Made by a program: the position numbers and the translations under genes. A DNA stretch of 64,000 bases from positions 138,129 to 202,128 of the forward strand of contig CBDCDW010000006.1 in the NCBI GenBank assembly GCA_965215595.1, in the 5' to 3' direction. Source of the stretch: an uncultured Candidatus Binatia bacterium (GTDB lineage Bacteria; Desulfobacterota; Binatia; UBA9968; CAXXLF01). Of this stretch, positions 1 through 64,000 are shown piece by piece. The notes beneath the pieces are model-generated. The model was not told the DNA's origin. It searched no databases and was given only the letters and a program-made list of their open reading frames with translations. Each line of letters begins with the position of its first letter. Within the stretch, counting starts at the first letter, position 1.

Positions 1-870
1 CACGTGGTTGCGAATGCGCATGGCATCCATCAGGCTCTTGAAGTTAAACGCAACCCTCTGAACATTCTCCATCCCCAGATAGTTAGAAACCGTACCAAGG
101 GCCAAAACGAGGTGATCATAGAGCAGTTCTCGGGTTTCTTGTGCTGACGGTCCGCCACCAGACAGGCGGTTATCCATGGCCAAAATGACTTGCTTTTTTT
201 CCTGGTCAATATGAGTGACGTGGCCCCTGATCACTTGGGTGCGGTGCAGTCCGGTGCGCAAAGGTGCGCTGATGTGACTGGGTTCGACGCTGCTCCCGGC
301 CACCTCCGCCAACATGGGGGTAAACAGCAAGGCATTGGTGTCACTGACCAGAGTGAAGTCTACCGATCGGTCAGCGCCAAACACCTGTTCCAAACCCATG
401 GCAGTGGTCATACCTGCAAAGCCACCCCCCAAGATCACGATACGGATCTTTTCCACTTCGGGAGGTTTTGGCGGTGAGGGTTCAGGACCCAGTCGCCAGA
501 GGGCGAGGTCGTTTAACATCTGTACCATCAAACCCAGGGCGGTGCCGTACAGCACCCACCCCACCAATTCCGGGAACAACCCTTGCATTCCTACTGCGCT
601 CCACTGCACGGGCTGCCCGGATAGCAAGGGGAAAACAATCACGCTCAGAGAACACCACAATGGAATGCCCAAGGCACCAGCAGTCATGGCGTTATCCGCA
701 TAGGCGTAGCGGACAGGTGGAAAAGCAAGCGAATAGGCCATCCCAAAAAGAACACCAAGCACAATGCCTAAAACCATATTGCTCAGTGTAACGGCCAACG
801 CGGCGCTGGCTGCCAAACCGGCCAAGAGGCCAATTGAAGCCCGCCGTACCTGTGAATTCATCCTGCTCAT
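1..870 (-). CDS. Type II NADH:quinone oxidoreductase (NDH-2) with a ~120-aa N-terminal multi-helix membrane extension. Partial: the C-terminus runs off the window start.
   Basis: Minus-strand frame, not in the ORF track because it is edge-truncated. It reads MSRMNSQV...(three to four hydrophobic helices)...[55 protein letters not shown]...LVLALGT. This carries the Rossmann GGGFAG motif and the NDH-2-like LVxxxxxxLFTPMLxEVAxGS region. ATG is at 870-868, 45 nt downstream of the tctA stop. Confidence 0.55.
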
Positions 871-915
871 TTTCTCACCAGTCATAATGCTTGACCTCAA
901 TTAGCTAGTTTTGCG

Positions 916-2403
916 CTATTCTTCGTTGCCCACTATGGTCTTATTTTTCCGGAGCAAGGGATAAAGACTGATGAACAGTACAAGTACTAACATGACTACC
1001 ACGACGGGGCGATATAAAAACCCAACCCCCAAGCTAGTAACCGAGATGGTGAAATACTTCTCCGCCTGCTTTCCAAGAATCAGACCGAGGATCAGAGGAA
1101 CCCGGGGCCAGTTGAATGTCTTCATTGCCCTGCCAATGGTACCGAATATTGCCAAAACAACAATGTCGCCTAGGCTGTTGTTGGTGGCAAAACTCCCCAA
1201 AAAAACCAGCACCAAAAGAAGAGGAACGATCAGCGAGCCTCGGATAAAAGTGACTCGGGCTAAAGGATTCGCAAGTGCGAGGGAAATGGCTGCCCCAATG
1301 ACATTTGCAATAACGAGGGCCCACATCATTGCGTAGACGACTTCCGTCTGCTTGGTCAAAAGGTTCAACCCGGGGGTTATCCCCTGAATGGTCAATGCAC
1401 CGAGAAACACAGCCATAGAAATGGTTCCCGGCACCCCAAAGGCCAGAGTAGGGATGAGACCCGCTTCCGCGGCGGCATTGTTGGCCGTTTCTGCTGCTAT
1501 GACTCCCTCCGGCGCCCCTTTACCGAAACGCTCCGGGTGCTTTGAGGACTGGACCGTTTGCCCATAGGCAACGAATGAAGCTGCACCAGGACCAAGCCCG
1601 GGCACCATTCCAAAGATGGTCCCGATGATTGACGCGCGCAGGGTGACCCTCCAGTGGCGGAAGGAGTCCTTGAATCCTTCCATAACTCCGTCGGTCTTGA
1701 GCCCCCGCCTTTCAACTTGCGCGAGACTCGTTCCTTTGACCGCCAATTCGACGATCTCAGGGATGGCGAAAAGACCAATCAACGTGGGTAAGAGTGGCAA
1801 ACCGCTCCATAGATACAACGCGCCGAGAGTGTACCGATGCGTTGACGTTTGTAGGTCCATCCCAACGGTGGCGAGCACTAGACCAAGCCCACCGCACAGC
1901 CATCCACGAATCGGTGAGCTTCCCCCTAGGGACGAGATAAAGGCGATGCCGAGCAGAACGATCATAAATTGCTCAGGAGATCCAAATGAAAGGATCACGG
2001 GCCGCAGAAGAGGGACGGAGACTCCCAGGACCACGGCGGCGAAGATGCCGCCAATAGCCGATGTCAGTATTCCGGCGCCCATAGCACGAGCCGCCTCACC
2101 GCGCTGGGTCATGGCATATCCGTCGGCGACGGTGGCTGCGGAGCCTGCGGCCGTAGGAATAGCGTAGAGGATTGCTGTGACGGCACTCACCGTGGAATCC
2201 ACCGCCAATATCCCCATGAGGAGGGAAAACGCCGCCACCGGCGTCATGGTGAAGAGAAAAGGAAGTAGCAGGGCAAAAGCAGTGGTGACGCCCAAACCGG
2301 GCAAGAGACCCGTTGCCAGCCCAATGAGGACTCCCACAAGCAACATAGCAAATGGGACGGGGGACAGCAGGCTCGTAAGGCCTGCGAATAGCGCGTCAAA
2401 CAT
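916..2403 (-). CDS. tctA: Tripartite tricarboxylate transporter large permease, TctA family
   Basis: 495-aa polytopic membrane protein. Glycine-rich TctA-like helices (GLLPGLGVTTAFALLLPFLF; two-half duplication). Confidence 0.8.
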   Translation of the reverse strand: MFDALFAGLTSLLSPVPFAMLLVGVLIGLATGLLPGLGVTTAFALLLPFLFTMTPVAAFSLLMGILAVDSTVSAVTAILYAIPTAAGSAATVADGYAMTQRGEAARAMGAGILTSAIGGIFAAVVLGVSVPLLRPVILSFGSPEQFMIVLLGIAFISSLGGSSPIRGWLCGGLGLVLATVGMDLQTSTHRYTLGALYLWSGLPLLPTLIGLFAIPEIVELAVKGTSLAQVERRGLKTDGVMEGFKDSFRHWRVTLRASIIGTIFGMVPGLGPGAASFVAYGQTVQSSKHPERFGKGAPEGVIAAETANNAAAEAGLIPTLAFGVPGTISMAVFLGALTIQGITPGLNLLTKQTEVVYAMMWALVIANVIGAAISLALANPLARVTFIRGSLIVPLLLVLVFLGSFATNNSLGDIVVLAIFGTIGRAMKTFNWPRVPLILGLILGKQAEKYFTISVTSLGVGFLYRPVVVVMLVLVLFISLYPLLRKNKTIVGNEE

Positions 2404-2458
2404 ATGGGAGAGGCAGTGCTGCTACTTCGGCCTTAAGAACCAGGAATGACACGTTGGC

Positions 2459-3478
2459 TCATTTGGGCCGCTTGAGCATTGCGCGAATCTGCTTGAGGAC
2501 TTCAGGAGAGGCCTGAGTCAGCTTCCTGATGGTCTTCTCCACCTGCTCACCGTCATTCGGGACCACCGATAGGCCCGTTCTCTTGGCATCCGCGAGGAAC
2601 TTCGGGTCCTTCAATGTTTGCGCAAAGCCGCGCCGCAGAATTTTGACACGCTCCTGGGGTACCCCCGGTGGCGCCGTCCAGGCCCTGGGTGTTCTAAAGG
2701 GAACCACTGCCACTTCAACCAACTTCCTGGTGTTATCGTCTTTGATCAATTCCCAAATCGTGGGGACCTTAGGCAGCGCTTTATGCCGCTTATCTGAAAT
2801 GATACCTAAAATATGAAAGCCCTGGTCCAACCATTCTCGCCGCCGGGCCAAAACCGTTGAATAGGTCGAAGACCTTCCATCCACTTCCTTCCGTTCCACC
2901 GCCAGGTCGATTTCCGGGGGCGAGTAACCGAAAACATAATCGAATTTGACGCCTAGGGATTTTTCAAAGATACGGGCTTGCATGAAGATGGCATGCCTCG
3001 AGGACGGTACGCCCAGCTTGGGTGGCCGGTTGGCCTTGCGAATTGCTTCTACGCTTGAATACGGCGAATCCACATGAAAGATCAGTATTGAGTTAGGATC
3101 GGCAAAGGTCCCCAGCCAGATAAAATCTTCCACCTTATACTTGACCCCCCGCGTTCCGAGTATCTTGTGGAACGCCACCAGAGTACCATTCAACCCAATG
3201 GTCAAGCCGTCAGGTTTTGCCACGTTATAGAGATAGTTTGCTAAATTGATTCCCCCAGCACCCGGTATCGGCTGAACGATGATGGCGGGATTTCCTGGAA
3301 TATGACGACTGAGGTGACGTCCCACCGTTCGCGCTTCAATGTCAGTTAACGCACCTGGGGGCGATGGAGTCAAAACACGTAACGCCTTACCGCTATAGAA
3401 CGACTGTGCCAGACCCGTGATGGGGATAAGCCAAATGCACACAGAAAGGCAAAGCCACCGGAATATCCTTCCAAACAT
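2459..3478 (-). CDS. tctC: Tripartite tricarboxylate transporter substrate-binding protein, TctC/Bug family
   Basis: 339 aa, signal peptide, Bug-family-like periplasmic binding protein. Lies between tctB-like and tctA genes. Confidence 0.7.
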   Translation of the reverse strand: MFGRIFRWLCLSVCIWLIPITGLAQSFYSGKALRVLTPSPPGALTDIEARTVGRHLSRHIPGNPAIIVQPIPGAGGINLANYLYNVAKPDGLTIGLNGTLVAFHKILGTRGVKYKVEDFIWLGTFADPNSILIFHVDSPYSSVEAIRKANRPPKLGVPSSRHAIFMQARIFEKSLGVKFDYVFGYSPPEIDLAVERKEVDGRSSTYSTVLARRREWLDQGFHILGIISDKRHKALPKVPTIWELIKDDNTRKLVEVAVVPFRTPRAWTAPPGVPQERVKILRRGFAQTLKDPKFLADAKRTGLSVVPNDGEQVEKTIRKLTQASPEVLKQIRAMLKRPK

Positions 3479-3578
3479 TTGTCACCCCCTGAATGGTATT
3501 GCTAAACTTTTTTGTTAAAAGCGGCAGTTAAACTCAGTCGCACCCCGGATGTGGATCCCAAGACCTACCACAGCGGTC

Positions 3579-4076
3579 CTAACCATACAACCATTCTAAC
3601 CACTGAAACGCCATTCCTTGAGGAAACGGTAGATGGAGGAAATGATCAAAGATTCCCCACAAAAAGGCCCAGGCAACTGTGGTGAGGCCCAGGGAAACAA
3701 ACCAACCTTCACGGGATTGAATTTTCAGATAGCAGAATACCACCACCGGTACCGCCACCTGAAAACCCACAAGCCAGATGAGACCCAATAACCCGTAAAT
3801 CCAACAGAAAATATTCAAGGTCCTGCTGCGCAACAGCTCAGGTGACAGGGTGGCAGAAGAAGGGGTGGAGTCATCCTCAGGGTCAGAAACCCCCACTGTC
3901 TTGCCAACACCGCGAAGGTCGAGAGCAATCTGTACCAAGCCGAGGATAAGCATCGGAATTCCAATGACCCAGGGAAACATACGGGCCTCTATGGGCCAAT
4001 CTTTCGCCAAAATGATCACCACAGCGAAGAACATCGCTACAAAAGAACTCACCCATACTTGACGCTCAACCCGCAT
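3579..4076 (-). CDS. tctB: Small TctB-like membrane subunit of the tricarboxylate transporter
   Basis: 165-aa, 4-helix hydrophobic protein immediately upstream of tctC and tctA in the same orientation. Confidence 0.55.
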   Translation of the reverse strand: MRVERQVWVSSFVAMFFAVVIILAKDWPIEARMFPWVIGIPMLILGLVQIALDLRGVGKTVGVSDPEDDSTPSSATLSPELLRSRTLNIFCWIYGLLGLIWLVGFQVAVPVVVFCYLKIQSREGWFVSLGLTTVAWAFLWGIFDHFLHLPFPQGMAFQWLEWLYG

Positions 4077-4273
4077 GTCACATCCCCTTTTATCAGGCCC
4101 ACACCATAGCCCGGGACAACATCCACTGCAACAAATTTGAAAGAATTCAGCTTATAAAAGTACCCTTCGTATCTATTGCTAGAGAGGATTATTTGCATTA
4201 TGAGTTGTTGAATCCGATCCTCGACCCGAATATAATCCCCGCGTAGATTGACTGTGAATATGGAGGTAGGCCC

Positions 4274-5362
4274 ATGAGTACATCAAACCATTTGCCGGTC
4301 ATCGACGCAGACTCCCACGTCATCGAGACCGCACGGACTTGGGAGTATCTAGAGCCATCCGAGCAGAAGTATCGCCCACTCCTCTACTCCTCACCTGACA
4401 ATCCCACCCGACAGTACTGGATGATGGACGGCAAGATTTGCGGCCTACGCTTTCCCACCTTGAGCGAGCAGGAGCTTAAGACAATGTCGGAAAAGACAGG
4501 GAGGCACATGGAAACTCCGCAAGAAGCCCGCGAGCTCGACGACGTGAACCTTAGACTTAAGCACCTGGACAAGCTCGGGATCGATATTCAGATTCTGCAC
4601 AACACGTTTTGGATCGAACAGGTCTCTCCTCGACCGGAGGCTGAGGCCGCCCTCTGCCGGAGCTGGAACCGTTGGCTCGGGGATATTTGGCGCCAGGGTA
4701 ACGGAAGGTTACGCTGGTCATGTGTCGTACCCTCTATGCTGATGGACGAGGCAATCCAGCAGGTGAAGATGGCAAAGGAAAATGGCGCGGTGGCAGTGTG
4801 TTTGAGGCCTCTTGAGGGGAACCGCCACATTACGGACCCGTACTTTTATCCCCTTTATGAAGTGGCGAGCGATCTTGACATGGCGATGGCCGTGCATATC
4901 GCCAACGGCAACCCGGACTATTGCGATCTCTACCGCTATACTCCGGCAAGCACCATGATCATGTTTCGGATGCCCACAGTGGCTGCCTGCTTTGCCCTTT
5001 TGATGAGCGAAGTTCCGCAGCTTTTTCGCAAATTGCGGTGGGGCTTTATTGAAACCTCAGCTCAATGGGTGCCGTGGATCTATCACGAGGCTGCAATTCG
5101 CTACAAAGGAGCGGGCAGAAAAATCCCTGACGATTTGTTTCACGAGTGCAATATCTTTGTTACCTGTCAAACCAACGACGACATCCCCTACATCCTCAAG
5201 TATTCCGGCGAGCACGCATTGGCCATAGGTACGGACTACGGACATACCGATACCTCCGCCAAGTTGGATACGATTACGGAATTTAAAAATTCTGAAGCAA
5301 TCAGCCAGGATGACCGAAATCGAATTCTAACTCACAACCCAAAAGCCCTGTATGCTCTCTGA
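4274..5362 (+). CDS. Amidohydrolase-2 family protein (ACMSD-like metal-dependent hydrolase)
   Basis: 362 aa. N-terminal IDADSHVIE metal-binding start and C-terminal GTDYGHTD motif typical of amidohydrolase_2. Confidence 0.65.
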   Translation: MSTSNHLPVIDADSHVIETARTWEYLEPSEQKYRPLLYSSPDNPTRQYWMMDGKICGLRFPTLSEQELKTMSEKTGRHMETPQEARELDDVNLRLKHLDKLGIDIQILHNTFWIEQVSPRPEAEAALCRSWNRWLGDIWRQGNGRLRWSCVVPSMLMDEAIQQVKMAKENGAVAVCLRPLEGNRHITDPYFYPLYEVASDLDMAMAVHIANGNPDYCDLYRYTPASTMIMFRMPTVAACFALLMSEVPQLFRKLRWGFIETSAQWVPWIYHEAAIRYKGAGRKIPDDLFHECNIFVTCQTNDDIPYILKYSGEHALAIGTDYGHTDTSAKLDTITEFKNSEAISQDDRNRILTHNPKALYAL

Positions 5363-5374
5363 AAGCAGGGTTGT

Positions 5375-5525
5375 CTAAAAGGTCGTCCGATCCAGGCTCC
5401 GGTATTGGATCGCCTCCGAAATATGTGCGGACTGAATGTTCCCTGACCCTTCCAGGTCCGCGATGGTTCGACTCACTTTAAGAATCCGGTTGTACACCCG
5501 GGCGCTCAGGGCAAACTTAGCGATG
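5375..5525 (-). pseudogene. Displaced duplicate of the comM 3' end. It encodes ~50 C-terminal ComM residues in frame, ending in a stop.
   Basis: Reverse complement translates to ...[50 protein letters not shown]. The intact comM C-terminus at 7948-8100 reads ...[50 protein letters not shown]. Estimated by eye at ~85% nucleotide identity, with mostly synonymous or conservative differences. Confidence 0.75.
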
Positions 5526-5947
5526 CAGAGCATATAGAGTGCCTAAAGGCACAAGATTTTTAGCTGGGAGAGCCAAATTTGCTCAAATTCTACCTCTACA
5601 TGCCTTTAAAGGCCGATTCCAAAGACCCGGGTCAGCCACCCTTGCCTTCCGCCCGGTCCCTGCTGGTAGCTAAAAAGCCCGCGTCAGGCGTCATGGGATC
5701 GATCCAATATAACCTGTCGAAATGAGAAGCGAGAACGAGTGCTCTGTTAAGGGAGTCCGAATAGCTGCACTACTACATTTTGGGATCTAGAACCATGTGG
5801 ATGTGTAGCCCAGTTTAACCAGCGTCCAACTATGTACAAAATTGGAAAAAAGAATCCCCGGATCTGGACGATTCCAGTGCCTGCAATGATTATTTTGGAT
5901 GTTCTCGAACTGAGGCTGGCATAGATCCTGCTCTATTTAAAAGGATT

Positions 5948-6877
5948 ATGGGGACAGAGGATTCGACAGATAAGACCGATATTATGTCCTCAATCTCCTC
6001 CTGGAAAGATAAGCGATCGGGGCGGAATACCAGCAGCGCTAACGGCGAGGAAGGAAACCACGATACAAAGCGCGTTTCCACTGGAATTCCTGACCTTGAC
6101 CTTCTCATTGAAGGAGGCTTTCCAATTGGAAAGTCTTATCTCATTACAGGGGAACAAGGCTCAGGGAAAACCGTTTTTTGTATTCAGTTTATCCTGTCCA
6201 GTCTCCTAGCGGGGGAGAGGGTTGTTTACGTCACCGTCAATGAAAAACCGGCCGAAATCGTCGCAGAGGCGAACTCCCTTGGTTGGAGCCTGCTAGAGTT
6301 TGTCGAAGAGAAGAAACTCCTGATCTTAGATGCCTCTCCCCTACTATCCACTGGCACAAGCCGAACATCCAAGGGTGAAGGGCCGGATGTAGCAAAGACC
6401 GTTGGCGATCTCGCCAACTACGTCAAGAGAATGGAGGCCTCTCGTGTTGTCATCGATCCCGTTGGTCCCCTGATTGGCTCTGCCGATTCTACGTCTACAG
6501 CGCAGGATCACACCCGTACTCTGGTCCACGCCCTACAGGATAATATGGAAACAACCAATCTAATTACCTCCAACTCCGTAAGTGGCAACAGCATATGCGC
6601 GGCTGACGGGCAGGGGATCCCGGTTAATGGTGTTGTGGCTCTCGGATTTAGCCGAAAGCAAAACGGTTTGATCCGCACCCTCTTGGTGAGCAAAATGCGG
6701 GGGACAGCCATTGATCTCATTGAATACCCCTATGACATTGTCAAGGGAAAGGGAATTGTACTCAATCCAATCATTCCCAAGGCGCCGACAACACCCGACG
6801 CTCCCACTATGTCCGCAACACCGGCCACCGAGACATCAGAAGGCGGCTTGGACATTTTTAAGGAATGGGAACCGTAG
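5948..6877 (+). CDS. Single-domain KaiC/RadA/RecA-superfamily ATPase (KaiC-like, COG0467 type)
   Basis: 309 aa. GIPDLDLLIEGGFPIGKSYLITGEQGSGKTVFCIQF (KaiC-type Walker A region), VVYVTVNEKPAEIVAEANSLGW, LLILDAS (Walker B). Confidence 0.6.
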   Translation: MGTEDSTDKTDIMSSISSWKDKRSGRNTSSANGEEGNHDTKRVSTGIPDLDLLIEGGFPIGKSYLITGEQGSGKTVFCIQFILSSLLAGERVVYVTVNEKPAEIVAEANSLGWSLLEFVEEKKLLILDASPLLSTGTSRTSKGEGPDVAKTVGDLANYVKRMEASRVVIDPVGPLIGSADSTSTAQDHTRTLVHALQDNMETTNLITSNSVSGNSICAADGQGIPVNGVVALGFSRKQNGLIRTLLVSKMRGTAIDLIEYPYDIVKGKGIVLNPIIPKAPTTPDAPTMSATPATETSEGGLDIFKEWEP

Positions 6878-7129
6878 TAAAAATAGAACTCTACAGACGC
6901 AAACCTGCGGTTTTAACCTTTACAGGTTATTGCCTGACCGACTTCATGAATCTCTCACGCGTGAAGCTTAAGCTTTGATCATCTCCAACCGCCAACTCCT
7001 AAAGAAGCAACTGCCGGACTCGATACACATACCTCAAGATCACAATTATCAACGGTAGAGATGCTCACACGCGGAACCCGAAAAGATAGTACTCGGTAGA
7101 GTAGAGGACAGGCTTAGCTTGCTTTAGGC

Positions 7130-7830
7130 CGCACCTTGGCTGTATCCGCCGTTTCCAGCTTCGTGCCCGTTTAGGCACTTCCGTAACAAGCGTTCCTGTC
7201 CCCCCTCATCAAACCGTACTTGCAGTTTTCCCGCATACGGCTTTCCGATCATCTTCATCTCAAGGCATGCGAGGCCGCCTATTGAGCTCCCTCTTGGCCT
7301 TGAGATACAGTCTCCGCTAGAGGTCTCGAATCTTGTTAGGTGTTTGTAGCCTCACGGCAATCACCTCTCCTTCCCTCTTTAAGAGACACAATGAAAGTAG
7401 GGCGCCTTCCCTCAGCCGGCATTACCCAGCCTCCTCGGTAATACTCGCCCCTCCGACTTCTCGCCCGCCTGACCCTGACTTCGGTTTCCCTTATACCGAG
7501 CCATTGCGGCTATCACCCGCGACAAACGAGATCTCCCGCGTTACCCATCACAACTTCCCCCACATGCCGTCCCGACGACCCCGGAGAGCCCATCTGCTTC
7601 TGTCTCGGTTATTTCCACAGATGGCACCGGCCTTCCCCATCTGACCACAGGGTCGGCACTCTCAATCAGCAAGTTACGAGGCTCTATGGGTTCCCTAGTA
7701 GTACGGCCTGCGAGTTTGCGATCCTCTCCTTTTGGAAAGTTTTCTCGATCCACTTAGCCCTGAGAGTCACCCCTCAAAACCAGATCTTCGCTAGCGGGGT
7801 GAACCGTTAATTCCCCGCACCGGACTTTAA
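7130..7830 (-). mobile_element. ORF-less group II intron-like RNA with a canonical domain V. Boundaries are approximate.
   Basis: Minus-strand reading of 7246-7212 gives AAGCCGUAUGCGGGAAAACUGCAAGUACGGUUU. It has the AGC catalytic triad, lower stem AGCCGUAU/AUACGGUU, an AA two-nucleotide bulge, and a GAAA-type loop. A GUGCG 5'-end candidate lies at 7820-7816 just after a small hairpin. No ORF of 80 aa or more with RT motifs lies in the ~0.7-kb span. Confidence 0.5.
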
Positions 7831-7947
7831 CCGGCAAGTTGCACTGCTTCCGCGGCATACGATCAGCCTTGCCTACTTGCTATTTACGAAGGGGTCGATA
7901 ATGACGGTATCAGGCAGGTAAATTGACTTTAGACTTAAATTGACGGG

Positions 7948-9516
7948 CTAAAATGTTCTTCGGTCCAGGCTCCGGTATTGGATCGCCTCCGAAATATGTG
8001 CGGATTGAATGTCCCCGGAGCCTTCCAGGTCAGCTATCGTTCGACTCACTTTAAGAATCCGGTTGTAAGCCCGGGCGCTCAGGCCAAACTTGGTAATGGC
8101 CGTTTCCAATAGCTTCTGCCCTTCCCCACTCACTTCACAGAACCTCTTGAGCTCCTTTGCCCCCATCTGGGCGTTGGAATGGATCTTACCCTGCTGAAAC
8201 CGCTGGGTCTGCAGGCAACGCGCAGCGTTCACCCTTTCACGAATATCGTTTGACTGCTCGCCCGGGTCCCGTGAGGCCAGGTCTTGATACTGAACGGCAG
8301 GAACCTCCACCTGAATATCGATACGGTCCAAAAGCGGACCCGAAATCTTTGAGCGGTAACGCTGGATCTGAACCGGCGTGCAGTTGCACTCTTTCTGGGG
8401 ATCGGTAAAAAATCCGCAGGGGCACGGATTCATAGCAGCAACCAGCATGAAGCCGGCCGGATAGTTCATGGACCCTACGGCGCGGGACACGGTAATGCTA
8501 CCGTCCTCCAGGGGTTGTCGCATCACCTCGATCACGTTACGCCGAAATTCCGGCAGCTCGTCGAGGAAGAGAACGCCATTGTGCGCCAAGGATACTTCCC
8601 CGGGTTTGGGGACTGTTCCTCCACCCACGAGTCCAGCATCGGAGATGGTGTGATGGGGGGAACGGAATGGCCGTGTGGCCAATAGCGGTCTCCCATTGAG
8701 AAGGCCCATGACACTGTGGATTTTCGTGGTCTCCAGGGCCTCCGGTAGGGACATATCTGACAGCACCGTGGGCAGTCTCTTGGCCAGCATTGTCTTGCCC
8801 GAACCTGGAGGACCTATCAGCAGCACATTGTGAGCCCCAGCCGCTGCCACCTCCAGGGCCCGTTTCACATGCTGCTGTCCTTTCACATCACTGAAATCTG
8901 TGTCGTAAACGGAATGTCTGCGGAAGAGTTCTTCCATATCCACTCGAGTGGGTTGGAGAGTGGGTTCACCATTAAGGTACTCAATCACCTGAGGCAGGTT
9001 CTGGGCACCAAGTACCTCCACCCCAGACACCACTCCAGCTTCAGGCGCATTGGTGACAGGCAGGATAATACCCCGGAGGCCTTCCGCCTTTGCAGCCACG
9101 GCCACAGGCAAGGCCCCGCGAACGGATTTGACCTCACCGTCGAGGGAGAGCTCGCCTAACATGAGGTAATCCCGCAGCCGGTCGTTTTTCACCAGACCTT
9201 CAGCCGCCAGGATACCCACCGCCATGGGGAGGTCATAACCAGAGCCCTCCTTTTTGACGTCGGCCGGGGCTAAATTAATGGTGATCTTCTTCGCGGGAAA
9301 AGAATAACCGCAGTTTTTTAATGCCGCGCGGATACGATCTTTACTTTCTCGAACCGCTCCCTCCGCCAAGCCCACTGTGGCCAACTGCGGTAGGCCTGAA
9401 GCGATATCCACTTCCACCTCCACCCGCAGAGCATCTATGCCATAGAGGGAAGCACTATTGATCTTTGCAAGCATCTCGGAGCCAATCTGCCATTTTGGTA
9501 ACCGGAGGGGGATCAT
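7948..9516 (-). CDS. comM: YifB/ComM family Mg-chelatase-like AAA+ ATPase
   Basis: 522 aa. N-terminal Lon-protease-like domain, Walker A LLIGPPGSGKTM, FLDELPEF, and an MCM/Mg-chelatase-like C-terminus. Confidence 0.9.
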   Translation of the reverse strand: MIPLRLPKWQIGSEMLAKINSASLYGIDALRVEVEVDIASGLPQLATVGLAEGAVRESKDRIRAALKNCGYSFPAKKITINLAPADVKKEGSGYDLPMAVGILAAEGLVKNDRLRDYLMLGELSLDGEVKSVRGALPVAVAAKAEGLRGIILPVTNAPEAGVVSGVEVLGAQNLPQVIEYLNGEPTLQPTRVDMEELFRRHSVYDTDFSDVKGQQHVKRALEVAAAGAHNVLLIGPPGSGKTMLAKRLPTVLSDMSLPEALETTKIHSVMGLLNGRPLLATRPFRSPHHTISDAGLVGGGTVPKPGEVSLAHNGVLFLDELPEFRRNVIEVMRQPLEDGSITVSRAVGSMNYPAGFMLVAAMNPCPCGFFTDPQKECNCTPVQIQRYRSKISGPLLDRIDIQVEVPAVQYQDLASRDPGEQSNDIRERVNAARCLQTQRFQQGKIHSNAQMGAKELKRFCEVSGEGQKLLETAITKFGLSARAYNRILKVSRTIADLEGSGDIQSAHISEAIQYRSLDRRTF

Positions 9517-10067
9517 ACTGAAAAACCCAGCCGGGGGGAAGAAGAATTATGGGTCTCGTCTCATGTCCCAAAAATACTAACCAAACGAGGACGAAGGGCA
9601 AAGCGCTAAGCGCAGAGCGCAAAGCGTTAAAAGCATAGCGCCAAGAGAAATTAACCGCCGATTAACGGAGATGGACACAGACGGGGGAACAGCAAAGCGC
9701 CTCTGAGTAGTACTGAGTAGCGAGTGCTGAGGACTGAGAAGGGAGGGATGAGAATCGAGTATCGAGGATTGAAGATCGATGATCAAAAAAGGGTTGAAGG
9801 AGAGATCCAGACGCTATGCGCCATGCGCTTTGCTGTGCCCTGGTCGACGCAAATCTACGGTTAAAAAATTATTTGCACCATCGCCTTGGCGCAAAAATCT
9901 TTTTTGGATTCGTTTTGGCGACGACTGATATGGGAGCATAGAACCCCACAGTCGTCTTGCCAAGAGTTGGAAATCTTGGTAAGAGTATATATGGATGTCT
10001 TGAACAAGATTACCAGAAAAACCCAGGCCTTTGTCTGGGTTTTTTTATCGTTGCTCGGAGGTAAGCC

Positions 10068-11534
10068 ATGTTAGATCAGGAAATGTTACCCCGCGGCTTG
10101 ACCTTTGATGACGTCCTCTTAGTTCCCGCAGAATCCTCCGTTCTCCCAAAGGACATTGACGTCTCTACCATCCTCACTGAGCGAATTAAATTAAACGTCC
10201 CACTGCTGAGCGCCGCCATGGATACGGTGACGGAGTCACGCACGGCCATTGCCATGGCGCAGGAGGGTGGCATCGGACTCATTCACCGTAATATGTCCAT
10301 TGCCGCAGAAGCCGCCGAGGTGGAAAGAGTAAAAAAATTCGAGAGCGGAATGATCACGGACCCTATCACAGTGGCACCCGAGCAAAGGCTGGCAGAGGTT
10401 CAGGAGATCATGGGAAAGTCCCACATCTCTGGCCTGCCGGTAACCCGGGATGGAAAGCTGGTGGGAATCATCACCCATCGGGACCTGCGCTTTGAAAAGA
10501 GACTCGATCGCCCTGTCTCGGAGGTGATGACGAAGGAAAATCTGGTCACCGCCAAGCCTGGGGTAAATTTCGAGGAGGCCAAGGAGATCTTACACCGTCA
10601 CCGGATCGAGAAGCTCCTCGTAGTGGATGATCACTTTCAACTAAAAGGACTGATTACTGTCAAAGATATAGAAAAGAAAACCCAGTACCCTTTTGCCTGC
10701 AAAGATGACCGGGGAAGGTTAAGGGTAGGGGCCGCCGTCGGTGTCGGGCCTGATTGTGAAGCGAGAGTGGACGCGCTGGTGAGGGCAGGTGTTGATCTGG
10801 TTGCCGTGGACACGGCCCATGGTCACTCGAAAAACGTCCTGGACATGGTCGCACGTGTTCGACGTCACTATCCTGATCTCGACATCGTGGGAGGGAACGT
10901 AGCCACTGAAGATGGCACCACAGCGCTGATTGAGGCGGGGGTAAATACCGTCAAAGTCGGCGTGGGGCCTGGATCCATTTGCACTACTCGAATTATCTCC
11001 GGAATTGGAGTACCCCAGATTACGGCCATTGCAAACTGCGTAAAAGCGGCCGGGAGGCGCAATATCCCCGTGATTTCCGATGGAGGCATCAAGTTTTCCG
11101 GTGACATCACCAAGGCCCTTGCCACAGGGGCTCATTCCGTGATGATCGGCGGCTTATTTGCGGGCACCGAGGAGAGTCCCGGTGAAACCATCCTTTACCA
11201 GGGCAGGACCTACAAGCTTTACCGTGGCATGGGTTCCGTAGGAGCCATGAAGGATGGAAGCAAAGACCGCTACGGTCAGGGAGATGTGGAAGAAGAAATG
11301 AAGTTGGTCCCCGAAGGGATTGAAGGACAGATTCCTTACAAGGGCTCACTTGCCTTCAATGTCCATCAGCTGGTGGGCGGATTACGCTCAGGGATGGGGT
11401 ATCTGGGCTCAAGAAACATTCTGGAGTTGCGCACCAAAGCCCAATTCATTCAGATCACCTCCGCCGGGCTGAGGGAAGGCCATGTCCATGATGTCTTTAT
11501 TACCAAAGAGGCGCCCAACTATAGGTCCGAATGA
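10068..11534 (+). CDS. guaB: IMP dehydrogenase
   Basis: 488 aa. Tandem CBS domains inside a TIM barrel; catalytic [13 protein letters not shown] / [11 protein letters not shown] motifs. Confidence 0.95.
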
Positions 11535-13060
11535 TCCTCGTTCTTGATTTTGGCTCCCAATACACACAGCTCATAGCTCGCCGTGTCCGCGAGAGTAACG
11601 TTTACTGCGAGATCCATCCTTTCAATACTCCTTTAGAAAAAATCCGTCAGCTGCAACCCAAGGGGATCATCCTTTCAGGCGGTCCTGCCAGTGTCTACAA
11701 GGAAAGCGCCCCCCAGGTGCAGGGAGAGCTATTCGATTTTCCCGTTCCCTTTTTAGGTATTTGTTACGGCATGGGACTCATCAACCGAGCCGGTGGGGGC
11801 GAGGTGGTACAGGCCCAACAACGGGAATATGGTCTCGCCGACCTATTGATAATAGACAATTCGGATCTGTTTTACGGTTTCTCACAAGACACGGGGGTGC
11901 CTGTATGGATGAGCCACGGGGACCACATGACGTCCCTTCCCCATGGCTGGTGTATCCTCGCGCAAAGTGCCAACTCTCCCATCGCTGCCTTTTCCAATCC
12001 GGAGCGTCGTCTGTTTGGAGTCCAGTTCCATCCTGAAGTGACCCACAGCCCTCGGGGAAAGGAAACGCTGAAAAATTTTCTCTTCCGCATCTGCCACTGC
12101 GAACCCTCATGGACCATGGCGCACTTTATCGAGACCTCAGTTGAGACTATCGGTAAGCGGGTGGGACAAAGCAGTGTTCTCTGTGCCTTGAGCGGCGGGG
12201 TCGATTCTTCAGTGGCAGCAACTCTCGTACACCGGGCCATTGGAGACCGGTTGATTTGTATCTTCGTCAACAACGGACTCTTACGCCAGGGGGAAGCCGA
12301 AGATGTATGCCAATTGGGACAACGTTTTGGAGAGGGCTTCCGCTATGTGGACGCCAGCGAACGCTTTGTCGCGGCTCTTCGCGGGGTGGAAGATCCGGAA
12401 GAGAAACGAAGGAGGATCGGACACCTGTTCATTGAGGTCTTCGAAGAAGAGTCCATTAAGCTCGGCGATGTTCCATACCTCACCCAGGGCACCCTTTACC
12501 CCGATGTGATCGAGTCCATTTCATCTGTCGGTCCGTCGGTCACCATCAAAACCCACCACAACGTGGGTGGACTCCCTGAAAAAATGAAACTTAAAATCAT
12601 TGAGCCCCTCCGGGAACTCTTTAAAGACGAGGTGCGCCGGTTGGGACAAGAGTTGGGTCTTCCCACGGAAATGACTCTACGCCAGCCCTTCCCTGGACCC
12701 GGACTCGCGGTGCGAATCCTGGGCGAAGTAACCGAGGAGCGACTCCAAGTGCTGCGCGAGGCGGATGCAATCGTTATGCATGAGATTCGAGCCGCCGGTT
12801 TTCACGATAAGGTATGGCAGTCCTTTGCCGTTCTGCTTCCCACCCGGACCGTTGGTGTCATGGGAGACGAGCGAACCTACGAGAATGTCATCGCCCTGAG
12901 GGTAGTGGATAGCCAGGATGGAATGACTGCCGATTGGGTTCCGCTACCCGCGGAATTGCTCGGACGAATTTCCAATCGCATCATCAACGAGGTCCGCGGA
13001 GTGGGTCGGGTTGTCTACGATATATCTTCCAAACCCCCTGCAACCATTGAATGGGAATGA
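11531..13060 (+). CDS. guaA: GMP synthase (glutamine-hydrolysing)
   Basis: 509 aa. N-terminal class-I glutamine amidotransferase (CYGMG), ATP-PPase SGGVDSSV motif, conserved C-terminus ending IEWE. Overlaps guaB by 4 nt. Confidence 0.95.
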
Positions 13061-13124
13061 ACTAGATATAAAAAATTGTGCGGCCCCCTCATTTGTGCTA
13101 GGTTTACTCGCGGAAAAAAAGCCT

Positions 13125-16100
13125 ATGGAGCATACCAGTTTCGTTCACCTTCACTGCCACACCCAATTCAGCCTCCTGGACGGTGCCAATAAGATTGAGC
13201 CCCTCTTCGAACGAGTACGGCAACTAAAACAACCGGCCCTGGCCATGACCGATCACGGTAACATGTTCGGAGCGGTGGAGTTCTATACTGAAGCGGTCAA
13301 GCAAGGCATCAAACCCATTCTCGGCTGTGAAATCTATGTGGCACCCACCACCCGATTTGAGCGCAAGGGGACGGATAAAGGGATCAAAGAATACAACAAC
13401 CACCTGGTCCTCCTGGCCATGAACCAGGATGGTTATCGAAATCTTTGCAAGCTCGTAACCGCTGGCTTTACCGAGGGTTTTTACTACAAGCCGAGGGTAG
13501 ATAAGGACCTGCTCAAAGAATACAACGCGGGTTTGATCGCACTCAGTTCCTGTCTTCGGGGAGAGGTGGCTTCATCCTTGTCCGTCGAAAACATGGTCAA
13601 GGCCAAATCCGCTGCCGAAAATTATGCCTCCATCTTCAAGGACCGCTTCTATCTCGAGATTCAAGACAACAAAATTCCGGTGCAGGAAAAGGTCAACCGG
13701 CTCATCGTCGACATCGGTAAAGATCTGTCGCTACCCGTGGTGGCAACCAATGACTGCCATTACGTGAATAGGAAAGATGCTGCAGCCCATGACGTCCTCC
13801 TGTGCATTCAGACCGGCCGGACCGTCGACGACGAGAACCGCATGAAAATGTCCACGGACGAGCTCTTTCTCAAGTCGGCGGATGAGATGAGGGAGGGAAT
13901 GGCCTACTGTCCCGAGGCGGTGGACCGGACCTTGGAGATCGCTCAAAGGTGTAATTTAGAACTGGAACTGGGTCGATACCGTTTTCCCCGCTTTGATCCC
14001 CCTGCCGGCAAAAATCTCGATGAACACCTCGACGAGCTTACCCGCAGGGGATTGGAGCAGAGGCTGGAGAGTCTTTATCCTTCGGAAACCGAACCCTTGA
14101 GCCCTGAATCCAGAAAGGTCTATGACGAACGGCTCGACCACGAACTCGACGTGATCAAACAGATGCAGTACTCGGGCTACTTTCTCATTGTGGCCGACTT
14201 TATCAACTACGCGAAGGACAATGGAATCCCCGTTGGACCAGGCCGGGGCTCGGCTGCAGGAAGCCTCGTGGCCTACGCCCTGAAGATCACCGACCTCGAC
14301 CCCATCCAGCATGTTCTCCTGTTTGAACGATTCCTAAATCCCGAGCGCCGATCCATGCCGGACATTGACGTGGATTTTTGCATCCGAGGTAGGGATAAGG
14401 TCATTCAGTACGTCAAGGAAAAATACGGTGCAGACAAAGTGGCCCAGATCGCCACCTTCGGGACCCTGAAGGCAAAGGCCGCCATTAGAGACGTGGGGCG
14501 AGCCCTGGGGCTCTCTTTCACAGAAACAGACACTATCGCAAAACTGATCCCTGCACCAAAGCAGGGGTTTGATTATTCGCTGGCTGACGCCATCAAAATG
14601 GAACCTCGGCTCCCGGCTTTGATGAAGTCCGATCCTCGGGTGAAAACTCTTCTGGACCATGCCCTACGCCTTGAAGGACTCACCCGGCATTCATCCACTC
14701 ACGCTGCTGGAGTCGTCATTGCCAACCGACCCCTGGACAATTATCTACCCCTCTATCTGGATAAAGAGGGTGGTATCGTCACCCAATTCGACATGGATAG
14801 CGTGGGAAAGATCGGTCTCATCAAGTTTGATTTTCTTGGTCTTAAGACGCTCACCCTTATTCATGACTGTATGGATCTGGTCCGTACGAGCCAAGGAGAT
14901 GAGATCGACTTGGACCATCTCCCACTGGACGACGGGAAGACCTACGGCCTCCTTTGCTCGGGAAATACCACAGGGATCTTCCAGCTTGAAAGTACTGGCA
15001 TCCGGGAAATGACGGTGAAGATCAAACCGAACTGCTTCGAGGACCTGGCGGCCATCCTTGCCCTCTACCGCCCCGGACCTTTGGACAGCGGCATGGCGGA
15101 GGAGTACATCAAGCGCAAGCAGGGAAAACAGAAGATCCGCTACCCTCACCCGTCCCTAGAGCCAATCCTGAAAGACACCTACGGGGTCATCATCTATCAG
15201 GATCAAGTGATGCAAATCGCCCAAAGCCTCGCCTGCTATGCCATGGGAGAGGCGGATATCCTGCGTATCGCCATGGGTAAAAAGGACCCAGAAGAGATGG
15301 CAGGTCAAAGGGAACGATTCATTGATGGGGCCCAAAAGAACCATATCAAGCCAAAGACAGCAGCCAATATATTTGACCAGATGGAGACCTTTGCACGTTA
15401 CGGCTTTAACAAGTCCCACACGGCTGCCTATGCGCTGATCTCCTATCAGACGGCCTATCTGAAATCCCACTATCCGGTGGAATTCATGGCAACCCTGATG
15501 ACCTCGGAGATGGGCGACACGGACAAGGTCATTAAGAACCTGGCGGAGTGCCGGGACCAGGGGATCAAGGTGCTTCCTCCAGACGTGAACGAGAGCCGCG
15601 CGCATTTTACCACCGTGGGGGATCAGATTCGTTTTGGCCTGTCAGCCGTCAAGAACGTGGGCGATAAGGCCGTGGAAGCCATAATCAACAGCAGAGAACA
15701 AGATGGAAACTTCAAATCCATTTATGATTTCTGCCGGCGTGTGGACCTGCGCACGGTCAACCGAAGAGTGATGGAGAGTCTCATCAAGTGCGGGGCCTTC
15801 GATTCCACGAGTTTTACCAGGGCACAACAAATGGCAGCCCTCGATGGGGCCATATCGGAGGGGCAAAGCCATCAGAAAGGTATCGAGGCTGGTCAATATG
15901 ATATTTTTGCAGCCCTTGCAGGGACGGACCAGAACCAGGAGAATAAGAAAGAACAGCATCCAGATGTGGAGGACTGGTCGACCAATCAGGTGTTGGCATT
16001 CGAAAAAGAGTCCGTGGGGTTTTACATCACTGGCCACCCATTGGATAAATACGATCAGGCCATCAAGCGGTTGACCACTGGAACCACAGCCGGCTTGAAG

Positions 16101-16661
16101 GAATCACCGCCCAACGGGGAGGTAAAAGTAGCCGGTGTGGTAACAGCTCTAAAGCTCAGGAACACCAAGAAGGGGGAGCGTTACGCTGGATTCAATTTGG
16201 AAGACAAGACAGGTTTTATTGAAGTGATCATCTGGCCTGATTTATACCGCCGTTCCATGAAGGCCATCGCTTCGGACGATGCCATTTTGATCAAGGGAAA
16301 ACTTGACGTTGGCGAGGAACGAATACAACTAATTGGAAACGACGTGATCCCCATGGCCGAGGTATACCATCGCATTCGCTCGAGTTCTCTACCGGAAGCC
16401 ACCGACAAGAAGAAGGCCATGGACACCACAGAACTCCATTTTTATGCCCGTGCCCCGGAAGTAACAACTCTGGAGCTAAATCGACTACACGACATCTTCC
16501 AAAATCATCGGGGCGCCTGTACGGTCTATCTCCATCTCTCCAATGCAAATAGGGGCGAGACGGTCATCGAACTACCGGAAAATCTCAGGATCGAGCCCTC
16601 CGAAGAGCTCCTGGAGACCGTGGACCGTTCCTTTGGGAAACGCATCACCTACACCCATTAG
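13125..16661 (+). CDS. dnaE: DNA polymerase III alpha subunit
   Basis: PHP domain start MEHTSFVHLHCHTQFSLLDGA at ATG 13125. The track's 13011 start overlaps guaA and is unlikely. Polymerase core GFDYS...PDIDVDF, then OB-fold. Confidence 0.93.
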   Translation: MEHTSFVHLHCHTQFSLLDGANKIEPLFERVRQLKQPALAMTDHGNMFGAVEFYTEAVKQGIKPILGCEIYVAPTTRFERKGTDKGIKEYNNHLVLLAMNQDGYRNLCKLVTAGFTEGFYYKPRVDKDLLKEYNAGLIALSSCLRGEVASSLSVENMVKAKSAAENYASIFKDRFYLEIQDNKIPVQEKVNRLIVDIGKDLSLPVVATNDCHYVNRKDAAAHDVLLCIQTGRTVDDENRMKMSTDELFLKSADEMREGMAYCPEAVDRTLEIAQRCNLELELGRYRFPRFDPPAGKNLDEHLDELTRRGLEQRLESLYPSETEPLSPESRKVYDERLDHELDVIKQMQYSGYFLIVADFINYAKDNGIPVGPGRGSAAGSLVAYALKITDLDPIQHVLLFERFLNPERRSMPDIDVDFCIRGRDKVIQYVKEKYGADKVAQIATFGTLKAKAAIRDVGRALGLSFTETDTIAKLIPAPKQGFDYSLADAIKMEPRLPALMKSDPRVKTLLDHALRLEGLTRHSSTHAAGVVIANRPLDNYLPLYLDKEGGIVTQFDMDSVGKIGLIKFDFLGLKTLTLIHDCMDLVRTSQGDEIDLDHLPLDDGKTYGLLCSGNTTGIFQLESTGIREMTVKIKPNCFEDLAAILALYRPGPLDSGMAEEYIKRKQGKQKIRYPHPSLEPILKDTYGVIIYQDQVMQIAQSLACYAMGEADILRIAMGKKDPEEMAGQRERFIDGAQKNHIKPKTAANIFDQMETFARYGFNKSHTAAYALISYQTAYLKSHYPVEFMATLMTSEMGDTDKVIKNLAECRDQGIKVLPPDVNESRAHFTTVGDQIRFGLSAVKNVGDKAVEAIINSREQDGNFKSIYDFCRRVDLRTVNRRVMESLIKCGAFDSTSFTRAQQMAALDGAISEGQSHQKGIEAGQYDIFAALAGTDQNQENKKEQHPDVEDWSTNQVLAFEKESVGFYITGHPLDKYDQAIKRLTTGTTAGLKESPPNGEVKVAGVVTALKLRNTKKGERYAGFNLEDKTGFIEVIIWPDLYRRSMKAIASDDAILIKGKLDVGEERIQLIGNDVIPMAEVYHRIRSSSLPEATDKKKAMDTTELHFYARAPEVTTLELNRLHDIFQNHRGACTVYLHLSNANRGETVIELPENLRIEPSEELLETVDRSFGKRITYTH

Positions 16662-16665
16662 CCCA

Positions 16666-17967
16666 TTGAAACAGGCGATTCTTAATCCTATTGATTCAAA
16701 AGAAAGGGCCCTCCTGGTGGGAGTGGATCTGTATTCCTCCAACCTTGAATTCCCATTGGAAGACAGTCTGGAGGAGCTGGAACAATTGGCGGTAACTGCC
16801 GGCGCCCATGTGATCGGGAAGTTTACTCAACGCCTGAAAAAATTTAGTTCCGCCACATTGATCGGCCGGGGCAAAGTAGATGAGATACAAGCACACATCC
16901 TCGATGTAAGGCCTGACCTGGTGATCTTCGACGAAAATCTTAACCCAGCGCAACAACGCAACCTGGAAGATGCTTTCAATATCCGTGTCATTGATAGGAG
17001 CCAATTGATACTGGACATTTTCTCCCAACGGGCACAAAGCAAAGAGGGCAAGCTCCAGGTGGAGTTGGCACAACTGGAATACCTTCTCCCGCGCCTGACC
17101 CGCCAATGGACCCACCTATCACGATTGGCCGGCGGTATCGGAACCCGCGGACCAGGTGAAAGCCAGCTGGAAGTGGATAGGCGAAGAGTTCGGGAACGTA
17201 TTGGACTGTTAAGAAAGCGGCTGACTTCGGTAAAACGAACCCGCGATTTGCAGCGGCATGAGCGGCTGGAGGTTCCCTACGCCACCATCGCTCTGGTTGG
17301 CTACACCAATTCCGGGAAATCCACCCTGATGAATACCCTCACCCGAGCCGGTGTCATTACGGAGGACAAGCTGTTTGCCACGCTGGACCCCACCACTCGA
17401 AGCCTCCGACTCCCCAGCGGAGACAAAGTAATGGTTGTTGACACGGTTGGATTTAGCCACAAGATTCCTCACTCACTCATCGAGGCCTTTAAAAGTACCC
17501 TCGAGGAGGTCACCAACGCTGATTTGCTCCTCCATGTGGTGGATATGACCAGTCCCCTCCATGAAAAACAGATCCAAGTGGTAGAAGCGGTGCTCAGGGA
17601 GATCGGAGCTGGAGAGATTCGTACCTTCATGGTTCCTAATAAAATCGACCTTCTCTCCGACGGTGGACCGCAGCGGCTGGAGACCAACGGTGCCTGTGGA
17701 ACTTGCCCCATCTCTGCATCAACCGGCACAGGAATCCATGACCTCTTGGAATCCGTGGGAAAAATCCTGGATCAAGGTAAGGAAAAAGCCGAATTTGTCC
17801 TTTCTTCCGCCCAAGGCCATCTCCTCTCCCTGCTGCGCCAGCGAGGTAGGATTCTCGAGGAAAAGTATGAAGGAGGAGCCATCCATGTCACTGCACTCCT
17901 TTCCCCTAAGTTAAGGGGTCAGATGAAAAAGTGGTTAAGCGGAAATGGCATGGAGGCTTCAACATAA
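16666..17967 (+). CDS. hflX: GTPase HflX
   Basis: HflX N-domain followed by a G-domain (GYTNSGKSTLMN; DTVGF). The track start 16543 lies inside dnaE. The in-frame TTG at 16666, 2 nt after the dnaE stop, is the more plausible start. Confidence 0.8.
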   Translation: MKQAILNPIDSKERALLVGVDLYSSNLEFPLEDSLEELEQLAVTAGAHVIGKFTQRLKKFSSATLIGRGKVDEIQAHILDVRPDLVIFDENLNPAQQRNLEDAFNIRVIDRSQLILDIFSQRAQSKEGKLQVELAQLEYLLPRLTRQWTHLSRLAGGIGTRGPGESQLEVDRRRVRERIGLLRKRLTSVKRTRDLQRHERLEVPYATIALVGYTNSGKSTLMNTLTRAGVITEDKLFATLDPTTRSLRLPSGDKVMVVDTVGFSHKIPHSLIEAFKSTLEEVTNADLLLHVVDMTSPLHEKQIQVVEAVLREIGAGEIRTFMVPNKIDLLSDGGPQRLETNGACGTCPISASTGTGIHDLLESVGKILDQGKEKAEFVLSSAQGHLLSLLRQRGRILEEKYEGGAIHVTALLSPKLRGQMKKWLSGNGMEAST

Positions 17968-17979
17968 GAAATATCCGCT

Positions 17980-18567
17980 ATGCTTAATCTTCCCAATTTC
18001 CTCACTTTGATTCGCATCGCAACCATACCACTCTTTCTGGTCTTACTATTTTCTCGCTATTACACATGGGCCTTGATTGTATTTGCATTTGGGGGCATCA
18101 CGGACGCCCTGGACGGCCCCGTGGCACGATTGACCAAACAACTGACCCGGCTAGGCGCCTATCTCGATCCTTTAGCGGACAAGTTGTTGATCATAAGTTC
18201 ACTGGTGGTTCTGAGCCATATCGGCGTGGCGCCTGCCTGGTTTACCATCTTGGTACTCAGTCGCGATCTGATTATTACACTGGGATACGTTACGATTTAT
18301 TTCTGGGTTCAGGAGAAAATGGAAATTCACCCGAGTATAATGGGCAAGTCCAATACCTTTCTCCTGCTCTTAACGGTTACGGTCATATTACTCTCTCTTT
18401 ACGACCCGGACATCATTCCGAAATCTCCCCTGGGTGTCGGTTCTTTAAGGATCGCCATGCTTGAATTTCTGTTCCTGCTGACGGCCCTTACTACTGTTGT
18501 TTCTGGCTTACAGTATGTTTATCGCGGATTGGTCTGGCTCCAAGATCGGGTCCAAACGCCGACCTGA
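17980..18567 (+). CDS. pgsA: CDP-diacylglycerol--glycerol-3-phosphate 3-phosphatidyltransferase (CDP-alcohol phosphatidyltransferase family)
   Basis: 195 aa. NxLTxxR...GxxxDxxDGxxAR...LDPxADK signature (ITDALDGPVARL...LDPLADKL). Confidence 0.8.
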   Translation: MLNLPNFLTLIRIATIPLFLVLLFSRYYTWALIVFAFGGITDALDGPVARLTKQLTRLGAYLDPLADKLLIISSLVVLSHIGVAPAWFTILVLSRDLIITLGYVTIYFWVQEKMEIHPSIMGKSNTFLLLLTVTVILLSLYDPDIIPKSPLGVGSLRIAMLEFLFLLTALTTVVSGLQYVYRGLVWLQDRVQTPT

Positions 18568-18660
18568 ACAAGTTGACACGGCACGCAGAGATTGGTAGTA
18601 AAATTATAGAGTTGCATAGATAAGGGGTGCTAAATAATCCATCGTTTCACTTGCCCCGAT

Positions 18661-18735
18661 AGGCACGTAGCTCAGTGGGAGAGCGCTTCCTTGACACGGA
18701 AGAGGTCGGCGGTTCAATCCCGCCCGTGCCTACCA
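18661..18735 (+). tRNA. tRNA-Val (anticodon GAC)
   Basis: Cloverleaf parsed by hand. Acceptor aggcacg/cgtgcct, D-arm gctc-agtggga-gagc, anticodon stem cttcc/ggaag with loop ttGACac, T-arm ggcgg-ttcaatc-ccgcc, discriminator A, encoded CCA. Confidence 0.9.
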
Positions 18736-18782
18736 GTCGTTGAGTCGTTGCCAGATTTTTTTTAGCAATTACGGCCATCCAA

Positions 18783-20696
18783 ATGAAATCTATTGTTGTA
18801 AAACTTCCGGGTGAAAAGACCATGGAAGTAGCACCCAACCAGAAAAAAATCCAGGATTTAATTTCGACACTGGGCGTTGACCATAACGTCATCGCCGCAA
18901 AGTTGGATGGTGTGGCCGTGGATCTCGACCATATTCTGAATCAGGACTGCACATTGGATTGGATTTCACTCGATAGCCCGGAGGGACTCGATATCCTGCG
19001 CCACTCCACTGCCCATCTCATGGCCCAAGCGGTACAGAGCCTCTTTCCAGGGACCCAGGTGACCATTGGCCCCACCATCGAGAATGGATTCTATTACGAC
19101 TTCAAACGGGACACACCCTTTACCCCCGAAGAGATTGAGAAGATCGAGGAACGCATGCGAGAGCTTTCCAAGTCCAATCTCAAAGTGGTGCGGGAAGAGA
19201 CTCCAAAGAAAAAAGCGGTCCAATTATTCCGTAAGATGGGCGAAAAATATAAGGTGGACATTCTAAACGAGATACCTGACGAAAAGGTTTCTCTTTATCG
19301 TCAGGGAGAGTGGGTGGATCTGTGCCGTGGACCCCATGTTCCATTCACGGGAGTCATCAAAGTCTTCAAGTTAACCAGCGTGGCGGGTGCTTACTGGAGA
19401 GGCGACGAAAACAATGAAATGCTCCAACGCATTTATGGAACCTCTTTCCCCTCAAAGGAGTCCTTGCGCGAGCATCTTCGTCTCCTCGAAGAGGCCAAGA
19501 AAAGAGACCACCGTCGTTTGGGCCGGGAACTGGATCTATTCAGCTTCCACCCCATTGCACCCGCGAGTCCTTTCTTTCATCCCAAGGGGACAGTGATTTA
19601 CAACGAACTCATTTCCTATATACGACGGCTCTATTCCCGCAACGGATATCAAGAGGTGCTGACTCCACAGATCTATGATGTCGAATTATGGCACCGCTCG
19701 GGCCACTACGATCACTTCAAGGAGAACATGTACTTTACCCAGATTGACGATCGGGAGTTTGGGGTCAAGCCAATGAACTGCCCCGCGCACACTTTTATCT
19801 ACGCCTCCAGAAAGAGGTCTTACCGCGATCTTCCGCTGCGGCTAGCGGATTTTGGACGTCTGCACCGCTATGAGAAATCAGGTGTCACCGCAGGCCTCAC
19901 ACGGGTTCGAACCTTTTCCCAGGACGATGCCCATATTTTCTGTGCTCCGGAGCAAATCGAGGAGGAGATGACCTCCCTATTAAAAATGATCCATGAGGTC
20001 TACGAGACCTTTCAGTTTCACCAAATGCAGGTTAAACTATCCACTCGCCCGGACCTCTACATGGGAAGCCTTGAAACTTGGGAGCGGGCGGAAAACTCCC
20101 TGGCAGATTCTCTCCGCAAACGTGGTATCGAATATCAAGTGAACGAGGGCGACGGGGCCTTCTACGGTCCCAAGATTGACTTTGTGGTGCAGGATGCCCT
20201 GAAACGCGGATGGCAGCTGGCAACCATCCAGCTGGACTTCGCCATGCCAGAGCGTTTCGACCTCTCTTATGTGGCGTCCTCCGGTGCCGAGGCCAGGCCT
20301 GTGATGATTCACCGGGCCATCTTGGGTTCCATTGAACGTTTCATGGGAATTTTGATAGAACACACAGGCGGAGCCATGCCCCTTTGGCTGGCGCCGGTTC
20401 AGTTGAGGATCGTAAATGTCACGGACCAGCAAAAGGACTATGCCCAAGAGGTCTTGCAAAAAATAAAATCGGCGGGATGGCGGGTGGAACTAGACGATCG
20501 AAACGAAAAACTCGGCTTTAAAATCCGTGAGGCCCAGGTTGCAAAGATACCCTATGCGGTGGTAATCGGAGATAGGGAGATGAACGATCAGACAGTGTCC
20601 CCTCGTGCCAGGGGGGGCAAAAATCTTAATCCAATGTCCGTCGATGAATTCTTATCAACTCTACAAGAAGAGGTTTCTGCCTTAGGGCGAAGTTAA
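18783..20696 (+). CDS. thrS: Threonyl-tRNA synthetase
   Basis: 637 aa. TGS domain, editing domain, class II core (HRAILGSIERF), C-terminal anticodon-binding domain. Confidence 0.95.
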   Translation: MKSIVVKLPGEKTMEVAPNQKKIQDLISTLGVDHNVIAAKLDGVAVDLDHILNQDCTLDWISLDSPEGLDILRHSTAHLMAQAVQSLFPGTQVTIGPTIENGFYYDFKRDTPFTPEEIEKIEERMRELSKSNLKVVREETPKKKAVQLFRKMGEKYKVDILNEIPDEKVSLYRQGEWVDLCRGPHVPFTGVIKVFKLTSVAGAYWRGDENNEMLQRIYGTSFPSKESLREHLRLLEEAKKRDHRRLGRELDLFSFHPIAPASPFFHPKGTVIYNELISYIRRLYSRNGYQEVLTPQIYDVELWHRSGHYDHFKENMYFTQIDDREFGVKPMNCPAHTFIYASRKRSYRDLPLRLADFGRLHRYEKSGVTAGLTRVRTFSQDDAHIFCAPEQIEEEMTSLLKMIHEVYETFQFHQMQVKLSTRPDLYMGSLETWERAENSLADSLRKRGIEYQVNEGDGAFYGPKIDFVVQDALKRGWQLATIQLDFAMPERFDLSYVASSGAEARPVMIHRAILGSIERFMGILIEHTGGAMPLWLAPVQLRIVNVTDQQKDYAQEVLQKIKSAGWRVELDDRNEKLGFKIREAQVAKIPYAVVIGDREMNDQTVSPRARGGKNLNPMSVDEFLSTLQEEVSALGRS

Positions 20697-20719
20697 GGGA
20701 AACAAAATGGAGGTGTCCA

Positions 20720-21226
20720 ATAGCGAAAGAAGCAAGAATTAATCATCAGATTCGCGCCAACGAGGTCCGAGTCATCGGATCCAAGGGTGACCAGCTGGGA
20801 ATCATGTCCCTCAGGGACGCACTCGAAGCCGGGGATCGCGATGGTCTGGATCTAGTTGAAGTGGCTCCCGAGGCACAACCCCCGGTGTGCCGCATCATGG
20901 ACTACGGAAAATTCCGCTACCTTCAAAGGAAGAAGGCTCACGGGACAAAAAAGAAGCAGACCTTCGTAACGGTAAAAGAAGTCAAGATGAGGGCCCATAC
21001 CGACCCCCATGACATTTCTTACAAGGTCAAGAACATCCGGCGTTTCATCGAAAGGGGCCAGCGAGTCAGAGTCTCCATCTTCTTTCGCGGTCGGGAGATC
21101 ACCCATCCGGACCTCGGCCGGAAAACCTTAAACGGGATATTGACCCAGGTGGAAGATATCGCCAAGGCCGATGTTACCCCCAGGATGGAGGGAAGAAGCA
21201 TGGCAATGCTTCTTACGCCAAAATAG
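20720..21226 (+). CDS. infC: Translation initiation factor IF-3, with an apparent AUA start
   Basis: The track ORF (20804) lacks the conserved IF-3 N-terminus. The in-frame upstream reading [36 protein letters not shown] matches IF-3 N-domains. ATA at 20720 lies 7 nt after GGAGG (20709-20713). There is no in-frame ATG, GTG or TTG upstream. Confidence 0.8.
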
Positions 21227-21246
21227 ACGTTGAATTGGAGGAGAGT

Positions 21247-21444
21247 GTGCCCAAGATAAAAACCAATAGAGCAGCAGCCAAGCGGTTCAAGGTAACCGCC
21301 AACGGAAAGGTCAAAAGGAGCCGGGGCTTTAAAAGTCACTTGCTTTCTAGTAAAGGTAGGAAACGGAAGAGGAGGCTTCGGCACTCCACAACTGTATCGG
21401 CATGCGAGACCAGAGTTATTCGGAGGCTCATACCGTATAAGTGA
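21247..21444 (+). CDS. rpmI: 50S ribosomal protein L35
   Basis: GTG 21247 gives [24 protein letters not shown]..., the canonical L35 N-terminus. The track's TTG at 21235 adds 4 residues. Confidence 0.8.
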
Positions 21445-21473
21445 GTAAAATTTTCTTCAAAAGTGAGTGAACT

Positions 21474-21833
21474 ATGCCACGAGTTAAAAGAGGACAACAA
21501 GCCAGACAGAGAAGAAAGAAAGTTTTAAAGCTGGCGAAGGGTTATGTGGGGGCGCGTAGCAAGTTGTACCGTACCGCCCGGGAGACCGTAGAACGCGGAC
21601 TCGTATTCGCGTACAGAGATCGACGGGTCAGGAAACGAACCTTCCGGGGTCTTTGGATCATCCGAATCAATGCCGGCGCAAGACTCAGTGGGCTCTCCTA
21701 CAGCCAGCTCATTAAGGGTCTGAAATCCGCCAAGGTGGAAATAGACAGAAAGATTCTGGCCGATCTGGCTGTCTCAGACCTTCCTGCCTTCAGTCAGATA
21801 GCCGAGCTCGCAAAGACCCACCTCGCAGCCTAG
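21474..21833 (+). CDS. rplT: 50S ribosomal protein L20
   Basis: [35 protein letters not shown]... is canonical L20. Confidence 0.92.
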
Positions 21834-21856
21834 CTGACCTATTTTCCCTTCCTTCC

Positions 21857-22897
21857 ATGCAAGAATCTTTGGCAGCTTTTCAGGAAGAGATGACGGAACG
21901 CATCAAGCGCTCCGTGACGGAACAGAACATTGAAGAGCTAAGGGTCGAATATTTAGGCAGAAAGGGGAAGCTCACCTTAAAGCTGCGAAGCTTGAAGGAC
22001 GTGCCACCTGAGGAGCGGCCCCAGGTGGGAGAACAACTGAATCGACTCAGGGTTTGGTTTGAAGAGGAACTTGACAGCTGGCTCAGGGATTTCAAGGCAC
22101 GAAAGAATGAGCGGATCCTCACCGAAGAGCATACCGATATCACCCTTCCAGGTAACCGATTAGAGAGGGGACAATTGCATCCCATTACCCTGGTGCTGGA
22201 TGAAATCACCGACGTCTTTGCCAGCATGGGGTTTGAAATCGCTCGAGGCCCTGACATCGAAGACGACTATCATAACTTTGAGGCCCTCAATATTCCCAAG
22301 GAACATCCTGCCAGAGATATGCAGGACACCTTTTTTGTGTCCGAAGAGTTCCTGCTGAGAACCCACACCTCACCGGTTCAGATTCGGGTCATGGAAAACC
22401 GTAAGCCCCCACTCCAGATCATCGTCCCGGGTGCGGTTTATCGACATGATGACGATGCAACCCATTCTCCCATTTTCCATCAGGTGGAAGGGTTCATGGT
22501 GGACCATCACATTACTTTCGGGGATCTCAAGGGCGTTTTACAACACTTCCTGCGCCAGGTTTTCCTGGAAGACACACCGGTACGATTTCGACCGAGCTTT
22601 TTCCCCTTTACGGAGCCAAGCGCAGAGGTGGACATCGGCTGCTTGTTCTGCACAGGGCTGGGCCGTTCTGCAAACGGACAGGGTTGTCGAGTTTGTAAGG
22701 GGACTGGGTGGTTGGAGATTCTAGGCTCGGGGATGATTGATCCCCAGGTCTTTCGATTTGTAGGCTACGATACTGATAAGGTCTCCGGGTTTGCCTTTGG
22801 GATGGGTGTGGAACGGATCGCCATGCTGAAATTCGGGATCGAGGATATCCGTCAGTTTTACCAAAACGACCTTCGTTTCTTGAGACAGTTTCGTTAG
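21857..22897 (+). CDS. pheS: Phenylalanyl-tRNA synthetase alpha subunit
   Basis: 346 aa. Class II motifs (FFPFTEPSAEVD; GSGMIDPQV; GFAFGMGVERIAM). Confidence 0.95.
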   Translation: MQESLAAFQEEMTERIKRSVTEQNIEELRVEYLGRKGKLTLKLRSLKDVPPEERPQVGEQLNRLRVWFEEELDSWLRDFKARKNERILTEEHTDITLPGNRLERGQLHPITLVLDEITDVFASMGFEIARGPDIEDDYHNFEALNIPKEHPARDMQDTFFVSEEFLLRTHTSPVQIRVMENRKPPLQIIVPGAVYRHDDDATHSPIFHQVEGFMVDHHITFGDLKGVLQHFLRQVFLEDTPVRFRPSFFPFTEPSAEVDIGCLFCTGLGRSANGQGCRVCKGTGWLEILGSGMIDPQVFRFVGYDTDKVSGFAFGMGVERIAMLKFGIEDIRQFYQNDLRFLRQFR

Positions 22898-22945
22898 CCC
22901 AATGAAGAAAGTGCTTCCCGAAGGATCCGGGATGATGTTCACGTC

Positions 22946-25363
22946 ATGAAGCTCACCTACAACTGGCTAAAGGAATTTGTGGATCTATCCTCCCGTAGTA
23001 CCGAGGACGAAGGGCCGCACAAGATCGCTCGATTGCTAACCATGGCCGGCCTCGAGGTGGAATCCATACAAGCTCCCGCATCAGGCCAGGAGATCGTTGT
23101 AGCCCGTGTCACAGATGTTCGCCGCCACCCCAAGGCGGATCGCCTTTCTCTATGCACGGTAGATTCTGGTGGGGAGGCCCTTCAGGTGGTCTGTGGAGCT
23201 CCCAATGTTCGAGTGGGGATCAAGGCTCCCTTGGCAAAGGTAGGCGCGGTGCTAACGTCCGGGCTCAACATTAAGACTGCAACCATCCGGGGAGAATTCT
23301 CACACGGTATGCTTTGCTCTGAAAATGAGCTGGGTCTGTCAAAAGACCACGAGGGTATCCTGATCCTGCCCGAAGATGCCCCCATTGGGCGAGCACTATT
23401 TTCCTATTTAGGCATGGACGACTGGATCCTGGAGGTGGGAGTTACCCCTAATCGGGGTGACTGCCTGGGAATTCTCGGCATGGCTCGAGAGATCAGCACC
23501 CTAACTGGCGCCAAGCTAAAGTCCCTTCCTTCAACCCCCCATACAAAGGACACCAGCCTGGCCCGATTGGTACAGGTGCGTATAGAGAACCCTAAACTCT
23601 GCTCCCGATACTCTGCCAGGGTGGTCGAGCACCTCGAAATCAGGCCCTCTCCACCCTGGATACGGTTTCGGCTCGAGGCCTGCGGGGTCAGGTCAATTAA
23701 TAACGTGGTGGATATCACCAACTATGTAATGCTGGAAACCGGCCAACCCCTCCATGCCTTTGACATGGACCGACTATACTCCAAGAGGATTGAAGTGCGG
23801 CCGGCAAAACTGACCAAGAAATTTACCACTTTGGACGGCGTCGAGCGGGAGCTATCCGCAGATGATCTGCTAATTTGTGATGGGGAAACACCTGTGGCAC
23901 TAGCAGGTGTAATGGGCGGATCCAACTCAGAGGTCGGTCAGGATACACACTCCGTGCTGTTGGAAAGTGCTAACTTTGCGCCCACAAGCATTCGCCGCAC
24001 GGCAAAGCGTCTGGGACTGCACAGCGAGGCTTCCCACCGATTTGAAAGAGGGGTGGACCCAGAAGGAACTCTTTTCGCCTTGAATCGAGCGGCTTACCTA
24101 TTGGAAAAGGATAGCGGTGGCCGGGCCGTTCCAGGGATTGTGGATCGCTACCCCCGAAAGTTCAAGGCCTCTCCCATTGTTATACGGGATGAAAAGGTTA
24201 AGGAACTCCTCGGCATAGCCATCAACCGTAAGAAATTGGAGCAATCACTGAAATCCCTGGGAGCTAAGATACAAGGGCATTCGAAGAGCGCCCTGAAGGT
24301 CTCTCCCCCCTCCTACCGTTTCGATCTCAGTCGGGAGGCGGATTTAATTGAAGAACTGGCGCGACTGCACGGCTACGAGAAAATACCATCAACCTTGCCA
24401 TTGGTGAGATCTCAGGGAAGGTTGCTGGATCCGACGCTGCGCTGGGGCCGACGATTACGCTCCTATTTGACCGGAGAAGGTCTCACGGAGGTCATCAATA
24501 TCCCCTTTACCTCTACGGAATTGAACGAGTGTTTCCACGGGCTGTGGGTTGATCAGGAAAAAGCGGTGGCAATTCTCAACCCATTGAAACAAGAGAGTTC
24601 TGAAATGCGATTAAGCCTGATCCCCGGTTTGTTGGAAAATTTGCGCCTGCAAATCGATCACAGGGCCACGCGGTTTTTAGCCTTTGAGATAGGTAAAGTC
24701 TTTCACCTGACTCCCAGCGGTTCTAATGTCGAGAAAACGGTATTGGCTGGCCTGCTCTATGGCTCCAGGGGGCAGATGGGACTCAGAACTGAAGACTTTC
24801 CCCCTTCTTTTCTGGATGTTAAGGGCATACTGGAGGGGATCCTTGACGCCGCTGGGACAGCGGAAAGTGCGGCTTGGACAAGCGAGAATTTACCGTCTTT
24901 CCTCCATCCGGGGAAGGCCGCCACTCTGAATCAAAATGGGCGCAAGATGAGCTACTTAGGGGAGATCCATCCAGACCTCTCCAGCAGATTTGGGCTGCCA
25001 AATTTCCTGATTTTTGAACTTGACTTCGAAAGTTTGGTTAAGTATGCTCGCCTTGATTTAACGGTCCGCGCCCTGCCCAGATTTCCATCTGTTGAGCGGG
25101 ACTTAGCCATTGTTGTTAATGAAAAGTTTCCCGCCCAGCAGATCATTAAATGGATAAAAGGCTTTAGTAACTTACTCATAGAGGATGTGCGAATCTTTGA
25201 CCAATACAGTGGCTCTCCAATTCCAGAAGGTAAAAAAAGCTTAGGTTACACGGTCTGTTATCGTGCACAGGACAGAACATTAACCGATGAAGAAGTCAAT
25301 TCTACCCACCAAAACTTAATTTCTAAGATGTGCCAAGAATTTGCAGCCACTTTGAGGGAGTAG
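22946..25363 (+). CDS. pheT: Phenylalanyl-tRNA synthetase beta subunit
   Basis: 805 aa. N-terminal tRNA-binding OB domain, B3/B4, B5, FDX-ACB C-terminal domain. Confidence 0.95.
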   Translation: MKLTYNWLKEFVDLSSRSTEDEGPHKIARLLTMAGLEVESIQAPASGQEIVVARVTDVRRHPKADRLSLCTVDSGGEALQVVCGAPNVRVGIKAPLAKVGAVLTSGLNIKTATIRGEFSHGMLCSENELGLSKDHEGILILPEDAPIGRALFSYLGMDDWILEVGVTPNRGDCLGILGMAREISTLTGAKLKSLPSTPHTKDTSLARLVQVRIENPKLCSRYSARVVEHLEIRPSPPWIRFRLEACGVRSINNVVDITNYVMLETGQPLHAFDMDRLYSKRIEVRPAKLTKKFTTLDGVERELSADDLLICDGETPVALAGVMGGSNSEVGQDTHSVLLESANFAPTSIRRTAKRLGLHSEASHRFERGVDPEGTLFALNRAAYLLEKDSGGRAVPGIVDRYPRKFKASPIVIRDEKVKELLGIAINRKKLEQSLKSLGAKIQGHSKSALKVSPPSYRFDLSREADLIEELARLHGYEKIPSTLPLVRSQGRLLDPTLRWGRRLRSYLTGEGLTEVINIPFTSTELNECFHGLWVDQEKAVAILNPLKQESSEMRLSLIPGLLENLRLQIDHRATRFLAFEIGKVFHLTPSGSNVEKTVLAGLLYGSRGQMGLRTEDFPPSFLDVKGILEGILDAAGTAESAAWTSENLPSFLHPGKAATLNQNGRKMSYLGEIHPDLSSRFGLPNFLIFELDFESLVKYARLDLTVRALPRFPSVERDLAIVVNEKFPAQQIIKWIKGFSNLLIEDVRIFDQYSGSPIPEGKKSLGYTVCYRAQDRTLTDEEVNSTHQNLISKMCQEFAATLRE

Positions 25364-25394
25364 TGGAGGAAATAGTTTAAGGGGAGTCAAAAAA

Positions 25395-25679
25395 ATGACC
25401 AAGGCAGAAATCATAGCCCGAATCTACGAGAAAGTGGGTTTTTCCAAGAAAGAGGCTACGGACGTTGTGGAAGCCACCTTCGAGATCATTAAAGGTCACC
25501 TGGAAAAGGGTGAAAAGGTTAAGATTTCCGGATTCGGAAACTTTGACGTTAATACTAAAAATTCAAGAAAAGGAAGGAATCCTCAGACCGGGGACGAAAT
25601 TACGATTAAGGGCCGTAAGGTCCTCACCTTCAAGCCAAGTCAGATCTTGAAGAAGTCCATTAATACGCCTTCGGCCTAA
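25395..25679 (+). CDS. ihfA: Integration host factor alpha / HU-family DNA-binding protein
   Basis: 94 aa. MTKAEIIARIYEKVGFSKKEATDVVEATFEIIK...GFGNFDVNTKNSRKGRNPQTGDEITI. In the conserved position after pheST. Confidence 0.75.
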   Translation: MTKAEIIARIYEKVGFSKKEATDVVEATFEIIKGHLEKGEKVKISGFGNFDVNTKNSRKGRNPQTGDEITIKGRKVLTFKPSQILKKSINTPSA

Positions 25680-25688
25680 ATTGACGTT

Positions 25689-26042
25689 ATGCCATTTCAA
25701 CTCCCTGACAAGCTTTACTTCAAAATCGGAGAAGTCAGTAACATCATTGGTGTAAAACCCTACGTGCTGCGTTACTGGGAATCCGAGTTTGAACTACTTA
25801 AACCGGGCAAGGCCCCATCACGTCATCGTTTATATAAGAAAAAGGATGTGGACCTCTTAATGGAGATCAAGAAGTTGCTCTATTCTGACGGTTACACCAT
25901 TGAAGGTGCTAGAAAAAAGCTCAAGGAAGGGAAGAAAGAAGACCGGCGGCAACTCCGTCTGCCCCTCCTGGATCCGGCTTATAAGAGCACGCTGCTGAAA
26001 ATTAGGAAGGACATTAAATCTCTCCACAAGAAGCTCTCCTAG
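25689..26042 (+). CDS. MerR-family transcriptional regulator
   Basis: 117 aa. N-terminal MerR HTH (YFKIGEVSNIIGVKPYVLRYWESEF), then a coiled-coil tail. Confidence 0.7.
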   Translation: MPFQLPDKLYFKIGEVSNIIGVKPYVLRYWESEFELLKPGKAPSRHRLYKKKDVDLLMEIKKLLYSDGYTIEGARKKLKEGKKEDRRQLRLPLLDPAYKSTLLKIRKDIKSLHKKLS

Positions 26043-26263
26043 CTATTTCCTGCTAGCAGGCTGCTGCAAAAAACTATTTGCAGGCTGGTCAAAAAGATCT
26101 CAGAGGCGAGGCGCGCGAAAAATCGACGAGGGTCGGCGTACTTAGTGGGTACTTTGGAGCGACTCCGTTTGGAGCGGGAATGATTCCCGTAGCGATCGAG
26201 CGCAACTATCCTAAACGCCTGCTTAAGGCAGGCTGGTGGCATATGAGGCTTTTTCAGCAGCCT

Positions 26264-26986
26264 CTACTGCCTGATCTCAAGCCGACCCTTATTGAAGGTA
26301 AGCAGTTGACCCGTCATCTCCATGCCAACCTCTGCTGCCAGGACAAACCTGTTTCCCAAAGTATCCAGCCCAGCCATCTGCTGATGAACTGAGTCCGGTG
26401 CATCCTCCGTCGCAATGGCACCCCCAGGTGCGATGGCAACCGCGCAGATCCCCCACTCTCTCTCCTCCTCAGCCACAAACTGGGTAAAGGTCCGAATCGC
26501 TTCCTTGGACACCACATAGGCACAGGCACCCACTCCATGACCACCTCCATGGAGATTAATGATGTGACCCGATCGACGTTTTTCCATGTGCGGCAACACA
26601 TGCTTCGTGCATAGGAATGTCCCTCCAAGGTTGGTCTGGATAACCCGATCCCAGAAACCCTTGTCCATATCGGCGATGCGGGCCCAACGCTGTTCCCATC
26701 CAAAATGAGTGACCACCGCCGCGTCATTTAACAGGACATCGACCGAACCAAATCGAGAAACCACCCCGTTAACCATTCGGTGCACCTCGTCTTCATTGCT
26801 CACGTCTCCATATTCGGGCAACACCTCGGCACCCATCTGACGCAACTCCTCGGACACTTTTTGCAAGCGCTGGGCATCGATGTCGATGATACCTAATTTG
26901 GCTCCGGCCTGGGCAAAGGTGCGTGCCGCATAGCGCCCGATACCCTTGGCTGCTCCAGTAATGACAACAACTTTTCCCTGCAACAT
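26264..26986 (-). CDS. SDR-family short-chain dehydrogenase/reductase
   Basis: Internal ATG at 26986 gives MLQGKVVVITGAAKGIGRYAART (TGxxxGIG cofactor motif); NDAAV; catalytic YVVSK. The track's longer 27058 start adds a non-conserved leader. Confidence 0.8.
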   Translation of the reverse strand: MLQGKVVVITGAAKGIGRYAARTFAQAGAKLGIIDIDAQRLQKVSEELRQMGAEVLPEYGDVSNEDEVHRMVNGVVSRFGSVDVLLNDAAVVTHFGWEQRWARIADMDKGFWDRVIQTNLGGTFLCTKHVLPHMEKRRSGHIINLHGGGHGVGACAYVVSKEAIRTFTQFVAEEEREWGICAVAIAPGGAIATEDAPDSVHQQMAGLDTLGNRFVLAAEVGMEMTGQLLTFNKGRLEIRQ

Positions 26987-27299
26987 GAAATGATCCTCTC
27001 TTCCTAAGCAAATTTTGAGCAGCACGACTTCAACAAAATACTTCGTACCAAGCGCCAAGTCTCCGGAGATTTATTAACCACTGATGAACGCAGACAAATA
27101 AATCTCTTAAGATTTAAGAATTTAACCGCAGACCCACGCAGATTAACGCAGATAATTTTCTGGCCAATTTGGCCAGGAAAAAAGTCTCTTTATCTGTGTC
27201 CATCTGCGTAAATCAGGGGTCAATAGCTCCTAACGCTATGCGCTTAGCACATGTCCCTTGGCTTCCTTTGCGTCTTTGCCCCTCGATTCCCCTTGGGCC

Positions 27300-27960
27300 C
27301 TGTGGTTCGAGTTCCCTCACCACCCTGAGCCCGTCGAAGGGCGGTTCTCGAAGGACGCGAGTGATCCTATTCCGAGCCTATCTCTTATGCCCAACAACCT
27401 ACCGAATAATCGCCGCTGATATTGCCACACTGTCCCTGAGGCCACAAATGAAAAAAGGGCTCGGGCGCCTGCCCTCAGCGGGAGCCGATGGGCCGCTACC
27501 TCGAGGCCCCGTCTTTTGATCCAGCATGCCAATATGGCTTGAACCTCCAGTATCGGACGTCTCCCTCTCTTCGGTGCAAGCCCCCTGCGCCCCAAGGTGA
27601 GCAACGAGGGATGAGTGCTGAGTACTGAGTGGAGGAGGAAAAGAAGTCGGAGATGGCTGAAGGTGCTCCCCGAGAGGAACATGGACGGAGCATCGGGCTA
27701 CCCACCGTGGTCGGCGCCGCATGAAAGCCGGAGTCCGCCCACGGTTAATCTGAGATCCGGAAGGTTCGTGCAAGCGCAGGCCCGGTGGGTCGCTGCGGGA
27801 GTCCCGTGGAACGAGGGGAGTGCCAAAGCCTCCATGGTACAAGTCTATTGCCCACGGCCTGGAGACTCGCTTCCCGAGGAGACACAGTGGGGGCGCCCGA
27901 GGGAAAGTCCTTACTCAATTGACGCAACTTCCAAGGAATGTTACATAATCTTATGGTGCG
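27300..27960. repeat. Copy 1 of a ~0.6-kb non-coding repeat family. Copy 2 is at 38230-38730.
   Basis: Blocks 27455-27510, 27527-27595 and 27780-27815 recur as reverse complements at 38555-38600, 38466-38545 and 38278-38310. Block 27303-27345 recurs in direct orientation at 38672-38712. No conserved ORF. Confidence 0.6.
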
Positions 27961-27969
27961 GTTATATGT

Positions 27970-28046
27970 CGGGGCGTAGCGCAGCCTGGTAGCGCACACG
28001 CTTGGGGTGCGTGAGGTCACCGGTTCAAATCCGGTCGCCCCGACCA
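27970..28046 (+). tRNA. tRNA-Pro (anticodon GGG)
   Basis: Acceptor cggggcg/cgccccg, D-arm gcgc-agcctggta-gcgc, anticodon stem cacgc/gcgtg with loop ttGGGgt, T-arm accgg-ttcaaat-ccggt, discriminator A, encoded CCA. Confidence 0.88.
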
Positions 28047-28155
28047 CTCCTCTACTCGGGAGAGGAAATATGAATATAGGAACCTGGCTCATCCCAAGAG
28101 CATATATTCCCATTCGTCTCGACGAACCGAAAAATATCCTCCAGCTCCATTTATA

Positions 28156-28821
28156 GTGAAATTTTTTGGCAGGCATTCACTGAACCCCCAGGTGGCCAGA
28201 GAGAGGATGGTCCAAGACCATTTGATAACTCGGGGCATCAAGAATCCGCGGGTGTTACAGGCAATGACATCGGTTCCAAGGCATCTTTTCGTAGACAACG
28301 CCCTAGCGGATCGCGCCTATGACGACGAACCTCTTCCTATCGGCGAACGACAAACCATCTCCCAACCTTACATGGTGGCATTTATGTCAGAGGCTCTCGA
28401 ACTCACCGGCGAAGAACGGGTCCTTGAAATTGGCACTGGATCAGGCTACCAAACCGCGGTGCTAGCGGAACTCTGCCTTAACGTTTTCTCGGTTGAAAAG
28501 TTTGGCCCCCTTGCCGAGAAGGCGCGGGGACTTCTAGATGAGCTAAATTATTACAATGTCGCGCTTCATGTGGGGGACGGAACACTGGGGTGGTACGAAC
28601 ACGCGCCATTTGATGCGATAATTGTAACCGCTGGTTCTCCCGAATTACCTCGACCGCTCATTGATCAACTGTCCATACACGGCCGGATCATTCTCCCCAT
28701 TGGCAATGAACGATCTCAAATGCTCAAACGTGTCCGACGAACCGCTTCCGGGTTGCATGAAGAGGGCTTGGGAGACTGTCGATTTGTCAAACTGTTGGGG
28801 AGATACGGTTGGCCTGATTAA
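28156..28821 (+). CDS. pcm: Protein-L-isoaspartate O-methyltransferase
   Basis: 221 aa. VLEIGTGSGYQTAVLAEL SAM motif; ISQPYMVA; conserved pcm-nlpD neighbourhood. Confidence 0.88.
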   Translation: MKFFGRHSLNPQVARERMVQDHLITRGIKNPRVLQAMTSVPRHLFVDNALADRAYDDEPLPIGERQTISQPYMVAFMSEALELTGEERVLEIGTGSGYQTAVLAELCLNVFSVEKFGPLAEKARGLLDELNYYNVALHVGDGTLGWYEHAPFDAIIVTAGSPELPRPLIDQLSIHGRIILPIGNERSQMLKRVRRTASGLHEEGLGDCRFVKLLGRYGWPD

Positions 28822-28896
28822 CTCCGGTCCTAATTTCCACCGGACCACACCTCCAGAGGCGATAGCTCGCGACCCTCTATCTCCCGATGTCAGCAG

Positions 28897-29685
28897 ATGA
28901 ACCACCATCGCCGAGAATCTTTCGCTCCAACGCTCGTCGGATTGGGATTGAGATCCGGGTTTAACTATTTTGTTTGTTTGTTTCTCTTCATATTTCTGCA
29001 TGCCTGTGTCTCACCACCGCACCAGCCACAGCACACGAGTCGGCCACACCACCCACGTCAGCCACCCAAACCAAGCCCTCCCCAAGGAATTTTCCATGTG
29101 GTCAAGGTGAAGGAAAACCTATTTCGAATTGGCAAGGCTTACGATGTGGACTATCGTCGGCTCGCCCGCCTCAATAGAATTACCGACCCGGCCCAGATCC
29201 GTATTGGCCAGAGAATCTTCGTCCCTGGGGCCACAAGGCAACTCCCTGTAGAGATCATTACTCCCTCAAAGGTCAACTCGAAGCCACCCCGAAAACCCAA
29301 GCCCCGGGGCAAGGGAAGAAACGGCTTCGTTTGGCCTCTCAAAGGAAGGCTAACCTCAAAGTTCGGCCGTAGAGGAAAGAGCTTCCACGACGGGTTGGAT
29401 ATTGCGGCTCCCAAAGGGACCCCTATCCGGGCCGTTCAAAAAGGGAAGGTCCTTTTCAGCGACAAATTGCGTGGCTACGGAAACATCGTAATTATCCGAC
29501 ATCCGGGTCGGTATGTATCGGTCTACGCACATAATCGAAAGAACCTTGTCCGTAAGGGACAAAGAGTGGCACAGTGGCAGATCATTGGAGAGGTGGGTAG
29601 TACGGGAAGGGTGACCGGACCACGTCTTCACTTTGAAATCCGAAGAAATAATGTTGCAAGGGATCCGCTTTATTACTTGCCCTAG
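28897..29685 (+). CDS. nlpD: LysM-domain M23 metallopeptidase (NlpD-like)
   Basis: 262 aa. Signal peptide, Pro-rich linker, LysM (FHVVKVKENLFRIGKAYDVDYRRLARLN...IRIGQRIFVP), M23 domain (HDGLDIAAPKGTPIRA...HLHFEI). Confidence 0.8.
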   Translation: MNHHRRESFAPTLVGLGLRSGFNYFVCLFLFIFLHACVSPPHQPQHTSRPHHPRQPPKPSPPQGIFHVVKVKENLFRIGKAYDVDYRRLARLNRITDPAQIRIGQRIFVPGATRQLPVEIITPSKVNSKPPRKPKPRGKGRNGFVWPLKGRLTSKFGRRGKSFHDGLDIAAPKGTPIRAVQKGKVLFSDKLRGYGNIVIIRHPGRYVSVYAHNRKNLVRKGQRVAQWQIIGEVGSTGRVTGPRLHFEIRRNNVARDPLYYLP

Positions 29686-29704
29686 TTGTGCTAGCTGAGT
29701 CTGT

Positions 29705-30241
29705 ATGGATCAGGTCCTTCAAGACATTCGCCAGACCATACGTGACATTCCTGATTTCCCTAAGCCCGGGATCGTATTTAAAGATATCACTCCCCTGTTG
29801 AGCAGTGCCCCCCTGTTCAAGCAGACCATCGACCTCATGGCCGAACGCTACCAAGCGCGAGGAGTGGATATGGTACTAGGAATCGAGTCCCGTGGCTTCA
29901 TTATTGGTGCCGCCCTTGCCTATACCTTGGGGTCTGGTTTTTGCATCGTTCGAAAGCCAGGGAAACTCCCTTACGAGACCCATTCTGCCAGTTATCAACT
30001 GGAGTACGGTTCTGATGCATTGGAAATTCATCGGGACGGGCTTCAGCCCGGCTCTCGGGTACTCATTGTGGATGACCTATTGGCCACCGGAGGCACAGCT
30101 GTTGCCGCGGCGGAATTGGTATCACAGCTAAAGGCAGAGGTGTTGGAGTTTGCCTTTGTCCTCGAACTTTCTTTTCTCCAAGGGCGAAAGCGGCTCGAAC
30201 CCCGTAGCGTTTACTCCATCATCCAGTACGATATGGAGTAG
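29705..30241 (+). CDS. apt: Adenine phosphoribosyltransferase
   Basis: 178 aa. FPKPGIVFKDITPLL; PRPP-binding VLIVDDLLATGGTA. Confidence 0.9.
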   Translation: MDQVLQDIRQTIRDIPDFPKPGIVFKDITPLLSSAPLFKQTIDLMAERYQARGVDMVLGIESRGFIIGAALAYTLGSGFCIVRKPGKLPYETHSASYQLEYGSDALEIHRDGLQPGSRVLIVDDLLATGGTAVAAAELVSQLKAEVLEFAFVLELSFLQGRKRLEPRSVYSIIQYDME

Positions 30242-30364
30242 CACCAGGCAAAGGGTCATTAGTCAGGAAAACGTGATTTGAAGCCTCCGCCGTATGCCAT
30301 TCCTTGACAATGGCCGGTAATGTTTTATACGTGAAAGATATGAAATTCGGGCGAGTGTAAATTT

Positions 30365-32967
<2,603 letters not shown>

Positions 32968-33006
32968 GGACAGTTCCTAAGAACTGAACCACCTCAATAG
33001 ACGAAT

Positions 33007-35304
33007 TTACTTTTCTCCCTCCAGGACACCCATAGCGCGCAGGATTTTCTCCGGGGTGAAGGGTGTCGAACGCACGCGCACTCCCACCGCATCATAGATG
33101 GCGTTTCCAATGGCCGGCGCAACGCAAGGTATGGAGACCTGCGCAATGGCCTTGGAACCAAAGGGTCCGGGTCCGTCGCCATTTTCCAGAATGATAGCAC
33201 GAAAGATTTCCGGGATATCGGTCATCAGAGGAAGGCGATACTGAAACGGATCAGCGTTCTGCAGCTGTCCATCCTGATAGTGGAGCTCTTCATAGAGGGC
33301 GAGACCCAACCCCATGGTTGCACCTCCTTCGATCTGACCCTTGGCAGAAGGGTAGTGCAACGCGATACCCGCATCCGCCACGGTGACGAACTGGAGCAGG
33401 CGAACGTTCCCGGTCTCTCGATCCACCTCCACCTCGGCTGCACCCACCCCTGGAGCCCAGTGATCATGGCCACCGAAGCTGGCGGACCCATGAGAACGAG
33501 AAGGCTGATAAGAGCCCCGTCCCTCGATTGAAACACCCGAATCCAACGACCGCTGAACTTCCGCGAAGGTCAATCTCACTTCTCCACGCCAGGCCCGTCC
33601 CCCACCCGCTTGCCACTCATCCGGATTGCCCCCTTTAATATTTGCCGCCTGGGCCGCGATTTTTTGCAGGAGGTCAGTGCAGGCCGCGTGGACCGCACCA
33701 CCCATCTGCAACGTGGTGCGCTGCGAGCTGGTGCCCGAGAATTTTAACTCGTTGGCGGTATCCGGCACTCCCACCTCCACCTGCGCCTGCGGAACATCCA
33801 ACGTCTTTGCCGCCACAACACTGATCATCGTAAACGCACCCTCCCCCACGTCCGGAGCGTTATGAGAGATGGTAACCCGTCCATCGGACCCCAGGGTCGC
33901 CAGCGCTTCCGCCGTTCCTACGTGAGAACCCCGGCGCATTGAAACGGAAATCCCGCGTCCCCTAACGACTCGCGCTGCCGCATCGCGCGTTTTGGTTTTC
34001 TTTTCATTGGGGTCCCAGCCGATTCCTTTCATTGCCTTCTCAATCAATTCAGACAAATGGGTGTCCACCGGCGGGGTCACAGCCTTGGACTCCTTGCCCC
34101 CGCGTTTCCAGAACTCGGGCGCGATGTATTCCCCCCAACGCAAAAGATTTTTCAGGCGGAATTCCACCGGATCCATCCCCAGTCGATGAGCAACATTGTC
34201 CATGGCACTGTCCACGGCAAAGGTGGTCTGATTTTTCCCCGTGTTACGAAACGGGCCGCAGGGCACTTTGTTTGTGAAGACGGTGCGCGCACGAACCCTA
34301 AAGTGAGGCACCCGGAAGCCACCCATGGACGAAGTCATGATGTTGTTAAGGATGATCGTCGCGCCGGTATAGTAACCACCGGTATCCACGAGGGCATCCA
34401 CGTCGAGACCAAGAATTGTCCCGTCTGCCTTGACCCCGATTCGTGCCTTGTAAACCATATTATCCTTCGCAGAGGCGCGGAAACTCTCTTCATCCGTAAC
34501 GACATACTTGATGGGTCGCCCGATCTGGCGCGAGAGCGCAGAGGCCACCATTGCCTCCTCGGATTGGTCTTTACCTCCGAAGTTTCCACCCACGAAAGGC
34601 ACTCGTACGCGAACCTTCTCTCGATTGAGTTCAAAAAGATGAGCGGCTGTATCCGCCACACGGTGTGGGCTGTTGGTGGGCACCCAGAAGTCCAGCATTT
34701 CATCGGTGAAATTCACCAAAGCACAACTGGCTGGTTCCATGGGATGGTGGTAAACATTTGGGCAGATAAAGGACTCTTCAAAAACGTGTTGAGCCTCTTT
34801 CATGGCACCATCCACGTCTCCCCATTCCATGGTGTCCTCTCTGGCTAGATTTGATCCAAGTTCCTCGTGAACCAGGGGAGCGCCAGGGGCCAGAGCCTCC
34901 TCAGCAGAGAACACCGGCGTTAATACCTCGTACTCCACATGGACTCGTGCCGCCGCCTGGCGCGCGGTGCGCAGGTCTGCGGCAGCAACCATCCCCAAAA
35001 AGTCGCCATCGTAGCGGACCTTGTCCATGCTGACGGTAATCTGGTCCGCCGCCGTTCGGGTGAGATTAATATGGGTGGGGCCCACTTGATCCATTCGGAT
35101 CACCCCATAGACACCGGGCATACGTTCCGCCTCCGATGAGTCAATGGAAAGAACCCGGGCATGGGAGTATGGGCTACGAAAAGCCGCCGCAAAGGCCATG
35201 CGCGGCAAATGGGCAAGGTCGTCCACGTACTTTGCCTGGCCTGTGACCTTTTCCAATGCGTCAACGCGTGTATGCTCGCGATTCGTCTCAGCAGGCGTGC
35301 TCAT
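33007..35304 (-). CDS. Molybdopterin-binding large subunit of a xanthine dehydrogenase/aldehyde oxidase-family hydroxylase
   Basis: 765 aa. Ald_Xan_dh_C and C2 domain layout; GGNFGGK, VPCGPFR-like and GEGAFT motifs. Confidence 0.8.
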   Translation of the reverse strand: MSTPAETNREHTRVDALEKVTGQAKYVDDLAHLPRMAFAAAFRSPYSHARVLSIDSSEAERMPGVYGVIRMDQVGPTHINLTRTAADQITVSMDKVRYDGDFLGMVAAADLRTARQAAARVHVEYEVLTPVFSAEEALAPGAPLVHEELGSNLAREDTMEWGDVDGAMKEAQHVFEESFICPNVYHHPMEPASCALVNFTDEMLDFWVPTNSPHRVADTAAHLFELNREKVRVRVPFVGGNFGGKDQSEEAMVASALSRQIGRPIKYVVTDEESFRASAKDNMVYKARIGVKADGTILGLDVDALVDTGGYYTGATIILNNIMTSSMGGFRVPHFRVRARTVFTNKVPCGPFRNTGKNQTTFAVDSAMDNVAHRLGMDPVEFRLKNLLRWGEYIAPEFWKRGGKESKAVTPPVDTHLSELIEKAMKGIGWDPNEKKTKTRDAAARVVRGRGISVSMRRGSHVGTAEALATLGSDGRVTISHNAPDVGEGAFTMISVVAAKTLDVPQAQVEVGVPDTANELKFSGTSSQRTTLQMGGAVHAACTDLLQKIAAQAANIKGGNPDEWQAGGGRAWRGEVRLTFAEVQRSLDSGVSIEGRGSYQPSRSHGSASFGGHDHWAPGVGAAEVEVDRETGNVRLLQFVTVADAGIALHYPSAKGQIEGGATMGLGLALYEELHYQDGQLQNADPFQYRLPLMTDIPEIFRAIILENGDGPGPFGSKAIAQVSIPCVAPAIGNAIYDAVGVRVRSTPFTPEKILRAMGVLEGEK

Positions 35305-35341
35305 CTATTCCTCCAAGTGACAACCAACCCTTTTCGCCGCA

Positions 35342-36538
35342 TCAAACCAATTCCGGGGCATCCTCGCCCCGCACGTAAACCACCTTGTTCTTTTCCGGAT
35401 CACGAATAATATGTTTCGGGTCGCGCCCCTTGCGTACCGCCTCCACCGAAAGGAGGCACATTACCCGCTGGGCGGTTAATACCTTATCATGGAACCCGAG
35501 ATGTTCTTTACTGCGGTCAGCTATGATCCCCTGAGACTCGTTGACCATACTGTCCTGAACCAAAAAGCCCTTGACTGCCGAGGCCTCAGTTCGATTGGGG
35601 ATACCCGAGATGGTATTGGCCTCTTCGTAACGCCTGTAGTAATCGTTGTGTGGACCGGGAGCATCGTATGGTCTGTCCACCGGCCACTCGAAGAGCTTGC
35701 CGTTCTGGTCTGGGGGTGAAAAGTAAACCTGAAATCTCCTGGTACTGCCATCGTCCATGGGCACATACCAGGACTGAAATTTCTGAATGAGGGTTCTATC
35801 CCTTGGACTACCCTGGATCCTCATAAAACCGGCCGGCATAAAAAAGTGGGCATAAACGAGATCGACAATTTCCCGACCGATGTCAGGGAGTAATGACTTC
35901 TGCCAGATGCCCCATTCCAATTCATGGAATTCCAGATGAGGCTTGGGCATAGATTGTAATCTGTGTTTGACCTTGGACCAATTGTCCATGTGAAGATACG
36001 AAAAGTGAACCGAGTCCACAGCACCTTCGACATTTTGCAGGTAGTTACTATTGATGTCATAGAAATCCACCTTGCGGCTGCCATCTTCTCTGATCAACAC
36101 CTCATAGCGTGGAAGCAACGGCTTTTTATCCGGCGGTCCCATATAGGTAAAGATCACCCCACCAAGCTCCTCACATGGATAAGATAAATGACCCACCCTC
36201 TCACAAAAGGGCTCCGGCTCCGCCGGTTGTTCCAAACAACGTCCTGCTACGTCGTATAGCCATCCGTGAAACGGACAGCGGATACCCCCATCCTCTACGC
36301 GACCGTAGGCAAGAGAGGTGAGCCGATGGGAACAGTTCAGTCCCAGGAGCCCCGCACGACCTTGATCATCGCGAAACAAAACCAGCTCTTCCCCCATTAT
36401 CTTGATCTGTTGGGGTTTCCCACCCGAAATTACATGCTTTGAAATTCCAACGGGCTGCCAATACCTGCGCAGCCACTCCCCTCCGGGTGTCCCTCGGTCA
36501 GTTTTGCAGAGAAGCTCGTTTTGTTCCCTAGTTAACAT
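35342..36538 (-). CDS. Rieske [2Fe-2S] non-heme iron oxygenase alpha-subunit-like protein
   Basis: 398 aa. CSHRLTSLAYGRVEDGGIRCPFHGW Rieske motif followed by a catalytic-domain-like region. Confidence 0.78.
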   Translation of the reverse strand: MLTREQNELLCKTDRGTPGGEWLRRYWQPVGISKHVISGGKPQQIKIMGEELVLFRDDQGRAGLLGLNCSHRLTSLAYGRVEDGGIRCPFHGWLYDVAGRCLEQPAEPEPFCERVGHLSYPCEELGGVIFTYMGPPDKKPLLPRYEVLIREDGSRKVDFYDINSNYLQNVEGAVDSVHFSYLHMDNWSKVKHRLQSMPKPHLEFHELEWGIWQKSLLPDIGREIVDLVYAHFFMPAGFMRIQGSPRDRTLIQKFQSWYVPMDDGSTRRFQVYFSPPDQNGKLFEWPVDRPYDAPGPHNDYYRRYEEANTISGIPNRTEASAVKGFLVQDSMVNESQGIIADRSKEHLGFHDKVLTAQRVMCLLSVEAVRKGRDPKHIIRDPEKNKVVYVRGEDAPELV

Positions 36539-36685
36539 TGGATCCTCCTATGAGATGGCGCTCATGGCACAACAAGTAGGGTCTTGTAACCGCGCAGCTT
36601 AACAAAGGCGGCCCTAATGCGTCAACGGTATGCGTGCTAGGCTAGAGAGTATGGTGTTATTGCAGCATTGACGGGAGTTTATCAC

Positions 36686-38068
36686 TCATTTAATATATTT
36701 GCTTACATCCACCCGCTCTACTGCGTCACTGGGGACTTCATTGCGCTTTGGAAACTCCCCTATGAGCGGCTTTGTGGCGTCAACGATGGCAACGGCGTCA
36801 CCCAACCACGGGCGGAAGTTCTGGACCTGGCGAATGACTTCCAAATCTTTGTCCCAATGGGTTCGGGTGGCTACTGCCCACATGACTTCTCGTTCCATGA
36901 ACACATCTACGTCTTCGTCCACCACTACGGCCAGCTTGAGGTTGGGCATCTCCACAAACGCCTGCATGGCGGCTTTACGGGGCTCGTTGTTAAACTTCTT
37001 TTTGATGGAAATATAACAGATGGTGCGACCACAACCCGAGGGTGGGAGAGTAATGGCTGTAATACCGGGGATATTCTTTTTGATGACGTTGTATACGCTA
37101 GCCTCTTTAGGAATCGATCCCAGCAGCCAGTGGTCCATTTGCCCCGCCCAGATATCCTGCATGATGGCCTTTTTCTTGTGAGTAATTGCCGTGATTTCGA
37201 TCACCGGGACGTTCATCTGTGCCTGATAGTAACCCATGACTTCACCGAAGGGGTTCTGAGATTCCCTCACGTTGGGTACCACTTCTCCCTCCACAATAAT
37301 TTCGGCGTCGGCAGGCACGAGAAATTCATCCTTCCATGTCTCGGATGGAGTAAGGCGCAAAGGTTCCTGAAGAAAGGCCGAGGCAGTCAAGTAATCGTTG
37401 TTACCGTACGGGGTCATACTGCATGAGGAGAGGTAAAAGGCGGGATGGTGTCCGAGCACGATGATCACCGGCGCCCTTCGATCCTTCTTCTCGTATTCCG
37501 TGACCATCGTCTCAAGGTGATGATGAACGTGAGCCGAGAAACTCGTTCTCCTCGGCCCGTAGAACATGTTCTTGGTGAACGTAATGTCATAAAAGTCGTC
37601 TTCCATTCTTTTCATGACACAGGCCATGGTAAAATACGGACCCACATCATCCTTGTGATGCATGGGCACGGGAAGGGTCGTCAGGTCCGCCTGATCCCCT
37701 CGAACCACGACCTCCCTGCAGGGGGCTTTCGCGGGGGCCACGATTTCCGTTTCGCCCTTTTGCAACTCGCGTCGTGAGATTTCCAGGCCCAGATCCATAT
37801 TTGACTTGAGCTCCCCCATTCCCAGCCCATCGGCACAGTATTGGCGCGTAACAAACGGGTTATAGAACAGTGGGAAGGGAGAAGACTTCCCCCCCAGAGT
37901 GAGGACATTTTCAAAGAGGACCATTTTTTCAACGCCCTTTCGATCCAGCTGTTGCAAAAAAGCGATGGTCTCAAAACGATTGGGGTCGATGGCCTCTTTA
38001 ACACGAATGACCGACCCTGGCCTCTGTTTCTCTTCCATGGCGAGGAAATTTTGCAAGTCCTTGCTCAT
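36686..38068 (-). CDS. UbiD-family (prFMN-dependent) decarboxylase
   Basis: 460 aa, with UbiD-like domain organisation throughout. Confidence 0.75.
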   Translation of the reverse strand: MSKDLQNFLAMEEKQRPGSVIRVKEAIDPNRFETIAFLQQLDRKGVEKMVLFENVLTLGGKSSPFPLFYNPFVTRQYCADGLGMGELKSNMDLGLEISRRELQKGETEIVAPAKAPCREVVVRGDQADLTTLPVPMHHKDDVGPYFTMACVMKRMEDDFYDITFTKNMFYGPRRTSFSAHVHHHLETMVTEYEKKDRRAPVIIVLGHHPAFYLSSCSMTPYGNNDYLTASAFLQEPLRLTPSETWKDEFLVPADAEIIVEGEVVPNVRESQNPFGEVMGYYQAQMNVPVIEITAITHKKKAIMQDIWAGQMDHWLLGSIPKEASVYNVIKKNIPGITAITLPPSGCGRTICYISIKKKFNNEPRKAAMQAFVEMPNLKLAVVVDEDVDVFMEREVMWAVATRTHWDKDLEVIRQVQNFRPWLGDAVAIVDATKPLIGEFPKRNEVPSDAVERVDVSKYIK

Positions 38069-38229
38069 ACCAGTCCTCCTGAAGTTGATAGCCCGCCATT
38101 TAGCGCTTAGGGCTCTTTTCCTAGCGCATTACTACCTTGCCCGCAGAATCGAGTCAAATGCACTGTTGCTCCATATAGCAAAGTGGGGTGAGAATTGTTT
38201 CGTTAGCCGTGTCCTACTAAAGAAATGAA

Positions 38230-38730
38230 GTTTGCACATTCCCCATCATCGTTAACTTAGGGTTTCGGGGTCTTGCTTCGCTCCACGGGACTCCCGCAGC
38301 GACCCACCCGGCATTCACTCCTATGAACCTCCAAAGCTTCAGCGCTCCTCGTGGAGCGAGTCTCGGTTCGGCTGAGCTCACCGTCGAAGCCCGGCCGCGG
38401 GCAACAGGTCTGTGATTATCTGAAGCTGAACGTTCGATGCCCACGGCCTTCCGTCTCGCTCCCCAGCGTCGCCTTACGGTTTTGGGGCGCAGGGGGAGTG
38501 GACCGAAGAGAGGGAGACGTCCGATACTGGAGGTTCAAGCCATATTGACATATCAGATCAAATGACGGGGCCTCGAGGCCTTGGCCCATCGGCTCCCGCT
38601 GAGGGGCAGGCCCCCGAGCCCCACCTCACATAGGTGAATGAGCGTTCCCGCCGTGGGACCGTTAAAGCGTGGTTCGACTTTGCTCACCATCCCGAGCCTG
38701 TCGAAGGAAAGGGAAAGCAGCTCCTATGAA
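38230..38730. repeat. Copy 2 of the ~0.6-kb non-coding repeat family. Mostly inverted relative to copy 1 at 27300-27960.
   Basis: See copy 1. It sits between the divergent UbiD-family gene and glnE. Confidence 0.6.
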
Positions 38731-38858
38731 TCATGTTCAATCCTTTGCCAGCACTGATGTTCTCAACCGACAGAACCACACTTTTTAACGGTGACTCAGG
38801 CACCGACTTGCACCTCCATTAACGCAGCATTATTCTAAAAAAGGAGCATTCACGAAAC

Positions 38859-41800
38859 ATGAACATACTTGAAGCGATAGCTGGATTGGCGACTAGCGAA
38901 CGCGAGCGCATGGAACGGCTGATCCAAGATAGCCCCTCCCCCACGCTTGCCCAAAGCAACCTTCCTAGACTCATTGAAGCCGCAGGAATCGAGTCCATCC
39001 AAAAGGTTCCCGACGACTATCTGCCCGCGCTACTTCGTCTCTTGGGTGGTAGTGCCTATCTCAGCGAAATCCTGGTTCGTATGGGTTCCGACTGGCCAAA
39101 GGTCTTTGTGGAGGCTATCAGAGTCCCACAGAAATCCCTGAGTGAGCACCTCTCGGAACTTTCTTACTTGTCCGTCCAAGAGGTCGCCTATGACCAGTTG
39201 GCCGGCGGTTTACGTCAGCACAAGCAACGGCAAATGCTACGGATCGGTGCCAGAGATCTCTCCTCTTTGGCTTCGCCCATTGAGACAATGAGGGAACTTA
39301 CAACTTTAGCAGAGGCCTCCCTTCATACGGCCTACCTTTGCTGTTCCTCCGAGTTAGAAAATGAATTTGGCCGCATCTGTCTTCCCGGCACAGAGACGAG
39401 AAATGGTTTTGCGATTTTGGGTATGGGGAAACTCGGAGGGGGTGAGCTGAACTTTAGTTCGGATATCGATCTCATCTACCTCTATGAACAAGATCAGGAC
39501 GAGAGTGACGGGGGACCTAAAGGAAAAATAGGAGCCCGCGATTATTTCACCCGGTTGGCCGAACGTATCACCCGGCTCATGGGGGATATCACAGAAGATG
39601 GATTTGTCTTTCGGACCGATCTGCGGCTTCGTCCCCACGGGCGCAATGGCCCGCTGGTTCAATCCCTCGATTCCACTTTGCTTTACTATGAATCCTGGGG
39701 ACAGTCCTGGGAACGCGCCGCGCTCATCAAAGCTCGGCCGGTGGCGGGTGACAGGAAGATGGGGGAACGATTTCTCAAGGCAGTTGAGCCTTTCATTTAC
39801 CGCCGACACCTGGATTACACCACCGTGGAGGATTTGCGGGAAATGAAATTACGCATTGAGCAGGAGTTAGTGGGTCCCGGTGGGAAGGAACGGGATTTAA
39901 AGCAGGGAACCGGTGGGATCCGTGAGGTGGAATTTTTCACCCAGGCCCTGCAATTGGTGAACGGCGGATACGAATCACGCATTCGGGGTCAAAACACGAT
40001 GCGGGCCCTGGAGCAGCTGGCAAAACACAATTTCATACCAGCAGATGAAAAAACGGATCTTTACGAGGCCTATATCTTCCTGCGCAATGTAGAGCACAAG
40101 GTACAGATGGTTAGAGAGGCACACTCATTTATTATCCCCAAGGACGAGGAAGCAGAACGGTTCCTGGCGCGTCGTTTGAACTATGTAAAGGGATCCCAGG
40201 GCGATGAACGCCATCTCTTCTGGCAGGACTATCACAAGCGTACCGTTTTGGTTAGACGGGCTTTTGAGCGGCTCTTTTACAGTGCCCAAAAGGAAATTGA
40301 ACCTGAAAAGACATCCATTATCGGAAAGCTATGGGGTCATCTGGATCATGAGGAGTCGGTGCTGGAAGAACTCAAAAAGCTCGGCTTCACGGATGCCGGA
40401 CGGACCTACCGTACCCTTCTGGAGGTAAGAGACGGCACCCCCTACTCTCCCCCCAGCCCCAGGAGACTCAAGGTCATGGCTGCTCTGGGCCCCGCACTGA
40501 TCTCCGAGATCCTTCGATTCGACTCGCCGGACCAAACCCTCTTCAACCTGGCCGAGTTCAGTCATAGGGTGGGTGGTCGCACTGGATTTCTCTCTCTCCT
40601 AGCCGAGAACCCCAGGACCATGCGCCTCTTGATCAGCTTGTTCGCCAGCAGTCAGTTCCTAACCGATCTATTTCTAAAACGCGCCGAACTGCTGGACAGC
40701 TTGATCCGTGTTGATCTTAGCCGGCTCAGAAAAACCAGGGACGAGATGTTGGCCGAGCTGGTAAGTCACCTGGACGAAGAGGAAGACCTGCAAGTTAAAC
40801 TCAACTCTCTCAGGCGTTACCGGGCAGAGGAATTCATTCGCATCGGGCTTCACGACATTGGGGGAGAACTGGAACTCGAGGAGGTAATCGAACAGCTTTC
40901 GGATTTGGCCGAGGCTTGCCTCCGAGGGGCGGTGAGACTCGCCACTCATGAGTTAGAAGCGAGCTATGGTCGAATTCCCAAGGGAGCCTTCGCGGTTGTT
41001 GCCATGGGAAAACTCGGTGGAAGAGAGATCAACTACCACTCCGACCTGGATCTCATTTTTATCTACGATACCCCTCTAGGGGCCAGGAGCGACGGGGGCA
41101 CCTCGGCAGGTGTTGAGGCTCACGAATACTATGTGCGCATCGGGCAGAAACTCATGACATTCCTTTCAGCTACAATGGAAGAAGGAGTCGTCTACAAGAT
41201 CGATATGCGCCTTCGCCCTTCGGGAAACGCTGGTCCTCTGGTCACGTCCTTGGATGCCTTTTGCGACTATCACCAGACCAGCTCCGAGCTATGGGAAAGG
41301 CAGGCCCTCATCAAGGCTCGCTTCGTGGCAGGAGACTCGGACCTCGGAAAAGACGCTGAGAGGGCAGCAGAGGTCACAGCCTATGGAGAGGGGCTTCCGA
41401 AAGACGGGATTGAAAAAATAGATCACCTGCGGATGCGCATGGAGCAAGAGCAGGCTGGGGAAACCGACTCCACGTTTAACCTAAAAAAAGGCAAAGGTGG
41501 AATGGTGGATATCGAGTTTGTCACGCAGATGCTACAGCTCACCCATGGCCACCTCCACCCTACAATGCGCCAGAAAAGGACCCTGCAGGCCCTGAGTGAA
41601 CTCAGGGACCGCGAACTCATAGACCAAGGAGAATACACTCTGTTATCAAACGGCTATCGTTTTCTGCGCCAAATTGATCATCGTTTGCGTCTGAAACATA
41701 ACCAGTCAATCGATCTGCTAGAGCGCAAACCGAGTCAGTTACAGGGAATCGCCAAGGCCATGGGCTATAGAGGCGACAGAAATAATAGTGAAGGCGAATT

Positions 41801-41891
41801 CCTGCTTGAAGATTACGAGAATCGCCGCGATCAAATTCGTTCCTGCTACGATCGGTTCTTCAAGACAACTAGTGTAGTGACTCTTAAATGA
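38859..41891 (+). CDS. glnE: Bifunctional glutamine synthetase adenylyltransferase/deadenylase
   Basis: 1010 aa with two nucleotidyltransferase domains (ILGMGKLGGGELNFSSDIDLIYLY and VVAMGKLGGREINYHSDLDLIFIY), each followed by a GlnE-type helical domain. Confidence 0.85.
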   Translation: MNILEAIAGLATSERERMERLIQDSPSPTLAQSNLPRLIEAAGIESIQKVPDDYLPALLRLLGGSAYLSEILVRMGSDWPKVFVEAIRVPQKSLSEHLSELSYLSVQEVAYDQLAGGLRQHKQRQMLRIGARDLSSLASPIETMRELTTLAEASLHTAYLCCSSELENEFGRICLPGTETRNGFAILGMGKLGGGELNFSSDIDLIYLYEQDQDESDGGPKGKIGARDYFTRLAERITRLMGDITEDGFVFRTDLRLRPHGRNGPLVQSLDSTLLYYESWGQSWERAALIKARPVAGDRKMGERFLKAVEPFIYRRHLDYTTVEDLREMKLRIEQELVGPGGKERDLKQGTGGIREVEFFTQALQLVNGGYESRIRGQNTMRALEQLAKHNFIPADEKTDLYEAYIFLRNVEHKVQMVREAHSFIIPKDEEAERFLARRLNYVKGSQGDERHLFWQDYHKRTVLVRRAFERLFYSAQKEIEPEKTSIIGKLWGHLDHEESVLEELKKLGFTDAGRTYRTLLEVRDGTPYSPPSPRRLKVMAALGPALISEILRFDSPDQTLFNLAEFSHRVGGRTGFLSLLAENPRTMRLLISLFASSQFLTDLFLKRAELLDSLIRVDLSRLRKTRDEMLAELVSHLDEEEDLQVKLNSLRRYRAEEFIRIGLHDIGGELELEEVIEQLSDLAEACLRGAVRLATHELEASYGRIPKGAFAVVAMGKLGGREINYHSDLDLIFIYDTPLGARSDGGTSAGVEAHEYYVRIGQKLMTFLSATMEEGVVYKIDMRLRPSGNAGPLVTSLDAFCDYHQTSSELWERQALIKARFVAGDSDLGKDAERAAEVTAYGEGLPKDGIEKIDHLRMRMEQEQAGETDSTFNLKKGKGGMVDIEFVTQMLQLTHGHLHPTMRQKRTLQALSELRDRELIDQGEYTLLSNGYRFLRQIDHRLRLKHNQSIDLLERKPSQLQGIAKAMGYRGDRNNSEGEFLLEDYENRRDQIRSCYDRFFKTTSVVTLK

Positions 41892-42247
41892 AGGTACTTA
41901 TTCTTCGACGTAACAATTTAGTATCCGGGAATGATATTTCATGCGAAAGACCCTATATCCCAAGACATCACGGCAGGTTATCATCCCGCTGGCATGTAGC
42001 ATATCCGCCGCCATGATGCTTGACCAAGGTTTTTCTATTCACCACGAAGCGCACAAAGGACACGAAGAACGGACAACCGGATTAGAAAAGCAACCGGATT
42101 TCAACATGCTATTGTCTTCCTTCGTGCCCTTCGTGTCCTTCGTGGTGGTGTACTTCGGATGAAGTACCAACAGCCTGAGACACTGCACTAGTGGTGAGTC
42201 CGATTAAGATTCGAAGTGTTTACCGAGGTTAATGGGTTCCACAGCCC

Positions 42248-43204
42248 TCAACCGCTTTTCCGGTAACGCTCACGTTCAAGATCCAGTTCGGTCTTGAGCC
42301 CAATGGCGTGCAGCGCTGCATCGGCCTCCTCAAGGGTGTTGCTTCCCGCAAGGGCTTGCGCTGGCCGAGAAAGGGTCTGGAAGACCACTGAAGGAGAAAG
42401 AAAAAATGTCACTGCCGTTAGCGGGGTCAGCTTCACGGTTCTCTCCTCGTTACGGATCAATCTCTCCCCCCACGCCCCCAGCGCACATTCCACGGGTATG
42501 GCGCTTGCCTCGGTATTGACCCGTTTGATCACCTCCCGTAACTCTGCCACAACCCTCGGGGTAAGGGCCCAACCTCCCAGGAAACCACCTCCCTTCGCCA
42601 CTATGCTCAAAGCTTTTTCCACCTCATCTGTAGTCAATTCACCGTCGCTACCATAACCGAAAACCCCCCATATGGTTTGAACTCCCTGTTTTTCCATCTC
42701 AGCACACGCTGCAAGCATGACAGAATCCGCAAGCGGGCTTCGAAGACCCTTCTCTCCTCCCTGGGCGAGGGAATCACCCCCCACGTCGAGGCCAATGAGA
42801 AGATCCGCGTTGAATTCCTTAAGGGCCAGCTTGAGGCCTTCAACGACACCTCCAACTCCACCGTTGATGTCCACCAGCAAAACATCCTGGCCAAGGAATT
42901 CTGCCATTCTAGATTCGGCAAAATAGACACCGGAGCGGGTCTTGGTCTGGGAATTCGCCATCCCCATTCGAGGGTGAATGAGCTTTACGTTCTGGATTTC
43001 ATCCAAGGACCGGGGACCGGGAATGGGATCATAAACATATCGTTCCCAGGAGAGTCCGCCGAGGGTAAATTTGATGCCACAGAATTCTACAAAGCGCGCG
43101 GCTGCGAGGGCACCCACAACGTCCCCACCCCCACCCACACCAATAACCAGGGCATGGGAAGACGAACGGATTAAGTCTTCCAGTGACTGAATAGCTCTCT
43201 CCAT
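42248..43204 (-). CDS. Hypothetical protein, possibly DUF1152-like (glycine-rich VIGVGGGGD motif)
   Basis: 318 aa. ALVIGVGGGGDVVGAL and DINGGVGGV glycine loops. Family assignment is tentative. Confidence 0.35.
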   Translation of the reverse strand: MERAIQSLEDLIRSSSHALVIGVGGGGDVVGALAAARFVEFCGIKFTLGGLSWERYVYDPIPGPRSLDEIQNVKLIHPRMGMANSQTKTRSGVYFAESRMAEFLGQDVLLVDINGGVGGVVEGLKLALKEFNADLLIGLDVGGDSLAQGGEKGLRSPLADSVMLAACAEMEKQGVQTIWGVFGYGSDGELTTDEVEKALSIVAKGGGFLGGWALTPRVVAELREVIKRVNTEASAIPVECALGAWGERLIRNEERTVKLTPLTAVTFFLSPSVVFQTLSRPAQALAGSNTLEEADAALHAIGLKTELDLERERYRKSG

Positions 43205-43262
43205 GGAGTCATCTCAAAGAACAACAGAGTCGCCTGTAACCACTTAGTGTATAATCACGGCC

Positions 43263-43799
43263 TTAATCTTCACTACCACCCTTCCGCTCATGGCAGTCAT
43301 TTCCTATCCTGTTCCTGAGAAACGCTACTGCTTTTGTCATGGTTTGTCTTTCAGTGGGATAGGCCAACCGGCTTATTGCGTCTGAAATGGGTGACCAGCA
43401 GACTTCTTCAACCTCCTGATCGTGCCGACTCATGTCGCCACCGAGGCAATGGATCAGAAAAAAATAAACGCGTTTAAAGATCTTTACAGAATCGGAATTG
43501 TTTTTATCCTTACCTGTGAACCAGTAGGTGATATCCCCAATCTCTGCCACCACCTCTCCATCAAGCCCGGTCTCCTCCCTCACCTCTCGCAGGGCCGTCT
43601 CCTGGAGTTCTTCCCCCTTCTCCACCTGTCCTTTGGGTAGACACCAGCGTGGACCTACTCGAATCAGGGCTACTTCTATAGTCCCGTTACATTCACGGTA
43701 AACCACCCCACCGGAAGATATTTCTCTTAGCGTGCGCACAACATCCCTATTTCTTGCCAGTGGCCAATTCCTCCTCCATCCAATGAAGATAGCTCTCAC
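43263..43799 (-). CDS. NUDIX hydrolase
   Basis: Nudix box GQVEKGEELQETALREVREETGL. The start may be downstream of 43799 because the ORF overlaps cutA. Confidence 0.78.
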   Translation of the reverse strand: MRAIFIGWRRNWPLARNRDVVRTLREISSGGVVYRECNGTIEVALIRVGPRWCLPKGQVEKGEELQETALREVREETGLDGEVVAEIGDITYWFTGKDKNNSDSVKIFKRVYFFLIHCLGGDMSRHDQEVEEVCWSPISDAISRLAYPTERQTMTKAVAFLRNRIGNDCHERKGGSED

Positions 43800-44076
43800 T
43801 TCCCTTCAGAATGGGTAAAGCAATGACCTCAGGCACCGTGTAGCTATGGAGCTCCTGGACTTTCGATTTAAGCCGGTCAAAGAGATCCTCTCTCGTCTTG
43901 ATAATCAGCAGCTGCTCCTCACCTCGCTCCACTTGCCCTTGCCACCAATAAGTGGATTGCACTTGACCCAGACGGTTCACACACGCAGCAAGCCGCCCTT
44001 CCACCAGGGCGCTTGCCAACTTCTCTCCCTCTTCAGCGGAGGGCACGGTTACATAGACAACAATATATGAGCTCAT
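43747..44076 (-). CDS. cutA: Divalent-cation tolerance protein CutA
   Basis: MSSYIVVYVTVPSAEEGEKLASALVEGRLAACVNRLGQVQSTYWWQGQVE is canonical CutA1. The ATG at 44076 is preferred over the track's 44106. Confidence 0.82.
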   Translation of the reverse strand: MSSYIVVYVTVPSAEEGEKLASALVEGRLAACVNRLGQVQSTYWWQGQVERGEEQLLIIKTREDLFDRLKSKVQELHSYTVPEVIALPILKGSESYLHWMEEELATGKK

Positions 44077-44294
44077 AACAAAGATCTTACAACTCTCCTT
44101 TCCCACCAGTCAATTGGACCTGGGGGCTCCAATACCTTTGGACACGCATGGCGGTAAGTCTCGTCACTGCGCAGGACCGAAAGCAATTGACTGGAGGTCC
44201 AAATAGAAGGCCAATTCTTTCAACGAGTTGGAAGAGTTAAGGTTGAAAGAACGGGGTATCTATGTTAATTCCTTAAAAATTCTCGAGCAAGGTT

Positions 44295-44687
44295 ATGGAA
44301 AATACTTTAAAGCAAAACATCGATTTCGTTAAAGGTAAAGGGCTCGTCCCCGTGATCGTCCAGGACTATCAAACCCGCGATGTCCTAATGCTGGCTTATA
44401 TGAACCAGGAGGCCTGGGACAAGACACGAAGGACCGGTAAGGCCCACTACTACAGCCGTTCGCGCGGTAAACTTTGGCTTAAAGGGGAGGAATCCGGCCA
44501 TTTTCAGGAGGTTAAAAAGACCCTTATCGATTGCGACAACGACACCCTGGTACTCCAGGTGAGGCAGCGAGCCGGAGGTGCCTGCCACATGGGTTACCGG
44601 TCGTGCTTTTTTCGCAATCGGGCGCCGCGTGGCTGGAAGGTCTCAGAAAAAAGGCTTTTTAATCCCGAGGAGGTTTATAAAAAGTGA
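44295..44687 (+). CDS. hisI: Phosphoribosyl-AMP cyclohydrolase
   Basis: 130 aa. VPVIVQD...DVLMLAYMN...[10 protein letters not shown]...GxACHxGYRSCFF. Confidence 0.85.
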
Positions 44688-45574
44688 ATGAGCTCAAGTT
44701 CGGGATTCCCAAGGGCAGTCTTCAGGTTGCAACCTCTGACCTGTTCAAAAAGGCTGGTTGGCGGATCCGCGGCACCGACCGCAGCTATTTTCCTTCCATT
44801 GACGATAGCAGCCTGCGCTTGAGCCTGATTCGGGCCCAGGAAATGTCTCGCTATGTGGAGGACGGCACCCTCGATGCGGGCATTACCGGCAAAGACTGGA
44901 CCCAGGAAAATGATTCCGATGTGGAGATAGCCGCCGAATTCGTCTATGCCAAAACGAGCCTCAAACCGGTTCGCTGGGTCCTCGCTGTACCAAACGAATC
45001 ACCGATTGAGAAACTGGAGCAGCTAAAAGGCAAGAAGATCGCAACAGAGATGGTCAATTTCACGAAACGATATTTCTCCGAGAGAGGTATTCCCGTTGAC
45101 GTGGAATTCTCCTGGGGTGCCACCGAGGCCAAAGCAGCAGATGGTCTGGTGGATGCCATTGTAGAAGTCACCGAAACAGGAAGCACCATCCGCGCCCATG
45201 GGCTCAAGATCATAGCTGAGCTACTGGAATCCAGTCCCCAGCTGATCGTCAATAAAAAAGCCTGGAAGGACACCTGGAAAAGGCAAAAAGTCGAGCAAAT
45301 CACATTGCTCCTAAGGGGCGCCCTGGGCGCGGAGAACAAAGTTGGCATCAAGTTGAACGTGGCTGAGCGTGATCTAGAAAAGGTAGTGGAACTGATTCCG
45401 AGCATTACCGCACCAACGGTTTCCCCTTTGTATCAATCAGCCGCCCTTCACGGCGAGAAGTGGTTTTCTGTGGAAAGCGTGATCTCTGACGACGTTGTGC
45501 GTGAGCTGATCCCCAAGCTCCTGCAAAACGGAGCCGTGGGAATCATCGAGTACCCTCTAAACAAGGTACTCTAG
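44684..45574 (+). CDS. hisG: ATP phosphoribosyltransferase, long form with C-terminal regulatory domain
   Basis: 296 aa. [11 protein letters not shown]-terminus, catalytic core, C-terminal regulatory domain. 4-nt overlap with hisI. Confidence 0.85.
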
Positions 45575-45622
45575 CGCCATCACCCGGCACTTCAGTCCAT
45601 TCTATTAAAGATCCCCTGTCCT

Positions 45623-47026
45623 TCAATCGATCCTGAGGGCCTTGATCAACCTCATGAGGTGGGTTCTGTGAAGACCTAGGACCTTTGCTGCGGCGGCACG
45701 ATTTCCATTGGCTGCTTTAAGGGCTTCGAGAATGTAATCCCGTCTGGCAGTGTCTATGGCCTCATGATAGGATATGCCGCCGGGAGCAACCTTTGGTGGA
45801 GGAGCTCCGAATCTGGCGGGCAGATCCTTTAGAGTGATTTTCTGACCCTGCCCCAACACCACCGCCCGCTCCATTACATTGGCGAGCTCCCTAACATTGC
45901 CAGGCCAGTCGTAGGCCAGTAGCTTTTCCTGAGCTTCCTTGGTCATTTCAGTCAAGTTTTTCTTGGTCTCGCGTGAAAAACGCTGCAAGAAGAAGTGAGC
46001 CAGATCGGCGATATCGTCTCTTCTCTCTCTCAATGACGGCAAATTGATGGAGATGACATTGAGGCGATGGTAGAGATCCTCACGGAATCCACCAGTTTTA
46101 ACAGCCTCTTCGAGATTCCGATTTGTGGCAGCAACAATCCGTGCATTGATTCGTATGGGCTTGGTTCCGCCCACCCGCTCGAACTCTTTTTCTTGCAGAA
46201 ACCTGAGTAGCTTGGTTTGGAGTTCGGGGGTAATATCCCCAATTTCATCTAGGAATACCGTCCCTCCTAGAGCTAATTCGATCTTTCCCTTTTTAAGCTG
46301 ATGGGCCCCGGTAAAGGCGCCTTTTTCATGGCCAAAGAGTTCACTCTCAATCAGCTCTTTGGAAAGCCCCACGCAGTTAATTGCAATGAATGGTTCGGAC
46401 TTACTCTCGCTCCAATTGTGTATGGCACGGGCAAAAATTTCCTTGCCTGTACCGCTTTCCCCCAAGAGTAGAATTGTGGCTTGACTACTCGCCGCCTTCT
46501 TGGCCAGATCGATTGCCTGATTCATCACCGGGCTCTTTCCCGCCACAAGGCGATAGCGGTTTCCCACCTCCTCCGAGAGGATTTCCATCCCCCGCTTGAG
46601 CCTTTCCCGCTCAAGGACCTTTTGCACCGTCAGGGCCAGATGGTCCGGCTCAAAAGGTTTTGGGACAAAGTCATAAGCCCCTACTTTCATGGCCTCCACA
46701 GCCCGCTCAATGGTTCCGTGGGCCGTCACAATCACCACCGGAACATGATTCTCCCTCCTCTTGAGCTCTTTGAGAACTTCAAGTCCGTTCATATCCGGCA
46801 TCATGTAGTCCAGCAGGATGAGTTCCGGACGAAACGACTCAGCTTTTTGGAGAGCTTCCAAGCCGTTGTTAGCCCGCTCAATGGTATAGCCTAAGTCCGT
46901 AAGCTCCTGCTCTAAAAGGTCCAGGTTAAATAGCTCATCGTCAACGATCAAAATTTTATTAGACATACTAGCTTTGATTTTTGATTTTGGATTATTATCG
47001 GAAAAAAGTCTTCGCGCCAAGGCCAT
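45623..47026 (-). CDS. Sigma-54-dependent response regulator (NtrC/Fis family)
   Basis: 467 aa. REC domain (DDELFNLDLL...LLDYMMPDMNG), sigma-54 AAA+ domain (GESGTGKE; GAFTGA; ESELFGHEKGAFTGA), C-terminal Fis-type HTH. Confidence 0.85.
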   Translation of the reverse strand: MALARRLFSDNNPKSKIKASMSNKILIVDDELFNLDLLEQELTDLGYTIERANNGLEALQKAESFRPELILLDYMMPDMNGLEVLKELKRRENHVPVVIVTAHGTIERAVEAMKVGAYDFVPKPFEPDHLALTVQKVLERERLKRGMEILSEEVGNRYRLVAGKSPVMNQAIDLAKKAASSQATILLLGESGTGKEIFARAIHNWSESKSEPFIAINCVGLSKELIESELFGHEKGAFTGAHQLKKGKIELALGGTVFLDEIGDITPELQTKLLRFLQEKEFERVGGTKPIRINARIVAATNRNLEEAVKTGGFREDLYHRLNVISINLPSLRERRDDIADLAHFFLQRFSRETKKNLTEMTKEAQEKLLAYDWPGNVRELANVMERAVVLGQGQKITLKDLPARFGAPPPKVAPGGISYHEAIDTARRDYILEALKAANGNRAAAAKVLGLHRTHLMRLIKALRID

Positions 47027-47362
47027 TAAGAAATATTAACCGCAGATTTCCGCCGATCATCGCAGATTAAAAATGGCAAAGAGCAGAGCGCCAAGCGTCC
47101 TGATGGATTCGGGACCACTGACTACCGACTACTGACAGTTGACCCGGATCGAAGGATTGACGACCGGGAGTCTGTAGTCCGTTGTCAGTAGTCAGTTGTC
47201 TCTTTATGCTTCTCGCTCTGTCCTCAGTACTTGTTACTCAGTACTGAGTCCGCTTCGCTCTATGCCTTCTGCCCATTGCTTCCTCTTGTCCGTAGTCCTG
47301 TTGTCAGTCGTCCTGTAGTCGTTTTTCGCTTTGCGCTCTGCGCTTTGCTGCCCTCTGCTTCC

Positions 47363-48448
47363 TTATTTGAGCTCCACGATGTTAAACGCGGCCACGGGGC
47401 GGACAAACCCCTTTAAATGCAGTTCTTCGAGGGGCTCGGCCACTACGGAATCTTCTATCTTGCTGAGGGTCCGCTGGTTCGTGAGGATTTGACCTCCTTT
47501 GGCCTCCCCGCAGAGACGGGCGGCGAGGTTGGTTACGTTGCCCACTGCCCCATAGTCCATGCGGCCCTCGAAACCGATATTTCCCAGAGTCGCGTAGGCC
47601 GCGGTTACGCCAACCCCCAGATCAAGGTCGTAACCTTTTTTAACCCACTCCGTGCGAAGCTCCTGTACCTTGTCACGCATTTCAATGGACATGCGCACTG
47701 CCTTTTCAGTGTGGTCCTCGCAGGGTATGGGATCATTGAAGAAGACCATAATCCCATCTCCGGCAAATCGCTCCAGGGTTCCCTCATATTTAAAGATTAG
47801 ATTGCCCATTTCTGCGTGGTAACTCTTTAGCAACTCCATGACCTCCTCAGGCTCGGCGCTATCAGAGAAGGCGGTAAAACCACGTAGGTCCAGGAAAACG
47901 ACAGTGATCTCACGCCGATGGCTCTTGAAGAGACTATCGTCCTCGCTTTTGAGGATGGTCTCGGCTATTTGCGGGGCCAGGTAACGCTTGAGACGGTTCA
48001 TGTGTTCAATCTCATCTAACTGCTGGGCAACTTTATCAGACAAGGTCCGATTCCATTCCTCTAAAGAGTCATGCATCTCTTTGAGACGCATCATGGTCCG
48101 CACCCGGGCTAAAAGCTCGACGGTCTCAAAAGGCTTCACGACGTAATCATCCGCCCCGGCGTCTAGACCCTTGGCCTTGTCTTCCTGGGACCCCTTGGCG
48201 GTTAAGAGGATCACCGGTAGGGTCTTGAATTTTTCATCCTGTCTTAACAGTTTCAGCACCTCGATGCCGTTCATCTTGGGCATCATGTAATCGAGAAGGA
48301 CAACATCGGGGAGGAACGACTCAACCTTTTGGAGCGCCTCCTCGCCGTCGCTGGCCCTTTCGATGGTGTAATCTTCCTCGATCAACTCCTGGTCCAGCAG
48401 ATCCAGGTTAAACGGGTCATCATCCACAATTAATACTTTTTTTGCCAT
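47363..48448 (-). CDS. Response regulator receiver fused to a class III adenylate/guanylate cyclase domain
   Basis: 361 aa. REC domain (VLIVDDDPFNLDLL...LLDYMMPKMNG), coiled-coil linker, CYCc domain (VVFLDLRGFTAFS...FAGDGIMVFF). Confidence 0.8.
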   Translation of the reverse strand: MAKKVLIVDDDPFNLDLLDQELIEEDYTIERASDGEEALQKVESFLPDVVLLDYMMPKMNGIEVLKLLRQDEKFKTLPVILLTAKGSQEDKAKGLDAGADDYVVKPFETVELLARVRTMMRLKEMHDSLEEWNRTLSDKVAQQLDEIEHMNRLKRYLAPQIAETILKSEDDSLFKSHRREITVVFLDLRGFTAFSDSAEPEEVMELLKSYHAEMGNLIFKYEGTLERFAGDGIMVFFNDPIPCEDHTEKAVRMSIEMRDKVQELRTEWVKKGYDLDLGVGVTAAYATLGNIGFEGRMDYGAVGNVTNLAARLCGEAKGGQILTNQRTLSKIEDSVVAEPLEELHLKGFVRPVAAFNIVELK

Positions 48449-48602
48449 AATCCTTCTTATTTTAGATTTCAGATTTTAGATTCTTACCGATAGAATGTTC
48501 AACAGAACGACTTCAACAAAGATTTTCGCGCCAAGACTATAAAGAAATATTAACCGCAGATTTTCGCCGATTAACGCAGATAATAGCGTATTGCGCCATG
48601 TA

Positions 48603-50017
48603 TAATCTAACCCAAGGGCGATACGTTGCGCCATTTGTGATTCTAACCCTCCAAGGGCTCACATTAGAGCTCAAGGAGGGCAACAATGGAAGGGTTCACC
48701 ATGGCACGACGATCCAAGCAGGAGTATTTACGATCCATCTATGATCGTTATCAGCACGCACCACGGGCACAGAAGGGAACGATGCTAGAGGAATTCTGCA
48801 AGGTTTGCGGCTACAACCGCAAATATGCCATCTGGCTTTTAAACCGGCCCTTGCCCGAGGCAACTGTACGCAAACGGGGTGCACCTCGCTCTCCTACATA
48901 CAATCGGGCAATGGTAAGGATTTTGGCAAAGGTGTGGGAGGCCTCGGGGTATCTGTGCTCCCAACGTCTGAAGGCCGCCCTTGTACACTGGTTGCCCTGG
49001 ATAAGGCAACACTTCGAGCTGACCCAACCGTTAGAGGATCAGCTCCTGGCCATCAGCGCCCGTCAGATGGATCGGCGCCTGAGGGAAACCAAGCACATCG
49101 TGAAACGCCGACTCTATGGCACCACTCGGCCCGGATCGCTACTAAAGCAGATGATCCCGATTAAGACCGATCACTGGGATGTGAACCGGCCGGGCTATCT
49201 GGAGATTGACCTGGTGTCACACTCAGGGGCCTCAGCGGTTGGGGAGTTTGTCCATAGTCTGGACTGTGTCGACATTGCTACCTGCTGGGTAGAGCGCAAG
49301 GCCGTCATGGGTAAGAGCGCTTTGGGTGTCTTGAATGCGGTCACCGAGATCGAACACCAGCTTCCTTTTCCCCTCAAGGGGATCGACTCCGACAACGGCA
49401 GTGAGTTTATCAACAATCGCCTTCTTGCCTTCTGTCAACAACGCCCAGCTGGCCACACCATTCAGTTCACCCGCTCGCGTCCCTACAAAAAAGATGACAA
49501 CGCGCACATCGAGCAGAAAAACTGGACCCATGTCAGAAAGCTTATGGGCTGGGATCGCTACGACACCGCAAAGGCCCAAGAGGCCGCCAACCAGCTCTAT
49601 GATGAGCTTAGGATCTTCCAGAATCTGTTCCAGCCCTCCATGAAGCTGCGATGCAAGATCCGTATAGGCTCTCGACTTATTCGCCGCTATGACACGCCTC
49701 GTACCCCGTTCGAACGGGTCGTGGAGTCCCGAAAGGGAGACCCCAAAAAGCTGGCAGCCCTCAAGCACACGCTTAAGACAACTGATCCCTTCGAGCTCTC
49801 TACCCGAATCGATCAGCAACTGCAGCGGATCTACAAGCTGGCCAGCCATGCAGACAGAGCCCCACGAGAGAGACCACCGCTGAAACAAACGCCGTGGAGA
49901 AACTGGACCTTCAGCAAGAAACTACAGCGCCAACAACAGGACATGAAACGACAGATGCGAGACGACTTCGGTTAGATTTTGTAATGACGCAACGAATCCC
50001 GCTAGGGTTAGATTTTT
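48603..50017 (+). mobile_element. IS element with ~43-bp imperfect terminal inverted repeats, encoding one rve-type DDE transposase. Family uncertain, IS481-like by architecture.
   Basis: The left end (48603-48647) and the reverse complement of the right end (49974-50017) align over ~45 nt at about 70% identity; both carry two internal copies of the ATCTAACC block. Single 429-aa ORF inside. Confidence 0.7.
48686..49975 (+). CDS. DDE transposase (integrase core / rve domain) with N-terminal HTH
   Basis: D..D..E-type motif DSDNGSEF; N-terminal HTH region; HSGAS...CW core. Confidence 0.82.
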   Translation: MEGFTMARRSKQEYLRSIYDRYQHAPRAQKGTMLEEFCKVCGYNRKYAIWLLNRPLPEATVRKRGAPRSPTYNRAMVRILAKVWEASGYLCSQRLKAALVHWLPWIRQHFELTQPLEDQLLAISARQMDRRLRETKHIVKRRLYGTTRPGSLLKQMIPIKTDHWDVNRPGYLEIDLVSHSGASAVGEFVHSLDCVDIATCWVERKAVMGKSALGVLNAVTEIEHQLPFPLKGIDSDNGSEFINNRLLAFCQQRPAGHTIQFTRSRPYKKDDNAHIEQKNWTHVRKLMGWDRYDTAKAQEAANQLYDELRIFQNLFQPSMKLRCKIRIGSRLIRRYDTPRTPFERVVESRKGDPKKLAALKHTLKTTDPFELSTRIDQQLQRIYKLASHADRAPRERPPLKQTPWRNWTFSKKLQRQQQDMKRQMRDDFG

Positions 50018-50510
50018 TGATGGCTTAACACGGGGCTCGGGGGCGGACCCCATTACCCGGTACATGGGCGTTGGGGCTAACGCCGTGAGGGACGTAATCC
50101 GCCTGGTTTTTGACGGAGTGTTCGACAGGTTCCCGGCGCTCCAGTACTATTTTGCCGAGACGCAGATCGGGTGGATCCCCAATTGGTTGGAGCACGTGGA
50201 CAACGCTTACGAGAGGTACATCCTGTGGGCTCATGAGGTCTACGGGATGCCGATGCTCCAGCGCGCGCCGAGCGAGACCATCAAAGAGCACATCCATTGG
50301 GGCTTCATGTATAACCCTGTGGGAGTCCAGCTGCGCCATCAGATTGGCCTGGACAAGATTATGTGGGAATCTGATTTCCCGCACCCCGCCACCGACTGGC
50401 CGCACTCGCAGGACACGATCAGAAAGAATTTCGAAGGTGTACCCGAGGACGACAAGTACAAGATGCTTGCGGGGAACTGCATCCGCTTCTTCCATCTGGA
50501 TGAGCCGTAG
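50018..50510 (+). pseudogene. 5'-truncated amidohydrolase-2 family gene; only the C-terminal ~160 codons remain, abutting the IS right end
   Basis: The frame is open from the IS boundary through ...IMWESDFPHPATDWPH...CIRFFHLDEP*. No cognate N-terminal half exists upstream of the IS. Confidence 0.6.
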
Positions 50511-50618
50511 GAACCCTTTGCGATGCAACAACAACACGCTTGATCACTGAGAGTCCTCATGCGTCACCTGCATGCACGCGAAATACGGCGTATTCAAACC
50601 CAATAGGAGGAAAGAGAC

Positions 50619-51857
50619 ATGTTTTCCAGATTGAGACATTCAATAAGCAGATATGCGGTCATGGTTTTCCTTGTTGCTATGGGGCTCATGGTGTTACTGA
50701 CGGCGGCTTGGGAGTTTGACCCGACACCGACAGCGACCCCCACGGCGTTCGCTGCGAACGCAAAAGCTGCCTGGGAGGTGGAGTGGGAGGAGACCATAGT
50801 CAAAGCAAAACAGGAGGGTGTGGTTGTGATCATTGGACGGGTCCCGCGGGAGATGGACCCATTCGTGAAGGTCTTCGAGAAGAAGTATGGCGTGGATGTA
50901 CAGGTCACGGGTGGCCGCTCCTCCGAGTTGGCCGACCGACTCCTTGCCGAGCGCGCAGCGAAGCGGTTCACCACCGACCATGCCCTATTCGGTACGGGTA
51001 CCTCCGCCCGGGTTTTGATTCCCAATGGTCTCCTCGTCCCGATACTCCCGCAGATTATCCTCCCGGAAATCAAGGACCCATCCAAATGGTATAAAGGTCA
51101 TCTGTGGTGGGCCTCAGCCGACCGTTACCACAAATACTACCTGCTACACGCCTCCCCCGTGCAGCAGGCCGATCTGTTGTCGAGATACAACACCAACAAA
51201 GTCTCCAAAGCTGAGTACGATTCCATCAACTCCGTCTGGGACTTTCTCGACCCCAAGTGGAAAGGCAGGATCGGAGTGTTTGCGCCCACGGAGAACCGCG
51301 GCGCAACCACTGACTTCTACATACATCCGGCCATTGGGCCGAAGTTTTTTAAGCGCTTGTCCACCGAGATGGGCGTCGTCTTTTTCTCGGACCAGCGGTT
51401 GATCGTTGACCAGCTAGTTCTGGGTGGTATCGACATCGGGTTGTTCCTCGGTAGGAGCACTGACGCCGACTTAGATGCTCTAGGGAAGCAGGGAGCACCC
51501 ATCGGCGATTTCCTTGGCAAGGCGGCGACCTGGGCCGAAGGCGGCTTCTTGAACATCGGGACGGGCAGTCGCGCCGTCAACATAGTGAGCAAGGCTGCGC
51601 ATCCCAATGCGGCAAAACTTTTCGCGAACTGGATGCTTTCCCGAGAAGGTCAGATCGCGTGGCAAGAGAAGTACGGCCTCGGTACGAAAAGGATACCGTA
51701 CCCCACCATGCGGATCGACGTGAAGTCTCCGGGTCGGACGCGTCCGCATGAGCGAAGGTATCCGGGACAAGACTATCTCGTCCTGGCCGAGCTCCCCGGC
51801 GTCGATTTCGACGCCTCAATGGCGGCGATGCTTGAGCTGTACAAGTCAACGAGGTGA
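50619..51857 (+). CDS. ABC transporter periplasmic substrate-binding protein (family-1 SBP, Fe3+/small-molecule type)
   Basis: 412 aa. Signal anchor; SBP_bac_1-like bilobed architecture. Followed by a fused double permease. Confidence 0.65.
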   Translation: MFSRLRHSISRYAVMVFLVAMGLMVLLTAAWEFDPTPTATPTAFAANAKAAWEVEWEETIVKAKQEGVVVIIGRVPREMDPFVKVFEKKYGVDVQVTGGRSSELADRLLAERAAKRFTTDHALFGTGTSARVLIPNGLLVPILPQIILPEIKDPSKWYKGHLWWASADRYHKYYLLHASPVQQADLLSRYNTNKVSKAEYDSINSVWDFLDPKWKGRIGVFAPTENRGATTDFYIHPAIGPKFFKRLSTEMGVVFFSDQRLIVDQLVLGGIDIGLFLGRSTDADLDALGKQGAPIGDFLGKAATWAEGGFLNIGTGSRAVNIVSKAAHPNAAKLFANWMLSREGQIAWQEKYGLGTKRIPYPTMRIDVKSPGRTRPHERRYPGQDYLVLAELPGVDFDASMAAMLELYKSTR

Positions 51858-51992
51858 GTCCCTCTCGATGAACATTGAGTCAATCAAGCTCTAGGCGCGG
51901 CCACCGCGAGTGAACTCTAAGGTCTCGCCCCGCTCGGAGGGGATCGTTGCTCGCTGAGTCGCAGACATCGATCACGGCAAAGGGCGATCTTC

Positions 51993-53741
51993 ATGCAATC
52001 GGTTAGGACAGGCTGGGCAGGGCAGCTGAAGCGGAGGGCGAACAGTGTGGCGCGCCCCAGCGTCTTCATAATGGGCGCGGTCCTCATCACTTTGTCCTTC
52101 TATCTTCTTTATCCAATCCTGCTCGTACTCAGCTATTCGTTCAACACGGCCGTACATCCGTTCCTGGGCACCGAATGGGGCCTGGACCATTGGCGTGTAG
52201 CCTTCACAAAACCACTCATCCTCACGGCTATTTTCAACTCGTTCCGCATCTGGTTCCTAACCCTCGTGATAAGCCTGCCGTCCGCATGCCTGATTTCCTG
52301 GGTGTTGGCTCGCACCCGGATTCCATGGAGCAACGGCCTGGAGTTCATGTTCTGGATCTCGTACATGGTCCCAACGCTGGCCACCACCATTGGCTGGATC
52401 ACCCTGCTGGATCCGCGGATCGGTCTCATCAACCAGTGGGCCGTGCGGCTTCCCTTCATCGACTCCCCGCCGTTTAACATTTTTTCCGTGCCCGGCATCG
52501 TTTGGGCGAATCTGATGGGTAACGGCATCGCATTGAAAGTCATGTTGCTAACACCAGCATTCCGGAACATGGACGCAGCGCTGGAGGAGGCCGGGCGCGT
52601 GAGCGGGGCCTCGAACCTCCGCACGATAATTCGGGTCACGTTGCCGTTGATGGTCACACCGATCACATTGGTGTTCGCGCTCCAATTGCTGCGGGTCTTC
52701 CAGTCGTTCGAGACGGAGCTGCTCTTGGGCACACCCTTCAAATTCGTTAACTACGCCACACTGATATATCAGCTCGTGAGGCCCGGGGAAGACGACATCC
52801 CACGGTACGGCGAAGCGACAGTACTGGCCAGCCTCACGATAGTGATCATCGCAGCGATCATTCCGTTCCAACGGTGGGTAATGCAGCGGCGCCAGTACAC
52901 GACCATCTCGGCGGGTTTCAAGTCGGGGCTGATCGACCTTGGGCGGTGGAAGTTTGCGTTGGTGTTCGGCATATGGTTCTTGATCATCCTGCTCACGCTT
53001 GCACCACTAGCGTCGTTGATCCTCGGCAGTTTCATGACGCGCGCGGGTTTCTTCATGTTAAATCCCGTGTTTACACTCAACAACTGGATGGCCATCCTCT
53101 CCGCAGAGGACTTTCAGAGGGCCACAAAGACGACGCTGACCCTGGGTCTCACGGCTGGCATCTTTAGCCCCGTGCTCTTCTCAATGCTCGCTTACATCCT
53201 GGTACGAACGAAGTGGGCCGGTCGAGGCCTCTTGGATTGGATTATCTGGTCCTCGGGGGCCATACCCGGAATGCTGTCCGGCCTGGGCCTCTTGGTGCTG
53301 TTCTTGGGAACACCGGGGCTCAATGTGCTGTTTGGCACCGTCTGGGCGCTGGTGCTTGTGGTAATCGTCTCCGGCAAGGTCACTGGCGTGAACATCATGA
53401 AAGGCACGCTGGTGCAGGTTGGGCAGGATATGGAGGACGCTGCGCGGGTGGCCGGGGCCGGCTGGCTGAGGACGTACTTTCGGATATGGATCCCATTGAC
53501 GATCCGCACGTGGATGTTGATCGCGACGCTCAATTTCGTCAGCGCGGTAGGCGCCACCAGCAGCGTGATATTGCTCGCCTCCAGGGACACGATGACGCTA
53601 TCGATCTTAGCATTGCACTATCGATTCGATGCCAATCAAGAGGCAGCCAGCATCGTCTCGATCATCCTGATGATCATGACGGTAGGACTCGCCTCTCTCA
53701 TGCGGGTGTTTGGGCTACGCTTGGGGGTGCGACACAACTGA
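51993..53741 (+). CDS. ABC transporter permease with two fused BPD-type transmembrane domains (FbpB/AfuB-like)
   Basis: 582 aa. Two EAA-loop-like regions (EEAGRVSGASNLRTIIRVTLPL and EDAARVAGAGWLRTYFRIWIPL). No ATPase gene follows. Confidence 0.72.
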   Translation: MQSVRTGWAGQLKRRANSVARPSVFIMGAVLITLSFYLLYPILLVLSYSFNTAVHPFLGTEWGLDHWRVAFTKPLILTAIFNSFRIWFLTLVISLPSACLISWVLARTRIPWSNGLEFMFWISYMVPTLATTIGWITLLDPRIGLINQWAVRLPFIDSPPFNIFSVPGIVWANLMGNGIALKVMLLTPAFRNMDAALEEAGRVSGASNLRTIIRVTLPLMVTPITLVFALQLLRVFQSFETELLLGTPFKFVNYATLIYQLVRPGEDDIPRYGEATVLASLTIVIIAAIIPFQRWVMQRRQYTTISAGFKSGLIDLGRWKFALVFGIWFLIILLTLAPLASLILGSFMTRAGFFMLNPVFTLNNWMAILSAEDFQRATKTTLTLGLTAGIFSPVLFSMLAYILVRTKWAGRGLLDWIIWSSGAIPGMLSGLGLLVLFLGTPGLNVLFGTVWALVLVVIVSGKVTGVNIMKGTLVQVGQDMEDAARVAGAGWLRTYFRIWIPLTIRTWMLIATLNFVSAVGATSSVILLASRDTMTLSILALHYRFDANQEAASIVSIILMIMTVGLASLMRVFGLRLGVRHN

Positions 53742-53767
53742 GCATTTGAGAGGTCGAAAAATCGATC

Positions 53768-54055
53768 GTGACCAGCGTGGGCCCTACCATTGCGGGAATC
53801 ATCGGAGAGTTCCTCAAGACAGGCAGCTGCGCCAAGATGTACCAGTGTGTATCTCGGGTCCCGAAAAGCGTGCTGGCATTAACTGAGATTCCCGGACTCG
53901 GCGCAAAGACAATTCGGGTCCAAAGTACAAAATACAAGATTCGAAGCCTGAGGGATCTCAAATCAGCACTGGACGAAAACAAACTACAAGGTACCAAGGG
54001 TATCGGCGGAAAAACCCTTGACACGAAGAGGCAATACGTGTCCGACCACGCGTAA
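53768..54055 (+). CDS. Small ComEA-like tandem helix-hairpin-helix DNA-binding protein
   Basis: 95 aa. LTEIPGLGAKTI...LRDLKSA...GTKGIGGKTLDTKRQYV matches the ComEA/HHH_3 pattern (LPGIGxxxAxxI...G.F.S.EDL..V.GIG.KTL..I..Y). GTG start. Confidence 0.45.
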   Translation: MTSVGPTIAGIIGEFLKTGSCAKMYQCVSRVPKSVLALTEIPGLGAKTIRVQSTKYKIRSLRDLKSALDENKLQGTKGIGGKTLDTKRQYVSDHA

Positions 54056-54159
54056 CCACGACTACGAAAATTCCAAGGCGTTCATTGCACTGTTCGAAAG
54101 AGCATTTTCCAAGATTATCAATATATCCCGGCCTGACCCCAACCTTGCCAGTGAAATAT

Positions 54160-55167
54160 CTAATTTAAGCCGGACAATCCGACAAAACTCCCCGCATTTT
54201 GTTCCGCCAACAAACGCATCAAGTGTGCGAAGCGAGTTCTGTTCGCCCTGCCCAGGTCGCTAAGGAAAAGAACCGGAAATCCAAATGTATGGATGCGTAC
54301 CTTTGGATTGCCTGATGCGTCCTTTTTGTTGATTCGGGCGACTTCTCTGAGTACTTGATCTGTGCTGCCGCTGGAAAAATCGTCGCCGAAGACATAGAGG
54401 CTGATGCGTTTATCCTTATTAAAAAACCGTTTCACCGCAAACAACACCCCTTCCACGGGACTGCTATTGCTGAAGCTTTGCCAGGTTCTGAACCGGGTGA
54501 TGACGGCTTTACGGCGGGCCGGGGTATCGGGGATCCAGCGTCCCGCATACGTACTATACATATATTCTCCCATGTCATTGATCACCTGAATCCCCTTCAC
54601 CTTGGGGTGAACCGCCAGCACCTCCTCAACCTTTTTCACAACCAGGGGCCATGCGGCTCTCAGCATACTGCCTGACGTATCAACAATAAAAATGATGTAT
54701 TCACTATCGACGGGTATACCCCCGATGGTTATGTCTTTGTCCGGTGGTTTGTAGGTTGGCTGCGCAATGAGGCGTTTCATTTCGTCACTCAGGGTCTGGC
54801 GCACGGCTTGAAGTTCCCTCTCGATCCGTGTCTGCTCATTGGCTTGACTCTGGGCCGCCGCGCTACGATCCCTGGCAACGGACCATTGCTCGCTCAGCGC
54901 CGCGAGGCGATTTTGTATCTTTCTTAGTTTCTTTTTTTTCTCAGCGAGCTTACGGGTTAGGTCCTGCCCCTCGCCCACCACCTTTTCCCTATCACCTTTG
55001 ATTTGCGCAATCTTGTCGATCAAATCCACCAAAATTCGTTGGACAGTCTTAGGTTCACTGGCCAGAGCGATAATTAGCAAAAGAATGATGGCGCCAAATC
55101 CGCATGAGATGGCATCGAGAAACGACAGGTTAAAAACTTCTACGTTGCGGCGTCGGCTTTTCGTCAC
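54160..55167 (-). CDS. Fusion of an ExbD/TolR-like transmembrane anchor, a coiled coil and a von Willebrand A domain (paralog 2)
   Basis: 335 aa. N-terminal NVEVFNLSFLDAISCGFGAIILLLIIAL, with the conserved membrane Asp in ExbD/TolR-like position. ~100-aa K/E/Q/R-rich coiled coil. VWA with MIDAS IIFIVDTSGSM; also LYVFGDDFSSG. Confidence 0.7.
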   Translation of the reverse strand: MTKSRRRNVEVFNLSFLDAISCGFGAIILLLIIALASEPKTVQRILVDLIDKIAQIKGDREKVVGEGQDLTRKLAEKKKKLRKIQNRLAALSEQWSVARDRSAAAQSQANEQTRIERELQAVRQTLSDEMKRLIAQPTYKPPDKDITIGGIPVDSEYIIFIVDTSGSMLRAAWPLVVKKVEEVLAVHPKVKGIQVINDMGEYMYSTYAGRWIPDTPARRKAVITRFRTWQSFSNSSPVEGVLFAVKRFFNKDKRISLYVFGDDFSSGSTDQVLREVARINKKDASGNPKVRIHTFGFPVLFLSDLGRANRTRFAHLMRLLAEQNAGSFVGLSGLN

Positions 55168-56255
55168 GGCCAGTTCCTTGACGGTGTGATAAACGAACCG
55201 CCTGTTGCGATGGCCAATCTCCAGAACGCTTCGGCAGCGGTAGGGTCGCCCTCGAGCGGAAAAAGCAGTGTGTTGATGGGAATCCCCCTTGGCAATCTAG
55301 CGGTGGCAGATTCAAATAATTTCAGTCGATCTTTTGCCGAAATGGTATTGGCCCTTGTGGCCCGAGAGCCCTGGGTGGGGAGCCCGTCGGTTAGGAGAAT
55401 GATACTATCCGGCTTGGGTTTGAGCCTGCTAGCAACCGCGAATGCCTGGTGCAAGCTGGTGCCCTTTTCCGGTGCTATTTGTCTGACCGAGGCAATTGCG
55501 TCGTTCAACCGATGGGCCTCGCTGCTGGATAACCACCGTCCTTCAGTGTCTGCGATGACCGGATGGGCCTCCGTATTGAATTGGTAGACTTGGAATTTCT
55601 TGTTGCTTTGTAGATTTGCCACCAGCCAGTGCAGCGAACGGACAACGCGACGCCATTTAGGAGCCTGTCGACGCGATTCGGCGTTCATGAGTTTGCGGCG
55701 CACGATATTGACAATGATCTCGTCCAGCATGCTCGCCGATGCATCGAGCAATATCAACGTGCGATCGCCGCCAAGTTTCAAGCCGGTCAGGTATTGTCTT
55801 CGGCCATCGCCCGTGTAACCGATGATACGCCCGCTCGGCTTCGCAGTTATCGTCTCCCTTGATTCGAGGAGCTTTTTGGCGCTTTCGAGGGCTTCTTTTT
55901 GCCTCTCGATTGCCTCAATGGCACGCTCCTGTTCACGGGCCGATTTCGTAGCCTCTTCGGTCTGTCCCTGTGTTTCGCGGATTTTTGCCAGGAGTTGCCT
56001 GGCCTGTCCTTCTAATTCTCCTTCTCTGATCTCGGTCTTCGTGACTTCATTCTGCAGATTTGCTAGGTGCTCGCGGGCAAAATCGTACAACGCGGTCACG
56101 CGATTCAGCTCGCCCTGGAGGTCTTCCTTTTTTTCTTCCCGTTTTTCCAGGACCTGCCCATTGAGTATCATGACGAGCAAAACGACTGCGCCAAAGCCAC
56201 AGAACATGATATCCAAAAAAGCCAGGCTGAAGGGTGTGCTTTCGCGTTTTTTCAT
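55164..56255 (-). CDS. Fusion of an ExbD/TolR-like transmembrane anchor, a coiled coil and a von Willebrand A domain (paralog 1)
   Basis: 363 aa. N-terminal STPFSLAFLDIMFCGFGAVVLLVMIL; coiled coil; VWA with MIDAS LILLDASASM and SIILLTDGLPTQG. 4-nt overlap with paralog 2. Confidence 0.7.
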   Translation of the reverse strand: MKKRESTPFSLAFLDIMFCGFGAVVLLVMILNGQVLEKREEKKEDLQGELNRVTALYDFAREHLANLQNEVTKTEIREGELEGQARQLLAKIRETQGQTEEATKSAREQERAIEAIERQKEALESAKKLLESRETITAKPSGRIIGYTGDGRRQYLTGLKLGGDRTLILLDASASMLDEIIVNIVRRKLMNAESRRQAPKWRRVVRSLHWLVANLQSNKKFQVYQFNTEAHPVIADTEGRWLSSSEAHRLNDAIASVRQIAPEKGTSLHQAFAVASRLKPKPDSIILLTDGLPTQGSRATRANTISAKDRLKLFESATARLPRGIPINTLLFPLEGDPTAAEAFWRLAIATGGSFITPSRNWP

Positions 56256-56277
56256 GGCCCAATAACGCGTCTAAAGT

Positions 56278-57078
56278 TTAAGCCTTGAGTCGATTTATAA
56301 ACAGGTTGTCGCAATACCGTTCAGTGCCAAGCACTAATCGCTCTTGCATCAGTTGAATCTGATGGATGATAAACATCAATACGATGCTGATCAGCAATGC
56401 GATCAAGGTGGAGTTGAATGCCACACCGAGACTCTGGGTCACGCCCGTAATATCGCCGCTGACCGCTTGATGGGCCTGCCCCAGTGCATTACCGATGCCA
56501 CGCACCGTGCCGATGAATCCAATGGAGGGTATTGCCCAGGCTATATAGCGTATAATCGAGAGTTCCGATTCGGAACGCTCTGCTTCCGATTCACACATGT
56601 CATGGACCACCATTGAAGCGTCCTGAATGCTTTGGGTCGTGGCAAAGCGGTCACTCGCACTGAGCAAAATGCTCAGCAAAATGTACTCCTGCATATTGAT
56701 GGGGACTTCCTCCCGGATCCTCTTTGATATGCCACGCGCCGTTTCAACGCTAATGTTGGCGTTTTTCGGCAAACCGATAAAATCCCACTCAAGTTGGCGC
56801 TGCTGGCGTAACGCAACCCACCCCTTGAAGGTCAGTATCGCCAAAGCCCAGAACATTAGTACAAAACAAGCCTCTTGCTCATAATCACGGATCACAACGT
56901 AGTAGGAACGCTCTGGCACAAAATTAGGATCGATTTTCATTTGCGCATGTTGCTCGGCCAGAAATGCGTCGGCGTTCGGCCGAACCACGGCAACGTAGTA
57001 CGCATGTATGACGATGAACGCTATCAAAAGCGCAAATACTTGGATGACCAGTTCGGTTGGAAAGTACTTTTTCATCAT
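56278..57078 (-). CDS. MotA/TolQ/ExbB-family proton-channel protein
   Basis: 266 aa. Three transmembrane helices; C-terminal signature IAWAIPSIGFIGTVRGIGNALGQ...GDITGVTQSLGVAFNSTLIALLISIVLMFIIHQ, compare TolQ/ExbB LGLLGTVxGM...GIxEALxTT. Confidence 0.75.
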   Translation of the reverse strand: MMKKYFPTELVIQVFALLIAFIVIHAYYVAVVRPNADAFLAEQHAQMKIDPNFVPERSYYVVIRDYEQEACFVLMFWALAILTFKGWVALRQQRQLEWDFIGLPKNANISVETARGISKRIREEVPINMQEYILLSILLSASDRFATTQSIQDASMVVHDMCESEAERSESELSIIRYIAWAIPSIGFIGTVRGIGNALGQAHQAVSGDITGVTQSLGVAFNSTLIALLISIVLMFIIHQIQLMQERLVLGTERYCDNLFINRLKA

Positions 57079-57084
57079 GTGACC

Positions 57085-57342
57085 TCAAATGTCCGTCGGA
57101 AATGAAACCGCTTTGTCGGCAGACACTTTTTCACTGGGAACGAATGTTAAAGGCGGGGGTGTTTTCTGGCGTTTACTCTCATCCGCCGTGGGGGGCCGGA
57201 TACCCGAAGGTTCAGAAGTTGTCTTATTGGATTCGGACGCCGCGAGGGCGTATCCGATGACCACCATCGAAATCAGCAACACCCCTAAACAGTATATAAT
57301 CAAGCGTGTATTACTTCGGCGATTCCGTGGCATAACGTGCAA
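57085..57342 (-). CDS. Possible small membrane protein, one transmembrane helix plus a Pro-rich tail. Weak call.
   Basis: 85 aa. LIIYCLGVLLISMVVIGYALAA, then PSGIRPPTADESKRQKTPPPLTFVP. Sits in the 230-nt gap between the MotA-like and FHA-PEGA genes, overlapping the latter by 32 nt. Confidence 0.3.
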   Translation of the reverse strand: MHVMPRNRRSNTRLIIYCLGVLLISMVVIGYALAASESNKTTSEPSGIRPPTADESKRQKTPPPLTFVPSEKVSADKAVSFPTDI

Positions 57343-59758
57343 TCCTGAAACCGATGTCGTTGCGAGGTTTCAACGTATAGTCCCGGTAGGACAACCGCAA
57401 CTGCGTAATGCCCCCGTGGCGCCAGCTAGCCCCTCGGACCCCATGAAGGTCCCCCGTTTTTGGGCCCATGGGATCGCGGAGCACCTGTTTGATGCCGCCC
57501 GTATATACATAGTAGTAGTCATGAATCCATTCTGCGACATTACCGCCTAAATCAAACAACCCGGCTTTGTTGGGTGGAAATTGACCCACCGGCGCCGCGA
57601 ATAAATACCCGTCCGAGTATCCTTTAATGATCACCGGCAATCGACCCGAGGCCGTGTCGTCGGCGTAGTTGCCGCTCCTATTGGGCGGTGGCATTTTAGC
57701 GCCCCATGGATACTTCAACGGCTTGTCGGTAGAGCGATGCCCCCCTTCATATCGCGCTGCGAACACCCATTCGGCTTCCGTAGGCAGACGATACCCGGCT
57801 GTCATGGGCTCCACAGCCACCATCTTTCCGTTCTGCTCACGATAGGCAGGCCGAAAACCGTCCTGTTTGCCGAGCCAATTCATATATCGTGCGGCATCGT
57901 CCCAGTGCACCGATACAACGGGTTGATCGGGCTGGTTCAAACTAACGCCCTTTCTGGTTCCCGAATCATGTTGCTTCCTGAATCTGTGAAACTCCTTATT
58001 CGTCACTTCCTTTTCGCTTATAAAAAACGAGCGAGTAAGCTCCACCACGTATTGTGTTTCATTGGAGCGTCGGCCCGCCTCCCGGCGCGAGGCGCCTAGT
58101 CGGAATTGGGTTGGTTTACTTATCTGAATTTGGAGTAACACTTGACCCGCCGCCGTCTTTGGTTCGTTGGCCATAACCTTCGATTTGGCACTACGAATCT
58201 TCTCGAGGCGAACATCAAGGCTCTTTGAAATTCCCTGTCGAGGAGTGACGTTCACTGAGTGGGTCTCATATCCGGGTTTGGTGATTTCCAACCGATGCGG
58301 CGCAGTGCTTAGCCGTAATCGCTGCGATGCGGATCCCGCATCTTTGCCATCCACTTTGAGCCTTGCGCCGGCAGGTCGGGTATTGAGAAATACAATACCG
58401 TGCTCAGCCGTTAACTCAATTTCGAGAGAATTTGGCTTGTCACCATCGAGTCTAACCGTCCGAGACACGGTCTTAAATCCTGGCTTATCAACCGTTAATT
58501 TGTGGTCCTGGCCTGACTTGAGGGTAAGGGTGATGGGTGAAGGCCCGCGGAGTTCCCCATTCACCGTAACGGCTGCACCCGACGGGGAAGTGGCAAGCTT
58601 TAGAACGCCGTCAACCTTCTCGAGTTGGAACAACGGTAGCTTAACCGTCTCATTTGCCTTGACCCTTACATCACTGGAGAGGGGTTTCCAGCCGTTCTTG
58701 CGAAGTTCTATACGATGGTTGCCGTTCATGGGCTCCACCCTGAGGGGCGTTACACCAACTCCGGTTCCATTTAGCAGCACTTCCGCCCCGCTGGGCTCGC
58801 TGGCAATTTCCAGGGTGCCCCACCCGGGCATGAGGGTGACCTCTTTGGTTTGACTGTCCCCTTTCCCACGAACCTCAATTGTCTCCTTGAAGGGGAGATA
58901 ACGATCCGCCTCCACGCGGAGTTCGCGCCGGCCAGCTTCGACTTCCAAAGATTTTAACGGTGTGAGCCCCGCCTCCTTACCATCGATGAATACAGCAGCA
59001 GACGTAACCGGGTGGGACACCACGTCAAGAAATCCGGGCAATTCGATTAATTTAAAACTGAGCACCAATTCCGATCCGAACTCGACATCAATGAGTTGTT
59101 CGAATTTACGATAACCTGACTTTTCCGCCTCAACCACATACCTTCCTGGCAAGGCCAAATACCGTCCAACAAACGGTACGGTGGGCCAAAAACCGCTAAG
59201 GGACACCGAGTCCGGCTTCGGAGTTACAGTCACCCGCACGGGAGCAGCCGCGATGACGAACACAACCCCACCCAATAGCAATGCAAACAACGCGAAGAGC
59301 ACTTTCAAACCCCGGTTACTTCGTTCACGAACGTGACCGATGGGTCTTACCGGAGTGATATTCGGTTCAGCCGAGGTTCCTTTGCCTGTCCCTTCCATCG
59401 CAGAAACGGCTAGGTTACCCGTTTGATGGGTACTCTCCGCTTCAACCGGCGACAGCACCAATGTTCCGGCCGTGCGCGCAACTCGGATCACCTGCCGGCC
59501 AATTTCGATTGTGTCGCCTGCAGCAAGCCACGCCGATTCTTCGAGCCTGCTGCCGTTCAACTGAACGGATTTAGACCCGGCTACGGGTTGTAGAAAAATT
59601 TTTCCCTCTTTATCCCCAAGCCATGCCACCACTATTGATTCCGCGAGGGTGCCAAACAGCAGGGATTCATCGTGGGATACACCAATGGCCAAAGGAAGGT
59701 CTGGCTCTGAAAGATCTTGCATCCCCTCAAAACCATTGATCCGTAAAATTGCGGTCAA
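57311..59758 (-). CDS. Multidomain envelope protein: cytoplasmic FHA-like domain, transmembrane helix, 4x PEGA domains, and a C-terminal FGE-sulfatase (SUMF1/GldJ-K-like) domain
   Basis: 815 aa. FHA-like N-terminus (LAIGVS...VQLNGSRL...GDTIEIG); TM VLFALFALLLGGVVFVIAAAPV; PEGA repeats (SEPSGAEVLLNGTGVGVTPL; ATSPSGAAVTVNGELRGPSP; NTRPAGARLKVDGKDAGSAS); FGE domain (GYRLPTEAEWVFAARYEGG...FDLGGNVAEWIHD...RGASWRHG...GFRIARY). Confidence 0.7.
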   Translation of the reverse strand: MTAILRINGFEGMQDLSEPDLPLAIGVSHDESLLFGTLAESIVVAWLGDKEGKIFLQPVAGSKSVQLNGSRLEESAWLAAGDTIEIGRQVIRVARTAGTLVLSPVEAESTHQTGNLAVSAMEGTGKGTSAEPNITPVRPIGHVRERSNRGLKVLFALFALLLGGVVFVIAAAPVRVTVTPKPDSVSLSGFWPTVPFVGRYLALPGRYVVEAEKSGYRKFEQLIDVEFGSELVLSFKLIELPGFLDVVSHPVTSAAVFIDGKEAGLTPLKSLEVEAGRRELRVEADRYLPFKETIEVRGKGDSQTKEVTLMPGWGTLEIASEPSGAEVLLNGTGVGVTPLRVEPMNGNHRIELRKNGWKPLSSDVRVKANETVKLPLFQLEKVDGVLKLATSPSGAAVTVNGELRGPSPITLTLKSGQDHKLTVDKPGFKTVSRTVRLDGDKPNSLEIELTAEHGIVFLNTRPAGARLKVDGKDAGSASQRLRLSTAPHRLEITKPGYETHSVNVTPRQGISKSLDVRLEKIRSAKSKVMANEPKTAAGQVLLQIQISKPTQFRLGASRREAGRRSNETQYVVELTRSFFISEKEVTNKEFHRFRKQHDSGTRKGVSLNQPDQPVVSVHWDDAARYMNWLGKQDGFRPAYREQNGKMVAVEPMTAGYRLPTEAEWVFAARYEGGHRSTDKPLKYPWGAKMPPPNRSGNYADDTASGRLPVIIKGYSDGYLFAAPVGQFPPNKAGLFDLGGNVAEWIHDYYYVYTGGIKQVLRDPMGPKTGDLHGVRGASWRHGGITQLRLSYRDYTLKPRNDIGFRIARYATESPK

Positions 59759-61278
59759 ATTTTTTCCTCACAGCGAACGATGATGACCGTTTCTTCACTC
59801 GATACAGGCACGCGGAAACGAACACGGACATCACGATAACCGGTACGGGAGCCCACTACTGTATATTCCCCGGGCCGCAGCATCATGCGACGCTCGCTAA
59901 AACGGCCAAAGCGTCCTATTCGGTATAGTGTAACGTCAGTCAGTTTATCAGAGCGGAGGACAACGGGGCGGGGCGTGCTAAAGTCATCCACGAGGGTACC
60001 CAGGCGCTCAAGCTTTGCACGTAGGTTCGCACCGAGGTTCGACATTCCACTGGACATTAACAGTAACTTTCCTGCTTGCGCCAATGGATCGGGCGACTGC
60101 AAGCGCTCCGGATTTGTCAGGAAAAAATCAACCTGCCGGTCTAGCCGAACATATTTTTCCGCCCGGGTTTTGCCTCGCATGGCAAAAGTCGCATTCTGAT
60201 CGATGCCCAATGCTTGGTCGTAGGCCTTGAGAGCCTGCTCCCAACGTTTACCTTCCTCATGCTGCGCGGCACTCCTGCGTATCTCTTCCAGTGCGGAAAT
60301 TTGCTTCGCTTTCCGCAATTTTCGACCGAGGCTTTGAACTTCGGGAGCGTTAGGGCGAAAGCTGGCCGCCTGATCCAGAGATTGCTGCGATTGCTCAAAT
60401 TCTTTTCGTTCCAATGCCGCCGATGCGGAGGATATGGCGCTTTTGTATTTCCGCTTGACAATTAACTCGTCGATCCGCCGCAGGCGATCACGGGCGGGTT
60501 GATAGTCCCCGTCGAGGGCAATTGCCGCGGCATACTCTTTCTTCGCCTGGACTAGATCCCCTTTCGATTCAAAGGCATGCCCTTGCTGAACTCGTTCAAT
60601 GACTTGTTTGAGATTACGCGCCCTGTTTAAACCGTGGTTTGCGGCCACATTCCCCGGATCAAGGGAGAGAGCCATTTCAAACTGGGTTTGTGCCGCCTGG
60701 TCATCGATTTGCTCGAGGGACTTCGTCCCTTTTCGCATTGCATTTTGCAGCCGATCCGGTTGGCTGGTTTCGAGCTGGTTAAACAGTGACAAGGTCTCGC
60801 TATAGCTCTTCCCGGCTAGCTCAAAACGCCCGGCATCAAGATGCGCATTCCCATCGGCAACTTTCGCCAAGGCGGCCGGGTAACTCGTTGCCATTTTTTC
60901 TTTACCCCAAATCTTGACGCCGTTGTTTTCAAGCCGTGCCTGATGTTCCAGGACTCCGCGCAGCAGATTTTTCGCCTTCATTTTCGCGTGGGCTTGAAGC
61001 TCAGAAGTTTTCGTCGATTTGGAAATCGGCGTTTCGGGTCTGGGTGTCTCCGTTTTGGCCGGAGTCGTATTGGATGGCCGGCCGACCAGTCTGGGCAAGA
61101 TCACGACCACTCCTATGGCTCCCACAGTGACAACCGCAAATACGAGGAACAACAATACATTTGAGCGTTTGTACCCGGCCTCCTGTGAAATAGAAGGCGG
61201 CACCGAGGGTGAGGTAAGATCTGGTTTGGCCTTCGCTGGCGGTGGCGTGAGCACCGGTCTGCGTGGCTTCTGTTCCAC
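59755..61278 (-). CDS. Membrane-anchored TPR-repeat protein
   Basis: 507 aa. Pro-rich N-terminus; TM LLFLVFAVVTVGAIGVVVIL; multiple TPR-like helical repeats (AY..ALxxDPxN-type); basic C-terminal beta-rich tail. Confidence 0.6.
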   Translation of the reverse strand: MEQKPRRPVLTPPPAKAKPDLTSPSVPPSISQEAGYKRSNVLLFLVFAVVTVGAIGVVVILPRLVGRPSNTTPAKTETPRPETPISKSTKTSELQAHAKMKAKNLLRGVLEHQARLENNGVKIWGKEKMATSYPAALAKVADGNAHLDAGRFELAGKSYSETLSLFNQLETSQPDRLQNAMRKGTKSLEQIDDQAAQTQFEMALSLDPGNVAANHGLNRARNLKQVIERVQQGHAFESKGDLVQAKKEYAAAIALDGDYQPARDRLRRIDELIVKRKYKSAISSASAALERKEFEQSQQSLDQAASFRPNAPEVQSLGRKLRKAKQISALEEIRRSAAQHEEGKRWEQALKAYDQALGIDQNATFAMRGKTRAEKYVRLDRQVDFFLTNPERLQSPDPLAQAGKLLLMSSGMSNLGANLRAKLERLGTLVDDFSTPRPVVLRSDKLTDVTLYRIGRFGRFSERRMMLRPGEYTVVGSRTGYRDVRVRFRVPVSSEETVIIVRCEEKI

Positions 61279-61297
61279 TTAGAGGATTCCTCGCAAA

Positions 61298-62677
61298 CTA
61301 AAGCTGTTCCATTTCCATCCCGTTCTCATTTGGAACAACGGGAATGGAATCGGTAGACCCGTTCTCGATTGAATCGATGGGTTGTACTTCTGTGGGGACG
61401 GAAGGTCTTAGTGTACCAACCTCCCGTTCATGAATGTCTTTTAGAATTCCACGCCACTGTTCAAATTTCGCTTCGGCAGAACCCCTCAGTTCCACCGTTT
61501 CACCCTCGATTTGAACCACAGTGACTTTAAGGTCTTCCGACAGAGAGTCACCAAGTTCCTCCAGTGCCGCTTTGTGGATCTCCATATCCTGTTTGGCTTT
61601 GGACGACGCCTCAATAGCCATACTGACGCTGACAGCGGTGGCCGTTCCCGCGATGACACCGCCAACAGCCGCACCAGACTTTCCGCCGGCGACAGCAATG
61701 CCCACCCCCACAAGGGTCCCCAAGACTCCCAATGCGACAGCACGGCCCAACTTTTTATTCCGCTTTTTTTCCAGATCACGTACGGCATTCATCTCATTGA
61801 GGCGGGCGCTGCGCCACTGGGTATACTCAGCACTCATTTCCCGGGATAGCCTTTCGTATTGCAGGTCCAGGGTGTCAACCAGTGCTTCCTCACGGACGCG
61901 AATGCGCCTAATTCGCTTCAACATGGAATCATCATCTGCCGGTAGCCGCGCAACCCTGAAAATTGGACTGGTCTCAGATGGTGCAGAATTCCTTGACCAG
62001 AAGGAATTGGATTCCTGCTTCAGTACCCCGTTAACCAAGTAGCCCTTGAACGCATCCGGTGCGAACTCTTCGGCGAACCTCAGTTCTGCAACCTGACGAA
62101 TCGACTCGACTTCCTTGGACGCCATCTTCACGCGATGCTGTGCCAGATCGTTGGCGATTCGGTTGTATAAATATTGAAAGGGTTCTGTGTTGTTTTCCAA
62201 CCGGTCGTAGACTTTAAGATCCACGACTTCTTCATACTCTTTTTCAAACCATAACAACCCGGTGGCGTCATGGACACTGATTTCAAGCTTCAATATCTCA
62301 CCATCGGATTCCAGGATCCGGCCGGTGATGATCACCTCACCGCCGGTAACCGCCGTGGAAACAACCCGTACGGGCCCCCAATAGCCCGACTGTTGCATGG
62401 CGTTTCTTAACTGGACCGCTGAGTAATACCCTTCCGCCTTCCGGATTTCCTTGGATATGCCACGTGACTCATCCTCCTCTTTCGAGATCTCTCCCGGCTC
62501 AAATGGCTTGATTCGGACCCCCAAGAGCTCAGCTTCAACGATTTCCAATTTCGGCTGAGCAAGTACGACCTTTTCGTAGCTCACGTCTCGTTTTGCGAAG
62601 GTAGACGCACATCCACCCAGGAAACAAATTCCGATAATGGCTCCGAGCCAAACTCGTATTTGAGACCCAAGTATCAT
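61298..62677 (-). CDS. Predicted lipoprotein with a C-terminal Gly/Ala-rich glycine-zipper segment
   Basis: The likely start MILGSQIRVWLGAIIGICFLGGC has lipobox LGGC. Central coiled-coil region. ALGVLGTLVGVGIAVAGGKSGAAVGGVIAGTATAV glycine zipper. Acidic C-terminus. Confidence 0.5.
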   Translation of the reverse strand: MILGSQIRVWLGAIIGICFLGGCASTFAKRDVSYEKVVLAQPKLEIVEAELLGVRIKPFEPGEISKEEDESRGISKEIRKAEGYYSAVQLRNAMQQSGYWGPVRVVSTAVTGGEVIITGRILESDGEILKLEISVHDATGLLWFEKEYEEVVDLKVYDRLENNTEPFQYLYNRIANDLAQHRVKMASKEVESIRQVAELRFAEEFAPDAFKGYLVNGVLKQESNSFWSRNSAPSETSPIFRVARLPADDDSMLKRIRRIRVREEALVDTLDLQYERLSREMSAEYTQWRSARLNEMNAVRDLEKKRNKKLGRAVALGVLGTLVGVGIAVAGGKSGAAVGGVIAGTATAVSVSMAIEASSKAKQDMEIHKAALEELGDSLSEDLKVTVVQIEGETVELRGSAEAKFEQWRGILKDIHEREVGTLRPSVPTEVQPIDSIENGSTDSIPVVPNENGMEMEQL

Positions 62678-63576
62678 CTTTTTGAAGTCTTGTACTTTCG
62701 ATATTCGTCCCACAGCTTTTCTTTCATCACCGGGTCCTGTTCCTTTTCCGCGGCCTCCCGCAACTGACGGGCAACGACATCGTCGTCGTTGCCACCCCCT
62801 ACAACTCTACCCCGAGGACTGGTTTTGACTTGTTTTTCTACTCCAGGAGCCGCACCCGCCTCTGCCATACGCGGCTTGGAGTCCGTGCCTTTTTCTTTAG
62901 ACGAAGATCCATCAGATTGGGTTTTCGCACCACCTGGATCTGATTGAATATTTCTGTCATCACCCTTTTCTTTTGTGCGCTGCGGACTTCCTTCTGATTT
63001 TTTGCTTGCTACTATTTCCTGAAGCTTCTCTTGTTTTTCTTGTTGCCAGAGATCAAATTCGTTCAGTGACTTGGTAAGCGGGTCTTCTATCGAGGCCAAC
63101 TTCTCCTTGTCAGTCTGCGCAGTCGTGGGAGTTTGCGGCGAACCCTGTCCTGAGGGAGGCTTCTCTTCGGGCAAGCGGCACTTAAATCCCAGTCTGTCCG
63201 GATCACCACCAAAGGTTCGATACTTTTGACAAGCCTCCAACATCTTGCGATGAAGGGAAGCGACGAATTCGGCGAATTCCACAACCGCAGGATCGTTTTC
63301 AGTCTCTGTCTTAACCCGCCGGAGCTCCCGAAACTCGGCTTCATTCTGGCGCCATTCCACATCGCTGGCGTGTAACTCGGCCAAAGCTTCAGCCAGCTGG
63401 CGCTTGGCATCCAAGTCGACCTGGGTCGTAGCCCAAGCCGTAGTCCCGATCAATAGACCGAATAGCATTAAGGCGGGAACATAACTTATATTCCCTCTTT
63501 TTGAACCGCTTCGTAGGTTGTGCCTACGACTCCATGGTTTCACCCTAAATTTGGTGTGCATTCGATCTCCAAACAT
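62674..63576 (-). CDS. Secreted or membrane-anchored low-complexity protein, first gene of the operon
   Basis: 300 aa. N-terminal hydrophobic segment VPALMLFGLLIGTTAWA, then a charged coiled-coil-prone, K/E/Q/S-rich low-complexity sequence. Confidence 0.4.
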   Translation of the reverse strand: MFGDRMHTKFRVKPWSRRHNLRSGSKRGNISYVPALMLFGLLIGTTAWATTQVDLDAKRQLAEALAELHASDVEWRQNEAEFRELRRVKTETENDPAVVEFAEFVASLHRKMLEACQKYRTFGGDPDRLGFKCRLPEEKPPSGQGSPQTPTTAQTDKEKLASIEDPLTKSLNEFDLWQQEKQEKLQEIVASKKSEGSPQRTKEKGDDRNIQSDPGGAKTQSDGSSSKEKGTDSKPRMAEAGAAPGVEKQVKTSPRGRVVGGGNDDDVVARQLREAAEKEQDPVMKEKLWDEYRKYKTSKR

Positions 63577-63620
63577 TTGCGGGGTCTAACTTCCCGTTAT
63601 TACTAAAAGATAACGGAACC

Positions 63621-63842
63621 ATGGGCGCCAGTCAATGCGAGGGAAATGTTAATAAACAACTGAAAATTGTCTTGGAAGAACAACGATATACGGGCCATGG
63701 GCGGTGGATCTCTGATGAGCTATCAGAGATTGCTGGCGGCATCGGAGGAATCGGCCAAAAGACCCTGGACACAATGCGAAGGTATGTAACCGAGCATGAG
63801 TCACCGGACCAATTTTCAAGCAATGTCCGGTGTATCTTCTGA
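63621..63842 (+). CDS. Small ComEA-like HhH protein, paralog of 53768-54055. Possibly degenerate.
   Basis: 73 aa. SDELSEIAGGIGGIGQKTLDTMRRYVTEHE aligns with GTKGIGGKTLDTKRQYVSDHA of the other flanking gene. Confidence 0.35.
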   Translation: MGASQCEGNVNKQLKIVLEEQRYTGHGRWISDELSEIAGGIGGIGQKTLDTMRRYVTEHESPDQFSSNVRCIF

Positions 63843-64000
63843 AGGTCACAGAAGCGAGACGTCCCCTAAGACTTCGATCCTAGACCTGACCCCGAGAGCT
63901 TAGGGGTGCGCTACCGGCTAAGCGAACGCCGTTTCGACGTCGCGTACTTCCATCTTCGCGACGTTGTCTCCCAGTTTGATTCCGGCCGCCTTGATTTCCG

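Follow-up and report, generated by a model that had tools for sequence, protein, structure and literature searches.

A comM 3′-end duplication flanking a KaiC-family ATPase gene in Candidatus Binatia suggests an integrase-less remnant of site-specific integration

Results

Duplication of the comM 3′ end

In a 64,000-nt stretch from an uncultured Candidatus Binatia bacterium (GCA_965215595.1 CBDCDW010000006.1:138129-202128; hereafter the window, with positions counted from its first letter), an intact comM gene is accompanied by a second, truncated copy of its own 3′ end, with a KaiC-family ATPase gene and a group II intron lying between the two copies. The intact gene together with a truncated copy beside the native amidohydrolase neighbour upholds the layout proposed in the initial annotation, namely 3′-end replacement with the displaced original at the far side. 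We place a probability of about 55% on the island being an integrase-less, CIME-like remnant of site-specific integration into the comM 3′ end, with a site-specific recombinase as the most likely agent of the insertion. As a structure, the comM island is an ordinary kind of genomic-island scar.

The full-length comM (7948-9516, minus strand) encodes a YifB-family Mg-chelatase-like AAA ATPase of 522 aa with the Pfam domains ChlI, Mg_chelatase and Mg_chelatase_C, and scores 658.8 bits on the YifB family model TIGR00368 (cut-off 362.4). Its last 50 codons plus stop (copy B; 7948-8098, minus strand) recur as copy A (5375-5525, minus strand) in a 151-nt direct repeat of 88% identity, the sole direct-repeat family reported by the repeat search, with a start-to-start distance of 2573 and a spacing of 2422 nt. 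By blastn the two copies are 89.6% identical over 144 nt (E = 3.5e-47), so that the repeat is far beyond chance. Repeat search and translation thus bear out that 5375-5525 encodes the last ~50 ComM residues with a stop, as first annotated, while the identity then estimated by eye (~85%) was close but slightly low.

Among 150 codon-aligned positions of the two copies, 18 differ, 13 of which are third codon positions (binomial P = 8.5e-4). The differences comprise 10 synonymous and five non-synonymous changes (A/T, A/G, V/A, N/D and T/R); three of the latter had been listed by the initial annotation. The stop of copy A lies 12 nt from that of the convergent amidohydrolase gene (4274-5362, plus strand; PF04909), which is the native neighbour of comM and marks the far edge of the insertion.

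Empty site and distribution of the island

The closest relative by comM body (L001; 90% nucleotide identity) has the order guaB-comM-60 nt-amidohydrolase-tctC and no island. Because comM adjoins the amidohydrolase gene there, the 2.4 kb represents an insertion or deletion difference, and the uninterrupted comM-amidohydrolase adjacency expected at an empty site is present in a related genome.

The island is old, and fixed in the window's species: it was found in six of six same-species contigs, with no presence/absence polymorphism, and is carried by at least four Binatia species. The window and L097 have in common the left junction of copy A, at the end of CTATATGCTCTGCATC, and their island interiors are 80-82% identical; L090 and L100 show the same layout as the window.

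KaiC module and island content

Pfam and Rfam matches confirmed that the DNA between the copies holds a KaiC-like ATPase gene and an intron-like RNA. The ATPase gene (5948-6877, plus strand) encodes a single-domain protein of 309 aa that matches PF06745 at E = 1.4e-49 (169 bits versus a cut-off of 26.6). Assignment as circadian KaiC, for which two tandem RecA-like domains and a score over the equivalog cut-offs were taken as the criterion, was rejected, as the protein has one domain and reaches only 122.9 bits on NF006799 (cut-off 408) and 95.8 on TIGR02655 (cut-off 546); its membership is limited to the broader Pfam KaiC/ATPase family. Based on blastn and boundary alignments, ~235 nt of upstream region, the gene and a further ~10 nt form a KaiC module (5713-6887, plus strand).

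On either side of the module lies island-specific non-coding DNA. Conservation of the segment adjoining copy A (5526-5712) is confined to comM-type islands (L097, and L100 in part), and the segment between KaiC and the intron (6878-7095) is homologous in L097 to 7033 and in L100 to 7079. The island stretch closest to comM is different in every species; in L090, two cargo genes, for an alpha/beta hydrolase and an acyltransferase, separate the comM fragment from the KaiC gene. Without the intron, the island of the window amounts to 1.66 kb with a single cargo gene; neither recombinase nor phage genes are present.

Later insertions downstream of the comM stop

The intron (7096-7860, minus strand) is an ORF-less group II intron of 765 nt located 87 nt downstream of the comM stop, with 5′ GUAUG and CUAC 3′ ends (expected GUNYG...AY) that were fixed by comparison with strains without it. 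It matches RF02005 at 7828-7569 (93.4 bits; gathering score 49) and RF00029, covering domains V/VI, at 7245-7096 (47.9 bits; gathering score 40). No intron-encoded reverse transcriptase or maturase was found, there being no ORF longer than 103 aa in the 765 nt. The intron is present in the window and L085 and absent from four of the six same-species contigs (L081, L082, L083 and L086), which are otherwise 99.5-100% identical and carry the empty site GTACTCG-G-ATCAGCC. L084 also lacks it and has an IS a few bases from the intron site, with the target TTTA at 7928-7931 in the 87-nt spacer (7861-7947) that directly follows the comM stop and forms the 5′ exon side of the intron. In L097, a spacer of the window type and an intron sit after the fragment copy instead of after comM.

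The group II intron is therefore a separate, recent and strain-polymorphic insertion outside the island, and its absence from five contigs of the species contradicts its initial assignment to the integrated element. As the ORF-less group II intron and the IS illustrate, nested insertions of later date may be taken for cargo of the element.

Decay and gene conversion of the displaced fragment

The fragment is a decaying pseudogene that has been partly re-homogenised by gene conversion. Fragment copies are about twice as divergent between species as functional copies (75-79% versus 87-93% identity), and counterparts of copy A are damaged: that of L097 has in-frame stops and lacks its stop codon, that of L100 has a deletion of 27 nt, and that of L090 is frameshifted. 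With polarity taken from L001, all five non-synonymous differences are derived in copy A. Moreover, both copies in one genome have lineage-specific bases in common. In the sister system described below, gene conversion was directly seen as a ~85-nt tract that separates two 99%-identical strains, and conversion is invoked to account for the similarity of the window's two copies. Copy A is no closer to the L001 3′ end than copy B is (76.5% versus 79.7%), and thus the designation of the window's fragment as the native end rests on its position and on analogy.

Coding selection in another lineage, which had been invoked for the pattern of differences, is not needed once decay, the changes derived in copy A and gene conversion are considered. 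Reasoning from coding-constrained divergence to foreign origin is unsafe: as gene conversion rewrites the direct repeats at such scars, the donor lineage leaves no lasting trace in them.

Copy A is contained in a 52-aa ORF (5375-5533, minus strand) that matches positions 53-94 of 94 of Pfam Mg_chelatase_C (E = 9e-17). That selection has kept this ORF as a genuine small gene, or as an antisense or regulatory element with a function, is extremely unlikely: although it is intact, begins with ATG, has the Pfam match, was annotated as a gene in three assemblies of the species and persists as a fragment in four species, its counterparts are disrupted by the lesions above, the amino-acid changes have all accumulated on its side, and no promoter-like site was found in the region. 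Furthermore, comM homology ends at 5525, so that the first three codons, including the start codon, are unrelated junction sequence, and the segment is not part of a longer real gene. It is a chance ORF that holds copy A.

A recombination breakpoint near the comM stop

The comM genes of the window and L001 differ at 31 of 151 positions in copy B, compared with 140 of 1418 elsewhere in the gene (Fisher P = 2.7e-4). Identity falls from that of the comM body to ~73% past a point at -121 to -109 from the stop, where a dense run of mismatches begins, and the last ~110 nt of copy B break orthology with this sister species. Second comM 3′ fragments downstream of comM were detected in seven other genomes (L004, L014, L028, L074, L090, L097 and L100), in agreement with the initial annotation's view of yifB/comM as an integration hotspot. 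Those of L028 and L004 begin at one identical base, between TAC and AGCCGG, which corresponds to -117 in window numbering. From these alignments, a breakpoint ~117 nt before the comM stop apparently recurs in other lineages. A 29-nt block at -120 to -92 shows no mismatch between the window's two copies. The repeat in the window extends upstream past the proposed crossover by 34 nt, to -151, and the edges of other fragments lie elsewhere.

These observations bear on a serious rival to site-specific integration, a Campbell-type insertion that needs no integrase: a small circular or linear DNA with the KaiC gene and an arm of 140-150 nt, consisting of the target gene's 3′ end, would have entered through one RecA-type crossover or through homology-facilitated illegitimate recombination, duplicating the arm, and the island could be lost or moved by the same route. 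We regard this as possible, at well under even odds. The window and L001 part ways inside one of the two longest blocks of full identity, the likeliest place for a homologous crossover; the copies, moreover, demonstrably recombine, given the conversion tract and the lineage-specific bases noted above. However, crossovers guided by homology should scatter, whereas L028 and L004 have fragments with an identical first base, at a point that coincides with the window/L001 breakpoint. Arms of 150 nt at 85-93% identity are also poor RecA substrates, and the known precedents of 3′-end replacement, such as e14, are integrase-driven.

For site-specific integration, the recurrent breakpoint, the 29-nt block and the variable DNA that follows the comM stop were counted in favour, the last resembling that near reused att sites. 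Against it, a 151-nt repeat is far longer than a recombinase core needs, and the spacer next to the L097 fragment demands an extra event (a tandem array or a hybrid junction) beyond simple insertion.

The same KaiC module at an unrelated gene

The KaiC module is the only part of the island in common with islands at an unrelated gene of 60 aa (gene X), where it occurs in the same 3′-end-replacement layout. Over 5713/5818-6887/6891, blastn identity to L094, L098, L099, L095 and L087 is 85-87%. The repeated arms are similar in length, at 151 nt for comM and 138-141 nt for X, and the convergent geometry is the same at both targets. At gene X, the full copy on the KaiC side ends in ...FRKVR*, a type that differs from native X ends, while the truncated X′ has the ending ...FQKVGH*; next to X′ comes a homologue of the small ORF found after native X in L101. 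Therefore, at X the native end is the displaced fragment, and the end fused to the gene is the incoming one.

The KaiC tree is not sorted by context; for example, the comM-type module of L097 is 94% identical to the X-type module of L087. A tree that ignores context, and one module coupled to two unrelated arms of similar length, both suit insertion by homologous recombination, and under site-specific integration the coupling implies either two independent integrase losses or a trans-acting enzyme for each target. Yet L094 has an integrase and an integrase fragment just outside its repeats, and gene X itself is located in integrase-bearing islands, which speak against insertion by homology.

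The parallel system likewise weighs on a purely local rearrangement, in which KaiC was native between the amidohydrolase gene and comM and a tandem duplication of KaiC together with the comM 3′ end was followed by deletion of one KaiC, leaving the fragment, with no horizontal transfer or mobile element. Such a course would fit the fixation of the island in the species, its GC content (45-52%, slightly under the 53-56% of the flanks) and the greater similarity of copies within a genome (80-88%) than of fragments between species (62-79%). It is unlikely, as two precise steps would have been needed and the same pair would then have had to arise independently at gene X; nor does it agree with modules of 94% identity in different contexts, with a gene-fused X end of another type than the native ones, or with the lack of the island in L001, and gene conversion, which is demonstrated, accounts for the similarity within genomes.

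A more radical possibility is that the KaiC module plus a captured arm of 140-150 nt, taken from the 3′ end of a host gene, constitutes a minimal recombinase-free integrative cassette, retargeted by arm swap (comM in one lineage, gene X in another). Homologous recombination would serve for both its entry and its excision, perhaps with help from the RecA-superfamily KaiC-like ATPase that it encodes, and the host gene would survive via 3′-end replacement. We consider this very unlikely; if a mechanism and not recurrent decay lies behind the occurrence of the module at two unrelated genes without any recombinase, the module would represent a new kind of integrative element of very small size.

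Search for a recombinase

Across eight contigs and two target genes, no integrase, excisionase or other mobility gene was found between the repeats, a result that also suits insertion by homologous recombination. In the window, the only Pfam-matching ORF between the repeats is the KaiC ATPase gene. Pfam detected no recombinase gene in the islands of L090, L097 and L100; for the comM loci, the results of the Pfam batch run are those among the 25 of 151 families listed. Six-frame translations of the non-coding parts, inspected by eye, contained no integrase-like remnant. Finally, tblastn and phmmer searches with four recombinases detected no autonomous comM-targeting element with an integrase in 80 comM loci plus 8-kb flanks; these are weak tests, as IntE missed the other integrase queries in phmmer at E <= 0.01. 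The initial description of a remnant that has lost its integrase thus holds insofar as every island version lacks a recombinase gene, while the loss itself is an inference.

Discussion

Proposed history and implications

Under the preferred reading of integrase-less, site-specific integration, a small foreign DNA would have recombined with comM ~117 nt before its stop codon. The incoming DNA, now represented by the KaiC-family ATPase gene and its non-coding flanks, would have brought a replacement comM 3′ end, so that comM stayed intact, and the truncated native 3′ copy would have been left at the far edge of the insert by the amidohydrolase gene. The recombinase gene may then have been lost by deletion, or the enzyme may have acted in trans. 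Subsequently, the island would have been inherited vertically within a Binatia species group, the fragment decaying as a pseudogene while the functional copy repeatedly patched it by gene conversion. The DNA past the comM stop has remained a landing pad: some strains acquired an ORF-less group II intron there, and another strain an IS.

To our knowledge, hardly any mobile elements have been described from the uncultured phylum Candidatus Binatia. The comM island offers a clean, textbook-style case of 3′-end-replacement integration in this group, and the comM 3′ end emerges as a recurrent recombination site in Binatia, apparently with a preference for a point ~117 nt ahead of the comM stop.

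Comparison with known systems

The comM/yifB family is a hotspot of insertion. The AbaR resistance islands, which are Tn7-like elements of the Tn6022 family, are inserted in comM of Acinetobacter baumannii; these transposons carry TnsABC-like genes, duplicate 5 bp of the target, and inactivate comM by interrupting it internally. The Binatia island has its target gene family in common with AbaR, but an assignment as a Tn7-like AbaR island was rejected, since the island has no TnsABC-type genes, is flanked by a 151-nt duplication of the 3′ end and leaves comM intact.

A closer likeness is that to e14 (and phage 21) in icd of E. coli, with the pseudogene icdC: there too the element starts in the target gene and supplies its 3′ end, leaving the gene intact and a truncated native copy at the far edge. 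We measured the e14/icd repeat of E. coli K-12 at 165 nt and 92.7% identity, with 11 of 12 differences at third positions, compared with 151 nt, 88% and 13 of 18 for the comM island. A repeat of the target 3′ end with an intact gene, and an empty site (L001), are features that the two have in common, whereas the tyrosine or serine recombinase gene that lies inside such elements by the att site is missing from the comM island. e14 spans 15 kb with intE, xisE and phage genes, in contrast to 1.66 kb and a single cargo gene here; and, unlike in e14, the fragment of the comM island is decaying and partly converted, and the island is fixed and occurs in several species. Integrative genetic elements as mapped by Islander/TIGER are defined by an integrase gene (PMC7192596); the comM island follows the logic described there, but with that gene absent.

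Also comparable are the CIMEs (cis-mobilizable elements derived from ICEs or IMEs), for instance those related to ICESt1/ICESt3 at the fda 3′ end of Streptococcus thermophilus, which likewise have direct repeats of a 3′ end and, as found for the comM island, are without integration and transfer genes. The repeats differ, being ~150 nt and 12% diverged in the comM island, against a reported 27 nt for ICESt1. Unlike for CIMEs, a related autonomous ICE or IME was not found at the comM site in the 80 loci, by the weak tests above, and the host is an uncultured Binatia. In 2004, Pavlovic and co-workers reportedly described the evolution of CIMEs by deletion and tandem accretion. Such a process would explain both the variable DNA by comM and the hybrid junction of L097, which is compatible with, though no proof of, accretion of the CIME type.

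A duplicated comM 3′ end flanks a KaiC-family gene

A repeat search of the window identified a direct repeat of 151 nt (5375-5525 and 7948-8098; 88% identity; starts 2,573 nt apart), both copies of which encode, on the minus strand, the last 50 residues of ComM and the stop codon. The copy at 7948-8098 is the end of a complete comM gene (7948-9516, minus strand; 522 aa; YifB family; TIGR00368 at 658.8 bits versus a cut-off of 362.4), and that at 5375-5525 lies within a 52-aa ORF that opens with three codons of unrelated sequence. Between them are located a single-domain KaiC-family ATPase gene (5948-6877, plus strand; PF06745, E = 1.4e-49) and a group II intron (7096-7860, minus strand) detected by Rfam matches. 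The initial annotation had thus correctly described both the duplicate and its intervening contents, and BLASTN of the two copies gave E = 3.5e-47. Among 150 positions the copies show 18 differences, of which 13 fall on third codon positions (P = 8.5e-4), and the codon differences comprise ten synonymous and five non-synonymous ones.

ComM relatives assigned the window to Candidatus Binatia. In L001 (OZ244621.1), the contig of the closest species sampled (90% nt identity over the comM body), the gene order guaB-comM-amidohydrolase-tctC is that of the window, and comM is followed by the amidohydrolase gene after 60 nt, with no KaiC gene, second comM fragment or intron. Uninterrupted comM-amidohydrolase adjacency therefore exists in a relative, and close relatives differ by insertion or deletion of the 2.4 kb. 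A weak resemblance of the L001 intergenic region to the spacer after the functional copy was judged not significant. On the other side of the gene, the comM-guaB intergenic region of the window (9598-9845, in a gene-free stretch of 550 nt) harbours a number of imperfect repeats, inverted and direct, with many GCAAAGCGC motifs (such as 9598-9619/9812-9833 and 9680-9700/9825-9845), which may be a REP-like or regulatory structure.

The intron and an insertion sequence arrived separately

The fragment, the KaiC gene and comM are present in all six contigs of the same species (L081-L086; 99.5-100% identical). Exactly 765 nt, corresponding to window 7096-7860, are missing in four of the six (L081, L082, L083 and L086), where the site reads GTACTCG-G-ATCAGCC; the insertion is found in L085 as in the window and is absent from L084. 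On the minus strand it starts with GUAUG and finishes with CUAC, with Rfam matches to D1-D4 and D5/D6 (D1D4-6 type); its 765 nt hold no reverse-transcriptase-sized ORF in the ORF list, and a relaxed Rfam scan of 5300-8200 revealed nothing besides the intron. This segment is an ORF-less group II intron inserted separately and is not island cargo, and it must depend on a helper reverse transcriptase encoded at another place. The initial assignment of the intron to the integrated element is hence not borne out, as it is polymorphic among strains (absent in five of the six contigs); excluding it, the inter-repeat DNA is 1,657 nt.

The intron site is 87 nt downstream of the comM stop, and a related intron (1-40) in L097, a contig of another species, occupies the same site within the same 87-nt spacer. 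L084 carries a 1.6-kb insertion sequence (7220-8851; DDE_Tnp_1/DUF772 transposase; terminal inverted repeats CGGGCTGTTGCCCAAA) at window 7928-7931, that is, 17-20 nt 3′ of the comM stop, with target duplication TTTA. The DNA 3′ of comM serves as a landing pad for elements of several kinds. Elsewhere in the same strains, L083 and the window show 41 differences, and 32 of these are concentrated in ~650 nt (window 3434-4080; tctB region), a pattern that looks like a tract imported by homologous recombination from a diverged relative.

The island is old and the fragment is decaying

The fragment-KaiC-comM layout was also found in three other species (L097, L100 and L090; ComM amino-acid identity to the window 91% for L097 and 90% for L090). 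The interior/fragment junction immediately following CTATATGCTCTGCATC is common to the window and L097, and their interiors are 80-82% identical, thus at least these two islands derive from one event. The L090 island carries extra cargo (4004-5776; alpha/beta hydrolase and acyltransferase genes) in the interval from the fragment to the KaiC gene, therefore island content next to the fragment varies. The island is old and occurs in all six same-species contigs. Any implication of recent mobility is wrong or unproven.

Among the window, L097 and L100, the fragment copies are 75-79% identical between species, and the functional copies of the same species pairs are 87-93% identical. The fragment has in-frame stops and a mutated stop codon in L097, a 27-nt deletion in L100 and a frameshift in L090. 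It is a decaying pseudogene piece rather than a gene; that the 52-aa ORF of the window represents a functional small gene is highly improbable beside such lesions.

The initial annotation had taken the coding-like pattern of differences as a sign of protein-coding selection in another lineage. Relative to L001, the fragment carries the derived state at all five non-synonymous differences, but it is precisely in this segment that L001 and the window are discontinuous; polarization of the copies via L001 to find the native one was dropped for the same discontinuity. Derived changes in the fragment are expected from relaxed constraint on the fragment plus purifying selection on the gene. Moreover, the two copies are 88, 88, 83 and 80% identical within the four genomes, above what one old duplication allows, and lineage-specific bases are common to both copies of a genome (four in the window, four in L100 and seven in L090). 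A purely local duplication would yield such a pair of like copies, yet such an origin of the repeat is unlikely. Gene conversion between repeats of this type was directly seen at a second target, the unrelated 60-aa gene X: contigs L094 and L098 are 99% identical overall, and the truncated repeat of L094 contains a tract of ~85 nt identical to its full copy (93% identity, versus 85.5% in L098). Given the derived changes, the within-genome likeness and the conversion, selection in another lineage is not needed to explain the coding-like look, and the repeat is unusable as a record of the donor.

An apparent preferred recombination point lies near -117 from the comM stop

Between the window and L001, whose comM genes are 90% identical, the last 151 nt of comM contain 31 mismatches and the other 1,418 nt contain 140 (P = 2.7e-4), with the dense run starting between -121 and -109 nt from the comM stop. 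Thus the window or the L001 lineage swapped its comM tail at this place after their split; in the tail segment both copies of the window are equally far from L001. The same place bounds comM fragments in other lineages: the fragments in contigs L028 (7-kb island; repeat 96.6% identical) and L004, which belong to two other species, begin at the identical base, TAC/AGCCGG, which is -117 in window numbering. The 29-nt block from -120 to -92 is without difference between the window copies.

The DNA directly 3′ of the functional comM stop differs among the window, L097, L100 and L090. In L097, the 87-nt spacer of the window and the intron at its same site follow the fragment copy, not the gene copy, and the contig ends there; this is a hybrid junction such as excision, tandem integration or unequal crossing-over would produce.

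In the comM islands of other Binatia, namely L028 (9411-16739), L004 (9444-11571) and a further contig, L035 (6983-7090), a Y1 (IS200-like) transposase domain fused to a DnaA_C-like HTH was observed, respectively, inside the island, just past the fragment and as a 36-aa remnant adjoining comM. As a recombinase of the comM islands this protein was rejected, since the island of the window and most loci lack it.

The same architecture exists independently at gene X

Close homologues of the KaiC protein (80-83% amino-acid identity) adjoin gene X, in the order truncated 3′ X copy, KaiC and full convergent X, with a repeat of 138-141 nt (L094, L098 and L099). Only window 5713-6887, that is, the KaiC gene with ~235 nt upstream and ~10 nt downstream, is common to the comM and X contexts. 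KaiC similarity is independent of context: in KaiC, L097 (comM-type) shares 94% identity with L087 (X-type) and 87% with the window. The X 3′ end is a hotspot, with the KaiC module and a duplicated X tail at 112-1667 of L094, 507-2050 of L098 and 149-2277 of L099.

The X family is abundant, with 588 relatives in the database that mostly lie on short contigs, and X was found in islands that also carry a Prim-Pol primase and a tyrosine integrase; in L094, an integrase gene and an integrase fragment are located just outside the repeats. The native X of L101 has the end ...FQKVEH*, with a small membrane ORF behind it; a homologue of this ORF comes after the truncated X of L094, which terminates in ...FQKVGH*. 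On the KaiC side, the full X terminates in ...FRKVR*, as do the KaiC-linked X genes of L094, L098, L095 and L087. Therefore, the displaced piece is the native one, and the gene-fused end arrived with the insert. By position, the polarity is the same in the window, where the native amidohydrolase gene directly borders the fragment.

Several further arrangements were observed around X. In L099 the gene is split by a pilin-like (N_methyl) ORF, and in L102 (973-1556) and L103 a glyoxalase gene directly follows X, succeeded by the stretch that directly trails the X fragment of L094.

Candidate agents and interpretation

No recombinase gene was found in any island version examined, and tests of the window and of the 8 kb on either side of comM in 80 genomes, which are weak, detected none. 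Tblastn of two integrases against 80 comM loci and the window returned only a spurious 25-aa match, rejected as a recombinase: it joins the last 25 residues of the integrase in the L101 island (14864-16144) to the translated tRNA gene at window 27970-28043, which suggests that this integrase gene overlaps an att site derived from the same tRNA species. Phmmer of four recombinases against the same loci found nothing, in a weak search where IntE missed other integrases; a catalytic-box regular expression, which missed two of three positive controls, was dropped; and a Pfam scan gave no information on 101 non-conserved ORFs lying downstream of comM, with only 25 of 151 families listed. No KaiC or ComM relatives were found on viral contigs, promoter and terminator scans performed no better than on shuffled sequence, and searches of the literature for integrases that target comM returned mostly noise. 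The KaiC protein as a known defence protein was rejected, the PADLOC match being marginal and covering the P-loop region.

Recombinases are lacking altogether at both targets, the arms are long and recombination between copies is visibly active; these points speak for the main rival, an integrase-free, homology-driven insertion of the Campbell type, which is distinctly less probable than the favoured reading. Site-specific integration by a recombinase since lost or acting in trans is favoured (probability roughly 0.55) because the point at -117 recurs, the DNA adjoining the gene is variable, comM fragments are numerous in the group and integrases occur around gene X. The core of the initial reading, the footprint of an integration into the comM 3′ end that lacks an integrase, is right.

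Islands that have no integration and transfer genes and keep flanking att repeats are known as CIMEs (PMC6323972). The anatomy of the comM island is that of e14, the Escherichia coli prophage in the icd 3′ end, whose repeat measured 165 nt at 92.7% identity with 11 of 12 differences at third positions; e14 carries intE and xisE inside, whereas the integrase is missing from the comM island. The polarity at gene X, with the native fragment displaced and an incoming gene-fused end, likewise follows the e14/icd logic. The only unusual feature is that a single-gene KaiC module recurs, with one and the same architecture, at two genes unrelated to each other.

Follow-up and report, generated by a model that had tools for sequence, protein, structure and literature searches.

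The element at positions 7860 to 7096 on the minus strand of the window (the whole 64-kb stretch of Candidatus Binatia DNA that was analysed) is a real and complete group II intron of 765 nt that lacks an ORF, one of a family that is spread over several taxa and has short, non-autonomous members. It is probably an intact intron of the IIE/IIF type that was derived from a longer one by deletion of the ORF and is mobilised in trans. The original prediction of an ORF-less group II intron on the same strand as comM is upheld by matches to the Rfam models RF02005 and RF00029 and by a consensus fold with six domains, and the ends of the intron (5′ GUAUG ... CUAC 3′) are provided by alleles with an empty site (L003/L138, L137, L140 and L142).

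Intron boundaries and recent gain at the comM site

The intron begins 87 nt past the stop codon of a comM/yifB-like gene for a Mg-chelatase AAA ATPase (7948..9516, minus strand; Pfam Mg_chelatase, ChlI and Mg_chelatase_C) and is on the same strand. Exact-sequence lookup of the ComM protein found a 2.19-Mb metagenome contig (L003) of equal gene content, on which the spacer between comM and the next gene is 305 nt long, compared to 1,070 nt in the window. When the two are aligned, the window has exactly 765 nt extra between ...GGCAAGGCUGAUC and CGAGUACUAUC..., and the flanks (11,656 + 7,096 nt, or 18,752 bases) are 100.000% identical, with neither mismatches nor gaps. The ends of the intron are fixed at 7860 and 7096 because this empty-site allele has identical flanks. 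The GUGCG sequence originally proposed as the 5′ end (7820-7816) is 40 nt inside the intron, in domain I; the short hairpin thought to precede it (7835-7819) belongs to the intron itself, as one of the helices within domain I; and the range first given for the element ended at 7130, with the true 3′ end 34 nt beyond. The GUAUG at the 5′ end deviates from the group II motif GUGYG by an A for G at position 3, a feature common to all complete members of the family including the full-length ones, and the 3′ AY motif is kept (CUAC).

The identical neighbouring KaiC-like protein, present on eight contigs, was used to survey the site. Among seven assemblies of this species, the site is filled in two (the window and L139, which are 99.7% identical across the intron) and empty in five. 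The empty site is precise in L137, L138, L142 and the most divergent strain, L140 (~99.1% identical); L141 likewise lacks the intron, and an insertion sequence with a DDE transposase lies 71 nt away. Because the intron is absent from five of the seven assemblies, that of the most divergent strain among them, the empty state is taken to be ancestral and the intron to be a recent gain. The opposite history, in which an ancestral intron was precisely lost from the empty strains, e.g., by recombination with spliced cDNA, is very unlikely: the precise loss of introns is in principle a known process and the filled and empty alleles are otherwise identical, but the predominance of empty sites, that of L140 and that of L141 with its nearby insertion sequence among them, would require several independent precise losses, or a loss followed by a sweep, a less parsimonious history than a single gain common to the window and L139.

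The 3′ end of comM is duplicated (5375-5525 and 7948-8098, 88% identical) and the intron does sit between the copies, within the duplication-bounded insert to which it was originally assigned. This position is incidental, because the strains with an empty site have the same duplication.

Ribozyme fold, target site and class

RF02005 (group-II-D1D4-6) matches positions 7828-7569 of the minus strand over the full model (93.4 bits, E 5.7e-25, gathering score 49), and RF00029 (DV-DVI) matches positions 7245-7096 of the minus strand (47.9 bits, gathering score 40) with a large insertion within domain VI. Thus both models used in the covariance-model scan that was proposed with the original prediction exceed their gathering scores. 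The consensus fold of the window copy and its relatives recovers domains I to VI; across ten relatives it has 208 consensus pairs, 27 of which are changed on both sides (compensatory), and just 1.4% of pair cells (24 of 1,690) are broken. The proposal that the sequence might be a chance hairpin resembling domain V, or a fragment of an intron, was refuted and retains a negligible probability, given that both Rfam models were matched full length, that the six domains show covariation and that the boundaries are exact.

All features of the intron are on the minus strand. Domain I (intron 1-325; 7536..7860), delimited by the RF02005 alignment and the consensus fold, is closed by a helix of nucleotides 6-10 and 321-325. 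The terminal loop AAUUAACGGUUCA of its 5′ hairpin (7800..7812) is a candidate alpha element, complementary to the terminal loop of the DId3 stem-loop (7598..7616, containing AACCG), which is the candidate alpha′; the complementarity amounts to 4-6 bp, with a shift of register between copies in the four sequences scored. EBS2, CUUGCU (intron 188-193; 7668..7673), pairs with IBS2, and EBS1, GGUCAG (intron 215-220; 7641..7646), which is located in the loop of the DId3 hairpin GCCGACCCUGUGGUCAGAUGGGGAAGGC, pairs with IBS1. The consensus fold further delimits domain II (intron 326-406; 7455..7535), with compensatory changes in its helices, domain III (intron 411-461; 7400..7450) and a remnant of domain IV (intron 467-612; 7249..7394) that contains a Shine-Dalgarno sequence and a start-codon region. 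The domain IV remnant has ~72% DNA identity to the region of domain IV and the start of the intron-encoded protein (IEP) in rhizobial introns, and these rhizobial relatives have another type of domain I, D1D4-4. A search for close relatives on annotated plasmids gave just ~72% identity over the domain IV region and ~80% over domain V.

Domain V (7211..7243), identified by Rfam and by the fold, is on the minus strand and has the AGC triad and AA bulge that were originally described, together with a 4-bp upper helix, but its lower helix is 9 bp long instead of 8 and its loop is the pentanucleotide GAAAA instead of GAAA. A 5-nt loop (GAAAA, GAGAA or UAAUU) is found in all nine members of the family that were folded. 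Fifteen substitutions are private to the window copy, at positions that are invariant among its relatives; six are in helices, with pairing kept in all six, and one of those outside helices turns CAG into UAG in the defunct ORF remnant. Nothing in the sequence suggests that the ribozyme is anything but intact, and the intron is probably active.

Domain VI (intron 654-762; 7099..7207), recognised by Rfam and by covariation, has its branch point at a bulged A (7102) that is seven nt from the 3′ splice site, and is expanded by a distal arm of ~80 nt (7113..7194) that is common to many lineages. The arm makes domain VI ~60 nt longer than in a rhizobial intron (L001) and a D1D4-6 intron (L007), so that domains V and VI together occupy 150 nt versus 90-95 nt. 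Its parts are a pair of covarying helices, the motif UACGG/CCUAAA, a core (7175-7134) that is conserved, and a tip that reads GCUG-GAAA-CGGC. By its sequence the motif, which is UAUGG/CCUAAG in L016, resembles the 11-nt receptor of GAAA tetraloops. Among nine close relatives, 97% of pair cells in the arm are paired versus 35-53% in slid controls, and ten pairs are changed on both sides, a number reached in none of 500 shuffles. Among 77 distinct sequences, aligned with guidance from a covariance model and so leaning towards that model, 91.3% of pair cells are paired versus 36-51% when slid, and 25 of 33 pairs are changed on both sides; the helices covary at nearly every position. RNAalifold was uninformative on a MAFFT alignment of 95 arms, in which the variable helices were misaligned. 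The apparent 100% conservation of the core is partly due to ascertainment, because the arms were found by an exact-pattern search, and two introns (L132 and L135) have variant cores that still match the model. The arm is also found in introns with differing domain V sequences, whose RTs have a median identity of 37% to that of a full-length relative of the window intron (L014, described below). No description of an expanded domain VI in classes E/F was found in the accessible literature.

The target in the 5′ exon (7861..7873) is composed of IBS2 GGCAAG (7873-7868), a spacer G (7867) and IBS1 CUGAUC (7866-7861). The folding proposed with the original prediction located all of domains I-IV and both pairings with the exon upstream of 7860: EBS1 pairs with IBS1 at six of six positions and EBS2 pairs with IBS2, one base further upstream, also at six of six. 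The first base of the 3′ exon (C at 7095) is a candidate IBS3, as there is a C at +1 in all eight copies listed with a 3′ flank. The target of the window intron is defined over 13 nt; only 4 of 127,974 positions in the window allow complete pairing with both EBS1 and EBS2, and EBS1 changes along with IBS1 between copies (in L011, GGUCAA pairs with UUGACC).

Two short relatives in other organisms (L010 and L011) are, like the window intron, downstream of an ORF on the same strand, and they lie between convergent ORFs. This arrangement and the sense orientation of the window intron in the comM 3′ UTR are what might be expected of an immobile, domesticated element that only splices and acts as a cis-regulator of comM. 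Such a role is highly improbable, even more so than ancestral presence of the intron, for an element that is polymorphic in the species rather than fixed, whose sister copies adjoin unrelated genes, and whose EBS/IBS match suggests that it was reverse-spliced into place. The intergenic space between convergent genes is also simply a safe place to land.

The window intron shows hallmarks of the IIE/IIF type, as read from RNA features and the domains of the IEP. Bacterial introns of this type were reportedly treated by Toro in 2002 and by Simon in 2008. More recent treatments are those of Nagy et al. 2013 (PMC3753933) and Toro and Martinez-Abarca 2013 (PMC3552965), and the hallmarks include a 5-nt loop of domain V instead of a GNRA tetraloop and the location of alpha′ in the DId3 terminal loop (PMC3753933). 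The window intron is alike in its IIB-like fold with EBS1, EBS2 and EBS3, its small ribozyme and its 5-nt domain V loop (PMC3753933), and may be so in the candidate alpha′ of its DId3 terminal loop; the IEP of the parent type has RT and X domains without D/En, although the window copy itself has no IEP. As in Pe.th.I2, there are six nt between the branch-point A and the 3′ splice site. The differences from the IIE/IIF type are the 5′ GUAUG in place of GUGYG, the expanded domain VI and the missing ORF of the window copy.

The original prediction had invoked the homing of class C introns to sites that follow terminators. Introns of class IIC lack EBS2 (PMC3753933) and insert after terminator stem-loops (e.g., B.h.I1, PMC1702495). 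The window intron does not belong to class C, because no terminator precedes its insertion site and EBS2 is present, with a 6-bp EBS2/IBS2 pairing. There was no match to a terminator in positions 6850-8100, and the 5′ exons of the four copies tested have no stem-loop before the true insertion site, folding no better than shuffled sequences (z -0.02 to -0.37). What the family has in common with class IIC is a small size, bacterial hosts, a usually intergenic location and an endonuclease-less IEP, for which the best match among solved RT structures is the GsI-IIC RT (E 5e-60).

Loss of the RT/maturase ORF and the short-form family

Domain IV of the window copy contains a remnant of an RT/maturase ORF (7260..7364, minus strand), recognised by translation, by comparison with the IEPs of L001 and L014 and by tblastn. 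The remnant, VIAVRLQTPNKIRDL*RRLYLKAKRE (26 codons) fused in frame to LNRRPRMP*, has a GUG start, 26 N-terminal codons (7364-7287) interrupted by a premature UAG (7319-7317), and ~8 C-terminal codons; ~408 codons are gone at about 7286. The absence of an RT ORF from the ~0.7 kb of the original prediction is confirmed, as there is no RT-like ORF among those of at least 40 aa between comM and the next gene and the match to IEPs is limited to the 26-codon remnant.

The missing sequence is present in full-length relatives. The metagenomic intron L014 (1,987 nt) shares 86-88% identity with the window intron on either side of a 1.2-kb segment, another (L033) is ~87% identical on both sides, and in both of them the 1.2 kb is located exactly at the window junction. 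The segment of L014 encodes an IEP of 441 aa that starts with MIAVRLETPNKIRDLQRGLYLKAKRE and ends with ...YRRTRMP*; its domains are RVT_1 and GIIM only, without an endonuclease (D/En) domain. The nearest plasmid-borne IEPs are only ~45% identical to this parent type, and two relatives of the IEP are labelled Candidatus Binatota/Binatia. Because both termini of the ORF remain in the window copy and L014 carries 1.2 kb at the junction, the window copy is considered an ORF-deletion derivative. The fold and the comparison of junctions identify a hairpin across the deletion (7256..7307, minus strand), with an 11-bp consensus helix (core CUCAAGGC/GCCUUGAG) extended by GAG/CUC and a loop of 17 nt. 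In full-length relatives the 1.2-kb ORF loop is closed by the CUCAAGGC/GCCUUGAG helix of domain IV; all that lies beyond this helix is lost in the deletion, which leaves the short forms with a neat hairpin.

Five other short forms were found, L010 and L011 when the domain V sequence of the window was used to scan a set with one genome for each species, and L053, L016 and L106 by an additional scan of metagenomes. L010 (from a MAG labelled 'Deltaproteobacteria') and L011 (from a Syntrophobacteraceae MAG) are ORF-less, have the same ends as the window copy and are 86-90% identical to it, while L016 and L106 are truncated at the 5′ end. The breakpoint is shared within 2 nt by all five, in unrelated flanks and hosts, and no microhomology was seen at the breakpoints. 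The window copy retains 11 more nt of the 3′ end of the ORF than these five, and its type of junction (…GAGGGAGCUCAAUAGGCGGCCUCGC…) was seen at this locus only. In phylogenetic trees the short and full-length forms interleave: a full-length intron (L133) nests within the clade of the short forms L010, L011 and L053 (97%), the window copy is outside that clade, and a clean split between short and full-length forms has 0% bootstrap, leaving a single origin of the short forms unsupported. Therefore, either the ORF has been lost recurrently at the same structural position or the forms recombine. The deletion may plausibly have arisen when the RT jumped from one side of the helix base to the other.

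Since the junction variant of the window copy was seen at this locus only, one rival to mobilisation of a short form stays live: a full-length, autonomous intron may have landed after comM and lost its ORF there, to become an immobile relic capable of splicing at most. This in-situ decay is unlikely, though it is by far the most credible of the alternative histories of the locus. The 3′ breakpoint of the window copy, 11 nt off that of all other short forms, and the placement of the window copy outside the L010/L011/L053 clade in the bootstrap tree are indications of an independent deletion, and the premature UAG in the ORF remnant is in keeping with decay. On the other hand, two events (an insertion and a 1.2-kb deletion) would have to fit within a time in which the 18.7-kb flanks acquired no substitutions relative to the empty allele; a full-length intron occupies the comM site in none of the seven assemblies, both of the filled ones having the short form; and the ribozyme has no disabling change, while short forms occupy different sites in other organisms.

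A wider interpretation joins these observations, but it is speculative and to be regarded as doubtful: ORF loss in the clade may be recurrent and guided by RNA structure (e.g., by an RT jump at the base of the domain IV helix), so that parasitic 'mini-introns' keep arising and spreading among soil and groundwater bacteria, and the arm of domain VI, conserved and bearing a receptor-like motif and a GAAA tip, may be a new module for tertiary contacts or dimerisation that aids folding or recognition when the protein comes from elsewhere.

Proposed mobilisation in trans and comparison with known systems

Of the three options in the original prediction (a dead intron, a mobilisable ORF-less intron or a fragment containing domain V), the mobilisable ORF-less intron fits best with the intact ribozyme, the perfect EBS/IBS pairing and the presence/absence pattern among strains. 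The parent type would carry the gene of the 441-aa, endonuclease-less RT/maturase in the loop of domain IV, and the deletion of everything past the helix that closes this loop would leave a compact ribozyme with the start-codon region of domain IV and all catalytic domains. In other group II introns, the start-codon region of domain IV is the primary binding site of the IEP. After transcription, the short RNA would be spliced with the aid of a related RT/maturase that is made elsewhere in the cell. The RNP so formed would be directed by EBS2, EBS1 and EBS3 to GGCAAG-G-CUGAUC|C in the DNA, 87 nt past comM, and would reverse-splice there; the helper enzyme would then copy the inserted intron into DNA. 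Splicing and mobilisation in trans are both inferred for the window intron from this analysis.

The helper is expected to be a related IEP. Neither the 64-kb window nor the flanks that were read from other assemblies contained an RT coding sequence. Of the closest IEP clusters, 120 were listed, nearly all with at least 70% identity to that of L014; none of the 120 was matched to the assemblies of this species, an indirect check, and the helper candidates P0059, P0045 and P0012 were traced to other samples. IEP-less introns are generally treated by reviews as having lost retromobility (PMC4424553).

The locus has apparently caught an ORF-less copy just after its insertion, in strains that are identical over 18.7-kb flanks and differ only by the intron. 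If the proposed mobilisation is correct, it extends the picture of a 'driver IEP' in Thermosynechococcus elongatus from one cyanobacterial genome to an endonuclease-less lineage of the IIE/IIF type in uncultured soil and groundwater bacteria. The intron offers a natural, compact ribozyme of 765 nt with a 13-nt target for tests of mobilisation in trans, and its analysis has brought to light a conserved expansion of domain VI that is supported by covariation.

An extension in this part of the ribozyme is known from introns of the B.c.I4 type, in which a 'domain VII' follows domain VI and shifts the 3′ splice site (PMC2691827). In the window intron, by contrast, the extra RNA is inside domain VI, on the distal side of the branch site, with the splice site at its usual position.

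The ORF-less introns of Trichodesmium erythraeum dnaN depend, as the window intron would, on the RT/maturase of a related intron in trans (summarised in PMC12584367); they sit within a housekeeping gene, and are discussed as dependent on splicing, whereas the window intron is intergenic, polymorphic and like a retroelement. The TeI3 ORF-less introns of T. elongatus, for which mobilisation in trans by the IEPs of related introns was demonstrated (Mohr, Ghanem and Lambowitz 2010, PMC2882425), are similar to the window intron and its short relatives in the deletion of the ORF from domain IV with both termini left, in breakpoints that are shared among copies, and in an intact ribozyme with good EBS/IBS pairing. 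The TeI3 introns are of class CL/IIB1, have endonuclease-containing IEPs, reside in one genome and were inferred to have a single origin (PMC2882425). In contrast, the lineage of the window intron is IIE/IIF-like with an endonuclease-less IEP, and its short forms are found in several taxa and metagenomes, interleaved with full-length introns.

Domain VI arm modules across metagenomes

The core of the expanded distal arm of domain VI (DVI), CUAAACGGGCACGAAGCNNNAAACGGCGGAUAC, which lies at window 7134-7175 on the minus strand, was found by exact 30-of-33-nt match in at least 120 metagenome stretches (L012-L131). The introns that carry this core differ from one another in the sequence of domain V (DV), and their reverse transcriptases have a median identity of 37% to that of L014, a full-length relative of the window intron; within this sample, which was gathered by exact match to the core, the DVI-arm core is more conserved than DV.

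Four stretches with similar flanks (L047, L082, L107 and L128) have no recognisable DV before the core and no DVI basal helix closing it, as in L128 (543-665, minus strand), where the context reads …GGACAUGGUGAACC-core-AGCCAAGGGUAUCACCUACAUUCGG…; here the core may be a fragment or a module in a different context. Some contigs contain two neighbouring copies of the module, at 43-75 and 171-203 of L083, as two matches in L124, and on opposite strands of L105 (1292-1405, plus; 1415-1528, minus). Such pairs could represent fragments of introns arranged in tandem or nested one inside another.

Variant and truncated family members

In two short (ORF-less) forms, L053 and L016, the upper helix and loop of DV read GCCU-UAAUU-GGGC versus GCGG-GAAAA-CUGC, a change that is fully compensatory and retains the loop length of five nucleotides. 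Despite the variant DV, L053 and L016 share the ORF-deletion breakpoint. Three family copies, all on the minus strand, are truncated at the 5′ end and exact at the 3′ end: L022 (3071-3193) begins in DVI, L106 (1010-1346) in D3 and L016 (4298-4568) in D4. Such a pattern is what would be expected if reverse transcription began at the 3′ end and stopped short.

The comM locus and its intergenic spacer

The window contains two copies of the terminal ~150 nt of comM (5375-5525 and 7948-8098, 88% identity), and between them, not counting the intron, lies ~1.8 kb of other DNA that encodes a KaiC-like ATPase of the KaiC/RecA superfamily (5948-6877, plus strand) and no integrase. The duplication and the interposed DNA have the appearance of a relic, left by the integration of an element into the 3′ end of comM, for which it provided a substitute end. 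The duplication is found in all seven assemblies of the species and therefore is older than the intron and independent of it.

Elsewhere in the window, short direct repeats of one family, with many TTAACCGCAGAT and CGCAGAT motifs, occur at 27011-27156, 47004-47070 and 48494-48584, and also at 9651-9685; one copy is located ~800 nt upstream of a tRNA gene (27970-28043).

All three complete short forms, namely L010 (2198-2948, plus strand), L011 (1647-2397, minus strand) and the window intron (7096-7860, minus strand), are intergenic, in spacers between convergent ORFs, and sense-oriented downstream of the upstream ORF, as judged from mechanical ORF lists only. The comM-KaiC spacer has also received, in one strain (ERZ25072854), an IS element with a 487-aa DDE transposase (L141, 3720-5351), at a position equivalent to window ~7928-7931, ~70 nt from the target site of the intron. 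Mobile elements seem to land repeatedly in this intergenic region between the convergent comM and KaiC-like genes.

Follow-up and report, generated by a model that had tools for sequence, protein, structure and literature searches.

A modular, probably mobile non-coding repeat in intergenic spacers of Candidatus Binatia genomes

Two inverted copies in the analysed window

The DNA analysed, a 64-kb stretch of a contig from an uncultured Candidatus Binatia bacterium (referred to as the window), contains two long gene-free spacers, as an earlier note on this sequence had pointed out. One extends for ~0.9 kb from an SDR gene to tRNA-Pro (27059-27969), the other for 0.79 kb between the divergent genes for a UbiD-family protein and glnE (38069-38858). 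Comparison of the window with itself by blastn, proposed in the earlier note, recovered inverted blocks in these two spacers, and no third copy within the 64 kb. The matches were 27457-27595 against 38621-38482 (140 nt, 89-90% identical, E=1e-47), 27762-27814 against 38330-38278 (53 nt, 83%, E=1e-9) and 27862-27881 against 38364-38345 (20 nt, 90%), the last of which is not significant alone (E=0.17) but is collinear with the family alignment. All three agree with the original description of three blocks that reappear as reverse complements in reversed order. The absence of a shared open reading frame was also confirmed: the six tblastx frames were equally similar, stop-free frames vary by copy, and the conserved blocks carry 1-2-nt indels whose lengths are not multiples of three. 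A small-protein reading was rejected, as no frame is open across the copies.

The limits of the element had to be redrawn. The region 27300-27960, taken for a ~0.6-kb element next to tRNA-Pro, lumped the element with an unrelated repeat unit and native spacer, and the actual limits are 27458-27915 (458 nt, plus strand; copy A) and 38175-38786 (612 nt, minus strand; copy B). The orientation of the two copies had been called mostly inverted. This holds for the three blocks, but the sole co-oriented (+/+) piece is not part of the element. It is a separate REP-like palindromic unit of ~40 nt (TGGTTCGA..CTCACC..CTGAGCC.GTCGAAGG; 27302-27345, plus strand), absent from copy A, of which positions 27302-27340 match 38669-38707 directly (85%). 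Native sequence (27395-27457) sits between this unit and copy A.

The left limit of copy A is exact. In L036 (L-numbers are labels of the loci, filled or empty, that were compared with the window), where the SDR is 84% identical, the sequence matches the flank 27395-27457 up to ...AAATGAAAAAG, a different 149-nt repeat takes the place of copy A, and similarity picks up again at CAATTGACG (27916). Copy A has the type A architecture and is homologous to the L031/L032 and group-2 copies. It begins, without the terminus of type B, at the rod of the 5' domain itself (27458-27593, plus strand; placed by alignment and pair counts). The outer helix of the rod, P1, pairs 27458-27475 with 27578-27593 and has both invariant cores inside it: core 1 (CTCAGCGGGAGCCGATGG, 27474-27491), near-invariant in 14 aligned copies, and core 2 (CTCCAGTATCGGACGTCTCC, 27545-27564), conserved among copies. 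The type-A middle domain (...GGAACATGGACGGAGCATCGGGC..., 27598-27761), 82.5% identical to the L031 copy over 166 nt, is common to the group-2 copies and not found in copy B. It is followed by the 3' domain block (GGGTCGCTGCGGGAGTCCCGTGGA..., 27762-27815), 83% identical to 38330-38278 and also present in L001, L012, L014 and L031, and by terminal modules (27849-27901) with a hairpin-arm-like unit (27849-27881) and, at 27892-27901 (GGCGCCCGAG), a perfect 10-nt inverted repeat of 27460-27469. Starting 4 nt past the end of copy A, in the native flank, a sigma-70-like sequence, TTGACG-N17-TACATA (27919-27947, plus strand), is conserved in L030, L031, L034 and L036; judged by consensus match and conservation, it is probably the promoter of tRNA-Pro.

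Copy B has the type B architecture and lies, on the minus strand, between two copies of a target duplication; it is missing from orthologous spacers. Its left terminal inverted repeat (TIR), AAAAAGTGTGG (38776-38786), belongs to a ~40-nt terminus that L001 also has, where it adjoins the L001 target duplication, and its right TIR, CACCCCACTTT (38180-38190), is common to L001 and L002. The right TIR is followed by 5 non-conserved nt and then the duplication, with inter-copy similarity ending after CACTTT. Between the TIRs lie a 5' extension (38621-38775), 79% identical to L010 including its nested REP-like unit (38669-38707), the rod (38482-38623; core 1 at 38586-38603, core 2 at 38513-38532), the type-B long hairpin (38345-38464) and the 3' domain block (38278-38330), which matches 27762-27814 of copy A. 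The hairpin arms (38438-38464, and 38345-38364 plus 38393-38404) are seen in 7 copies, differ among them by compensatory and wobble changes, and enclose a conserved loop (38405-38437); a further nested REP-like unit (38365-38392) is present at the identical position in L026.

The full element is ~0.4-0.6 kb long and modular, with short apparent TIRs, a ~140-nt imperfect-palindrome rod, a middle part that is either the type-A domain or the type-B long hairpin, and a conserved 3' block. The TIRs of type B read AAAAAGTGTGG...CC(A/C)CACTTT.

Dispersed copies, empty sites and target duplications

The description of a two-copy element holds within the window but not beyond it, where genome and metagenome matches reveal a multi-copy family. 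Among 185,579 species representatives, a 20-mer from the element occurred in a single Binatia chromosome of 4.46 Mb (OZ244621.1), which it matched at 5 places and which has at least 5 copies, and an 18-mer matched 21 metagenome loci, of which ~14 are true homologs. Neither plasmid and phage collections (blastn, distant mode) nor viral contigs, scanned with a 24-mer, gave a match, and a literature search on Binatia repeats found no report. The genes beside the copies are unrelated (tRNA-Pro, UbiD, cupin, DUF885, SDR, amidohydrolase, Aat, M20 and M3 peptidases, ArgJ, MetE-like and CutA). In 12 independent contexts, the flanking genes are divergent in nine, tandem in three and convergent in none.

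Copies at different loci can be closely similar, as in L012 and L022 (97% identical), and the aat-locus copies of two species are 86.5% identical while the Aat protein is 91% identical. Copy B and L001 agree in their left ~40 nt and in CACC.CACTTT on the right, with a 9-11-nt inverted repeat at either end, and group-2 copies have a 19-nt terminal inverted repeat that is 95% complementary; TIR sequences vary between subfamilies, and the termini are placed only to within a few nt. In L018, an 'AAAGTG' motif upstream of P1 was discarded as a chance match at the end of the secA coding sequence. L001 is an internal-deletion derivative, in which core 1, the 5' extension and the P1 5' strand are gone and both ends (AAAAAGTGTGG...CCACACTTT) remain. 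The far (forward-3') part of the element is missing from L003-L005 and L022, and other repeats interrupt the L031 copy within core 1 and the L010 copy within the rod. Copies later gain nested REP-like units, and the composites have propagated, as identical nested inserts are found at different loci (copy B and L026; copy B and L010).

Insertion polymorphism was observed at three loci. The glnE-UbiD spacer measures 790 nt in the window and ~150 nt in five relatives without copy B (L027-L029, with UbiD 93% identical, and L030 and L031, with 82%), and copy B together with a ~30-bp target duplication makes up a 642-nt insertion. The hisI-cutA spacer contains the element in L031 and is empty in L030 and in the window. 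The TENA-cupin spacer contains it in L001 and is empty in L037 (flanking protein 92% identical).

Insertion doubles an unusually long target, and both clean cases (~24 bp in L001 and ~33 bp at copy B), each checked against a real empty site, include a -35 box. For the 24-bp duplication of L001, 0 of 2000 shuffles scored as high as the left copy against the right. At copy B, the duplicate beside glnE (38787-38819, minus strand, 33 nt) has 21/33 ungapped identities to the empty site in L027 (1/2000 shuffles as high), and the score of the duplicate beside UbiD (38147-38174, minus strand, 28 nt) against the same empty site was reached by none of 2000 shuffles. In each duplicate, the -35 box that serves its own neighbour is preserved, and the box of the other gene has decayed. 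The glnE side retains the glnE box TTGCAC (38808-38813 on the plus strand), and TTGACT has become CTGAGT there; the UbiD side retains the UbiD box TTGACT (38152-38157, with the -10 box TAGTAA at 38129-38134) and has lost 3 nt of the glnE box. Insertion between back-to-back promoters may be tolerated because each duplicate retains its neighbour's -35 box.

Flanking direct repeats were significant in only 2 of the ~12 copies examined. Among exact repeats of 12 copies, only that of L001 beat nearly all shuffles (2/300); L031 was weaker (13/300), with a non-significant alignment test (269/2000), and the gapped duplication at copy B was detected only through comparison with the empty site. A lack of detectable duplication in most copies is expected if the repeats have decayed, and it limits the generality of the observation.

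The suggestion in the earlier note of a non-autonomous mobile element is well supported by the multiple copies in unrelated contexts, the filled and empty sites (n=3), the target duplications at two loci, the apparent TIRs and the deletion derivative. We consider it probable that both stretches are copies of a non-coding, MITE-like, non-autonomous mobile DNA element that has spread through Candidatus Binatia genomes. No transposase or other candidate for a mobilising gene was found adjoining any copy, and no cognate autonomous IS with matching ends was seen in ~300 kb of related DNA. The only transposase-type gene nearby is of the IS3 family; it lies beside L005 and has unrelated ends. The extra genes of the window (33007-36538) were considered as mobility genes and rejected, as they encode a molybdopterin oxidoreductase and a Rieske protein.

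The conserved rod and alternative explanations

The outer helix of the rod shows compensatory changes at 11 pairs, compared with 4.8±1.3 in shuffles (0/500 as high), and 87% of its cells are paired, compared with 45-59% when the partner is slid. Cores 1 and 2 (18-20 nt) are invariant across lineages with completely different P1 sequences. Core 2 is complementary to core 1 but for the bulges AGT and ACGT, and the core helix reads GGGAGCCGATGG / CCAGTATCGGACGTCTCCC. The conservation of core 2 is partly biased, since search patterns were drawn from it; core 1 was in none of the patterns.

The strand signals are mixed. In 13 of 14 copies, the reverse strand of the 5' domain gives the better fold (z ~-3.6 versus -1.8), the type-B hairpin has more G·U pairs on the forward strand, and full-length z-scores range from -2.6 to +0.3 over both strands without strand asymmetry. 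Wobble and mismatch patterns in different helices indicate opposite strands. The Rfam check recommended in the earlier note returned nothing for the two window copies on either strand, even at E<=10 (Rfam 15), and 13 further loci gave no match at gathering score (group II intron, HEARO/omega, T-box and ribozymes included). Scans inside the copies for intrinsic terminators and sigma-70 promoters gave counts no higher than chance. From the end of the element to the next -35 box it is 4-25 nt in copies A and B and in the L031 copy, and these boxes are conserved in element-free relatives; the three copies thus lie upstream of the conserved -35/-10 elements of tRNA-Pro, UbiD and cutA and are not in 5' UTRs.

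The copies might be mobile regulatory modules, promoters or insulators retained for altering transcription of the flanking divergent genes by way of an internal promoter, protein-binding sites in the cores or the uncoupling of overlapping promoters. The strong enrichment between divergent genes and the absence from convergent spacers, which should be the safest place for a purely selfish insert, speak for this, as do insertion within a few nt of -35 boxes, the persistence of the aat-locus copy across species and the likeness of the type-B hairpin loop to TGGGCA-N17-GATA(A/T)T. Precedents exist in Correia elements and 'promoter reuse' (PMC10969869, PMC3575422). However, promoter-like matches are weak (one site versus 0.4 expected by chance, and none in copy A), many copies are degenerate or interrupted, and no new promoter is needed, because the native promoters are intact. 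We regard this explanation as unlikely.

A SINE-like retroposon is a slightly less plausible candidate still. In this scenario, a structured RNA from the reverse strand (minus for copy A, plus for copy B), with a U-run end (...CCACACUUUUU), would be reverse-transcribed into staggered nicks in -35 regions, and the invariant bulged helix would serve as a handle for a reverse transcriptase or endonuclease. It predicts long target duplications of variable length, with the 3' junction precise and the 5' junction ragged. The duplications are indeed long and unequal, copy B and L001 both have an A5/T5 run exactly at one junction and 5-10 extra non-conserved nt at the other, and the loss of the forward-3' part from four loci and the better reverse-strand folding of the 5' domain would fit as well. 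A group II intron in the same window would be a possible source of reverse transcriptase. Against this, truncation occurs at either end, copy A lacks the T-run end, and the forward-strand G·U excess of the type-B hairpin and the full-length z-scores do not point to the reverse strand. Terminal inverted repeats are moreover typical of DNA transposons. We know of no bacterial reverse transcriptase that mobilises such RNAs.

Similarly improbable, and if anything a shade more so, is a family of cis-regulatory or trans-acting structured RNAs (riboswitch-, leader- or sRNA-like) that was duplicated and kept for its RNA function. For the structured RNA that the earlier note had offered as one option, the evidence is divided: the compensatory change in the rod is real, but helices point to opposite strands, whole-element z-scores are weak, Rfam has no match and both window copies lie upstream of the promoters next to them. 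The invariance of the cores beside divergent P1 sequences is in line with such a function, as is a gene start on the forward-3' side of every copy, but this last rule is uninformative since most copies lie in divergent spacers, where it holds automatically for either orientation. A riboswitch or T-box-like leader, first suggested by co-oriented downstream genes, several of them in amino-acid metabolism, was rejected, as the element lies upstream of conserved promoters and orthologous loci are without it. The empty loci belong to close relatives, with flanking proteins 82-93% identical. The downstream genes also have no pathway in common, and the copies are broken by other repeats, even in core 1 and the rod.

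Finally, a derivative of a single-strand-DNA transposon (an IS200/IS605-type PATE, possibly with an omega/guide RNA remnant), with the rod as target of an HUH transposase, would account for the imperfect hairpin with bulges on one strand only and invariant flanking helices, and for complementarity kept without a consistent RNA strand, but is highly improbable given the target duplications and terminal inverted repeats, both of which are to our knowledge absent from IS200/IS605 elements, the lack of a TnpA, TnpB or IscB gene near any copy, and the lack of Rfam matches to omega-RNA/HEARO families.

Comparison with known elements and possible mobilisation

The MITE-like interpretation remains the preferred one, and comparison with bacterial MITEs (Correia of Neisseria, QMITE of Coxiella; PMC10969869) shows many shared traits. 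Like these, the element is non-coding, multi-copy and intergenic, often just upstream of genes, with apparent TIRs, flanking direct repeats, stable-hairpin potential and nesting with other repeats. Unlike most of them, it is larger (0.45-0.6 kb) and GC-rich rather than AT-rich, it is a modular mosaic with two alternative middle domains and with invariant cores that are internal, not terminal, and its target duplications measure 24-33 bp as opposed to 2-10 bp.

Long duplications are known from the IS1202 subgroup (direct repeats of 27-28 bp; bioRxiv 10.1101/2022.12.17.520857) and from IS1549/IS1634 (8-514 bp; PMC2266710), and the element shares with both an unusual duplication length, which is variable in IS1549/IS1634. 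The inverted repeat of the element also holds TGTGG...CCACA, and IS1202-family ends start with TGT, although in the element the TGT motif is 4 nt (right) to 6 nt (left) inside the limits set by the duplications. The resemblance is confined to duplication length and TGT-containing ends: IS1202 and IS1634 elements are 1.5-2 kb long and encode a transposase, none of which was found in the element, and duplications of 24 and 33 bp fall outside the fixed 27-28-bp class and any tested enzyme.

As with putative mobile promoters (PMC3575422), highly similar intergenic sequence precedes non-homologous genes, in one genome as well as across genomes. The element differs in that native promoters are kept and partly duplicated, and it lies upstream of them with no sign of supplying one. 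REP/BIME/REPIN sequences are likewise dispersed, palindromic and intergenic, and the same genomes hold the REP-like ~40-nt unit nested in the element; yet REPs measure 20-40 nt and usually lie at the 3' ends of genes or between convergent genes, whereas the element has 10-15 times their length and is absent from such convergent spacers.

Movement would be catalysed in trans by an enzyme making widely staggered cuts, for which DDE transposases of the IS1202 subgroup or IS1549/IS1634 type may be the closest precedents. The invariant bulged helix of the rod could be a recognition module for this enzyme or for a host factor. The strong bias towards divergent promoter regions may reflect targeting of a -35-like sequence or promoter DNA, combined with selection against disruptive insertions. 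The 5-10 non-conserved nt between the right inverted repeat and the duplication are atypical for cut-and-paste DDE elements.

Together, the above observations describe a previously uncatalogued repeat family, probably a fairly ordinary genomic parasite rather than a conserved RNA gene. The invariant cores and the covariation in the rod exceed the needs of a decaying selfish repeat, which leaves room for a function at the level of RNA or single-stranded DNA, and the conserved bulged helix offers a starting point in the search for either the mobilising enzyme or an RNA function. If the promoter-region bias represents real targeting, this enzyme would be relevant to site-directed insertion. For the genome studied here, the element accounts for two long 'empty' spacers, and for annotators of Binatia, an uncultured phylum seen only in metagenomes, it is a repeat family to mask or track. 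The glnE/UbiD site is a tidy natural case of promoter duplication followed by subfunctionalisation, in which overlapping divergent promoters could be separated by 0.6 kb with neither of them killed.

A repeat pair and its wider family

Repeat search and blastn of the window against itself bore out the claim of the earlier note that three blocks recur as reverse complements in reversed order: 27457-27595 matches 38621-38482 (140 nt, 89-90% identity, E=1e-47), 27762-27814 matches 38330-38278 (53 nt, 83%, E=1e-9), and 27862-27881 matches 38364-38345 (20 nt, 90%). The sole co-oriented match, between 27302-27340 and 38669-38707, belongs to a separate REP-like palindromic unit of about 40 nt. The two copies of the element, copy A (27458-27915, forward strand) and copy B (38175-38786, reverse strand), are flanked by the genes for SDR, Pcm, UbiD-family decarboxylase and GlnE, with tRNA-Pro(GGG) at 27970-28046. 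As also noted earlier, no ORF is conserved between them: similarity is equal in all six frames, stop-free frames vary from copy to copy, and 1-2-nt indels occur within conserved blocks.

The description as a two-copy element holds within the 64-kb window, where neither blastn nor a profile HMM found a third copy, and fails beyond it, as the copies belong to a dispersed, multi-copy non-coding family. Among 185,579 species representatives, a 20-mer of a fully conserved stretch gave 5 matches, all in OZ244621.1, the 4.46-Mb chromosome of an uncultured Candidatus Binatia bacterium, whose copies are 82-89% identical to those of the window; the two sequences therefore come from different but related organisms. 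That the window belongs to Binatia was confirmed by homologs of its UbiD and SDR. Scanning metagenomes with an 18-mer yielded 21 loci, of which about 14 represent genuine homology, spanning 100-400 nt. The other 7 are coding sequences hit by chance, approximately the number expected for an 18-mer. An extra copy without the exact 18-mer is present in the related locus L031/L032 (related loci are designated L001-L037; L033, from an ENA assembly, is the window's own locus). Plasmid and phage collections contained no match to the element. Rfam 15, searched with both strands of copies A and B and with a threshold as loose as E<=10, gave none, and membership of any Rfam family was rejected.

Modular anatomy and pairing of the rod

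Alignments of the copies revealed a modular build. In the 5' domain (about 140 nt), the 5' edge pairs with a segment about 120 nt downstream to form an outer helix, P1. It surrounds two cores that are invariant across lineages, CTCAGCGGGAGCCGATGG and CTCCAGTATCGGACGTCTCC, mutually complementary save where one strand bulges at AGT and at ACGT. The middle domain is of type A in copy A, L031 and group 2 (L008, L012, L014, L016, L017, L022, L023, L025); copy B, L001-L005, L009/L010 and L026 have in its place a long hairpin (type B) whose loop is conserved. The 3' block has the consensus GGGTCGCT(G/A)CGGGAG.CC..GGA(G/A)CGA. Of the three blocks of the earlier note, one is the 5' domain, one the 3' block and one a module of a hairpin arm; they look shuffled between the window copies because copy A is of type A and copy B of type B.

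Termini are shared as well. Type B copies end in ...CACC(A/C)CACTTT, and copy B and L001 have in common both the left 40 nt or so (AAAAAGTGTGGT...TTGAGAAC...CTGGC), abutting the target duplication, and the right end CACC.CACTTT, which together form a 9-11-nt terminal inverted repeat. That of group 2 is different (19 nt, 95% complementary), and that of copy A has 10 nt. The right inverted repeat is separated from the target duplication by 5-10 non-conserved nt.

Pairing of the rod (P1 and both cores, as defined by us) was tested on a 5'-domain alignment of 14 sequences. Rod cells were paired in 87% of cases, versus 45-59% with the 3' partner slid by 1-3 columns, and 11 pairs were changed on both sides, versus 4.8±1.3 in shuffles (0 of 500 as high). 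P1 sequences are wholly different among lineages, yet still complementary (CTCGGGGGCC / GGCCCCCTGCG; GAGAGAGAGG / CCTCTCTCTC; further divergent pairs GGCGAAGGGAGCC / GGCTCCCTTCGCC and GGGGGCGCGG / CCGCGCCCCC), so complementarity has been maintained. In the rod, A·C mismatches are commoner than G·U on the forward strand, and for 13 of 14 copies the reverse strand gives the better fold (mean z about -3.6 versus -1.8). The strand bias of the type B hairpin is the opposite, and z-scores of full-length elements are weak whichever strand is folded. These strand data fit palindromes kept at the level of DNA or single-stranded DNA at least as well as RNA.

Filled and empty sites at putative promoters

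Insertion polymorphism, with filled and empty sites, was seen in three orthologous comparisons. The glnE-UbiD spacer measures 790 nt in the window versus about 150 nt in L027-L029, L030 and L031/L032 (UbiD 93% identical to the window's in L027-L029, 82% in the others). The extra 642 nt (38166-38807) consist of the 612-nt element and a second target copy. The 33-nt target ATGGTGGTGCAACACTGTGCATTTGACTCGATT, single in L027, has two copies in the window, one on each side of copy B (38787-38819 and 38147-38174). Compared with the L027 empty site, the left duplicate has 21/33 ungapped identities (1 of 2000 shuffles as good); for the right duplicate no shuffle of 2000 was as good. At TENA/cupin, where the flanking protein is 92% identical, the element is present in L001 and absent from L037, and a 24-nt target, A(G/C)CCTGTGTT.CCTTGACT.TCC.C, is found once in L037 and on both sides of the element in L001 (0/2000 shuffles). 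At hisI/cutA, L031 has the element in the spacer, which is empty both in L030 and in the window (44095-44310).

Gene content around the glnE-UbiD spacer also varies among close relatives: between thiC and ubiD the window has two genes (33007-36538, reverse strand), for a molybdopterin-binding oxidoreductase (765 aa) and a Rieske/LigXa-like oxygenase (398 aa), which L030 and L031 lack at this place. In L030, a 3.36-Mb contig, glnE is called as three ORFs of 611, 93 and 277 aa (6819-9854), versus a single gene of 1010-1011 aa in other relatives; this points to frameshifts, whether errors of the long-read assembly or the mark of a pseudogene.

At the site of copy A, L036 matches the window's flanking sequence as far as the precise 5' edge of the element (27457/27458), and similarity returns at the tRNA-Pro promoter (27916). 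Between these flanks L036 holds another, 149-nt repeat, which makes the site an insertion hot spot. Most of the SDR-proximal stretch of copy A's spacer (27024-27290) belongs to a third repeat family ('CGCAGAT.../GACGCAAAG...'), which forms an inverted repeat in its own right and has weaker matches at 9592-9681, 46292-46336, 47026-47067 and 48548-48584. Its member in L036 (1112-1259) lies exactly at copy A's position, with the same flanks on either side; one site, immediately upstream of the -35 box of tRNA-Pro, is thus used by different repeats. In L034/L035 the SDR-tRNA-Pro spacer contains no copy of the element and adjoins an M20 peptidase gene between pcm and tRNA-Pro (840-2123). The element's neighbor in L017 (78-1337) is an M20 peptidase too, possibly by coincidence.

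In 12 independent contexts with both neighbors readable, the flanking genes were divergent in 9, tandem in 3 and convergent in none (P about 4e-4 for at least 9 of 12 divergent, assuming a share of about one quarter for divergent spacers). At the three loci for which relatives are available, sigma-70-like promoters lie directly beside the element and are conserved where genomes lack it. Consensus match and conservation suggest promoters for tRNA-Pro (TTGACG-N17-TACATA), UbiD (TTGACT-N17-TAGTAA), glnE (TTGCAC-N17-TATTCT) and cutA (TTGACG...TAAGAT). Position relative to these conserved promoters rules out a 5'-UTR role for these copies, and the element was rejected as a riboswitch or leader RNA.

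Each of the two well-supported duplications takes in a -35 box, its end lying 5-6 nt downstream of TTGACT. The segment duplicated at glnE/UbiD covers both divergent -35 boxes; the glnE-side duplicate has kept TTGCAC and lost TTGACT, while the UbiD-side duplicate has kept TTGACT, and 3 nt of its TTGCAC are gone. Retention of a -35 box in each duplicate would explain how insertion into the 10-nt gap between back-to-back promoters is tolerated. The upstream duplicate in L001 has likewise lost TTGACT.

Composite copies and classification

L001 lacks the 5' extension, the 5' strand of P1 and core 1 and keeps both termini, the signature of a deletion derivative still recognizable by its ends. The REP-like unit (TGGTTCGA..CTCACC...CTGAGC..GTCGAAGG, palindromic) is probably a separate mobile REP family. 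It occurs in the window (27302-27345, 38669-38707, 38365-38392), L010 (about 205-255), L031 (3063-3108), L014, L017, L026 and L030, and nests repeatedly in the element, in L031 inside the invariant core 1. Copy B shares the position of one nested unit, in the hairpin arm, with L026 and that of another, in the 5' extension, with L010, so composite copies propagated as units. Copies at different loci can be very similar (97% between L012 and L022), versus 86.5% for orthologous copies of two species at the aat locus (Aat protein 91%). In the 5' domain, the window copies are 89-90% identical to each other versus 82-87% to any OZ244621.1 copy, despite different middle domains, indicating recombination or gene conversion among copies. 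The L010 copy at first seemed 5'-truncated because an unrelated insertion of about 135 nt (343-477) divides its 5' domain right after GGGCC.

The earlier note had offered a structured RNA or a non-autonomous mobile element. Insertion polymorphism and target duplications favor the latter; rod complementarity is kept, and the strand biases of rod and type B hairpin are opposed. We consider it probable that the element is mobile non-coding DNA, and are far less confident in assigning it to a particular enzyme class. The element would move in trans, by an enzyme cutting 24-33 bp apart, for which the invariant bulged helix is a candidate recognition module. The long target duplications, found in two cases, have precedents in the IS1202 subgroup (27-28 bp; bioRxiv 10.1101/2022.12.17.520857) and in IS1549/IS1634 (8-514 bp; PMC2266710). 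No transposase gene of either type was found near any copy, the sole transposase nearby being an IS3-family gene (rve, HTH_21) directly upstream of a copy in L005 (1700-2880). An additional piece of the hairpin's 3' half precedes it (1717-1778), which looks like nested or tandem insertion.

An unlikely alternative is movement of the element by retroposition. The window also carries a retroelement, a group II intron at 7096-7828 on the reverse strand (Rfam group-II-D1D4-6 at 7569-7828, 93 bits, E=6e-25; Intron_gpII domain V/VI at 7096-7245, 48 bits). An IS200/IS605-type element was tested for and rejected.

Most defining features of MITEs (reviewed in PMC10969869) are present, whereas the size and GC content, the mosaic build, the invariant cores inside the element and the great length of the target duplications are unusual for them. 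We file the element as a MITE-like mobile repeat of Binatia. As a family the repeat is ordinary; the duplications that span promoters, with their reciprocal decay, are neat, and possibly general.

Follow-up and report, generated by a model that had tools for sequence, protein, structure and literature searches.

The 64,000-nucleotide stretch of DNA analyzed here (the window) carries a tightly packed operon of eight open reading frames, g1 to g8, at positions 54160-63576; all features described below lie on the minus strand. A preliminary description of the locus had placed an operon on this strand correctly but had counted seven genes. The two 4-nt overlaps that it named are present, as TTGA between the g3 and g4 frames (59755-59758) and as GTGA between the g7 and g8 frames (55164-55167), the latter fitting 1:1 synthesis of the two products. 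A third overlap, ATGA at 62674-62677, joins g1 and g2 if g2 starts at Met13, which is also the start in the public gene call. Upstream of g1, a weak sigma-70-like -35/-10 sequence (63607..63635, 9/12 match) is possibly the operon promoter, at low confidence; on its own the match is no evidence because the region has fewer such sites than its shuffles. The surrounding window is housekeeping chromosome (DnaE, PheT, ThrS, GuaAB, GlnE, and ThiC), and no copies were seen when plasmids were searched.

The first gene, g1 (62674..63561), encodes a protein to which the public gene call assigns 295 aa, with the longest ORF extending to 63576. The product was expected to be secreted and of low complexity, and it has a signal peptide (...AWA/TTQ) followed by mostly low-complexity sequence; no Pfam or NCBIfam family matched it. 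An invariant C-terminal motif, NDDDVVARQLREAAEKEQDP..KEKLWDEYRKYK (62689..62790; columns at least 90% conserved in 22 sequences), was found in Microbulbifer too and may act as a ligand peptide. The second small secreted product, g5 (57085..57333; 82 aa), is supported by an alignment of 21 sequences and by the public gene call. The preliminary description had listed it as a possible small TM/Pro-rich protein; the gene is real and the middle of its product is Pro-rich and of low complexity, but the N terminus is a signal peptide. It ends in the sequence F.PSEK.SAD.AVSFPxDI-COOH, invariant in the 21 sequences, and the invariant C-terminal motifs of both g1 and g5 are acidic.

The g2 product (61298..62677; 459 aa) is an outer-membrane-type lipoprotein with an invariant lipobox Cys. 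Its N-terminal alpha/beta domain is of the PelC/TolB-N/LptE/CsgG type and is accompanied by a long hairpin of helices and, at the C terminus, a small domain. The glycine zipper proposed earlier for this lipoprotein was recovered as two hydrophobic Gly/Ala-rich segments at the tip of the hairpin (61613..61741), which is probably inserted in the membrane. Some sources name g2 homologues "SlyB," and one homologue matched PF13441. The next gene, g3 (59755..61278), encodes a bitopic protein of the inner membrane. Its cytoplasmic tail is rich in Pro, a single TM segment spans residues 42 to 60, and TPR repeats (TPR_2, E = 1.5e-7; TPR_1, E = 6.7e-7) lie in the periplasm, in agreement with its earlier reading as a TM-TPR protein. 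A conserved C-terminal beta domain in g3 appeared PEGA-like by eye.

The largest product, g4 (57311..59758), is a bitopic protein of 815 aa. The layout described for it beyond the cytoplasmic part was reproduced: a TM segment at residues 153 to 171 (59246..59302; hydropathy, 2.9), a periplasmic PEGA beta-sandwich array scored as four stretches (58154..59236; Pfam PEGA, E = 7.4e-55), and an FGE/SUMF1-like domain (57335..58108; FGE-sulfatase, E = 1.6e-36). The cytoplasmic domain (59459..59758) was only partly as described. The family profile recovered solved FHA domains (Ki-67, 1.4e-3; EmbR, 6e-3; Rv1747; GarA), and among 33 homologues Pfam FHA matched 4 and Yop-YscD_cpl matched one (1e-5), but the window protein itself had no Pfam FHA match at E < 0.1 and the positions of the canonical phosphothreonine-binding Arg, Ser, and His are not conserved in the family. 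Because this FHA-like domain is degenerate, the parallel drawn earlier with phospho-threonine signaling is a weak reading. The best named relative of the FGE-like domain is the type 9 secretion system (T9SS) ring lipoprotein GldK/PorK (GldK, 6e-27; 94.9 bits against a cut-off of 350). The two catalytic Cys of FGE have no conserved counterpart in the C-terminal segment ...GASWRHGGITQLRLSYRDY...; across residues 540 to 815, only columns 626 and 745 had Cys in over 20% of 61 sequences (46% each). Judged by these sequences, the domain is noncatalytic, and g4 is not a catalytic formylglycine-generating enzyme. A protein identical to g4, P0121, is present on a 4.0-Mb contig.

The g6 product (56278..57075; 265 aa) is a divergent channel subunit of the MotA/TolQ/ExbB family, as had been proposed (Pfam MotA_ExbB, E = 1.1e-13). 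It has four hydrophobic segments by hydropathy, and its topology appears to be MotA-like. It is very divergent from solved motors, with TolQ as the sole relative of solved structure (E = 0.27 to 0.44). In the predicted pore-lining helices (56365..56553), delimited by conservation in 75 sequences and alignment to TolQ, residues P184, T191 (of GTV), and T224 are invariant; in the printed alignment they stand opposite the conserved P-x-G-x-x-GTV-x-GI motif and the Thr of the last TM helix of Escherichia coli TolQ. A gene for ExbD, TolR, or MotB was not found in the operon by Pfam, nor was ExbD or TolR found in any cassette by jackhmmer. Only 2 ExbD-like ORFs were detected by jackhmmer across the window and the flanks of 83 loci, both in distant flanks outside the cassette.

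For the dimeric subunit of this channel, g7 and g8 are the clear candidates. Both cross the membrane once, N-in, through a helix whose conserved Asp lies three residues into the membrane. Both also have a helical stalk, about 100 residues long and tightly fixed in length, and a VWA head with an intact metal-ion-dependent adhesion site (MIDAS). The g7 product (55164..56255; 363 aa) has >3600 homologues, and most of the matches listed are about 363 aa long. A basic cytoplasmic tail precedes its transpore-type TM helix (FSLAFLD15IMFCGFGAVVLLVMIL; 56160..56231), in which D15, C19, G20, and G22 are invariant. The periplasmic stalk (residues 33 to 133; 55857..56159) is predicted to be about 15 nm long and forms part of a single helix, residues 10 to 133, in an AF2 model of the monomer only. 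Its length is fixed while its poorly conserved sequence drifts: the membrane Asp and the MIDAS Asp are 156 residues apart in 62 of 69 loci. The most conserved motif of the g7 family, GDGxRQYLTGLKLGG, sits in the following neck, which is predicted to be disordered (55764..55856; AF2 pLDDT, 39 to 47). The VWA domain (55167..55763) has a complete MIDAS (D171-x-S173-x-S175, T266, and D290), matched VWA_3 (9e-7) and VWA_2 (4.5e-5) in Pfam, and in the AF2 model, where it is predicted with confidence, matched solved VWA domains by Foldseek (E = 5e-8; probability, 1.0).

The g8 product (54160..55167; 335 aa) and g7 are paralogues (24% identity, E = 4e-6). In the transpore-type TM helix of g8 (FNLSFLD18AISCGFGAIILLLIIALA; 55057..55134), conservation of D18, C22, and G25 reaches at least 95% across 72 sequences. 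The g8 VWA domain (54163..54696; D163-T-S165-G-S167 and D262) is divergent and faint in Pfam (VWA_2, 0.007), and its DxSxS motif is invariant; the MIDAS residues are invariant in both proteins. These results bear out the two paralogous VWA/MIDAS proteins of the preliminary description, together with their conserved membrane Asp, which was kept in at least 95% of 81 g7 and 72 g8 sequences. The ExbD fold that it assigned to their anchors was not recovered. The g7/g8 anchor profile gave no match to ExbD, TolR, or MotB at E <= 100, Pfam matched neither ExbD nor MotB in either protein, and the periplasmic domain of ExbD is absent. By hhalign, the anchor FLD is paired with fID of ExbD/TolR at P = 0.02 to 0.05. 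The term "ExbD/TolR-like anchor" is therefore used here as a description and implies no demonstrated homology: no profile similarity to ExbD, TolR, or MotB reached significance, and what supports a relationship is context.

Next, we examined the distribution of the cassette. A genome scan, which listed the best 80 loci, found relatives in 569 species genomes; 50 loci had sufficient upstream DNA to be informative. The cassette was colinear in 49 of these 50 loci, which represent Alpha- and Gammaproteobacteria, Desulfobacterota, and Verrucomicrobia, so the eight-gene arrangement recurs more than expected by chance. Homologues of g1 came first in all 50 loci, g3 was found in 49, and g5 was detected in 37 using single-sequence phmmer. 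The channel gene g6 was directly upstream of g7 and g8 was immediately 3' of g7 in 50/50 loci, always with one copy each of the g7 and g8 types. Gene order was rigid, and sequence identity broadly tracked taxonomy. In Microbulbifer only, a gene encoding TPR and TonB_C domains lies 5' of the cassette.

The core of the operon, which the preliminary description regarded as undescribed, has already been predicted (PMC12204202; Mol Biol Evol 2025;42(6):msaf138). That study, with a seed from Idiomarina loihiensis, reported a family of TM-tethered vWA proteins tightly co-occurring with tolQ homologues without tolR or exbD, and it predicted that "transpore-helix" vWA proteins (TPH-vWA) pair in TolQ-like pentamers, with a 5:2 AF3 model in which two Asp lie inside a Thr ring of the pentamer. 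The family was found in Proteobacteria and Verrucomicrobia, and its function was given as unknown, with no phenotype. The window operon likewise has a tolQ-like gene adjoining two different TM-tethered vWA genes, without tolR, exbD, or motB, and both share the conserved Asp in the N-terminal helix ahead of the vWA domain and the Thr ring of the channel. The operon probably belongs with the TPH-vWA family, as judged from these described features. The section of the study on the vWA family covers the motor and vWA genes only, and its main text contains no occurrence of FGE or PEGA. The conserved accessory set g1 to g5, which remains new, is not discussed there, and neither the fixed stalk length nor the conservation of the MIDAS is covered.

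On this basis, we favor, with moderate confidence, the reading that the operon encodes a trans-envelope machine built on a 5:2 proton-driven motor, with g7/g8 as an axle that carries the VWA heads. We infer both the 5:2 stoichiometry and the g7/g8 heterodimer. Five copies of g6 would surround the heterodimer; the g7 and g8 N-terminal helices would occupy the pore of this pentamer, with each invariant Asp facing the ring of conserved Thr in g6. The passage of protons would then turn or pull the g7/g8 pair, and the length of the stalk would set the VWA heads about 15 to 20 nm into the periplasm.

The operon was compared with the systems that it resembles. It had been described as distinct from Ton, Tol, Mot, Gld, Zorya, and Bat, and none of the six assignments held. 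ExbBD-TonB and MotAB share the channel family and a bitopic, N-in small subunit whose membrane Asp lies close to the cytoplasmic face. In contrast, g7 and g8 lack the ExbD periplasmic domain, the MotB plug, and the OmpA-like peptidoglycan-binding domain, and the small subunit here would be a heterodimer of paralogues. A Ton system was rejected since the operon has no ExbD, TonB (TonB_C), or TonB-dependent receptor. A MotAB stator was rejected too, because the MotA model scored 12.7 bits (cut-off, 340) and both an OmpA domain and flagellar genes were missing. Tol-Pal (TolQRA-TolB-Pal-CpoB) is similar in that g6 has TolQ as its nearest relative of solved structure and the N-terminal domain of g2 has the fold of the TolB N-domain, and also in operon logic, with a motor, a periplasm-spanning protein, a TPR protein, and an outer membrane lipoprotein. 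However, force would pass through the axle itself rather than through a side-bound TolA. Tol-Pal was rejected because TolR, TolA (SHLS helix), the TolB beta-propeller, and an OmpA-like Pal were absent by Pfam and NCBIfam, and the tolQ model scored 24.6 bits against a cut-off of 221. Zorya (ZorA, 14.9 bits against a cut-off of 500; a PADLOC match at 0.004 only; no effectors) and Bat aerotolerance (no MoxR or DUF58; BatC, 15.6 bits against a cut-off of 175) were also rejected, as was GldLM/T9SS, for which the only match was the partial one of GldK to g4.

The architectural likeness to GldLM-GldKN would lie in a pentameric MotA/ExbB-type channel around the two TM helices of a dimer, whose long periplasmic extension reaches an outer membrane-proximal lipoprotein assembly with the FGE-fold GldK/PorK. 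A T9SS- or Pel/curli-like apparatus, in which the motor drives secretion, exopolysaccharide export, or gliding via a ring of g2 with g4 as GldK/PorK, would specify the output of the motor and does not contradict the motor model but refines it. We consider it unlikely. The operon shows no homology to GldL, GldM, or GldN, the cassette has no porin or beta-barrel translocon, glycosyltransferase, or cargo gene, and the GldK match reaches 95 bits against 350. In contrast to GldLM, the axle here combines a coiled coil, VWA heads, and a TM Asp, and unlike GldK, g4 is not lipidated but is anchored in the inner membrane via its TM segment and PEGA stalk. GldLM is from Bacteroidota, whereas the cassette hosts are Proteobacteria, Desulfobacterota, and Verrucomicrobia, many of them planktonic marine lineages without known gliding.

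Even less probable, in our view, is a static role, with g7 and g8 as Bat-type membrane-anchored VWA adhesion or scaffold proteins outside the channel and g6 working with ExbD/TolR from elsewhere or alone as a channel or sensor. The g7 VWA domain is structurally near BatB (3ibs, E = 3e-7), Bat operons likewise combine membrane-anchored VWA proteins with a TPR protein, and the anchors have no detectable ExbD homology. However, MoxR and DUF58 are part of Bat operons, which lack a MotA/ExbB channel, while the window operon has no MoxR ATPase, DUF58, or BatA_N signature, and its VWA anchors carry both a long coiled coil and the conserved Asp. The invariant Asp, Cys, and two Gly within the TM helix are hard to square with a passive anchor. 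Moreover, the invariable position of g6 immediately upstream (50/50 loci) and the lack of ExbD genes in nearly all neighborhoods argue against a scaffold. FGE-like and VWA domains are known from conflict systems, and g6 gave weak ZorA matches (NCBIfam, 0.009; PADLOC, 0.004), which could suggest a Zorya-like anti-phage or other conflict system with a 5:2 motor sensing envelope perturbation. This reading is very improbable: no PADLOC system was matched, effectors (including a nuclease or helicase) are absent, and all products are envelope located. The housekeeping chromosomal setting without a plasmid copy, the rigid gene order, and the identity broadly tracking taxonomy also speak against it.

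In the favored proton-driven machine, the VWA heads may engage other products of the operon close to the cell wall or the outer membrane, and the candidates named here are guesses. One is the noncatalytic FGE-like head of g4, which would stand at a similar height on its PEGA stalk; another is the g2 lipoprotein, whose fold is that of the ring-forming lipoproteins PelC, CsgG, TolB-N, and LptE. The acidic invariant C-terminal peptides of g1 and g5 are further candidates. The TPR protein g3 would serve as a scaffold, and the degenerate FHA-like domain of g4 may be the cytoplasmic contact of the machine. By analogy, the overall logic would resemble that of type 9 secretion, where GldLM works on the GldK/N ring, and that of the Tol system, where TolQRA works on TolB-Pal. 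The output of such a machine could possibly be outer-membrane maintenance, export, or surface movement.

All of the co-directional minus-strand genes that the preliminary description assigned to 54160-63576 were found, and the operon is real, but it holds eight open reading frames (ORFs) rather than seven. On the minus strand, these genes (g1 to g8) encode a secreted low-complexity protein (g1, 62674-63561), a lipoprotein (g2, 61298-62677), a TM-TPR protein (g3, 59755-61278), an FHA-like/TM/PEGA/FGE-like protein (g4, 57311-59758), a small secreted protein (g5, 57085-57333), a MotA/TolQ/ExbB channel (g6, 56278-57075), and two paralogous TM/stalk/VWA proteins (g7, 55164-56255, and g8, 54160-55167). 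Both 4-nt overlaps described earlier are present (GTGA between g7 and g8 and TTGA between g3 and g4). A third overlap, ATGA, joins g1 and g2 when g2 begins at Met13, which is the start of the public gene call, and the other intergenic gaps in the operon are 6-22 nt.

Among the Pfam domains expected in these proteins, MotA_ExbB (g6, 1.1e-13), PEGA (four domains in g4, 7e-55), FGE-sulfatase (g4, 1.6e-36), and TPR (g3) were recovered, whereas VWA was weak in g7 (VWA_3, 9e-7) and very weak in g8, and FHA gave no match at E<0.1 in g4 of the window. In sequence searches against solved structures, g6 showed weak TolQ matches and g7 showed coiled-coil noise only. The g6 residues P184, T191, and T224 are kept and align with TolQ pore motifs. 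The AlphaFold2 model of g7, which was built from 46 homologues (pLDDT 77), consists of one continuous helix at residues 10-133, a low-confidence neck at residues 134-156, a short transition at residues 157-164, and a confident alpha/beta domain at residues 165-363, for which Foldseek retrieved solved VWA domains (E 5e-8, probability 1.0). The g8 protein is a paralogue of g7 (24% identity, E 4e-6). When 81 g7 and 72 g8 family members were compared, both families retained a basic tail at the N-terminus, the membrane motif F-L-D-x-x-x-C-G-x-G (D15 in g7 and D18 in g8), and the DxSxS motif of a metal-ion-dependent adhesion site (MIDAS) with the downstream Thr/Asp. Between the membrane Asp and the MIDAS Asp, 62 of 69 g7 proteins have a spacing of 156 residues, and the g8 proteins have one of 141-145 residues. 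Because this spacing is fixed while the stalk sequence is poorly conserved, the stalk appears to be constrained in its length. Co-variation of the g7 and g8 stalk lengths, used as a test of heterodimerization, gave no signal (r = 0.05), because the lengths are nearly invariant among the loci compared. The most conserved stretch of g7, GDGxRQYLTGLKLGG (55764-55856, residues 134-164), is also the AlphaFold segment of lowest confidence (pLDDT 39-47), and the g8 neck has an invariant motif of its own, GG.PVDSEY; both necks are probably interface elements that become ordered only in the complex. One listed g7 homologue, P0046, bears the precomputed Pfam accession PF28006.1, which is missing from the Pfam copy used and may be a newly built family covering the g7-type protein.

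The N-terminal membrane helix of g7 and g8 had been called an ExbD/TolR-like anchor, a claim that holds by genomic context and is not proven by sequence. None of the cassettes, that is, the same gene set in relatives, contains an ExbD, TolR, or MotB gene, and the flanks of all the loci together contain just two ExbD ORFs. The anchor Asp lies three residues into the N-in helix, as D25 does in ExbD and D23 in TolR. Together with the retained TolQ pore residues, this context gives good support to the view that the g7 and g8 anchors work like ExbD. In contrast, jackhmmer searches started from ExbD/TolR never recruited g7 or g8, and a search with an HMM profile of the anchor did not find ExbD, TolR, or MotB; these comparisons used sequences of E. 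coli ExbD, TolR, and MotB together with the two ExbD ORFs present in the loci. Alignment by hhalign set the anchor FLD on the ExbD fID motif with a P of only 0.02-0.05, which is suggestive only. We therefore separate working like ExbD from being an ExbD homologue, and the latter is not proven by sequence.

The partner proteins g1 to g5 were also characterized. The FHA domain proposed for g4 proved to be weakly true. Nearly all of the best matches to a profile of 26 g4 N-terminal domains were solved FHA domains, including Ki-67 (1.4e-3), EmbR (6e-3), Rv1747, GarA, and EssC, and Pfam assigned FHA to 4 of 33 g4 homologues and Yop-YscD_cpl to one (1e-5). However, the phosphothreonine-binding Arg/Ser/His are not conserved, and the domain seems to be an FHA fold that serves in protein contact. 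In the same protein, the FGE-like domain is judged noncatalytic because Cys is not conserved at the positions of the FGE catalytic pair; among named proteins, the T9SS ring lipoprotein GldK/PorK is its closest relative, at far below the trusted score. In g2, the lipobox Cys is invariant, and the AlphaFold2 model (pLDDT 77, pTM 0.73) has three parts, namely, an N-terminal alpha/beta domain, a helical hairpin with helices of ~80 and ~45 residues and a glycine zipper at the tip, and a small C-terminal domain. The structures listed as most alike were a Vibrio LPHT-ring basal-body protein (11.7), PelC (10.8), TolB (9.9), CsgG (9.4), and PqiC, LpoB, LptE, and TraT (7-8), with which Foldseek agreed weakly (TolB, 1.6e-3). 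The g5 gene encodes a genuine small secreted protein with a signal peptide, a Pro-rich middle, and the invariant C-terminus F.PSEK.SAD.AVSFPxDI-COOH (57088-57147), and g1 is of low complexity except for the invariant C-terminal motif DDDVVARQLREAAE..DP...LW.EY (62689-62790). The g1 and g5 products are otherwise disordered secreted proteins with invariant acidic C-terminal motifs, which are candidate ligands of the TPR domain or the MIDAS heads.

To see how well the cassette is conserved, each of the eight window proteins was compared with the ORFs of the homologous loci of the 80 best relatives described below, of which 50 extend far enough upstream to be informative. Six genes (g1, g2, g4, g6, g7, and g8) were present in 50/50 loci, g3 was present in 49/50, all 49 being strictly colinear, and g5 was present in 37/50, even by single-sequence search. 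Homologues of g7 number >3600 in a 5.8-billion-protein set, most of those listed being 363 aa long, and the g7 profile matched 410 clusters at E<=1e-30 and 994 at E<=1e-10 in a 50%-identity library. Relatives occur in at least 569 of the 185,579 species genomes scanned; the best 80 of the 569 belong to Alphaproteobacteria, Gammaproteobacteria, Desulfobacterota, and Verrucomicrobia. The hosts are mostly uncultured marine and sediment lineages, and the cultured hosts seen were Microbulbifer yueqingensis and Geothermobacter hydrogeniphilus (Desulfobacterota). A nine-gene variant was observed in M. yueqingensis (L086 13226-14533) and in another MAG (L088 12517-13875), where an extra protein of 435-452 aa with no evident signal peptide or TM lies between g6 and g7. 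The g4 FHA-like profile recognizes the C-terminus of this extra protein (E 7e-7 and 6e-5), and its N-terminal 330 aa have no Pfam match. Because the Microbulbifer g4 has no FHA-like domain of its own, this arrangement looks like domain fission/fusion. Just upstream of the Microbulbifer cassette, a TPR + TonB_C protein (L086 3962-5284; TonB_C 5e-7) has no equivalent in the window. A complete bacterial-type cassette on a contig binned as 'Halobacteria archaeon' (L039, JABDRC010000065.1) most likely reflects mis-binning rather than archaeal occurrence. In addition, MAG CSMAG_1699 carries g7/g8 pairs on two different contigs (L042 and L055), indicating either two cassettes per genome or a mixed bin.

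The window comes from a metagenome-assembled contig of 4.0 Mb (ENA ERZ25074053), and the operon is surrounded by an ordinary housekeeping chromosome (DnaE, PheT, ThrS, GuaA/B, GlnE, and ThiC). A promoter and terminator scan was uninformative: shuffled controls contained more promoter-like sites than the real sequence and about as many terminator-like sites. No DNA repeats flank the operon, the flank-to-flank similarity being at the protein level only, and a search for plasmid-borne cassette copies found none. Short ORFs on both flanks, 53768-54055 (+) and 63621-63842 (+), resemble different parts of one HHH_8 (helix-hairpin-helix) protein, which is intact (167 aa) directly downstream of the cassette in a related MAG (L001 12135-12638). 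The downstream copy in the window corresponds to no more than the C-terminal 95 aa and adjoins an ABC-permease gene, and the upstream copy retains GIGQKTLDTMRRYV. These remnants on both flanks suggest a past rearrangement around the cassette. At 3-6 kb upstream of g1, beyond the right end of the window, the source contig carries DDE transposase genes (L084 1-507 and 2560-3087).

The motor reading of the preliminary description was reasonable and has been published independently: TolQ-associated "transpore-helix" (TPH) vWA proteins were predicted from an Idiomarina loihiensis seed, mostly in heterologous pairs and mainly in Proteobacteria and Verrucomicrobia, with AF3 placing the vWA-protein helices inside the Thr ring of the pentamer and with no phenotype known for the family (PMC12204202; Mol Biol Evol 2025;42(6):msaf138). 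Every testable feature of that family was found here, the match being by description and not by the Idiomarina seed sequence; a cluster-name search for this seed or a model organism yielded environmental lineages only, such as Halioglobus and Porticoccaceae. The locus therefore belongs to a recently predicted, experimentally uncharacterized kind of motor. The supposed novelty of the system holds only in part: the core was already predicted. The main text of PMC12204202 never mentions FGE or PEGA, a 2025 mBio survey of MotAB does not mention VWA, and we found in the published literature no named system with this gene set and nothing on ExbB/VWA/FGE/PEGA or PEGA/formylglycine/FHA/MotA together. 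What is added here is the definition of the full eight-gene cassette and the folds of the partners.

A 5:2 proton-driven motor, in which five g6 subunits would surround a g7/g8 heterodimer, is the model with the best support. The axle would be a fixed-length stalk of ~15 nm, presumably a coiled coil, carrying two MIDAS heads to the cell-wall or outer-membrane zone. A static Bat-like scaffold is disfavored because the membrane helix has invariant polar and small residues and because MoxR/DUF58 are absent, and a Zorya-like defense role is disfavored by the lack of effectors, the housekeeping chromosomal setting, and the rigid gene order. A PADLOC search returned noise and coiled-coil matches to LmuB/JetC/PbeC only, and a defense system was rejected. 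A specific role in export or gliding would refine the motor model without contradicting it. Functionally, the closest parallels are the action of GldLM on GldK/N and that of TolQRA on TolB-Pal.

Under the motor model, the likely targets of the heads would be products of the same operon, namely, the g2 lipoprotein, g4, whose FGE-like head stands on a PEGA stalk that reaches about as far, and the acidic peptides at the C-termini of g1 and g5. The peptides are proposed because a MIDAS binds carboxylates of its ligands and C-terminal peptides are common ligands of TPR domains, two rules that may extend to g1 and g5 by analogy. Tentatively, the eight genes could form one dedicated envelope machine ranking with Tol-Pal or the T9SS motor-ring and so far unrecognized as a whole, a reading that we consider possible rather than probable. 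The TolQ-like pentamer would spin or pull the heterodimeric coiled-coil axle, whose two MIDAS heads would capture the invariant acidic C-termini of g1 and g5; through these peptides and the g4 FGE-like head, the axle would work on a PelC/TolB-N-like lipoprotein ring inserted in the outer membrane by glycine-zipper hairpins, with the FHA-like modules as a cytoplasmic contact.

Ion-driven 5:2 motors are the power source for flagella, the import of nutrients, the maintenance of the outer membrane, gliding/type 9 secretion, and one anti-phage system, and, to our knowledge, each newly understood family has revealed a new route for sending energy across the periplasm. The present family would be the first whose axle itself ends in metal-dependent adhesion domains. 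Because the cassette supplies a complete and rigidly conserved set of candidate partners for a VWA-headed motor, the question of what such motors act on becomes directly testable.
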